From the IMG/VR virus record IMGVR_UViG_3300017647_000011, positions 1 through 31,161 of that record: a DNA stretch of 31,161 bases; one strand, written 5' to 3'. This DNA comes from a virus (Duplodnaviria > Caudoviricetes). Shown here piece by piece: positions 1 to 31,161 of this stretch. The notes under the pieces are model-generated. The model was not told the origin of the DNA. It ran no database searches and was given only the letters and a program-made list of their open reading frames with translations. Position numbers and translations under genes: made by a program. Numbering within the stretch: position 1 is the stretch's first letter; every line of letters starts with the position of its first letter.

Positions 1-291
1 GGCGAGCTGGTGGAGGAAGGGGAGGAGTCTCTCTTCACCGATGATGACCTCGCGGAGATCCTCCGCACGTCGCCTCACATGGAGAGAGCGGCTTACGAGG
101 GGTGGCGAATCAAGGCGGCTCACTTCGCCAATCTGGTGGACGTTGTCGATGGCGCGGCTAGCAGGAAGTTCAGCGACCTGCTCGACAATGCCAGAGGCAT
201 GATGGCCACCTACCTCAAGGCCCCCGCTGGACCCTCAGATGGGAGGTCCCGAATCGGAAGGATCGTACGACCATGGACCGGATCGAGCTGA
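1..291 (+). CDS. Head-to-tail adaptor-like protein (5' truncated; frame open from base 1)
   Basis: FTDDDLAEIL...AAYEGWRIKAA pattern; first gene of the neck/tail operon. Confidence 0.55.
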   Translation, partial: GELVEEGEESLFTDDDLAEILRTSPHMERAAYEGWRIKAAHFANLVDVVDGAASRKFSDLLDNARGMMATYLKAPAGPSDGRSRIGRIVRPWTGSS

Positions 292-656
292 TCATGAGGC
301 GCCGCGTAGTTGGCGCTTTCATCGATGCGGACCCTGTGTTCATTACGGTTACTCGGGACCTGCCTCCAACTAGAACAGCAGCGGGGGGTCTGACCTCCAC
401 ACCAGGCCCTCCGCTGCCGGTTCAGAAGGCTCGGATCGTCCAGAATATCCGGCGCCTGTCTCCTGGCCTCGTCAATACTGAGGCTGGCGAGATTCCAGAT
501 GATACCTTCCTCCTCATCGGTCGTCACAGCCTAGACATCCAGGTAGATGACACCTTCCTCTGGCGAGGCCTGAAGTACCGAGTGGACCGGGTTCACCCCT
601 TCCGCTTCGAGAGCACTCTTTGTGTCCTTGACTTCGACGGGGGTCCCAATGCCTAG
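273..656 (+). CDS. Head-to-tail stopper / head-closure protein
   Basis: Beta-rich 127 aa with DIQVDDTFLWRGLKYRV motif (SPP1 gp16-like); synteny. Confidence 0.6.
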   Translation: MDRIELIMRRRVVGAFIDADPVFITVTRDLPPTRTAAGGLTSTPGPPLPVQKARIVQNIRRLSPGLVNTEAGEIPDDTFLLIGRHSLDIQVDDTFLWRGLKYRVDRVHPFRFESTLCVLDFDGGPNA

Positions 657-1017
657 GGTTGGTATCTTCTGGGAAGGCACTGACTTCGGCAGCCTCTATG
701 GCGAGTTCGACCCCAAGGGCGATGCTGAGGAAGTCTTCGAAGAGTATGCTCAGCAGATCCTCGCTGATGCTCGGGCGAACGCCCCCTGGCAAGACCGGAC
801 AGGCGATGCTCGAGCCGGCTTGGGTGTGGAGGTCACATCTTCCTTGAGTTCGGTGCAGCTCACGTTGTATCACTCGGTGGAATACGGTCAGTGGCTTGAG
901 ACTATCCAGGGCGGTAATTTCGCTGTCATCATGCCCACGCTCGAACGATGGGCTCCACGGCTCTTCAGAGAGGTAGGGGCAAGTGACATGACGACCTCAG
1001 AGGGGGATATCATATGA
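649..1017 (+). CDS. HK97 gp10-like neck / tail-completion protein
   Basis: ARANAPWQDRTGDARAGL...HSVEYGQWLE motif; ATG at 649 overlaps upstream gene. Confidence 0.7.
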   Translation: MPRVGIFWEGTDFGSLYGEFDPKGDAEEVFEEYAQQILADARANAPWQDRTGDARAGLGVEVTSSLSSVQLTLYHSVEYGQWLETIQGGNFAVIMPTLERWAPRLFREVGASDMTTSEGDII

Positions 1018-1427
1018 ACCCTCGCATCGCCATCTACAACCGGATGGTCAATGATCCGGAGCTTCAGGCTCTGGTAGGTGGTAGGGTCTTCGCCAAGAAG
1101 TCGATGACCTCGGCGGTAGAGGAACATCCTTTCATTGTTTACAAGTTCGGAACAGGGTCGAACGAAGACTTGGCTGAGGATGAGCCGATCAAGCGGCAGT
1201 ATCTTCAGTTCTTCGTTCATGACTTCTCCGACACCGAGACGGGTGACTACTTGCGCATCGATGATGTGCTGAGTCGACTCTATCAGCTCTTTCACAACTG
1301 GTCAAACAAGGAAGCGAACATCATTCTCACCTCGTTTCTTGAGACCAGTCAGGACCTCAATGATCTGACCCTCAGTACTGTCATGAAGTACAGTAGGTTC
1401 AATTCTCTCATCAAGGAGACACCATGA
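1014..1427 (+). CDS. Tail terminator protein
   Basis: DPELQALVGGRVF...PFIVY pattern; ATGA coupling; position before major tail gene. Confidence 0.65.
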   Translation: MNPRIAIYNRMVNDPELQALVGGRVFAKKSMTSAVEEHPFIVYKFGTGSNEDLAEDEPIKRQYLQFFVHDFSDTETGDYLRIDDVLSRLYQLFHNWSNKEANIILTSFLETSQDLNDLTLSTVMKYSRFNSLIKETP

Positions 1428-1741
1428 AGCACCTGGTCTACCGGGGGAACGCCGACTTCCGGCGACTCTCGCCCGAGGACCTCAAGAAGCACGGTGGCGA
1501 CCTCGCACAGCCGGTGGTCTTCACTCGCGGCGAGCCCGTCGAGGTGAATGAGTCGGTGGCCAAGGCTCTGCTCGAGAACCCCAGGGTCTACGGAAACTTC
1601 GAGGTCGTCAGCAAGAAGGAGGCGGCCAAGGTGGAGCCGAAGGCCCAGCCGGCGAAGATCAATCGCGCTGTGGGCACCGTCGATGTCAAGGGTGCCTCGC
1701 GTATCGACACGTCCGTGAAGGCGCGCTCGAAGGCGCGTTGA
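1424..1741 (+). CDS. Hypothetical protein in tail operon
   Basis: AAGGAG SD, ATGA overlap, strongly GC3-biased codons. Confidence 0.7.
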   Translation: MKHLVYRGNADFRRLSPEDLKKHGGDLAQPVVFTRGEPVEVNESVAKALLENPRVYGNFEVVSKKEAAKVEPKAQPAKINRAVGTVDVKGASRIDTSVKARSKAR

Positions 1742-1867
1742 CGATCGAGTCAAGCCCTGAGGCACCGATTCGGATCCGTTAACGGCGGGTGGGACTGTCC
1801 AGTACGCCTACTTGACCCGATTATCGGCACGACCGATCACAGGCGATTAGGGAAGCGTACGGATATC

Positions 1868-2074
1868 ATGACCCATCAACTCAGATGTAAGTCCACGCTT
1901 CACGGCATCCTCTCGGATGACCGCAAGAAGCTGGAAGTGAAGTGCAAGCGCCGTAAGTGCGGTGCTGCGCCCGGTGTGGTAGTTCTCCACACCATCGATC
2001 TCGAGACGCTCGACGTCACGACGCGGCGGTTCCATGAACCATCCGCAACACCTGAAAGGAAAAGCACACCATGA
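1868..2074 (+). CDS. Small zinc-ribbon protein (Mu Com-like pattern)
   Basis: LRC-x4-H...LEVKC-x4-C; stop overlaps major tail start. Confidence 0.55.
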   Translation: MTHQLRCKSTLHGILSDDRKKLEVKCKRRKCGAAPGVVVLHTIDLETLDVTTRRFHEPSATPERKSTP

Positions 2075-2898
2075 CGATGCCCGCTTACGCGCTGCCGTTC
2101 GGTCTCCGCGAGGTCTGGCTCATCCCCGATGGCCCCGACGGTCAGCCTGACACGGATGCCGCGGTCAAGCTGCCGGCCTCTCGCACGTTCTCCTTCAGCG
2201 AGACGGAGGACTTCGAGGAGCTCGCCGGCGACGACCGCACCATCGCCTCCCACGGCTCTGGTCCGACGGTCGACTGGGACCTGGAGGGCGGCGGTGTTTC
2301 GCTCGAGGTCGTCCGAGTCCTCGTCGGTGGTACCGTTGCCGAGACCGGCACTTCGCCGGAGGCAGTTCGCCGCTTCGTCAAGAAGACCTCTCACTCGCGC
2401 CCGTACTTCTCGGTCGTGGGTCGAGCGATCTCTGACAACGGCGGTGACTTCGTCGGCTGCGTTCGTCGATGCAAGGCGGACGGCGACTTCGAGCTGGAGT
2501 TCGCCAACGGGTCGTTCATGCTCACGTCCTGCTCGGGCAAGGGCTACGGCGACCTGGACAACGAGGACCTGTTCTGGTTCGAGCAGCGCGAGTCCGCGGC
2601 TGCCATCGACCCCGCCACGATCCTCAACCCCCTCGATGTCGCTCCGGTGATTACCACCACCGACCTCGACGAGATGACGCAGAACGCGGCGTTCAGCCAG
2701 CAGCTGGCGGCCACTGGTTCGCCCACTCCGACCTGGGCGGTTACCGCTGGCACCCTGCCGGACGGTCTCACGCTCTCTCCGGGTGGTCTGCTCTCCGGCA
2801 CTCCGACCGTGGACGGCGCCTACGACTTCACCGTCACGGCGACGAACACCGCCGGCACCGACACGATGCAGTACACCGGCACCATCGCCACCGCCTGA
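2071..2898 (+). CDS. Major tail (tube) protein with C-terminal Ig-like domain
   Basis: LPFGLREV...ELAGDD tube pattern; C-terminal GTLPDGLTLSPGGLLSGTPT..G.YDFTVTATN putative-Ig repeat; high-expression codons; AAGGA SD (start 2071 or 2077). Confidence 0.85.
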   Translation: MTMPAYALPFGLREVWLIPDGPDGQPDTDAAVKLPASRTFSFSETEDFEELAGDDRTIASHGSGPTVDWDLEGGGVSLEVVRVLVGGTVAETGTSPEAVRRFVKKTSHSRPYFSVVGRAISDNGGDFVGCVRRCKADGDFELEFANGSFMLTSCSGKGYGDLDNEDLFWFEQRESAAAIDPATILNPLDVAPVITTTDLDEMTQNAAFSQQLAATGSPTPTWAVTAGTLPDGLTLSPGGLLSGTPTVDGAYDFTVTATNTAGTDTMQYTGTIATA

Positions 2899-2904
2899 TT
2901 CACA

Positions 2905-2942
2905 GGAGTGGAAGGACTACAGGAAACCCCCTTCCGCGCTCC
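2905..2942 (+). terminator. Stem-loop after major tail gene (terminator or stability hairpin)
   Basis: GGAG-TGGAAGG ... CCTTCCG-CG-CTCC; no clear U-tract. Confidence 0.45.
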
Positions 2943-3054
2943 GGATCAGATATGATGTGATCGATGCGGGGTATTTCGTCTTTGGTATTCGTATATGCAC
3001 CCTTTAGGGGTGCAATACGACATAACGAAACGAACGACCTCACATCATCGATCC
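2943..3054. other. Long irregular RNA hairpin (~110 nt) in intergenic spacer
   Basis: Nested pairs GGATC/GATCC, ATGATGTGA/TCACATCAT, TTTCGT/ACGAAA, TCGTAT/ATACGA, TGCACCC/GGGTGCA. Confidence 0.7.
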
Positions 3055-3106
3055 ATCTCAGCAACACAACAACAGAACGAAATTGATCCCCAGGAGGACC
3101 AAAGAC

Positions 3107-3550
3107 ATGGCTACCAAGAAGCAGCCTCAGGACCGCAAGCCCAGCTCCGCGGCGGACTTCAAGAAGAGGGTCCGCACGACGCTCGAGCTGCCCAGCGGTC
3201 TCGTCGTCAAGGTGAAGAACCCGGGCGGCATGCAGGCCTACCTCTCTCAGGGCAAGATCCCAAACACCCTTCTGCCTCTGGTGCAGCAGGGCATCAAGCA
3301 GGGGGGTGTGGATCAGGCTGAGGTCGGCAAGGCCATCGAAGACCCGGCAGCTATCGCGGACATGCTCGACCTGGTCAATACCATGGTCATCGACACCTGC
3401 GTTGAGCCGAGGGTTTACCCTGCTCCTGAGGACGAAGACGATCGAGACGACGACCTCGTCTACATCGACGAGATGTCGGACAGCGACCGGATGTTCATCT
3501 TCAACTGGGTGAACTCGGGGGTCACCGACCTCGCCCGATTTCGTCAGTAA
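3107..3550 (+). CDS. Tail assembly chaperone (gpG-like)
   Basis: AGGAGG SD before ATG 3107; lies between major tail and tape measure; LELPSG and 'DEMSDSDRMFIFNW' patterns. Confidence 0.8.
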   Translation: MATKKQPQDRKPSSAADFKKRVRTTLELPSGLVVKVKNPGGMQAYLSQGKIPNTLLPLVQQGIKQGGVDQAEVGKAIEDPAAIADMLDLVNTMVIDTCVEPRVYPAPEDEDDRDDDLVYIDEMSDSDRMFIFNWVNSGVTDLARFRQ

Positions 3551-3848
3551 CAACACGAACCTTTGGGTCCTTTGGAGAATGTCCCAGGACCTGAACTGCC
3601 GGCCCTCAGACCTTCTGGGTATCCAGGGGGTCTATGAGGCGTATTGCCTAGATCAAGCCGTCTGGTACGCCGGTACTCATATCGATGCCGACCTCAACGA
3701 GGCTGTTGACAACGCTATTCACTCGGGTAGCAAGTCCAAGCAGCATAAGGGGAAGGCGGACATGGCTCGGAAGCGGGTCATGCGCAAGTACTTTGGCGCG
3801 GATGAGGCTCCTACGCAATTCGCCGATCCAGCCGCCATGGCTCGATAA
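3540..3848 (+). CDS. Tail assembly chaperone extension (gpT-like), probably reached by +1 frameshift
   Basis: +1 frame is open 3513-3848 (FVSNNTNLWVLWRMSQDLNCRPSDLL...); TTT_CGT at 3539-3544. Confidence 0.65.
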   Translation, partial: FVSNNTNLWVLWRMSQDLNCRPSDLLGIQGVYEAYCLDQAVWYAGTHIDADLNEAVDNAIHSGSKSKQHKGKADMARKRVMRKYFGADEAPTQFADPAAMAR

Positions 3849-3869
3849 CTAGCCCCTAGGAGGCACCCC

Positions 3870-6725
3870 TTGGCTCTCGGTCAGATCCGTGGCCAGATGA
3901 TCCTGGATGTACAGCAGGCTCTGGCCGCGTACACATCCGTTCGTCTTGCCCATCTGAACACCGTTACCGCCCTTGCAACGGGCGGAGGCGCGATCATGGG
4001 TGTGGGAACCCTGGTAGCCGGAGCCGGTGTCGCCATGGGTGCCGGCATCATGGTCGCGGTGAACGCGGCCGGTGAGTTCGAGCGCAAGCTGGACTACTTC
4101 CTGGCGGTCTCTGGCGCCACTCAGGAAGAGTACGACGCGATCCGGGTTGAGGCGCTGCGCCTGGGTCAGGACACGATCTACTCCGCCGACCAGATTGCTG
4201 AGTCTTTCGTAGAGCTCGGCAAGGCGGGTGTCTCGGCCCAGGATATCATCAATGGTATTGGCGAGGGAGTCGCCAACCTCGGTGCGGCAGCGGATATTCC
4301 GCTTGACACTGCGGCAACGATCCTCATGTCCGCAGTCCAGACCTTCGGTCTTGGCGCGGATGAGGCAGTCGGGGTTGCGGACCGGCTTGCCGGCGCAGCC
4401 AATGCGTCCATTATTGAGGTCGAAGACCTGGGTGTCTCCCTGAAGTATGCCGGTGGTGTTGCGGCATCTCTCGGTATCCCCTTCGAAGATGTTAACACCG
4501 CACTTGCTCTGCTCGGTACGTACGGTATCCGCGGCTCGACCGCTGGTACCTCACTTCGGCAGATGCTGGTGTCCCTGAGCGGGAGTACGAAGAAGGCTCG
4601 AGACACTCTCGAGGAACTGGGCATCATCACCGAAGATGGAGCTAACCAGTTCTTTAACGCCGATGGGTCGGCCAAGTCGCTCGCTGAGATTTTCCAGGTC
4701 TTGCAGGACGCGACTGCTGGGCTGAACGAGGAGCAGCGACTTTCTGCGCTTCGGAGCATCTTTCAGAACCGAGCTCTGGCCTCGGCCATTGCACTCACCA
4801 CTGAGGGTGCTGATGGATTCGCCGAGATGGCTGCTGCCATCGAGCAAACTACTGCTGCCGATGTCGCGAGCCAGCGACTCGACAACCTCTCTGGTGACAT
4901 CGAGATCCTTCGGGGTAACATCGAGACCCTGATGATCACCAGCGGTTCTACGCTGCAAGACTTCTTCCGCGGCCTCGTCCAGGGCGCGACTGAAGCTCTT
5001 CAGTGGTTCCAGAACCTGGGTGAGGGTACACAGGCATTCATCCTCAAGGCCGCTTTGGTAGTCTCGGTCTTGATGGTGGTCGTGGGTGTCTTCGGAGTCT
5101 TTGCGGGCTCCCTACTCAACATCATTGGCTTGATTATCAGGCTTAAGGATGCCGCTGTACTCTTCAGCGCTCTGAGCAAGGCGATCAAGGGAGCAGCGGC
5201 AGCTCAGTGGCTCCTCAATGGCGCCTTTCTCGCAAACCCCATTACGTGGATCATCATTGGCATTGTCGCCCTCATCGCGGCATTCATCCTCCTCTGGAAC
5301 AATTGCGAGGGCTTCCGGAACTTCTTCATCAAGCTCTGGGAGCACATCAAGGCAGCCGCTGCTGCGGTCTGGGAGTGGTTCCTCAACCTGCCTAGCTGGT
5401 TCAGCAACCTCTGGAACTCGATCTCATCGACCGCCTCCTCGGTGTGGAATAGCATCATCCTGTTCTTCGGCTCGATCCCGGGTCGCATCACTGCTTTCTT
5501 CTCCACCATTGGTACTTTCTTCACGAACCTCTGGAACAACATCGTCAACTGGGCAGTGACGACTTGGAACAGCTTTCTTACCTTTGTGGCGGCCTTGCCT
5601 GGTAGGATCGGTGCCTTCTTTGCTGAGCTGCCTGGTTTGCTAGGCTACTGGATCGGTTTCGCCATTGGCACCATTCTGCGACTCCTCTACGAGGCAGCAG
5701 TCACCATTGGTGAAGCAGTAGTGGCGATCGTCACTGCAGTAATCACCTGGTTCTCAGAGCTGCCTGCACGGGTTGGGGCCATCTGGCAATCCATGGTGGA
5801 CTGGGTGATGAACATCCTCATTCCATGGGTTGCTCAGGTGATCGAGTCGGCTGGGAACGTGGTCACCTCGATCTTGCAGTGGTTTGCTTCACTGCCTGGT
5901 CGGGCTGCTACCTTCTTCAGCAACATGGTCTCGAGAATTATCAGCTGGCTTCGTAATGCTTGGGATGCTGCGAAGACCTATGGTCAGCGAGTGGTGGATG
6001 GGTTCATCAGCTTCATCCGCAACCTGCCGTCTCGAGTTGCTACCTTCTTTACCACCCTGTACAACAACATTCGGAACAAGCTCACTGACGCCTGGAACAA
6101 GGCTAAGGAGATGGGCCGGAATATCCGAGATGGCATTGTCAATGTTATCAACGGGTTGCCTGGCACAGTTCGGGGTATCTTCGACCGAGTAGTCCAGGCG
6201 ATCAAGGACAAGATCAGCTCGGCATTCAACGCAGTCCACGACTTTGCTAGCGGGCTCTGGGAGGGCTTTAAGGACGGTCTGGGCATTGCTTCGCCCTCGT
6301 ACATCGAGCACGCGATGTGGGCGATTACGGACGTTCTGGACACCGAAACGGACCGCATGGCTGGCATGGTTAGGCGGATTCAGGGTCTGGGTAACAACAT
6401 TAGCGAGGTCGGTAATCATCTTGGCGAGGGTTTCGGAAGCTCGCTAAACGAGGGGCTGCGCACGATGCGCTCGTCGCTGCATGAAGCTCGCACGATGAGC
6501 GACCAGCTCGTCGCCCTAAACGCCGCGAATCAGCTATCGGGTGATATCACCGCGACGCAAAGTGGCGGAACGCTGGGAGTGCTTTCAACCGGTTCCGGCG
6601 TCACCAACAATTACTACGACATGGGTGACGTCATGATTCCCGTAGAGGACCTGGAAGAGGTTAAGACAGTGAAGGATGTGTTCGATACCGTACAGCGGTC
6701 GGCACGGCAGCGAGGGGGTAACTGA
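3870..6725 (+). CDS. Tape measure protein
   Basis: 951 aa; TP901-type core (ELGKAG, GIRGSTAGTSLR, RLDNLSGD); LANPITWII TM segment; W/F repeats; AGGAGG SD with TTG start. Confidence 0.95.
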   Translation: MALGQIRGQMILDVQQALAAYTSVRLAHLNTVTALATGGGAIMGVGTLVAGAGVAMGAGIMVAVNAAGEFERKLDYFLAVSGATQEEYDAIRVEALRLGQDTIYSADQIAESFVELGKAGVSAQDIINGIGEGVANLGAAADIPLDTAATILMSAVQTFGLGADEAVGVADRLAGAANASIIEVEDLGVSLKYAGGVAASLGIPFEDVNTALALLGTYGIRGSTAGTSLRQMLVSLSGSTKKARDTLEELGIITEDGANQFFNADGSAKSLAEIFQVLQDATAGLNEEQRLSALRSIFQNRALASAIALTTEGADGFAEMAAAIEQTTAADVASQRLDNLSGDIEILRGNIETLMITSGSTLQDFFRGLVQGATEALQWFQNLGEGTQAFILKAALVVSVLMVVVGVFGVFAGSLLNIIGLIIRLKDAAVLFSALSKAIKGAAAAQWLLNGAFLANPITWIIIGIVALIAAFILLWNNCEGFRNFFIKLWEHIKAAAAAVWEWFLNLPSWFSNLWNSISSTASSVWNSIILFFGSIPGRITAFFSTIGTFFTNLWNNIVNWAVTTWNSFLTFVAALPGRIGAFFAELPGLLGYWIGFAIGTILRLLYEAAVTIGEAVVAIVTAVITWFSELPARVGAIWQSMVDWVMNILIPWVAQVIESAGNVVTSILQWFASLPGRAATFFSNMVSRIISWLRNAWDAAKTYGQRVVDGFISFIRNLPSRVATFFTTLYNNIRNKLTDAWNKAKEMGRNIRDGIVNVINGLPGTVRGIFDRVVQAIKDKISSAFNAVHDFASGLWEGFKDGLGIASPSYIEHAMWAITDVLDTETDRMAGMVRRIQGLGNNISEVGNHLGEGFGSSLNEGLRTMRSSLHEARTMSDQLVALNAANQLSGDITATQSGGTLGVLSTGSGVTNNYYDMGDVMIPVEDLEEVKTVKDVFDTVQRSARQRGGN

Positions 6726-9700
6726 TGGCTATCACCTGGGGTGCCGGCGACGGTAGCGGCTACGGTATCTTCTACGTCGGCATCGACTACTCCATCAGCG
6801 GTACTTCGGTCACCGTTCGTTACTACGTTCGGACTGAGGCCAACTCGGTCAACGACACCCAGAAGCTTACCTTCTACGGTAAGATCTCAGGCAGCAAGTC
6901 GTTCACCATGAACACCCCGAACATGGGTGCTCAGTTGGTCCACACCGCTAGCTTCACGGGTTCTCGTGGGTCGAGTTACACGGTCAGTGCATCGCTCTCT
7001 GGTACGTACTCGGGGGGTACGCCGAGTCATAGCCGGACGATCACCATCCCCGCGGTTGAGCCGTCCAAGCCGGGTACCCCGTCGGTCTCATCGATCACGA
7101 GTAATGGGGCGAAGGTCACTTGGTCTGCCCCAACGAACAACGGTGGCTCATCCATCAAGCGGTATCAGGTCTCGTTCTCTGAGAGCTCGTCGTTCTCCAA
7201 CGACGATCGGGCCTATACGACCTCGCGCTCGTACACGTCGACGAGCCGTGCTCCGAACAAGACCTACTGGGTTCGAGTTCGGGCTGAGAATGGAGTAGGC
7301 TGGTCTGGTTGGTCAGGTTCTCGATCGTTTAAGACCAAGCCGAGTACTCCTTCGGCACCCAGCAGTGTCTCGGTCTCTCGGACTAACGACACACGCCAGG
7401 TCATTAGCTGGAACCGCAACAATACAAGCGGGGCCCCGTACGACAACCTATACGTCGAGCGCTGGGATAGTGTCACTAACTCGTACTCGGTCAGGGCAAC
7501 ATTGTCGGGGTCGGCCTCGTCTTACACTGACACGGGTACGGTGGCAAACCGTCGCTATCGATACCGCGTTCGTGCCAAGAACTCGTCGGGGTACTCGAGC
7601 TACGGCTACAGCAACTACATCAGCACAACTCCGCTGCCGCCCACCAATGTCAAGGCGACTAAGAGCGGCGGCAATATCGTCCTGACTTGGTCGATTCCCG
7701 AAGACACGGGCGGTGACGGCCCGGGCAATGGCATCGAGATCTGGCATGCCACCGATGGGGTGTGGGATGGGACTGCTTTGGCTGTCCTAAACACCATGGC
7801 AACGACCTACACACATCTGTCGGTCAACAATGCCGTCACTCACACCTACCGGCTGAAGACTCGGGCGACCAAGGATACGCCCAACCTCTATTCCGCATAC
7901 TCGTCACCATCCAACACGGTTCAGCTGCTGGCGCCTCCTTTGGCACCAACAGTCATCTCGCCGGCGGATGGCTCGGTGTACGCGGATGATGGCAGCGGTG
8001 AGACGGTTGTCACCTGGCAACATAACCCGGTCGACACCACGGACCAGACCAAGTTCGAAGTTCAGTGGCGAGCCAACGAGGATGTCGAGTGGCAGACCAG
8101 CGGCGAGATTGAGTCGACCGAGTCCAGCTACATCATTCCCGACCTGAGTCACGAACAGACATGGGTCTGGCGAGTGAGGACTTGGGGTGAGTACGCTGAC
8201 CCCTCGCCGTTCAACGTGGCCTCGACCTTCACGGTCTCTTCGCCGCCTACGGTGGACTGGGTCTCTCCGGTCGATGAGGACATTATCAACCTCGCGTCGG
8301 TCACCGCGGAGTGGTTGTACTCGGACCCCGATGGTACGGCTCAGACAGGCTGGGAGGTCGAACTTTGGCAGGATGACCAGCGTCTCGAACATCAGTCGGG
8401 AGATGATGACTCGACCCTGGTCCCCATGGAGACTCAGCTACAGAACGAGGTTCAGTACGAGCTCCGAGTTCGAGTTCGTGATGAGGCTCCGCTGTGGTCT
8501 GACTGGGTCTCGGTGTTCTTCACAACCGACTTCCTCAAGCCCGCGGGCGCGACCATCATCGGCAACTACAACCGAGATGATGGCAGCATGGGCATCACTA
8601 TCAACAACCAGGTGGTGGTGGGGGCTCCAGATACGGTTTACAACGAGGTCTGGGTCTCGGAAGACCCAAGTCTCCACACGCTCTACGAGGCTTGGGAAGA
8701 GGCGGTCATCAACGCCGGTCCGACGATCACGTACACCTGGCTGGGAACTGCCAATATGTCGCCCTCGGTGGAGACTATTGATGGCCTCGTGACCCGCACA
8801 AACGTCCTGCTAAGGCCACAGCCGAACCCGCCCGATGGTGTGGGAGGCTGGGCCACTTCAAACTCGACTCGGTACGTCTCGAGTTTTGATGAGGGAGCGG
8901 GACCTGAGGGTCATCCTGCGCTGATGGTGGAACGAACTACGGAGTCGCCGAACAACATCATTGCCGACGTCTATGCTATCGGTAGTACTGATACTTCCAC
9001 AAGTGTTGAGCACCTGACTGAGGTACTTCCCGATACTCAGTATACCGCGTCCGTCTACCTGAAGAGTGGGCTCGCCGCGTGGCGAAGCTGGATGTATATT
9101 TACTGGTATGATGGTACGGGTACACTGATCTCGAATCCTGAGACTGGTTGGGTGGACCAAGAAGGCAGTGACTGGACTCGGATCAGCATGACTGAGACTT
9201 CGCCGGCCGGAGCAGCCTACGCTCGACTGAGGGTCTTCGTGGGTACGACCGGTGGTAATATTATCGGCGGTGAGACGGCCTGGGTGGCTGACGCCCAGCT
9301 CGAGGAGGGGCCCGATGTTACCCCCTTCTTTACTGGCGACAGCATTAACCAGGCCACCGAGGAAGTTCAGAACGCCCGTCAGGCGCTTGAGGCCGCCTGG
9401 CGAAGCACGGCTCGACTGTTGGCTACGGACCTCGACCTGAACACGACCATCACTTACGATCTGCCTCGGCTCGGCGTGAACAGCTATTACCGAGTAATCA
9501 CCGCGAGCGACCTGCCCTCTTACAACGAGGGGGCGATCGTACCGCTGATGGCCGGACCGACTCATGGCTGGATGTTCCTTAATGGAGGTCCCGACTTCAC
9601 CCAGTCGGTTCGCCTGCGAGCTGAGCTGAAGATCGGTCGCACGCAGTCTCGGGAGAAGACCTACAACCGATACAAGGGGCGGCCGAAGCCCATCCCGACG

Positions 9701-9934
9701 GTGGGTGAGGGGATTACGCATCAGATCAGCGTGAGTGCCAAGATTCGACCCACGAATCGTCCGGAACCATCGAGTTCCGCCGATGATGTGGTAGAATTGT
9801 CTCTGCAGCCCGGCGACGTCTACATGCGTGACCCGCTTGGTCACAAGTGGCTGGTTTCTATCGACCAGGTAGAGCCAGAGGTTTATGGGCTTTATGAGGC
9901 AGTTAGCTTTAGCGCTCAGGAGGTGGAAGGGTGA
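6725..9934 (+). CDS. Minor tail protein with fibronectin-III repeats and a carbohydrate-binding-like insert
   Basis: Fn3 signatures (VTWSAPTNNGGSSI..Y.V, YWVRVRAENGVGWSGWS, YRYRVRAKN); CBM4/9-like segment VLPDTQYTASVY...WTRIS...PAGAAYARL...DAQLEEG. Confidence 0.85.
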   Translation: MAITWGAGDGSGYGIFYVGIDYSISGTSVTVRYYVRTEANSVNDTQKLTFYGKISGSKSFTMNTPNMGAQLVHTASFTGSRGSSYTVSASLSGTYSGGTPSHSRTITIPAVEPSKPGTPSVSSITSNGAKVTWSAPTNNGGSSIKRYQVSFSESSSFSNDDRAYTTSRSYTSTSRAPNKTYWVRVRAENGVGWSGWSGSRSFKTKPSTPSAPSSVSVSRTNDTRQVISWNRNNTSGAPYDNLYVERWDSVTNSYSVRATLSGSASSYTDTGTVANRRYRYRVRAKNSSGYSSYGYSNYISTTPLPPTNVKATKSGGNIVLTWSIPEDTGGDGPGNGIEIWHATDGVWDGTALAVLNTMATTYTHLSVNNAVTHTYRLKTRATKDTPNLYSAYSSPSNTVQLLAPPLAPTVISPADGSVYADDGSGETVVTWQHNPVDTTDQTKFEVQWRANEDVEWQTSGEIESTESSYIIPDLSHEQTWVWRVRTWGEYADPSPFNVASTFTVSSPPTVDWVSPVDEDIINLASVTAEWLYSDPDGTAQTGWEVELWQDDQRLEHQSGDDDSTLVPMETQLQNEVQYELRVRVRDEAPLWSDWVSVFFTTDFLKPAGATIIGNYNRDDGSMGITINNQVVVGAPDTVYNEVWVSEDPSLHTLYEAWEEAVINAGPTITYTWLGTANMSPSVETIDGLVTRTNVLLRPQPNPPDGVGGWATSNSTRYVSSFDEGAGPEGHPALMVERTTESPNNIIADVYAIGSTDTSTSVEHLTEVLPDTQYTASVYLKSGLAAWRSWMYIYWYDGTGTLISNPETGWVDQEGSDWTRISMTETSPAGAAYARLRVFVGTTGGNIIGGETAWVADAQLEEGPDVTPFFTGDSINQATEEVQNARQALEAAWRSTARLLATDLDLNTTITYDLPRLGVNSYYRVITASDLPSYNEGAIVPLMAGPTHGWMFLNGGPDFTQSVRLRAELKIGRTQSREKTYNRYKGRPKPIPTVGEGITHQISVSAKIRPTNRPEPSSSADDVVELSLQPGDVYMRDPLGHKWLVSIDQVEPEVYGLYEAVSFSAQEVEG

Positions 9935-11010
9935 GTATCGACCCCTCAGTGCTCATTGGTCGTCGGAATGAGCGTTGGCGGTTTGATCTACTCACGCTCA
10001 ATGACACCTACATCCGTCCCCTGAGGCGAGTGGTGGATGGGAAGTTCGACTTCTCGATCCACAACACCATTCGCTCAGGTGGCGACTTGACCTGTGCCTA
10101 CGAGCCCGACATCGACTGGCTCAAGGTTCGCATTCAGCCATGGTATATTCTACTTGACGACGACGATGAGACAGAGCTCGCCAAGTGGCCGATGGGGGTC
10201 TTCATCCCCGAGTCGCCTGGCGAGAAGTTCTCATCGACTGGCGCGTCCGTAGAGCTCCAGCTTTACGACAAGCTCCTGCTGCTCAGTCGTGATGAAGTGG
10301 AATCAACCTGGGTCGTCCCAAAGGGCACAGACGGTCTGCTAGCTGTTCGTCAGGTGATCGAATCGGTGACCGAGACGCAGTTGGTGGCCGAGGACCTTGG
10401 AAAGACGATCGCAGGCGACATGGTGTGGGATGTGGGGGAGACGAAGCTTCGGATCATCAATGACCTCCTGGAGTCAATGAACTACTTCAGTCTCTGGGTC
10501 GATGGTTACGGTCGATACCGTACGAACCCCTACATCGAGCCAATGAGCCGAGGTCTCGCCTGGGAGTTCGTTGACGACCGAGACAGCATCTATAGTCCGG
10601 ACTACGAGCACAAGGCGGACTACTTCAATGCGCCGAACAAGGTCATTCTGATCGGACAGGCAGAGGGGGACGAGGAAGCACCAAGAGCGGTGGCTCTGAA
10701 CGAGAATCCAGAGTCACCGCTCAGCTTCCAGAATCGAGGTACCTGGATCAGCTACACCGAGCAAGGTGTGGAGGCTGACTCTCTAGGGACTCTACAGGCC
10801 ATCGCCCAGCGACGGCTAGCGGAGAAGTCTCAGGTGACCTCGAGTTTCACCGTGAACAGCGCTCACATCCCATTGGAGCTGAACGGACTGGTTCGCTTTG
10901 TTGACTCAGAGTACGATCGCGAAGCCTACTGTGTCCTTCAATCATTCTCGGTGAACACACAACTGGGGTCAATGATGGAACTGGAAATGCGACGGGTGGT
11001 CGAAACATGA
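9931..11010 (+). CDS. Minor tail protein (hub/Tal-like)
   Basis: PMGVF...LQLYDKLLLL, LWVDGYG, PNKVIL patterns typical of actinophage tail hub proteins; GTGA coupling. Confidence 0.75.
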   Translation: MSIDPSVLIGRRNERWRFDLLTLNDTYIRPLRRVVDGKFDFSIHNTIRSGGDLTCAYEPDIDWLKVRIQPWYILLDDDDETELAKWPMGVFIPESPGEKFSSTGASVELQLYDKLLLLSRDEVESTWVVPKGTDGLLAVRQVIESVTETQLVAEDLGKTIAGDMVWDVGETKLRIINDLLESMNYFSLWVDGYGRYRTNPYIEPMSRGLAWEFVDDRDSIYSPDYEHKADYFNAPNKVILIGQAEGDEEAPRAVALNENPESPLSFQNRGTWISYTEQGVEADSLGTLQAIAQRRLAEKSQVTSSFTVNSAHIPLELNGLVRFVDSEYDREAYCVLQSFSVNTQLGSMMELEMRRVVET

Positions 11011-11762
11011 CAGGTAACCCCCTAGTCGATGCCTTCCTGCCCCCGGGAGGGAATTCCACACCGCCGACGAACTATAGGTGGGGCATCGTCTCGGGCTGGG
11101 ATGGTAATCGATGCCTTGTTCACTTGGATGGGGACTTCGATTCTGAGGATAACCCCATCATTATGCCGGCAGCTGTTCAATACGTAGGCTCAACCCCCCG
11201 AACTGGGGATAGAGTCTTAGTGTTGATTCATCATCTTCGAGCCACCATTCTGGGAGTACTATCTCCCTCTACATCGGTGATTGGCCCAGAGGGAAGTACT
11301 TCTGAGTCGGTCTTGAGGCTGAACCGCGTCGTCAGCGGTTCTCAGTTGGCGTATGAGTTCCAGGCGGGCGCCAGCGAGCAGGCCAACATCATGGTCAAGA
11401 AGGACGACCAGACTCACTCGATCTTCCGAGTGGGGCGCGATGGTCAGCTGGGGGTGCAGACCTACACCGTGTCGGGCAGCGGCAGCGCCACCCGTCCACT
11501 GCCGTTCGCCACGGCCAGCGGCGAGGTCTCGGTCGACCTGCTCAGCAGCGGCAACTACGACACGTACTCGGTCACCTTCCCGAGCGGGCGCTTCACGAAG
11601 TCACCGCTCGTGTTCGTGAACACTCAAGGCACCGTGCCGCGCCGGACCTTCGGCGCGACCGGTACCAGCACGAGCGGCTTCACGCTGCGGACGGCCAACT
11701 ACAGCGGCGGGAACTCCGGCGCGCAGACCGTGCACTGGTTCGCCGTGCAGATGGAGGTGTGA
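11007..11762 (+). CDS. Minor tail / receptor-binding protein
   Basis: N-terminal OB-like (WGIV...VHLDGD...PRTGDRVLV); C-terminal VTFPSGRFTKSP.V...GFT....VHWFAVQ fibre-tip motif. Confidence 0.7.
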   Translation: MTGNPLVDAFLPPGGNSTPPTNYRWGIVSGWDGNRCLVHLDGDFDSEDNPIIMPAAVQYVGSTPRTGDRVLVLIHHLRATILGVLSPSTSVIGPEGSTSESVLRLNRVVSGSQLAYEFQAGASEQANIMVKKDDQTHSIFRVGRDGQLGVQTYTVSGSGSATRPLPFATASGEVSVDLLSSGNYDTYSVTFPSGRFTKSPLVFVNTQGTVPRRTFGATGTSTSGFTLRTANYSGGNSGAQTVHWFAVQMEV

Positions 11763-11763
11763 G

Positions 11764-11928
11764 GTGGAGGACGAAGACGAGGAGCAGACCAAGATCATCG
11801 AGGTGGTCTGCGCGACCGAGGGCTGCAGTAACGCCGGCATCCCGATCCAGTTGGAGGTGCCCGAGTCGATCCGCGCCGTGTTCTGCGGCGTCTGTGGGCA
11901 GCGGATCATCGAGTACGACGAGGGGTGA
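11764..11928 (+). CDS. 54-aa Cys4 protein after the fibre gene (not in ORF track)
   Basis: GTG start; MEDEDEEQTKIIEVVCATEGCSNAGIPIQLEVPESIRAVFCGVCGQRIIEYDEG; GGAGG upstream. Confidence 0.7.
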   Translation: MEDEDEEQTKIIEVVCATEGCSNAGIPIQLEVPESIRAVFCGVCGQRIIEYDEG

Positions 11929-11932
11929 TGGT

Positions 11933-12256
11933 GTGATTGATTTCCTCGGGGTGCCCCTCAGTCTGGTGAACGCCTCCGGCTGGGGGGCATTCGCCCTGCT
12001 CGCCTGGGTGGTGATCCGTCTTGTACTAAAGGGTCAACTCTATCCTGCCAGGTATGTGCAAGAGATTAGGGAAGACCGAGACCAGCGGCTCATCGAGGTA
12101 GGTGCCTGGAAGGCTGCATTCGAAGAGCGAGGCATCGTTGTCAGGGACCTGCTATCACAGAACCGCAAGCTACTGGAGCTCTCGAAAACGAGTGCTCACA
12201 TCCTCAAGTCGCTACCAAACACGGGGGACATTGAAGAGGAGGCTCGCAGTGGGTAA
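11933..12256 (+). CDS. Single-TM membrane protein with coiled coil (lysis-cassette type)
   Basis: GTG at 11933 after GAGGGG; GWGAFALLAWVVIRLVL TM; true 3' part of track ORF 11759-12256. Confidence 0.7.
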   Translation: MIDFLGVPLSLVNASGWGAFALLAWVVIRLVLKGQLYPARYVQEIREDRDQRLIEVGAWKAAFEERGIVVRDLLSQNRKLLELSKTSAHILKSLPNTGDIEEEARSG

Positions 12257-12479
12257 TCGTTGGCGCTGGCCGTGGACGCAACCCGAAGAGCTGAAGTGCC
12301 CCGAGCCGTCAACCTTGGTCGAGGCTGAAGAGGCGCTCGAACAAGTACACCGTGAGCAAGAAGAAGTCCGAGAACTCCAGCCCCAAGTGACACACGTAAC
12401 TAGAGAAATAGCCATCGAGCGCGAGGTCAACCACCTGGCGGCGCGCTTTCGAGAGGCACTACGGGGAGGACACGCATGA
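12249..12479 (+). CDS. Small coiled-coil protein of lysis cassette
   Basis: GAGGAGG SD, GTG start; MGNRWRWPW...EVNHLAARFREAL. Confidence 0.65.
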   Translation: MGNRWRWPWTQPEELKCPEPSTLVEAEEALEQVHREQEEVRELQPQVTHVTREIAIEREVNHLAARFREALRGGHA

Positions 12480-12883
12480 GGCCGGACACCTTGGCGCTCA
12501 TACTCGCAGCGATTCCAGCCATCGCTTTCGTCATTCTCTACCTGAACGAGTACCGGCACATCTGGCCCACACCTGAGTCCCGCCACCTGATCGGCTTCAC
12601 GGCCATTATCGCCCTTGTTCTCCTCGAGGAGCTGGCTCGCAGGGTGTGGATCGACATCATCCCCCGAGAAGCCCACCGGGTTTTCGTCGCCGCTACCGTC
12701 ACGGGTGCCTCAATCTTCCTCTGGCAACGACTGTACATGCTCTTGCGATACCAGGTGATACCTCGCAAGAAGCGCCGGAGGGCTGCAAAGAACCCACGCA
12801 AAGACCCCCCCAGTTCGCCTGGGGTGAACAGGTCCGGCCAGGGCCTAGACAAGGAGAATCATGAGCAAGAGGATCGTTTCTGA
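12476..12883 (+). CDS. Three-TM holin-like membrane protein
   Basis: Three hydrophobic segments, basic C-tail; GGAGGA SD; ATGA coupling. Confidence 0.6.
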   Translation: MRPDTLALILAAIPAIAFVILYLNEYRHIWPTPESRHLIGFTAIIALVLLEELARRVWIDIIPREAHRVFVAATVTGASIFLWQRLYMLLRYQVIPRKKRRRAAKNPRKDPPSSPGVNRSGQGLDKENHEQEDRF

Positions 12884-13136
12884 GGAGCTCGAGTTCGCCG
12901 CGAAGCAGGGCTTTGTCAGAACCGCAGCTCAGTCCATCGCCGGCGCGCTCGCCGGTGGTATCAGTGCTACTGCGATCGTGACTGTGGTCTCGGGCGAGGT
13001 CGAGCTGGTGCCGACGCTGATTACCTGGGGAGTGGCAGTGGCGACTCCGTTCATCAACGGGGCTCAGTCGTACTTCTCCATCATCGGACGCGGCATCCCG
13101 GAGGCATACGTCGAGGCGGGAGAGCAGCAGGCCTGA
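12861..13136 (+). CDS. Holin-like protein
   Basis: FVRTAAQS...two hydrophobic helices...GIPE pattern; AAGGAG SD; last gene before terminator. Confidence 0.6.
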   Translation: MSKRIVSEELEFAAKQGFVRTAAQSIAGALAGGISATAIVTVVSGEVELVPTLITWGVAVATPFINGAQSYFSIIGRGIPEAYVEAGEQQA

Positions 13137-13150
13137 CACCTCCGGCGACA

Positions 13151-13189
13151 GACCCCCACATCTGGCTTTCCAGGCTGGGTGTGGGGGTC
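13151..13189 (+). terminator. Terminator-like hairpin ending the structural operon
   Basis: GACCCCCACATCTGGC / GCTGGGTGTGGGGGTC, 16-bp stem whose G-U pairs form on the + strand. Confidence 0.75.
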
Positions 13190-13199
13190 GTAGTCGTGT

Positions 13200-13680
13200 G
13201 TTAGGGGTCGCCGTGATCGCGCGTCGATCGTCGAGCGTCAGGCACCTCAAGAAGCCGTCTATATCGCTCCCTAATCGCCGTTGACATAAAAGCAGCATGA
13301 TTAGATGGCCCTTGCGGTAGGAGCGATTTAAGGAACATACACAGCTCATCGCCCCCACCTAGAATGGCGAAGAGGTGAGGGCGAGAGCTAAGGGGCACCA
13401 GTTGGTTGTTCAAGCCTGAGCAGTTCGAGGAGCTGCAGCCTCTGGGTTGCCACTGAGAGGGAGCTACTACTCGAGAGGAATGCTGCTAGGCCCCCTTAAA
13501 GTTTGGGCTGGGCGCGATAAGATCATCGTCGTTTAAGATCGATCCGGTCTACCGATCATAGGAAGATCCCCAGTGCATCTGTGCTCTATGAAGTTGTGCC
13601 TCTTGGAAGTTGTCGGCCTGAACCCATACTATCCGACTTGGCGCTTCCCCTACCAGTTAGCGCAGTTCCCTTGGGAGGAG
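13200..13680 (-). ncRNA. Candidate structured non-coding RNA (boundaries approximate)
   Basis: No credible ORF; helical domains at 13263-13327, 13343-13389, 13414-13491, 13605-13648; minus strand gives a G-U pair and GCAA tetraloops. Confidence 0.5.
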
Positions 13681-13684
13681 AGGG

Positions 13685-14125
13685 TCAGTCCTCGTCCTCG
13701 AGCTCGTCGTCCTCGTCGGACTCCGCGGCGGCAGCGGCAGCTGCGGCGGCCTTCTGCTCCGCCTTGCGCTGCTTGAGCGCCTCGAGCTTCTGGCGCTTGT
13801 CCTCCTCGAGCTCGCCGGCCTGGAAGGCCTTGAGGATCGCCTTGACCTGCGGGTCGTTCGGGCCGGCGAACTCCCACCGAGCGCGGTTGCCCGGGATGAT
13901 CTCGCGGTCGAGTCGACCGTCCTTGGCCATCTTGCGGAGCAGGACGCGCAGCTCGCGGGTGGTCGTCTTCTTGCCGAGCTTGTTCGAGATGAGCTCGACG
14001 ACGTCGGAAACGCCGAAGATGGGCTCGGTGGTGGCCTCCTCGGCCTCGACCTCCTCGACCTCCTCGACCTCGGGCTCGGGAGCCGGCTTCGCCTTAGCCT
14101 TGGTGCTGGTGCGCTTGGTCGCCAT
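13685..14125 (-). CDS. Acidic-tailed HTH-like DNA-binding protein
   Basis: GVSDVVELI...TTTRELRVLLRK...GNRARWEF core; AAAGGAAG SD; high-expression codons; own promoter. Confidence 0.7.
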   Translation of the reverse strand: MATKRTSTKAKAKPAPEPEVEEVEEVEAEEATTEPIFGVSDVVELISNKLGKKTTTRELRVLLRKMAKDGRLDREIIPGNRARWEFAGPNDPQVKAILKAFQAGELEEDKRQKLEALKQRKAEQKAAAAAAAAAESDEDDELEDED

Positions 14126-14195
14126 GATATGGCTTCCTTTCTTGTTGGGGGTAGTGGCAGTCTGCCCTCATCGGTTGGGTTGAGCAGCCCTACAT

Positions 14196-14224
14196 ACATT
14201 AATGGGCTCAGCTTCGGTTGTCAA
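14196..14224 (-). promoter_or_regulatory. SigA-type promoter TTGACA-N17-TAATGT
   Basis: Direct match, upstream of the 14125 gene. Confidence 0.7.
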
Positions 14225-14253
14225 GGCGGCGAGGAAGGCATCTTCCCCTTGCC

Positions 14254-14283
14254 TTGACGCGGTTTAAACGAGGCATATATAAT
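14254..14283 (+). promoter_or_regulatory. SigA-type promoter TTGACG-N18-TATAAT (probably leaderless transcript)
   Basis: ATG 14291 follows a 7-nt gap after the -10. Confidence 0.75.
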
Positions 14284-14290
14284 CGAGGTC

Positions 14291-14656
14291 ATGGGCAAGT
14301 ACCTGATACTCGAGTTCGAAGATGACGCTACGGCGGATCGCTTCATCGAGAAGGTGGATTCTGCTACGCGCGCAGGTAAACTGTATCGCATCATCGGCAT
14401 CTTCCAGAAGCCTCCTCGGAAGCGATGCACCTGTGCCGGCGAGAAGTCATGGACCGAGCGTCAGCGGTCAAACACCGTTAAGCGTCACAAGAAGCTTGGG
14501 TTCTGGTACTGCAGTGAATGTAAGCGCGTGCGCGGGGGAGCTCAGTCACCGAAGAACCTCAGGCAAGCCGAAGGCGAATATGGTCCTTACCTGAGATTCG
14601 ACGACGATCAGAAGCTCATCCCCAACTACCCCTTCACGGAGGCATACTCAAAGTGA
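14291..14656 (+). CDS. Hypothetical Zn-binding protein
   Basis: CxC ... CxxC; directly behind promoter. Confidence 0.7.
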   Translation: MGKYLILEFEDDATADRFIEKVDSATRAGKLYRIIGIFQKPPRKRCTCAGEKSWTERQRSNTVKRHKKLGFWYCSECKRVRGGAQSPKNLRQAEGEYGPYLRFDDDQKLIPNYPFTEAYSK

Positions 14657-16185
14657 AGTACCGTTGGAAGAAACGGCCCTACAAGCACCAGGTTGCCGCG
14701 GTAAAGAACTTGCTAGCTCGTGGCTGGGGCGGTGCCCTGCTCATGGAACCTCGGACAGGCAAGACAAAGGTGGCTATTGACTACCTCTCTATCCTGCATA
14801 TGCAAGGGAAGGTGAACCGGGTTCTCGTGATCGGCCCTATCGTCGCCCTTGCGGTGTGGGAACAGCAACTTGCCGAGAACTGCCCCGTGAACTACCACAT
14901 CACGAAGTGGGACCGTAAGGGTCGGAAGAAGGAGCCTCTGCCGAAGTATGGCAAGGATAGGCTCGACATCGTGCTGATGAATTACGACGCATTCTCCACA
15001 CCGGGGGAGTGGCGAACCGACCGGAAGGGGAACCTGATCCTCGACCCTGCTGGCAAGCCGATTCGCTCACGCAGTAAGGGTGGACGATACGACGTCAAGA
15101 AGCAGATCAAACTCTGGCAGCCTCAGATGATCATTCTGGATGAGAGCCACCGAATCAAGACGCCCTCTGCCAAGAAGACCACTGCAATCTTGTCTCTTAG
15201 GGATATCCCAGAGTATAGACTGATCCTGACTGGAACGGTGGTGACCAAGAGCAAGCGACTCTTCGATGTCTACGCTCAGTGGAAGTTCCTGAACCCACAG
15301 CGATTCGCGGGGATGACCTTTGCCGACTTCAAGGCAAACTACGGGCGATGGCTCCCTCGAGAGAAGTACTCTCAGTGGATAGGTAATCGAAACGAAGATG
15401 ACCTCCATGCAAGGATTCACCTCGACAGCTTCAGTGTGACTCGAGAAGAGTGTTATGATCTACCGGAGCAGACAGTTCAGATCATCCCAGTAGAACTTGA
15501 GGAGAGCGCCCCAGTCTACGACCAGATGGCTGAGGACATGGTCGCTCGCATCCACACAGGTGAGATTACGGAGGCGTCAATTCGTCTTGTTCAGCGACTC
15601 AGGCTTCAGCAGATCACCTCAGGGTTGGCCACGACTATGCCCTCCCCGGAGCATCCGAAGGGTCAGCTGCGTATTATCGGGGCGGAAAAGCTGCGGATGA
15701 TTGAGAGCCGCCTGGAAGACCTTATGGAAGCCGATGAGAAGGTCGTCATCGGTGCACTATTCAAGGCGGACATCAGTCGACTGCAGCAACTCTGCCAGAA
15801 GATGAAGGTCCCATACTTCACTATCAGGGGCGGGATGAAGGACAGTGAACGCGAGTACGCATGGAAGCAATTCCCGAAGGTTCGCGGAGGTGCGGTCTTC
15901 ATTGGCCAGCCCGCAGCTGCTGGTGAGGCTATCGATCTTAGCTGTGCTTCTATCCTACAGTGGTATAGCCTGCCTTCCAGCTGGGTGAACTTCCGTCAGT
16001 TCTCTGATCGCATCGCACTCAGCGATAAGCCGACGTTCCATGAGTTCTACCTTGCTCGAGGTACCATTGATGAACTAATGAAGGAAACGTTGGATGAAGA
16101 CGGCGACATTGGCAAGGCCATGATCTCAAGCCCCGACCGTCTGCTGCGCATGAACGCGGCTTTGACATCTCGCAATTCTGAGTGA
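14653..16185 (+). CDS. SNF2-like / DExH-box helicase
   Basis: Q motif PYKHQ, Walker A MEPRTGKT, ILDESH, LTGT; C-terminal domain AAGEAIDL. Confidence 0.9.
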   Translation: MKYRWKKRPYKHQVAAVKNLLARGWGGALLMEPRTGKTKVAIDYLSILHMQGKVNRVLVIGPIVALAVWEQQLAENCPVNYHITKWDRKGRKKEPLPKYGKDRLDIVLMNYDAFSTPGEWRTDRKGNLILDPAGKPIRSRSKGGRYDVKKQIKLWQPQMIILDESHRIKTPSAKKTTAILSLRDIPEYRLILTGTVVTKSKRLFDVYAQWKFLNPQRFAGMTFADFKANYGRWLPREKYSQWIGNRNEDDLHARIHLDSFSVTREECYDLPEQTVQIIPVELEESAPVYDQMAEDMVARIHTGEITEASIRLVQRLRLQQITSGLATTMPSPEHPKGQLRIIGAEKLRMIESRLEDLMEADEKVVIGALFKADISRLQQLCQKMKVPYFTIRGGMKDSEREYAWKQFPKVRGGAVFIGQPAAAGEAIDLSCASILQWYSLPSSWVNFRQFSDRIALSDKPTFHEFYLARGTIDELMKETLDEDGDIGKAMISSPDRLLRMNAALTSRNSE

Positions 16186-16191
16186 TAATAT
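16162..16191 (+). promoter_or_regulatory. Promoter TTGACA-N18-TAATAT for the nucleotide-metabolism cluster
   Basis: Direct match overlapping the helicase stop. Confidence 0.65.
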
Positions 16192-16216
16192 TACCACGTA
16201 GAGAAAAGAGGTTGCC

Positions 16217-16801
16217 ATGATCATCTTGGAAGGCCCAGATGGCGCGGGCAAGACTACGTTGCTGTCGGAGCTACAACAGCACTTCGGTTTCCCCGTCGCC
16301 GATCGTGTGGTCAGCAAGGATGCCGAAGCGATGGTCGATCTCCAGAGCTGGGTCGAACAGAACGTTCGACAGGGGTTCCAGGAGATGTTCTTCGATCGTC
16401 ACCGTCTGGTGAGTGAGTTCATTTACGGCCCCGTACTGCGACGACATGCAGAGCCTGGTTTCACAGACGTGGGCTGGACTGGGGCGATGCTGCAGCTGTT
16501 CTACCACATCCGACCGGTGGTGATCTACTGCCTGCCTCCGCTTCAAGTGGTCAAGGACAACCTCCGAGGCGATCCCGACAACGAACGAGTCAACCCACAC
16601 ATCGAGTCGATCTATCAGGCATATCTTCAGCGAGCTTGGATGGATCGCATGATCAACCCTTACTCGGCCATCTATGACTACACCACTGACGGTCAGGAGG
16701 AGGATCACCTCAAGTACTACATCGACCTGATCAACGAAGCTCTCAGGTATGCTAAGTACCGGGCTTCGATCAACGCCAAGTACACCCCCATCGAAAGGTA
16801 A
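16217..16801 (+). CDS. dNMP (thymidylate-kinase-like) kinase
   Basis: IILEGPDGAGKTT P-loop; FDRH..SEFIYG. Confidence 0.85.
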   Translation: MIILEGPDGAGKTTLLSELQQHFGFPVADRVVSKDAEAMVDLQSWVEQNVRQGFQEMFFDRHRLVSEFIYGPVLRRHAEPGFTDVGWTGAMLQLFYHIRPVVIYCLPPLQVVKDNLRGDPDNERVNPHIESIYQAYLQRAWMDRMINPYSAIYDYTTDGQEEDHLKYYIDLINEALRYAKYRASINAKYTPIER

Positions 16802-16805
16802 TAGC

Positions 16806-17294
16806 ATGGTAGGAGACAAGCTCGACCAGATGTTCCATCTCCAGGGCATCCTGCAGCGCGACACGTACGGCGCTCACCCTGCCGAGATCGAGGACATCGA
16901 GGAGCGAATCCAGTTCTATAAGGACATGCACGTAGCCATCGTCGACGAGCTTCACGAGGCGCTCGCTGAGATCGGTTGGAAGCCCTGGGCAACCTCGCGA
17001 CACATCAACGAGGACGCGGTGAAGGGCGAGCTGGTGGATGCCTTTCACTTCTTCATGAACCTCTGTATGCTGGTCGGCATGACTCCGGAGGAGCTCACGA
17101 GGAGATACGTGCTCAAGCGGGAGAAGAATATCAAGCGCCAGCAGGATGGCTACGATGGGGTCTCGAGCAAGTGCGTTGGGTGTGGGAGGGCGCTTGACGA
17201 TGACGCAGTGACCTGTCGAATCTCGGACAATGGGCGATACGCATACTGCTATGCGGCGTCTGACGGATCTCACAGGACGTTCACACTCTCATGA
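16806..17294 (+). CDS. All-alpha (dimeric) dUTPase/dCTPase-family pyrophosphatase with Cys-rich tail
   Basis: DELHEALAEIGWKPW and ELVDAFHF motifs; KREKNIKRQQDGY; C-terminal CVGC...C...C. Confidence 0.85.
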   Translation: MVGDKLDQMFHLQGILQRDTYGAHPAEIEDIEERIQFYKDMHVAIVDELHEALAEIGWKPWATSRHINEDAVKGELVDAFHFFMNLCMLVGMTPEELTRRYVLKREKNIKRQQDGYDGVSSKCVGCGRALDDDAVTCRISDNGRYAYCYAASDGSHRTFTLS

Positions 17295-17413
17295 AGAAGC
17301 CGATCGATCAGGGTCGACTCGTAGGCCTGATTCTTGCTTGGGCCTTGTCTGCTCTCGTTATCTCTCTCATTATTCTCGCCATCGTCAAGATCTGGAGCTG
17401 GATTCTTTCATGA
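17291..17413 (+). CDS. 40-aa single-TM membrane peptide (not in ORF track)
   Basis: MKKPIDQGRLVGLILAWALSALVISLIILAIVKIWSWILS; ATGA overlaps at both ends. Confidence 0.7.
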   Translation: MKKPIDQGRLVGLILAWALSALVISLIILAIVKIWSWILS

Positions 17414-18441
17414 GAACATACACTGCACCCACTCTGACCGAGCTGCACGACCAGATGTGCAAGTCCCTGGTCTTCGCTTACGAGGATGAGCTGGACATGG
17501 TCACTTCAGTGGATGTTCAGATTCATGATGTGGTCGCTCGAGCCGAGTCGATGGCTTGGGATTTCGACCTGAAGTCAATGTGGCTCACCAAGAGTCGCTG
17601 GTCGATGATGGTCCGTCAGTATATCGATGCCGAAGACCTCGAAGCCTGGATCGGTCAGTGCACCGGGAAGATCGGTCTTCGTGGACGAGGCATTGCTGTC
17701 ATGCGAACCAAGAACGTCAAGCCCCGAGGTGGAGCTGCTACCGGCCACAGCAACAAGGAGACCCGCCGATGGGGCTCATGTATGCTGAACATCTCGTACA
17801 AGGCTCTACCAACTCCTCAGATCACACTTCACTCACGCACTTCCTACCTCGGCTACATCGGGGCACTCGACCTCTCGGTCGCCTGGATGTGTGGAGTCTA
17901 CCTCGCCAAGGAGATGGGATGCAAGGTAGAGGACTTCGCCTTCGTCTGGCACAACGAAGCGATCCAATGGCACAACTTCAAGTCGCTTGCTTTCCTGCTC
18001 AATTACCCTGGTAGCGACGAGGATCGGGAACAGTACCGACGGTTCCTGATGTCACCCTCGAGCGAACTGACTAGGGACGAAAAGCGACTCATCCTCGAGT
18101 CACCTGGTCTTCGACTGTCGAGGAAGTGGCTTGCCAAGGTGCTGAAGGAGGACGCTGCCGGCCTGACCTATGGCGACATGACGTACAACACCTATCGTCG
18201 AATCCGCCGCAGGTTCCACACCGAAGTGCTCGGCTACGAGCGAGCCAAGGACTTCGAGGGCTGGTCCTACTACAAGCAGGGCCCGAAGGAAGGACAGCAG
18301 AAGGAGTACTTCAAGGCCTATCAGTTGCTACCCCATACACGAGTTGATAGCCTTGATTTCTCGCCGATTGGCATGCCGAAGAGCCGCAAGTACGGCGAGG
18401 CCTTCGTTGGAGGCTGGGAAGAAGAAGATGACGATGAGTAG
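17410..18441 (+). CDS. Divergent thymidylate-synthase-fold protein
   Basis: GSCMLNISY...ITLHSRTSYLGYIGALD aligns by eye to the TS core PC....F.....L....RS.D.......N/D; start by ATGA coupling. Confidence 0.55.
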   Translation: MRTYTAPTLTELHDQMCKSLVFAYEDELDMVTSVDVQIHDVVARAESMAWDFDLKSMWLTKSRWSMMVRQYIDAEDLEAWIGQCTGKIGLRGRGIAVMRTKNVKPRGGAATGHSNKETRRWGSCMLNISYKALPTPQITLHSRTSYLGYIGALDLSVAWMCGVYLAKEMGCKVEDFAFVWHNEAIQWHNFKSLAFLLNYPGSDEDREQYRRFLMSPSSELTRDEKRLILESPGLRLSRKWLAKVLKEDAAGLTYGDMTYNTYRRIRRRFHTEVLGYERAKDFEGWSYYKQGPKEGQQKEYFKAYQLLPHTRVDSLDFSPIGMPKSRKYGEAFVGGWEEEDDDE

Positions 18442-18664
18442 AATTGCTGCCTACCACTCAACACGAGTGACAGCGACGCAGTACTCACTGACAGTGAGAC
18501 ATCTCAAGCAACTGATGGACTTTGTCGCTCAGCACGGGCTATCCCCCGACCAAAGAGTGGAGGTTCATCTCGAGCAATCGTACAACCACCCCACTGACCC
18601 CGGCGGGAGGCTTAGCCTTGAGATCGAGATCGCGGTCGACTCGGAGGGCAAGGTAATCCGATGA
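18428..18664 (+). CDS. Hypothetical protein
   Basis: Overlaps both neighbours; start 18428 or 18434. Confidence 0.6.
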   Translation: MTMSRIAAYHSTRVTATQYSLTVRHLKQLMDFVAQHGLSPDQRVEVHLEQSYNHPTDPGGRLSLEIEIAVDSEGKVIR

Positions 18665-19491
18665 TCCACCTGGTGCAGGCGGACGATTTCTCAGAAGCGT
18701 TCCTGACGCTCCGCAATCGGCTACTTGATGTCAAACCACTCAAGGCGGGTCGCTGGCAATCGAGGGACGTCTCTGAGCTGCCTCAGGGCACGACTTACGA
18801 ACTCGCGAACGTGACGATCGTGATGGGCCTGCCGCAGACGGCACACCACCTGGCGATGCAGACTCGAGCTCACTTACCCTGGGCTGAGGATCACTTTCAG
18901 GAGCGCGTCAGTCGAGAGCCGCTGAACCCCGCGCCGAGCGAAGCGTGGTGGCCATTCGCCCAGAAGAAGGAAGGCACCACCAACACGGATCATCGCATGG
19001 GCGAGAAGTTTTCCCACACCTACCCCGAGCGAATCTGGCCGAAGCATGCTCAGGGATCAATTGCTTCCAATCAACGCATGAAGGTCTACAACAACATGCG
19101 GGGGATCCGATTCGACTATGGTGATCTCGACGATGTGATCCACCTACTACACGAGGATCCGACCACCCGCCAGGCATACCTGCCCATCTGGTTCCCCGAA
19201 GACACGGGGGTGCATCACGGGCAGCGGGTGCCTTGCACACTGGGGTATCACTTCATGATCCGCGAGGATAAGCTCCAGATCACATACTACATGCGCTCCT
19301 GTGATCTGGTTCGTCACTTCCAGGATGACGTCTACATGGCAGGTCGCCTGGCCCAGTGGGTACGAGATGAGTTGAACAACCGGCGAGGCAAGGTGGAACT
19401 CGAGGTCGGAGAGCTTATCATGCACATTGTCTCGCTACATATCTTCGGGGGCGATGTTCCAATCATCGAAGCTAAGGGAGATGAGTGGTGA
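18661..19491 (+). CDS. Thymidylate synthase family enzyme, dCMP (hydroxy)methylase-like
   Basis: DPTTRQA, VPCTLGYHF, YMRSCDLVRHFQDD (Asp at Asn177-equivalent), SLHIF. Confidence 0.85.
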   Translation: MIHLVQADDFSEAFLTLRNRLLDVKPLKAGRWQSRDVSELPQGTTYELANVTIVMGLPQTAHHLAMQTRAHLPWAEDHFQERVSREPLNPAPSEAWWPFAQKKEGTTNTDHRMGEKFSHTYPERIWPKHAQGSIASNQRMKVYNNMRGIRFDYGDLDDVIHLLHEDPTTRQAYLPIWFPEDTGVHHGQRVPCTLGYHFMIREDKLQITYYMRSCDLVRHFQDDVYMAGRLAQWVRDELNNRRGKVELEVGELIMHIVSLHIFGGDVPIIEAKGDEW

Positions 19492-19598
19492 TGGAGTACT
19501 GCTGCGAACCAAACTCGGGTAGTTGCTGTGGCCCAGGGTCTTGGTGCTGTAGTCGAGCGGGAGAACATGCTCATCCTGAGCTGGAGGGCGATGAGTAA
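19491..19598 (+). CDS. 35-aa peptide with three Cys-Cys pairs (not in ORF track)
   Basis: MEYCCEPNSGSCCGPGSWCCSRAGEHAHPELEGDE; TGATG and TAATG overlaps; AAGGGAG upstream. Confidence 0.6.
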   Translation: MEYCCEPNSGSCCGPGSWCCSRAGEHAHPELEGDE

Positions 19599-20065
19599 TG
19601 AATGGGCGTATCACTCGGGATGACATGCTGATGAATGTGGCTCGTATCTTCGCACTGCGAGGTACGTGTACTAGGCTGCGAGTGGGGGCAGTCTTTAGTA
19701 GAGATGGTCGGATCATCGTTACTGGCTACAATGGAGCCCCTGCTGGCATGCCTCACTGCGACCACACCTGTGATTGTCTCGAAGAGGAGGGTCATCATGA
19801 GAGCTGTCGATCTGTACAACCGTGCATGATCGCCGAACATGCTGAGCGTAATGGGGTGGCCTATGCTGCGCGGCTCGGTCTTGCGCTCGAGGGAAGTACT
19901 CTGCATGTGACTCACGCCCCCTGCTATGAGTGCGCTCGGTCGATCGTCAATGCAGGTGTGGAGAGGGTGATCTTCGCGGAATACTATCGATCAGAGGCGG
20001 GATTGGAACTCATGCGACAGGGTGGGCTAGTCGTAGTTTACAAGCCTACCGAGGATCGCATATAA
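19598..20065 (+). CDS. dCMP deaminase
   Basis: TC.RLRVGAV, TGYNGAP, HAE.N and APCYEC zinc motifs. Confidence 0.92.
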   Translation: MNGRITRDDMLMNVARIFALRGTCTRLRVGAVFSRDGRIIVTGYNGAPAGMPHCDHTCDCLEEEGHHESCRSVQPCMIAEHAERNGVAYAARLGLALEGSTLHVTHAPCYECARSIVNAGVERVIFAEYYRSEAGLELMRQGGLVVVYKPTEDRI

Positions 20066-20066
20066 T
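20037..20066 (+). promoter_or_regulatory. Promoter TTTACA-N18-TATAAT for the polymerase (leaderless if start is 20074)
   Basis: Direct match; ATG 20074 follows a 7-nt gap after the -10. Confidence 0.6.
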
Positions 20067-22620
20067 GGGTGGCATGACTCGCCTGCCCCTCTCGGTGATT
20101 CGCAACCCCTATTGTAAGGGGTGTCGACTTCGCGATACTGCAGATGTAATCTGCGAACTAGGCTTCGGGAACGAGCAAGCTGATGTCATGGTCGTCAGCA
20201 AGATGCCTAATTCCGACAACTATCAGCGAGACCTCGAGGTTCAGCTCGAGCGAGTAGGCTTGGATATCACGAACGTCTACTGGGCACACGCTAGTAAATG
20301 CAAGACATTTGAGGTTAGTCCGACAACGAAAGAGATCAAGGTCTGCGCTACGGACTACCTCGAGAAGGAGATTGCTCACGTCAAGCCGAAGTATATCCTC
20401 GCTCTCGGTAATGAAGCGCTGATTGCTACTGCCGGCAAGACGGGGATCACCAAGTACCGAGGTCGAGTTCTCAAGCGACCTGATGGTATCGAGGTGATCG
20501 GCACTGTCTCACCCTCGGCCGTGAAGCGAAACCCAGGCCAGATGCCAGCATATCTCGCTGACCTTCGACTCTTCGCCAACAAAGTTAAGGGTCGTAAGTC
20601 GGGCATTGATTCGCCGAAGTGGCTCTACGTCAAGACCAAGGATGATCTGCGTAAGGTCAAGAAGGCACTCAAGTATACGACAAGGATCTTCTTCGACATC
20701 GAAACTGTCGGAGTATACTACGAGCCAGATGCCAGGATCGTATCGATTGCTGCAGTATGCGAGATCGAGAAGGATGATAAGCGAGGATACTTCGTCTTCG
20801 CCATTCCACTCAGCCACCATCAGTCACCCTTCAGAAATGCCTGGAAGTCGATCCTACGCTTCCTGAAGCCTGAACTTGAGGCGATCCCTCGAGTTGTTGC
20901 GCACAACTCTTCGTACGACTGCAAGTGGATGCAGTACTTCGGTATCAACATGGAGCCGACCTTCGATACCATGTTGGCCATTGCGATCCTCGATGAGAAC
21001 ATCCAGAAGGGGCTGAAGCCGCAAGCGATGGCTCGGCTAGGTGTGGAGCCGTGGGGCATCGACACGAAGTCGCTGGATTCACAGGACATCGCTGACATCC
21101 TCGAGTATAACATGCTCGATACCTGGTACATGTATCACGTCTACAAGCAGCTGGTCGAAGAGCTGAAGGCAGAGCCGAGGCTTGCCAAGATCTTTATGAA
21201 GCTGACGATGCCCGCACAGCGCGAGTTGATCCCAACAGAGATCCGAGGAATTTGGATTGATGTACAGCGGCTCAAGGATCGCAAGCCGATAGCCGAACAG
21301 AGGTTGATCGAGATCGAGCAGCGAATTCGTGACGCGGCTAATTTGCCAAGCCCCGATAGCGACCACTGGCCGGCTCGGTACAAGCAACTGAAGTCGGGGC
21401 CAAAGCGTATGCCCCTGGCTGAGAATTTCAATGCCTCGATGTTCGCCCGATGGATGCTCTTCGAGTGGTGCGGGCTACCAGTCATCGAGCGGGGCAAGGA
21501 AAAGGCTGATGGTTCACCGGGCGACCCGAGCATGGCCGAAGGTGTCCTTATGGCGCTCAAGAATGAGCATCCAGTGGTGCCTCATATGCTCGAGCGAGTG
21601 ACGGCGAACAAGCACATCTCCTCATTCTTCAACCCCTACTCTGAGCTCTACGACGAAGAGCATCGAATCCACACCAACTTCAAACTAGCGGGTACGGTCA
21701 CGGGTAGATTGAGCTCGGGCAAGGATGATGCCGATAAGATCACTGGTTCTCGAGGTGATCGGAAAGGCGTAAATCTACAACAGGTACCTCGTGACCCATT
21801 CATCCGAGGGCTGTTCGGGGCACCACCGGGCTGGACATTCGTTGAAGCTGACTACTCCCAGATCGAACTGAGGGTGGCAGCATATCTCGCCGACGAGACG
21901 AACATGAAGCATATCTATGCAACAAACGGTGATATCCACACCATTACCGCTGCTCGCGTTGCCGGCATCCCCGAGTCTCAGGTCGAGAAGGAAGTTCGGA
22001 AGAAGCTAGGTAAGCCGGTCAACTTCGGCTTTCTCTATGGAATGGGTTGGCGCAAGTTCATCCAAACCGCATTCGAGAACTACGGCGCAGAGTTTACTGA
22101 AGACGAGGCACAAGGCGCACGAGAGACATACTTCCGCCTCTACCCGAAGCTCTTGCCCTGGCACGCTCGACAGCGACGCTTGGTGAATAAGTACGGTAGG
22201 GTGCAGAGCCCTCTGGGACGCATCAGGCATCTCCCCGATATCTACTCGCCTGATCAATCGGTGCGCAATGAGGCGGAGCGCCAGGCGATCAACAGCCCAG
22301 TTCAAGGCTTTGCCTCGGATCTCGCGGTATTCTCGATGATCCACATTAATCGAGAGTTCAGGCGACTCAACCTTGCTGCGCATTGTATCGGCCTTGTGCA
22401 TGATGCTATCAACTACGAGGTCAGGGATGACCACCTGGCACAGGCATTGCCGATCATCAAGGATACCATGGAGGATATGCTCCTCCTGGAGAAAGAATTC
22501 GGGGTACATGTAGATATCCCGATTGTAGCTGACCTCGCAGTGGGGCAGCACTGGGGTGACAAGACCGAGCTCACTCCCGACCAGGTATACGACTTCAGAA
22601 TGGAGTACAAAGGTGAATGA
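20065..22620 (+). CDS. polA: Family A DNA polymerase with N-terminal UDG family-4-like domain and 3'-5' exonuclease
   Basis: Exo motifs FDIET, HNSSYD, YNMLD; TGRLSS; motif A ADYSQIELR; motif B RKKLGKPVNFGFLYG; motif C VHDA; N-terminal CKGC.L...G.GN..ADV; start 20065 or 20074. Confidence 0.95.
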   Translation: MGGMTRLPLSVIRNPYCKGCRLRDTADVICELGFGNEQADVMVVSKMPNSDNYQRDLEVQLERVGLDITNVYWAHASKCKTFEVSPTTKEIKVCATDYLEKEIAHVKPKYILALGNEALIATAGKTGITKYRGRVLKRPDGIEVIGTVSPSAVKRNPGQMPAYLADLRLFANKVKGRKSGIDSPKWLYVKTKDDLRKVKKALKYTTRIFFDIETVGVYYEPDARIVSIAAVCEIEKDDKRGYFVFAIPLSHHQSPFRNAWKSILRFLKPELEAIPRVVAHNSSYDCKWMQYFGINMEPTFDTMLAIAILDENIQKGLKPQAMARLGVEPWGIDTKSLDSQDIADILEYNMLDTWYMYHVYKQLVEELKAEPRLAKIFMKLTMPAQRELIPTEIRGIWIDVQRLKDRKPIAEQRLIEIEQRIRDAANLPSPDSDHWPARYKQLKSGPKRMPLAENFNASMFARWMLFEWCGLPVIERGKEKADGSPGDPSMAEGVLMALKNEHPVVPHMLERVTANKHISSFFNPYSELYDEEHRIHTNFKLAGTVTGRLSSGKDDADKITGSRGDRKGVNLQQVPRDPFIRGLFGAPPGWTFVEADYSQIELRVAAYLADETNMKHIYATNGDIHTITAARVAGIPESQVEKEVRKKLGKPVNFGFLYGMGWRKFIQTAFENYGAEFTEDEAQGARETYFRLYPKLLPWHARQRRLVNKYGRVQSPLGRIRHLPDIYSPDQSVRNEAERQAINSPVQGFASDLAVFSMIHINREFRRLNLAAHCIGLVHDAINYEVRDDHLAQALPIIKDTMEDMLLLEKEFGVHVDIPIVADLAVGQHWGDKTELTPDQVYDFRMEYKGE

Positions 22621-22900
22621 TGAAGACAAGAGCCCCCAGGTTCTCGAGGCAGAAGCTGAAGTTCTGAACTCACTCGAGAAGCTGATCGCCGCCATCCGCT
22701 CGCAAGAGGGTGTGGGATCTTTCCCTTCCACTATCTCGGGGGCGCTTGTCCTCGTCGACTACGACACCCTCATGGAAGATGGGTACGGCGGATCGGGCAC
22801 CCTGATCCATCCGATGGGTCGGCGCACTCAGATGATGGGGCTTCTTGCCGAAGCAGAAACTCGGTTCAAGCTAGAAATCTTCCAGGATTACTCGGGTTGA
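22613..22900 (+). CDS. Hypothetical protein
   Basis: GTG 22613 after GGAG; overlaps polymerase stop. Confidence 0.6.
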   Translation: MNDEDKSPQVLEAEAEVLNSLEKLIAAIRSQEGVGSFPSTISGALVLVDYDTLMEDGYGGSGTLIHPMGRRTQMMGLLAEAETRFKLEIFQDYSG

Positions 22901-22925
22901 CAGGGTAATACCAAGTCGATATAGT
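22897..22925 (+). promoter_or_regulatory. Promoter TTGACA-N17-TATAGT
   Basis: Direct match. Confidence 0.75.
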
Positions 22926-22967
22926 GATGCCATCACCAATTGCTACTACCCAGAAGGAGGGATTACA

Positions 22968-23159
22968 ATGGCACGCAGAATTCGCGCAAGAATCCGGAAG
23001 GACCGCTGCAAGCGAACTGGCAAGGTTAGCTTCGTGAATGAGCTGGAAGCTAAGATGGCTCTAGCAATTCGCCAGGCTAATGACAAGGGAGAAATTCGGA
23101 CCTATCGCTGCGGTAACCACTGGCACTTGACCTCGCAGGAAAAGCGACACGAGGATTGA
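22968..23159 (+). CDS. Small basic protein with C/C/H/H pattern (C..TGK...YRC..HWHLTS)
   Basis: AAGGAGG SD; own promoter. Confidence 0.75.
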   Translation: MARRIRARIRKDRCKRTGKVSFVNELEAKMALAIRQANDKGEIRTYRCGNHWHLTSQEKRHED

Positions 23160-23184
23160 CATCTCAGGTTCTAGTTGATAAGAT
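23156..23184 (+). promoter_or_regulatory. Promoter TTGACA-N17-TAAGAT
   Basis: Direct match upstream of nuclease. Confidence 0.7.
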
Positions 23185-23225
23185 CGAGGCACTCTTACTT
23201 CGCTGAAACTCAAGGACTACTCTCC

Positions 23226-24341
23226 ATGCCACATTTGTCAGAAGGGGATCAAGCGGAAGCCACGAACTGGCTTTACTTCGATCCGGATGCCCGTGATGGC
23301 GAGGGTGCCGGAATCTCCACCCACTCGATGCTCAAGACGTTCCGACGTTGCCCTAAGCAGGCGGAGTTTAAGTACGTCCATCGACTGAAGCCGAAGCGAC
23401 TCGGCTCCCCCCTGAAGCGGGGCACCTGGGTTCACGCATTGCTTGAGTCATACCACAAGGGTGAAGACTGGCTCGCAGTCCACAAGCGATACTGTACCGA
23501 GTTCAATAAACTCTTCGACGAGGAGAAGGACTACTACGGTGACATGCCGACAGAGATCCTTCATCTCATGAGGTCCTATATCTGGCACTACAAGAATGAC
23601 CCTTGGAAGTGCGTCGATGCGGAGTTCCAGCTCGAGGCTGAGCTGCCTGATGGATCGCTCTACCGAGGTAAGGTCGACATGCTGGTCGAGACCCAGTTCG
23701 GGCTGTTCTTGGTCGACCACAAGACCCACAAGACTTTGCCTGACCTCAGCTTCCGCCTTCTCGATGCCCAGTCAGCACTGTATCTCTGGGCGGCTCGACA
23801 GAATGGCATCCCGGTCCAGGGCTTCATCTGGAACTACATCCGATGGAAGGCGCCTTCCACACCAAAGCTGCTCAAGAGTGGAGAGCGGATCAGCGATGCC
23901 GCGTGCGACACTGACTACCCTACCTTCGTCCGGGCACTGAAGAAGTACAAGGAAGAGAACCCCCAGTTTAAGATTCGGCCGGAGGATCGACGAAGAGCCG
24001 AGATGCTGAAGAAGCAAAGGTACGAATTCGGGGAGCCTCAAACCTCGACCTTCTTCCAGCGTTCAGTACTCGAGAAGAGTGACGACATGCTCGAGCGGGT
24101 GCTGAAGGGTAACGTGCACACGAGTCAGCGAATGCACTCATACGACTTCAGCGATCCTGACACCGTCGAGAGGGTCGTAGAGCGAGGCTGTACCTTCAGC
24201 TGCTCATATACCGACCTTTGCACTGCGGAGCTGATGGGAGCGAACACGCGCCCTCTCATCAGGCAGAACTACACTATCGGTGACCCCAACGACTACTACC
24301 AAGATCGAGCCGGAGACAACCCAGAAAGGGAGGAGAGATGA
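23226..24341 (+). CDS. Cas4/RecB-like PD-(D/E)xK exonuclease
   Basis: HSMLKTFRRCP, RGTWVH, GKVD, VDHKT, QSALY, C-x3-C-x5-C; ATG 23226 after AAGGA. Confidence 0.88.
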   Translation: MPHLSEGDQAEATNWLYFDPDARDGEGAGISTHSMLKTFRRCPKQAEFKYVHRLKPKRLGSPLKRGTWVHALLESYHKGEDWLAVHKRYCTEFNKLFDEEKDYYGDMPTEILHLMRSYIWHYKNDPWKCVDAEFQLEAELPDGSLYRGKVDMLVETQFGLFLVDHKTHKTLPDLSFRLLDAQSALYLWAARQNGIPVQGFIWNYIRWKAPSTPKLLKSGERISDAACDTDYPTFVRALKKYKEENPQFKIRPEDRRRAEMLKKQRYEFGEPQTSTFFQRSVLEKSDDMLERVLKGNVHTSQRMHSYDFSDPDTVERVVERGCTFSCSYTDLCTAELMGANTRPLIRQNYTIGDPNDYYQDRAGDNPEREER

Positions 24342-24360
24342 TGTACGAGGGTGAGAACTA

Positions 24361-24558
24361 ATGGCTTCAGGCAAGAGCCTCGAGCTCAAGAAGATCCAGC
24401 GTCGTGAGCCCCAGAAGCTCTGTTCTTGTGGTAAGCCTTGGGCTGATCACCTCCGCAAGGACGGAAAGCCTCGGGCCCAGTTCGTCAACAACTCACGACA
24501 CCGCCCCCCGGAGGAGTTCCACACGAACCGGGCACAACGACGGAGAATGCTCCGATGA
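24361..24558 (+). CDS. Small basic hypothetical protein (CxC...H; NRAQRR tail)
   Basis: Coupled to next gene by ATGA. Confidence 0.65.
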   Translation: MASGKSLELKKIQRREPQKLCSCGKPWADHLRKDGKPRAQFVNNSRHRPPEEFHTNRAQRRRMLR

Positions 24559-24917
24559 AGTACCGCAAGAAGCCAGTCATCATCGAGGCAATGCAGTATC
24601 CTCGGCTGGACCAGGGAGCTGAAGGGCCACGCATGGCTCATGACATCACGGGCTGGATGAGCGACAATCTCTACCCGGGCTTGGTGGGTAATGCCCTCGA
24701 GCCGGACACGCTGCGATACCCTGACCAGGTCGACGGGGATGACTCTCGACCTGACAAGGGCTGGTACATCCGGCCCGACGACGGTGCGCTGATGATCCGT
24801 ACTCTCGAGGGGGACATGGCTGTTAGGCCCGGCGACTATGTTATCCGAGGGGTGCAGGGCGAGTTCTACCCATGCAAGCCCGACATCTTCGAATCCAGCT
24901 ACGAGAGGGCTGAGTAA
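24555..24917 (+). CDS. Widespread phage protein (KYRKKPV.IEA / TLEG..PGDY..RGVQGEFYPCKPDIF family)
   Basis: Recognisable family motif; coupled at both ends. Confidence 0.8.
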   Translation: MKYRKKPVIIEAMQYPRLDQGAEGPRMAHDITGWMSDNLYPGLVGNALEPDTLRYPDQVDGDDSRPDKGWYIRPDDGALMIRTLEGDMAVRPGDYVIRGVQGEFYPCKPDIFESSYERAE

Positions 24918-25696
24918 TGGCCACCAAGGACTACGCGGCTATAGCGCGACAGCGGATCACGCGGCCTGCCGATCACAAGCGGTATCCCAAGTTCCTGATT
25001 TACTCCCGGAACAAGAAGGGCAAGACAACCTTCGGCATCTCGGGGGGTGTGGACCAGACGCTGGTCCTCGATCCGGAGATGGGTACCGCAGAGATGAAGA
25101 CCAAGAACCCCCATGTCTGGTCCATCGACCGATGGGAAGACCTGGAAGAGGCCTACAACTACATCAGGTACAGCGATCACCCGTACAAGTGGATCTGCGT
25201 CGACGGACTCACCAAGATGTCGAACATGGCGCTCAAGTATGTGATGAAGGTTCAGGAAGAGCGAAGTCTCGACCGGATTCCTGGCATGGTCCAGCAGCGA
25301 GACTATGGCAAGGCCGGCGAGCTCATGAAGGACCTGCTGACGAAGTTCCACAACCTGCCCTACGGGGTCGTCTTCACCGCCCAGGAGCGAATGGAGACTG
25401 GCTACGATGCCGAAGAGGATGAGGACTCTGAGGACGTCGAGGCAGTCTATGTCGCGGACCTGCCGAAGGGCGTACGAGGTGCAGCCAACTCAATCGTGGA
25501 CGTGATTGGTCGGCTCTACGTTGTTAGGAATGACGAGGGTAAGGCTGAGCGCCGCCTTTGGATCCAAGAATCCGTTCGATATGATACTGGGTATCGATCG
25601 GACTTCGAGCTGCCGGACTACCTGGCGAAGCCAACCGTGGCTCGATTGACCCGGCTGATCCGCACCGGATCGGCTAACCCGAAGAAGTCCAGCTAG
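24917..25696 (+). CDS. AAA_24 / Sak4-like ATPase
   Basis: LIYSRNKKGKTT, VLDPEMG, ICVDGLT, QRDYG, VVFTAQE, VDVIG. Confidence 0.8.
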   Translation: MATKDYAAIARQRITRPADHKRYPKFLIYSRNKKGKTTFGISGGVDQTLVLDPEMGTAEMKTKNPHVWSIDRWEDLEEAYNYIRYSDHPYKWICVDGLTKMSNMALKYVMKVQEERSLDRIPGMVQQRDYGKAGELMKDLLTKFHNLPYGVVFTAQERMETGYDAEEDEDSEDVEAVYVADLPKGVRGAANSIVDVIGRLYVVRNDEGKAERRLWIQESVRYDTGYRSDFELPDYLAKPTVARLTRLIRTGSANPKKSS

Positions 25697-25729
25697 GGCC
25701 CTAGCTAGGCTATCCACGAAAGGAAAACC

Positions 25730-26521
25730 ATGGTCAGCGCAAAGACCGTCGACTTCTCCAACGTCCGAGACGGCGGAGGTCGGTTCAACCGGAACCGCAT
25801 CCCGGCCGGCGACTACCTCGCCAAGGTGATCAAGGTCGAGGACGCCGTCAGCAAGAAGGATGACACGTTCCAGTACCTCTTCAGCATCCAGATCTCGAGT
25901 CACCCCTCGCGCATCTTCCCCTACTACTGCAAGCTGCAGGAGAACCAGCTCTGGAAGCTGCGCAACCTGCTCGTCGCCGCCGGCATGACGGTGCCGAAGA
26001 AGCGCTTCAAGGTCGACCCCAGCAGGATCGTGGGCAAGCTCATTGGCGTCACCATCGAGGACGCGGAGTACGAGGGCAAGGAGCAGTCCGAGGTCTCGGG
26101 GGTCTTCCCGGCAGCCGAGCTCGCCGATGGCAATCTGCAGGCTTCGGATGTCGAGGATGATGACGAGGACGTGGACGGCGAGGCCGCCGACGACCTGGAC
26201 GACCTCGACGACACCAGCTCGGGTGACGACGATGATGAGGAGGAGGAGGCGGAGACCGGCGACGAGTACGACGATATGGATCGTTCGGCTCTGAAGGCGG
26301 CGCTCAAGGCACGCAACCCCGAGTTCGTCGCCAAGAAGTCTCAGTCTGACGATGACCTTCGTGCCATGCTTCGCGACACGCCGGCTCAGGCCGACGACGA
26401 GGAGGAGGAGGCTCCTCCCGCGAAGCCCGCTCGGAAGGCCAAGCCTGCTCGCAAGGCGAAGCCGAAGGTGGACGAGGTCACCGACGACGAGCTGGATGAG
26501 CTCGACATCGACGACATCTGA
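25730..26521 (+). CDS. DUF669-like ssDNA-binding protein with long acidic C-terminal region
   Basis: VDFSNV...IPAGDY.AKV..VE...LWKLRNLL.AAG; follows the Sak4-like gene; GAAAGGA SD. Confidence 0.75.
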   Translation: MVSAKTVDFSNVRDGGGRFNRNRIPAGDYLAKVIKVEDAVSKKDDTFQYLFSIQISSHPSRIFPYYCKLQENQLWKLRNLLVAAGMTVPKKRFKVDPSRIVGKLIGVTIEDAEYEGKEQSEVSGVFPAAELADGNLQASDVEDDDEDVDGEAADDLDDLDDTSSGDDDDEEEEAETGDEYDDMDRSALKAALKARNPEFVAKKSQSDDDLRAMLRDTPAQADDEEEEAPPAKPARKAKPARKAKPKVDEVTDDELDELDIDDI

Positions 26522-26567
26522 GGGGATGACGCTATCCCTCAGTGGATAGCTTACCCGCTCTAGCCTC

Positions 26568-26602
26568 AGGGCCCTCGGTACTTCCCCGGCCGAGGGTTCT
26601 TT
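26568..26602 (+). terminator. Intrinsic terminator
   Basis: AGGGCCCTCGGT / GCCGAGGGTTCT + TT; preceded by hairpin GCTATCC/GGATAGC (26531-26550). Confidence 0.65.
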
Positions 26603-26613
26603 GGCGTGCCGCC

Positions 26614-26642
26614 TTGACACGGGGGTGTGGGGGGCTTAGCAT
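26614..26642 (+). promoter_or_regulatory. Promoter TTGACA-N17-TAGCAT (leaderless)
   Basis: ATG 26649 follows a 6-nt gap after the -10. Confidence 0.75.
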
Positions 26643-26648
26643 TGAGGC

Positions 26649-27002
26649 ATGACCACATACACCAACCCCTACCGCCTCAACGAGACGAACCCCCTCGAGC
26701 TGACCTCCCACACCCACGAGACGGTCGACTTCTCTCTGGGCAACATCGATCTCAGTGACCCTCGACTGGTCTCGATCAACCGCCTCCGCCTGCTCACCGA
26801 GCCCGGCTACCCCAACTACGACATCAGCTACTGCTACGGTACGCTTGACGATGGTACGCACGTCCGGGTCGACCTCGGGGTTAGCCACCTCTCTCGGCGC
26901 AACATCAAGGGCGAGCTGATCCAGCTGGCCAAGGATGCTGGGCGATTCGCCAAGGGGCTCGGACTCCTCGACGAAAGCAACTGGTCGATCCTCCGCGGTT
27001 AA
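26649..27002 (+). CDS. Hypothetical protein, monocistronic
   Basis: Own promoter and terminator; good codon bias. Confidence 0.75.
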   Translation: MTTYTNPYRLNETNPLELTSHTHETVDFSLGNIDLSDPRLVSINRLRLLTEPGYPNYDISYCYGTLDDGTHVRVDLGVSHLSRRNIKGELIQLAKDAGRFAKGLGLLDESNWSILRG

Positions 27003-27015
27003 CCTTCGTCAGTAG

Positions 27016-27047
27016 ATCCTCTCTCTGCTAACGCGGAGAGGGGATTT
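27016..27047 (+). terminator. Intrinsic terminator
   Basis: ATCCTCTCTCTGC-TAAC-GCGGAGAGGGGAT-TT. Confidence 0.75.
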
Positions 27048-27183
27048 GCTATGTGTTTGCTGCGCACGCCGAGCGATGATAGGATCGCTGAGTTAGATGA
27101 TGCAGGTTGCTCCCTAAGCGCCTCACACATGCTGCTAGGGGCGAGGGGGCGACCTGCTCATTACGTCACACAAGGAGAATCCC

Positions 27184-27486
27184 ATGGCTCAACCCGAGGC
27201 TCGTCTTTCCCGGGCTATCATGGCGGCTCTCCGTGCAGAGGGTTGGTTCTGCTTCAAGGTGCACGGGAGCGAGTTCATGATGGCGGGGCTGCCTGACATC
27301 ATCTGCTGCGCCGAGGGCAAGTTCATTGGCTTGGAGACTAAGCTTCCCCACACCAGGGGAAACACGTCGCCCCGGCAGGAACTCGTGCACTCACAGATCA
27401 GGCACGCCGGCGGCGTTGCACAGGTGGTCTGTTCTCCCGACGAGGCAGTAGCTGTAGTAAGAAAGGCCCTCTCTGATGATGCTTGA
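27184..27486 (+). CDS. VRR-NUC domain nuclease (resolvase-like)
   Basis: E..L...I...L...G, KVHG, GLPDII, FIGLETK, SPRQ, AGG motifs; AAGGAG SD. Confidence 0.88.
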   Translation: MAQPEARLSRAIMAALRAEGWFCFKVHGSEFMMAGLPDIICCAEGKFIGLETKLPHTRGNTSPRQELVHSQIRHAGGVAQVVCSPDEAVAVVRKALSDDA

Positions 27487-27727
27487 GATGACTGAGCAGG
27501 AGTACCAGGCGGCCGTCCTGCGGTGGCGCCGGTCTCTGAGCGACGCGGCAGTGCGTGAGCTTGCCAGCGAGTGGAAGAATGGCAGCCGCGAGCCCGCGGC
27601 GATGGACGCGGCAATGGAGGCCATGCATCGTTGGCCGACCGGTCATGTCGCTCGCGCAGTGAAGCGTCAGGGAGCGCAAGGATCGACGCTCAATGATGTG
27701 ATGAGTGATTATGCAGTGACGGCGTGA
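27476..27727 (+). CDS. Hypothetical protein
   Basis: Overlaps VRR-NUC end; GAAAGG upstream. Confidence 0.55.
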   Translation: MMLEMTEQEYQAAVLRWRRSLSDAAVRELASEWKNGSREPAAMDAAMEAMHRWPTGHVARAVKRQGAQGSTLNDVMSDYAVTA

Positions 27728-27813
27728 CAGGCGATTAGGGAGCAATCTAACTGCCTTGACGCATACCTGCACGATCATCGCTCGCTCGCAATCGGGCTCG
27801 ATCATGCGGCGCA

Positions 27814-27865
27814 CACACCAAGTAGCCCCTCACTCCTAACTGGAACTGAGGGGCTGCTCGGTGTG
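27814..27865. terminator. Long hairpin between convergent transcription units
   Basis: CACACCAAGTAGCCCCTCA / TGAGGGGCTGCTCGGTGTG. Confidence 0.7.
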
Positions 27866-27870
27866 GGAGA

Positions 27871-28059
27871 TCAGTCGTCGAGGTAGGGCTCGCTGAGGTT
27901 GACGTACTGGGGGCCTCTGTAGTTGCCTGAGAGGCCGACCACGTGCGTCGCGCCCTGTGCCTTCACTCGCTGCAGGGCGGCGATCAGGGAGTCAACCTCG
28001 ATCTTCGCCTCAGTAGCACTGTACTCGACCTCGCCGGCGTCGATGTATGCGATCCTCAC
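27871..28059 (-). CDS. Hypothetical protein
   Basis: AGGAGG SD, GTGA coupling. Confidence 0.65.
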   Translation of the reverse strand: MRIAYIDAGEVEYSATEAKIEVDSLIAALQRVKAQGATHVVGLSGNYRGPQYVNLSEPYLDD

Positions 28060-28331
28060 TTGTCCTCCTGGTTCATCCGTCGGACCTTTCCGGTCTCGAT
28101 GTCCATCATGTACATGTCGCCGACCTGGGGAAAGCCCATCCGCTCGTACCGCCGGCGGAGGAACTCACGCATCGGGATCATGATCAACGCGTCATCCGGG
28201 GCGTGCAGCTCCTCCTTGCACTCGGGGCAGTCGATGGTCACGTGCATGAGATCGACGGGGGTGTTCACTGATGGGTGCTTGAACTCGAAGCTCTCGTTGC
28301 ACGAGGAGCAGATGACGGTGATCGGTTGCAT
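28056..28331 (-). CDS. Zinc-ribbon protein (CxxC...CxxC)
   Basis: CSSC and CPEC; AAGGAG SD; TAATG coupling. Confidence 0.7.
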   Translation of the reverse strand: MQPITVICSSCNESFEFKHPSVNTPVDLMHVTIDCPECKEELHAPDDALIMIPMREFLRRRYERMGFPQVGDMYMMDIETGKVRRMNQEDK

Positions 28332-28621
28332 TAGTTCTCCTTGGTCGCCTCTTCAAGCTTCGCCTGGCACCAACCGCAGAGGCCGGTAACCTGGAACTCC
28401 TGGTTTTGCTTGTGGCTGTCGATGTGCCCCCGCATCAGCGCCCCGTAGGCGGTGAAGAAGGGGAACGTAAAGTACTGGCACCACTTGCATCGGTACTCAT
28501 CCAGCTTACTATTCTGCTGGTAGTGAGCCTGGAGCTCAGCGGCGTAGTTCCAAGCACCCATGGGAATGTTCGGCAGGGGCTGCTCGTTGGTGATGAGGGG
28601 GTTCGTCGGGTCGAAGTGCAT
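28331..28621 (-). CDS. Hypothetical Zn-binding protein
   Basis: CKWC...H...H...CGWC; GGGAG SD. Confidence 0.65.
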   Translation of the reverse strand: MHFDPTNPLITNEQPLPNIPMGAWNYAAELQAHYQQNSKLDEYRCKWCQYFTFPFFTAYGALMRGHIDSHKQNQEFQVTGLCGWCQAKLEEATKEN

Positions 28622-28645
28622 GCTCTATCTCCCTAGGATACAGCG

Positions 28646-28680
28646 TGGGGCCGAACCGTTATTTGCGTGGTTCGGCCCCA
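28646..28680 (-). terminator. Hairpin directly after the 210-aa gene
   Basis: Perfect 12-bp stem TGGGGCCGAACC/GGTTCGGCCCCA. Confidence 0.65.
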
Positions 28681-28688
28681 GTAGATGA

Positions 28689-29321
28689 TCAGCTGTCGAG
28701 CTCGAGATCGTCGTCGTCCAGCTCGATGTCCTCGATGTCATCGAGCTCGTCCTCGTCGGGCTCCTCGTCGTCGAGCTCGAGCTCCTCGACCTCCACCTCT
28801 TCGACCTGAGCCTGTCGCTCACGAGCGGCGTCCTTGGTCTTGGTGCGACCGGTGCCCGGCGTACGGGTTCGCTTGGTCGAGTTCCAGGCATCGAACTCGG
28901 CCTTGATCTTCTCGAAGTCCGAGGCGTTGAACTCGTAGCGACCGCCCTGGCCGACGGGCTCAACCGTCGAAGCCTTGGAGCGGAAGAACTTCCGCAGGTT
29001 CTTTGCGTCGGTGCCCAGTCGGGTGGCGACCTGCTTGGCGGTGAGGGTATCGACCGGCTCGCTGTCGTCCTCCTCGTCGTCCACCTCGTCGTCCACCTCG
29101 TCATCCTGGGCCCGCTCGATGGCGTCGGCGACCTCATCGAGCGTCATGTCGTCGACCTCGTCGTCCTCCTCGTCCTGAGCTTCGCCGGCCCGCTCGGTCT
29201 CGAGCTCGACCGCCAGGTCATAGAGCTCCTGCTTGCGGAGACCCTTGAGGTCGTCGACCTCGTAGTCGTCGGCGAGGAACTCCTTGAGCTGGGCGATGGT
29301 CATGTTCTTCAGGGCAGTCAT
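28689..29321 (-). CDS. Highly acidic protein with Rho-N-like N-terminus and HTH core
   Basis: LKNMTIAQLKE...GLRKQELYD; LTAKQVATRLGTDAKNLRKFFR...GQGGRYEF; AAGGAG SD. Confidence 0.75.
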   Translation of the reverse strand: MTALKNMTIAQLKEFLADDYEVDDLKGLRKQELYDLAVELETERAGEAQDEEDDEVDDMTLDEVADAIERAQDDEVDDEVDDEEDDSEPVDTLTAKQVATRLGTDAKNLRKFFRSKASTVEPVGQGGRYEFNASDFEKIKAEFDAWNSTKRTRTPGTGRTKTKDAARERQAQVEEVEVEELELDDEEPDEDELDDIEDIELDDDDLELDS

Positions 29322-29374
29322 TGTGGCAACTCCTTGTTGGGGGTATCGCCCTCGGTGATGTTGGCGATGGCATA

Positions 29375-29403
29375 ATGCTATGGGCGATGTGCCACCAGAT
29401 CAA
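29375..29403 (-). promoter_or_regulatory. Promoter TTGATC-N17-TAGCAT
   Basis: Direct match with GCC extension, upstream of the 29321 gene. Confidence 0.6.
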
Positions 29404-29435
29404 GGCAAGGAACCAACAAGTTCGTGTTAACTGGA

Positions 29436-29633
29436 TCACACCATCCCTGAGGCCGAGATCACCTGGTGGGTCATAATCCATGCGTCCTGGTGCTGATGTT
29501 CCTCGCACCAACTAACTCCCCAGTGAACCTTGCAGATACACCTAGGGGTGAAGTCGTGGTCGAACTCGTCATGGATCGGCACAACGTGTATCTCAGTCTC
29601 AGATACATGAATGACCGCCCAGGCCTCATCCAT
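29436..29633 (-). CDS. Small His/Cys-rich protein
   Basis: HVVP..D..DH.....C.C...H pattern. Confidence 0.6.
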   Translation of the reverse strand: MDEAWAVIHVSETEIHVVPIHDEFDHDFTPRCICKVHWGVSWCEEHQHQDAWIMTHQVISASGMV

Positions 29634-29669
29634 GACTAACTCTCTTGTCCCAGAGGGTGCGAGGTGTGG

Positions 29670-30200
29670 TCATGCAGCCCGCCTCAGGTTCACGAGGCGC
29701 TCGCTCACCCCGCAAATGGTGCATCGGAGCAGTGTCGGATCGATCATCACCCCGCCGAGCTTCTTGCTCGTCAGCATCTGGTGAGTATCGAAGAGTCGAA
29801 AGATCGTGGGCCGCCGGCAATAGGGGCACCAGTGATGAGGCTCGATCTCATCCATCGGAATGGTCGGCTTCCACACCACCTGTCGGGTGATGGGGATCTT
29901 CTTGCCCGACTCGGTGGTGTGGAACTTGCCCTTGATCTTCACCGTCTTGAGCGGCGGCTCGAAGTCGAAGCCCGGGCACCCAAGCGCTGCGTCCTGGAGC
30001 GTCGGCAACAGCTTCTTCAGCACGGCGAATGCTTCCTGGTATGTGGAGAACCGCTTCATCGCCCACCTGTTCGACCCCCTCTTCAGCACCAGCAGGCGCC
30101 AGGGCTTGTTCTCGGGTCGGTAGTGCGCGGGCAGCTTCGGGACCTTGCAGAAAAACTTACGGTAGGTGGGGTCCTTGAGCAGTTCGTGGATCGTGATCAT
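29670..30200 (-). CDS. Basic hypothetical protein with CxxC...CxxC
   Basis: WCPYCRRPT...RCTICG; ATG at 30200 after AGGAAG; track start (30272) lies inside the promoter. Confidence 0.75.
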   Translation of the reverse strand: MITIHELLKDPTYRKFFCKVPKLPAHYRPENKPWRLLVLKRGSNRWAMKRFSTYQEAFAVLKKLLPTLQDAALGCPGFDFEPPLKTVKIKGKFHTTESGKKIPITRQVVWKPTIPMDEIEPHHWCPYCRRPTIFRLFDTHQMLTSKKLGGVMIDPTLLRCTICGVSERLVNLRRAA

Positions 30201-30262
30201 CGGTTCTTCCTGTAGTCGGGGGGCTGATCGAGCAATGTCGGTGATGCCTTGGTCGTGCAGAT

Positions 30263-30291
30263 ATCTTACCACCCTGGTTGTGAGTCGTCAA
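30263..30291 (-). promoter_or_regulatory. Promoter TTGACG-N17-TAAGAT
   Basis: Direct match with GCC extension. Confidence 0.7.
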
Positions 30292-30302
30292 GGCGAGCCA
30301 AC

Positions 30303-30332
30303 TTGACAGCTTGGATATCCGCGTTATATCGT
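30303..30332 (+). promoter_or_regulatory. Promoter TTGACA-N18-TATCGT (divergent partner)
   Basis: Direct match upstream of the primase unit. Confidence 0.55.
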
Positions 30333-30393
30333 TATTTCGTTCGTCTGCTCAAAGACGAAAAGCCCATGTACTCAAACATACGGGGAGCAAGTC

Positions 30394-30630
30394 TTGTCGA
30401 AGAACCAAGTCACGAACAGCGTGAGATATCGCCTAGGATATGAGCAGGGCTTTGCCGATGCGAAGAAGGTGGTACTCGACGAGCTAGAGAGTATCGTGGT
30501 CAACGACCGTTCACTGAAGCGCGGCTCTCCTCAGTACAATTACACGCTCGAGCTGACACGCAAGCTCGCGGCGAACATGCGCGAGGCACAGCCGGAGTAT
30601 GTTACGGGGAAGCTCCCGAATGCCCAGTAA
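30394..30630 (+). CDS. Hypothetical protein
   Basis: GGGGAG SD, TTG start; overlaps primase start. Confidence 0.6.
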   Translation: MSKNQVTNSVRYRLGYEQGFADAKKVVLDELESIVVNDRSLKRGSPQYNYTLELTRKLAANMREAQPEYVTGKLPNAQ

Positions 30631-31161
30631 GGCAGAGGTCGAGAAGTACCTCCGTATTATCTCGATGGCATGGGGTCGTAAGCAGCGGGGGTACGTGTTC
30701 TTCCCTTGGATCGACCGCGACGCTCAAGTTAAGACTGGGTCACGGAGGGCAGGGTTCAATGAGGGACCCGCGTTCAAGTGGCCGCAGGAGCGAGAGAAGA
30801 TCATCGACCACATGCTCGCGCATGTCAACCATGATCTCTACTGGTCGACCTCGATGTTCGAGTATCCTATGCGCCGCGAAGATGTGGCGATGGATGAACA
30901 CGCCCTCTGGGCAGATCTCGATGCAGTCGATCCCAGCACGCTCGATGAGTACCCGCCAACTGTCGCGTGGGAGTCATCCCCAGGTCGCTATCAGGCTCTC
31001 TGGGTAGCATCTGCAGGCGATTTCCAGGGAGCTAGCTGGCCGGGCAATGAGAATCAGCGGATGACCTACTACATCGGGGCGGATGCCTCGGGGTGGGATA
31101 CGGTTCAGCTGCTGAGGGTGCCAGGCTGGGCGAACCACAAGCCGGAATACAAGCGACCCGA
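30620..31161 (+). CDS. RepB-type (AEP) DNA primase, 3' truncated; not in ORF track
   Basis: Hand translation MPSKAEVEKY...LWADLD...PPTVAWESSPGRYQALW...GADASGWD...LLRVPGWANHKP. Confidence 0.88.
   Translation, partial: MPSKAEVEKYLRIISMAWGRKQRGYVFFPWIDRDAQVKTGSRRAGFNEGPAFKWPQEREKIIDHMLAHVNHDLYWSTSMFEYPMRREDVAMDEHALWADLDAVDPSTLDEYPPTVAWESSPGRYQALWVASAGDFQGASWPGNENQRMTYYIGADASGWDTVQLLRVPGWANHKPEYKRP

Follow-up and report, generated by a model that had tools for sequence, protein, structure and literature searches.

A phage gene cassette with two thymidylate synthase-fold proteins and its possible role in a two-step cytosine modification

The window analysed here, a 31,161-nucleotide stretch of a tailed-phage record whose completeness is estimated at 52%, contains a cassette of nucleotide-metabolism genes (Table 1). 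The six main genes recognized in an initial annotation, which encode a kinase, a dCTPase/dUTPase, two thymidylate synthase (TS)-fold proteins (TS1 and TS2), a deaminase, and a DNA polymerase, are confirmed in their places by domain or PHROG matches and by coordinates. Their coupling is even tighter than had been claimed, since three small ORFs occupy the gaps between the main genes and all junctions downstream of the kinase overlap; the 76-aa ORF lies in an open frame (18413-18661) that has no Pfam or PHROG match. The idea of a single promoter-led cluster fares less well. A promoter-like site does lie 5' of the kinase gene, but a second precedes the polymerase gene, and the 8 such sites observed, where shuffled sequences give 5.1 +/- 2.3, amount to weak evidence. 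As had been stated for DHFR and glycosyltransferases, neither has a Pfam match among the 28 window proteins scanned.

Table 1. Features of the cassette, with positions in the window
Feature	Position	Strand	Basis
Promoter-like site TTGACA-16-GATAAT, 5' of kinase gene	16162..16189	+	Consensus match only
P-loop (d)NMP kinase, 194 aa	16217..16801	+	PHROG 761, E 8e-19
All-alpha dCTPase/dUTPase, 162 aa, T4 gp56-like	16806..17294	+	PF08761 (dUTPase_2), E 1.9e-14
Hydrophobic 40-aa ORF, overlaps both neighbours (ATGA)	17291..17413	+	
TS2, putative divergent TS-fold protein, 343 aa, helical C-terminal extension	17410..18441	+	PHROG 13667 (unknown); predicted fold; conservation
76-aa ORF between TS2 and TS1	18434..18664	+	
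TS1, Asp177-type TS homologue, 276 aa	18661..19491	+	PF00303, E 1.1e-8
Cys-rich 35-aa ORF, overlaps both neighbours	19491..19598	+	
dCMP-family deaminase, 155 aa	19598..20065	+	PF00383, E 2.1e-19
Promoter-like site TTTACA-18-TATAAT, 5' of polymerase gene	20037..20066	+	Consensus match only
Family A DNA polymerase (PolA), N-terminal UDG-family domain and 3'-5' exonuclease	20065..22620	+	UDG domain PF03167, E 4.3e-10

TS1 belongs to the TS/dCMP hydroxymethylase superfamily, given a PF00303 match above cut-off, invariant catalytic residues, and a Foldseek match at E 1e-13. The claim that it carries Asp at the position of E. coli ThyA Asn177 is borne out by alignment: RSCDLVRHFQDD begins at 19294, and codon 19327 is GAC (Asp223), which aligns with ThyA Asn177 and with T4 gp42 Asp179. 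Asp177 is a mark of dCMP use (PMC13326640), and the canonical ThyA mark, Asn177, is absent from both families (Asp in 58/58 TS1 and 116/119 TS2 sequences). Equivalents of Glu58, Arg126', Cys146, Arg166, His207, and Asp177 are kept in 58/58 TS1 sequences; the key residues of the window protein are Arg189 (ThyA Leu143), Cys192, Asp215, Arg218, His219 (ThyA Gly173), and Asp223. At other diagnostic positions the family departs from its characterized relatives. Position 143 is Arg in 58/58 rather than the Asp or Glu that marks dCMP hydroxymethylases (PMC13326640), a rule that is loose, as Xp12-type enzymes carry Asn there. Position 169 is Asp in 57/58 and Glu in 1/58, rather than the Asn diagnostic of 5-hydroxy-C synthases (PMC13326640), while position 173 is His, Tyr, or Phe instead of Gly, and position 167 is Ser in 53/58. 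Given the missing Asp/Glu143 marker and the residues at 173, folate use by TS1 is no more than a possibility. Neither TS1 nor TS2 obeys the residue rules that have been published for enzymes making methyl, hydroxymethyl, or hydroxy products.

The window TS1 ends 16 residues after the His207 equivalent (family median 25, ThyA 57, Bosa and PaMx28 63); a short C-terminal tail and independence from DHFR have both been tied to hydroxymethylases (PMC5175136). A phylogeny, which had been proposed beforehand as a check, places TS1 outside gp42 and in its own clade (99/98), separate from ThyA, with which the Bosa and PaMx28 enzymes group (95/89). TS1, which is 22% identical to gp42, is consequently not the orthologue of gp42, the counterpart first suggested for it.

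TS2 has no Pfam match, its profile finds no match among PDB sequences, and profile comparison with TS1 reveals no sequence similarity (hhalign probability 0.6%), so that its fold assignment rests on a predicted model (pLDDT 90.9). Of 48,161 chains, only seven exceed Z 5 against this model, and all seven have the TS fold (Z 16.0 to 10.0; the next, unrelated chain has Z 4.4), the best of them aligning 188 residues at Z 16.0 and rmsd 3.8. The model also matches TS entries in BFVD. TS2 is thus predicted to be a TS-fold protein, and the presence of two such proteins in the cluster is upheld, for TS1 by Pfam and for TS2 by the match of its predicted structure. Cys124, Arg143, and Asp154 of TS2 correspond to ThyA Cys146, Arg166, and Asn177 by motif spacing and fold match, not by residue-level superposition. 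In 119 rows, mostly 50%-cluster representatives, the Arg is found in 119/119, the Cys in 118/119 (one gap), and the Asp in 116/119 (three Glu). By keeping its own Cys, Arg, and Asp, TS2 is unlike a dead subunit. At position 169 it has Tyr or Glu, with no Asn among 27.

The main result concerns the partners of TS1. Among 240 distinct TS1 proteins, 143 are accompanied by TS2 and 62 by an asparagine-synthetase-like amidotransferase, but none by both; at the 146 TS1 loci with long flanks, the corresponding numbers are 100, 36, and 0, with 10 having neither. Conversely, TS1 is found at 71 of 80 amidotransferase loci, and the remaining nine start within 153 nt of the end of the fetched contig. When the amidotransferase label is mapped onto a TS1 tree thinned to 85 proteins, it needs five changes, all forced by starred branches, which corresponds to at least five switches between the two partners. 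TS1 retains the same signature (Arg143, Arg172-His173, Asp169, and Asp177) beside the amidotransferase in 62/62 cases. The reading of the cassette as a T4-like cytosine-replacement set stands in its gene logic, but it overlooked this swap, which points to a two-step product. TS2 likely performs the second step, and that step may possibly be the addition of nitrogen. However, mutual exclusion indicates alternative partners and need not mean the same chemistry.

The remaining enzymes resemble those of T4 to differing degrees. The pyrophosphatase is 30% identical to T4 gp56 over 142 columns (E 2e-16), so that the suggested parallel holds, whereas the kinase, which had been likened to T4 gp1, has no BLAST match to it. 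The deaminase is 38% identical to D29 gp36.1 and 29-30% to the Bosa and PaMx28 enzymes, and it is thus closer to the D29 than to the Bosa enzyme; the 5mC-selective deaminase (mSCD) trait is polyphyletic (bioRxiv 10.1101/2024.12.05.627091). The best tblastn relatives of the PolA are from cassette-carrying phages.

Muddy, Triscuit, Shrew, and Gordonia CT phages all carry the core cassette, as do phages of Proteobacteria and Clostridium, and those named first are among the 85 GenBank records with a close TS2. ThyX is encoded in 12/49 carrier genomes, and a canonical Asn177 ThyA lies inside the Triscuit cassette; the idea that the TS pair is merely a DHFR-free route to dTMP was downgraded for these reasons. 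Hypermodification enzymes have no Pfam match among 126 ORFs, crudely called and mostly from outside the structural and cassette regions, of four relatives (G001 parts, Shrew left arm, G024, and G011). A literature search on the TS pair and its carriers found no paper characterizing the pair or the DNA of a carrier, nor any measurement made on carrier DNA or enzymes.

Given all of these findings, it is tentatively proposed, with confidence that falls a little short of even, that the cassette enzymes build, in two steps, a cytosine nucleotide modified at C5, and that this nucleotide replaces dC in the phage DNA. The model is built from genes, folds, residues, and co-occurrence. In it, the gp56-like enzyme would degrade dCTP and dUTP to monophosphates. 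Cys192 of TS1 would attack C6 of dCMP, with Asp223 reading the cytosine, and a group would be placed on C5 without consuming folate. Hydroxymethyl is the simplest guess for this group, but a more oxidised or carboxylate-bearing one would be allowed by the invariant Arg189, Arg218, and His219. TS2, with the Cys, Arg, and Asp that it has itself, would then re-activate the TS1 product and convert the group on C5, probably through the addition of nitrogen, a job that the amidotransferase would do in lineages without TS2. The kinase and the co-inherited PolA would bring the modified nucleotide into DNA, and the deaminase would provide dUMP for a thymidylate synthase of either the host or the phage.

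The earlier proposal that a C5-modified cytosine replaces dC thus keeps part of its footing, in a dCMP-type TS, a gp56-like pyrophosphatase, a T4-like logic, and a deaminase that probably feeds thymidylate synthase. Its candidate bases (hmC, mC, and hydroxy-C) are narrowed, as the markers for hydroxymethyl and hydroxy products are absent and mC is disfavoured by the lack of DHFR, the short C-terminus, and the ThyX or ThyA kept in some carriers. Because a predicted nitrogen-adding enzyme replaces TS2 in other phages, the product may be an undescribed base. In its most specific form, the model would be a phage-wide pathway that makes, at the nucleotide level, an undescribed cytosine bearing nitrogen, such as 5-aminomethyl-C or the amide formed from a C5 group with a carboxylate, with TS2 having departed from folate chemistry to do the job of an ATP-/glutamine-dependent amidotransferase; so specific an outcome is speculative and on balance unlikely.

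It is also conceivable, though we think it rather unlikely, that there is a single step, in which TS1, acting either by itself or in a heterodimer with TS2, makes 5-hydroxymethyl-C or, with flavin, 5-hydroxy-C, and TS2 is structural or supplies a cofactor. In TS enzymes of solved structure, the other subunit contributes an Arg that completes each active site (PMC5175136), the TS1 and TS2 genes lie side by side or almost so, few carriers have glycosyltransferases (GT1 1/49, GT2 3/49), and both proteins have the flavin dCMP hydroxylase 9IQC as their best solved match. However, the lead of 9IQC over MilA for TS1 is small (E 1e-13 versus 3e-12), Asn169 is absent, and TS1 with an unchanged signature does without TS2 at the amidotransferase loci. 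Furthermore, TS2 conserves its own catalytic residues but not Arg126', which a partner would have to contribute (63/119 have Arg).

Alternatively, the cassette might simply reshape nucleotide pools (against uracil, for dTTP supply, or against dCTP-depleting defences) or give a modified dU through deamination, with DNA cytosines staying mostly canonical. This is improbable, but the deaminase at 135/143 TS2 loci and the UDG-family domain of the polymerase would suit it, as would the depletion of C-containing 6-mer palindromes, some to zero, in Muddy (9/48), Polewnik (7/44), Clo-PEP-1 (6/32), and GTE2 (5/42). A full protective replacement would not need site loss, and depletion in these four carriers consequently counts against it. 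In contrast, the clade of the window itself shows little depletion (0-2 of 42-50 palindromes in the window and eight relatives), which favours replacement, as it resembles T4 (1/37) and differs from D29 (19/41) and T7 (12/41); P744 likewise shows no sign of selection against C-containing restriction sites. Avoidance across carriers therefore appears mixed, by a test that is blunt and had one unsuitable control: Golden (12/39 depleted) was dropped as an unmodified control because its own TS is of the Asp177 type. CGCG and GCGC are both missing from Clo-PEP-1, but this was set aside as a sign of avoidance, as 0 and 2 copies are expected where CpG is scarce. Pool control would not call for two conserved Asp177 enzymes together with a dedicated kinase and a polymerase inherited along with them. 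In addition, an Asp177 TS adjoining a deaminase has been found experimentally to mark modified contigs (104/149 versus 17/277; bioRxiv 2024.12.05.627091). Of the MetaGPA results on contigs selected for modified cytosine, the enrichment of TS (109 vs 303 contigs) and of dUTPase_2 (11 vs 23, corrected p 3.5e-10) favours the two-step model. The lack of significant enrichment of Asn_synthase (6 vs 255) counts against that model, as does a text search of the MetaGPA supplements that matched none of five family motifs.

There is little likelihood that TS1 is an Xp12-type enzyme that methylates dCMP, with 5mC replacing C and a 5mC-selective deaminase converting part of it to dTMP. The neighbourhood is indeed that of MetaGPA contigs with TS, deaminase, pyrophosphatase, and PolA, in which 5/7 tested TS made 5mdCMP (bioRxiv 2024.12.05.627091), and 36/49 carriers have neither ThyX nor canonical ThyA. 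However, DHFR is found in 0/52 carrier genomes versus 2/2 Xp12-type controls, the ThyA-type tail is missing from TS1, the Bosa and PaMx28 enzymes group with ThyA and not with TS1, and 13/49 carriers keep a separate dUMP-to-dTMP enzyme. Equally slim is the chance that TS1 acts on dCMP before replication and TS2 later modifies the base in the polymer, perhaps in some sequence contexts only. TS2 does not conserve the His207/Tyr209 pair that would serve a free 3'-OH, it carries an additional helical region in which Arg264 is conserved (109/119), and partial modification would fit the mixed site avoidance. However, no TS-fold enzyme acting on DNA was found in the literature consulted, the best fold match to the extension does not exceed Z 3.1, and the gene sits among those for nucleotide-pool enzymes.

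If the model is correct in its nitrogen-bearing form, Muddy, a therapeutic phage, would carry an unreported non-canonical base, as would dozens of actinophages in culture. A new base would enlarge the alphabet known for DNA, give the TS fold a further reaction, and alter the view of restriction resistance in a phage used for therapy. The cassette is present in cultured, freely available phages, and the exchange of TS2 for an amidotransferase provides a concrete chemical lead on the product.

Comparison with known systems shows both likenesses and departures. The 5hmdC pathway of T4 (gp56, gp42, gp1, cd, and td) shares the gp56-like pyrophosphatase, the Asp177 TS fold with a short C-terminus, the deaminase, and a kinase, and some carriers also encode a dTMP synthase themselves. 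However, TS1 differs from gp42 in clade and in having Arg, not Asp, at 143 and His, not Gly, at 173; the window kinase is unmatched to gp1, there is a second TS-fold gene, the polymerase is PolA rather than PolB, and carriers seldom have glycosyltransferases. The Xp12/PaMx74-type 5mdC module and the MetaGPA neighbourhoods, which consist of an Asp177 TS, a deaminase, PRA-PH, and PolA (bioRxiv 10.1101/2024.12.05.627091), likewise combine, in tailed phages, an Asp177 TS beside a deaminase with an NTP pyrophosphatase and PolA, but the cassette has no DHFR or ThyA tail, its TS is of another clade, its pyrophosphatase is gp56-type rather than Bosa-type, and it has TS2 in addition. The flavin 5-hydroxy-dCMP synthases (RB69 gp48, DLP3 gp80, and HY126 AfhB; PDB 9IQC/9IQU; PMC13326640) have the short fold, a non-Gly residue at 173, and Asp177; their Asn169 is replaced in TS1 (Asp) and TS2 (Tyr/Glu), and the sugar-transfer gene set is absent from the carriers scanned. 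The CMP hydroxymethylase MilA (PDB 5JNH, PMC5175136), the second-best structural match, shares Asp177 and Arg172 but serves an antibiotic pathway, prefers a ribonucleotide, and has Asp143, Gly173, and Ala167, where TS1 mostly has Ser167. A dUMP hydroxymethylase of the ViI/SPO1 type (the ST-W77 enzyme) has Asn in the 177 stretch, unlike the Asp of TS1. Finally, the pairing of TS1 with an amidotransferase, in uncultured T4-like and other phages, shares the TS1 family and its active-site signature; there, a protein with PF00733 and PF13537, directly 3' of or near TS1, replaces TS2, and position 176 is mostly Asn, not Asp.

In the window, which is estimated to represent about 52% of a complete genome, tail genes lie to the left and replication genes to the right, and six genes on one strand (16217-22620) follow one another nearly without gaps. 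This cassette comprises an NMP kinase, a pyrophosphatase, TS2 (a divergent protein of thymidylate synthase fold), TS1 (a thymidylate synthase homologue), a deaminase, and a DNA polymerase; what gaps there are have been taken up by three small ORFs. There are promoter-like sites at 16162 and 20037. The gene set described in the initial annotation is confirmed. The parallel that it drew with T4 holds for the pyrophosphatase, which resembles gp56; for the kinase, BLAST found no match to gp1.

Features of the cassette and of related loci (window coordinates unless an L-number, denoting a fetched DNA record, is given)
Feature	Position	Size	Remarks
P-loop NMP kinase	from 16217		first gene of the cassette
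All-alpha pyrophosphatase	between kinase and TS2		30% identity to T4 gp56
Small ORF	17291-17413	40 aa	hydrophobic; in cassette gap; start/stop codons overlapping
TS2	17410-18441	343 aa	Pfam: no known family
TS1	18661-19491	276 aa	TS homologue
Small ORF	19491-19598	35 aa	Cys-rich; in cassette gap; start/stop codons overlapping
dCMP-family deaminase	between TS1 and polymerase
Family A polymerase (PolA)	to 22620		N-terminal UDG-family domain
UDG-family domain	20065-20620		cysteine cluster; fused to PolA N-terminus
Promoter sites (n=5)	14254, 16162, 20037, 22897, 23156		near-consensus sigma-70 type; precede early and replication genes
C5-cytosine-methyltransferase-like gene	L070:4501-5538, L072:8729-9886, L084:8765-9766		directly after TS1
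TS1 on large phage contigs	L214, L220, L222, L231, L233, each ~6980-7770		neither TS2 nor amidotransferase within ~7 kb
ORF	L214:4030-5703	557 aa	N-terminus carbamoyltransferase-like (by eye)
Match to Tad3 (Thoeris inhibitor)	L129:8920-9465		close relative G001; Pfam, E 2.5e-28
Triscuit gp67	L156:24790-25587		canonical Asn177 ThyA between TS1 and deaminase
Golden "thymidylate synthase"	L159:33891-34697		RSMDAVWGYRAD; Asp177 type

The motif and codon singled out in TS1 by the initial annotation proved correct: when aligned with ThyA and gp42 proteins translated from fetched records, Asp223, encoded at 19327, falls at Asn177 of Escherichia coli ThyA (whose numbering is used below) and Asp179 of gp42. 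The equivalents of Glu58, Arg126', Cys146, Arg166, Asp177, and His207 are invariant in 58 sequences; within the family, Arg is invariant at Leu143 and Leu172, and His, Tyr, or Phe occupies Gly173. According to PMC13326640, Asp177 denotes dCMP as substrate, Asp or Glu at 143 hydroxymethylation, and Asn169 hydroxylation; TS1 has Asp177, but neither Asp/Glu143 nor Asn169. In a tree of 25 rows, built on a small reference set and unsettled in the order of its deeper branches, TS1 forms a clade (99/98) separate from the group of ThyA with the Xp12-type enzymes and from gp42, RB69 gp48, and the ViI-type enzyme. Both profile and fold comparison rank the flavin dCMP hydroxylase (9IQC/9IQU) first among solved structures and MilA second, with a narrow margin between them.

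The confident model of TS2 (pLDDT 90.9) has a TS fold in residues 1-201, with 9IQC as the best match (Z 16.0, rmsd 3.8, 188 aligned), followed by MilA (Z 13.3), ThyA (12.2), and T4 dCH (10.0), and then a drop to 4.4. In 119 aligned rows (the window protein and 118 full-length matches among the 150 listed), Arg143, Cys124, and Asp154 of TS2 are almost invariant, and the equivalents of Glu58, Asp169, Gly173, His207, and Tyr209, assigned to ThyA positions by motif spacing, are variable. Because Cys, Arg, and Asp are kept while these others vary, TS2 may have abandoned standard folate chemistry, and the pattern would fit an enzyme that still forms a cysteine adduct to activate its cytosine nucleotide.

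TS2 is not the only partner of TS1. In a first scan, TS2 was missing at 7 of 63 TS1 loci with sufficient upstream DNA, and at 5 of those 7, an asparagine-synthetase-like glutamine amidotransferase adjoins TS1. Wider scans yielded 415 loci with 240 distinct TS1 cores, of which 143 have TS2, 62 the amidotransferase, none both, and 35 neither. Because TS1, TS2, and amidotransferase sequences served as queries to collect the loci, these proportions are not natural frequencies. Among the 146 cores with long flanks, 10 lack both partners. Some of the seeds of the broad TS2 profile came from the same loci; 34 of 41 non-seed loci also matched it. On a FastTree phylogeny of 85 thinned TS1 proteins, the swap entails five changes, each forced by starred branches, and consequently represents more than one event. 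The active-site signature of TS1 is identical with either partner. On T4-like contigs, the amidotransferase gene adjoins TS1 or overlaps it, and the deaminase gene follows TS1. Most simply, TS1 would make a single intermediate, which either partner finishes. Asparagine-synthetase-type enzymes activate their substrate with ATP and transfer nitrogen from glutamine; consequently, a nitrogen-bearing base becomes the lead. TS2 may perform the same chemistry as the amidotransferase. The C5-cytosine-methyltransferase-like gene that follows TS1 at some loci occurs with both partners (three distinct cases with TS2, five with the amidotransferase).

Methylation by TS oxidises folate, and in Xp12-type phages, a DHFR gene adjoins the deaminase. 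The absence of DHFR, originally noted for the window, extends to the phages that carry the cassette (0 of 52 genomes; both controls positive). TS1 also lacks the ThyA tail, which, according to PMC5175136, is likewise missing in hydroxymethylases. Since 12 of 49 carriers encode ThyX and a canonical ThyA lies inside the Triscuit cassette, the dUMP that the deaminase yields is probably used by an ordinary synthase, as happens in T4. Triscuit thereby has three TS-fold genes in its cassette; Huwbert has two adjacent TS genes by annotation. The Emalyn announcement (PMC4982278) names gp46 ThyX, whereas this protein belongs to the TS1 family and is a ThyA-fold homologue (46% to TS1), and a PF02511 search of GTE2, a relative of Emalyn, found no ThyX. 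Glycosyltransferases are rare among carriers; any elaboration of the base must therefore stem from the cassette itself or from unrecognised genes.

At E 1e-5, TS1 had matches in 204 phage records, and in 106 of these the match spanned 80% or more of TS1; TS2 matched 85, all from actinophages. The nearest relatives are Curtobacterium phage Shrew and Microbacterium phages Huwbert and Triscuit (TS2 63-70%, TS1 47-50%). Gene order is identical in Muddy, GTE2, Yersinia phage P744, and Brevundimonas phage Polewnik, and Clostridium phage Clo-PEP-1 has the kinase-dUTPase-TS2-TS1 portion. In the non-actinobacterial phages, the gene preceding TS1 is beyond the reach of BLAST, yet has the same Cys...Arg...Asp motif. 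Pseudomonas phage PMBT14 carries such a gene, and Foldseek matched the window TS2 to an uncharacterised protein of this phage (E 3e-7). The closest polymerase relatives are the cassette-carrying phages, so the cassette moves together with a single lineage of polymerases. Matches to PolA by tblastn in Muddy and Gordonia CT phages begin only at about residue 107-111.

Evidence that carrier DNA is modified is indirect. MetaGPA found TS and dUTPase_2 domains enriched on modified-cytosine contigs (PMC8670742), and of the deaminases on such contigs, 104 of 149 adjoined a TS, versus 17 of 277 (bioRxiv 2024.12.05.627091); none of the MetaGPA contigs could be assigned to the TS1/TS2 family. In the window, Shrew, Triscuit, P744, and six IMG/VR relatives, 0-2 of 31-50 C-containing 6-mer palindromes are depleted, similar to T4, Bosa, and PaMx28 (1-3) and in contrast to D29, T7, and BPs (9-19); Muddy, GTE2, Polewnik, and Clo-PEP-1 give 5-9, and the outcome thus varies among lineages. 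The test is limited, since Microbacterium phage Golden (cluster EA) depletes 12 of 39 despite its Asp177-type TS. Golden strongly avoids 6-mer palindromes and has an annotated MazG gene near the TS; cytosine modification may occur in cluster EA phages too. CpG observed/expected is 0.13 in Clo-PEP-1 (L151-L153), 0.54 in P744 (L146-L147), and 0.99 in the window.

A literature search found no paper characterising the TS1/TS2 pair or the DNA of any carrier; modification of these phages is not discussed in PMC4982278 or in the parts consulted of PMC7302621 and PMC11269248. Overall, the cassette likely brings a modified cytosine into the DNA, a judgement that pools the best reading with one-step, Xp12-type, and DNA-level rivals, less a discount for partial use. 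A two-step route at the nucleotide level is a serious but tentative proposal, and it is rather doubtful that the base is an undescribed, nitrogen-bearing one. The original interpretation, in which a C5-modified cytosine replaces dC before replication, has been sharpened and is supported in part. This reading of the cassette is testable directly on cultured phages. In T4, Xp12, and RB69, a TS homologue changes dCMP before replication, and these phages define the kind of system of which the cassette would be a variant.
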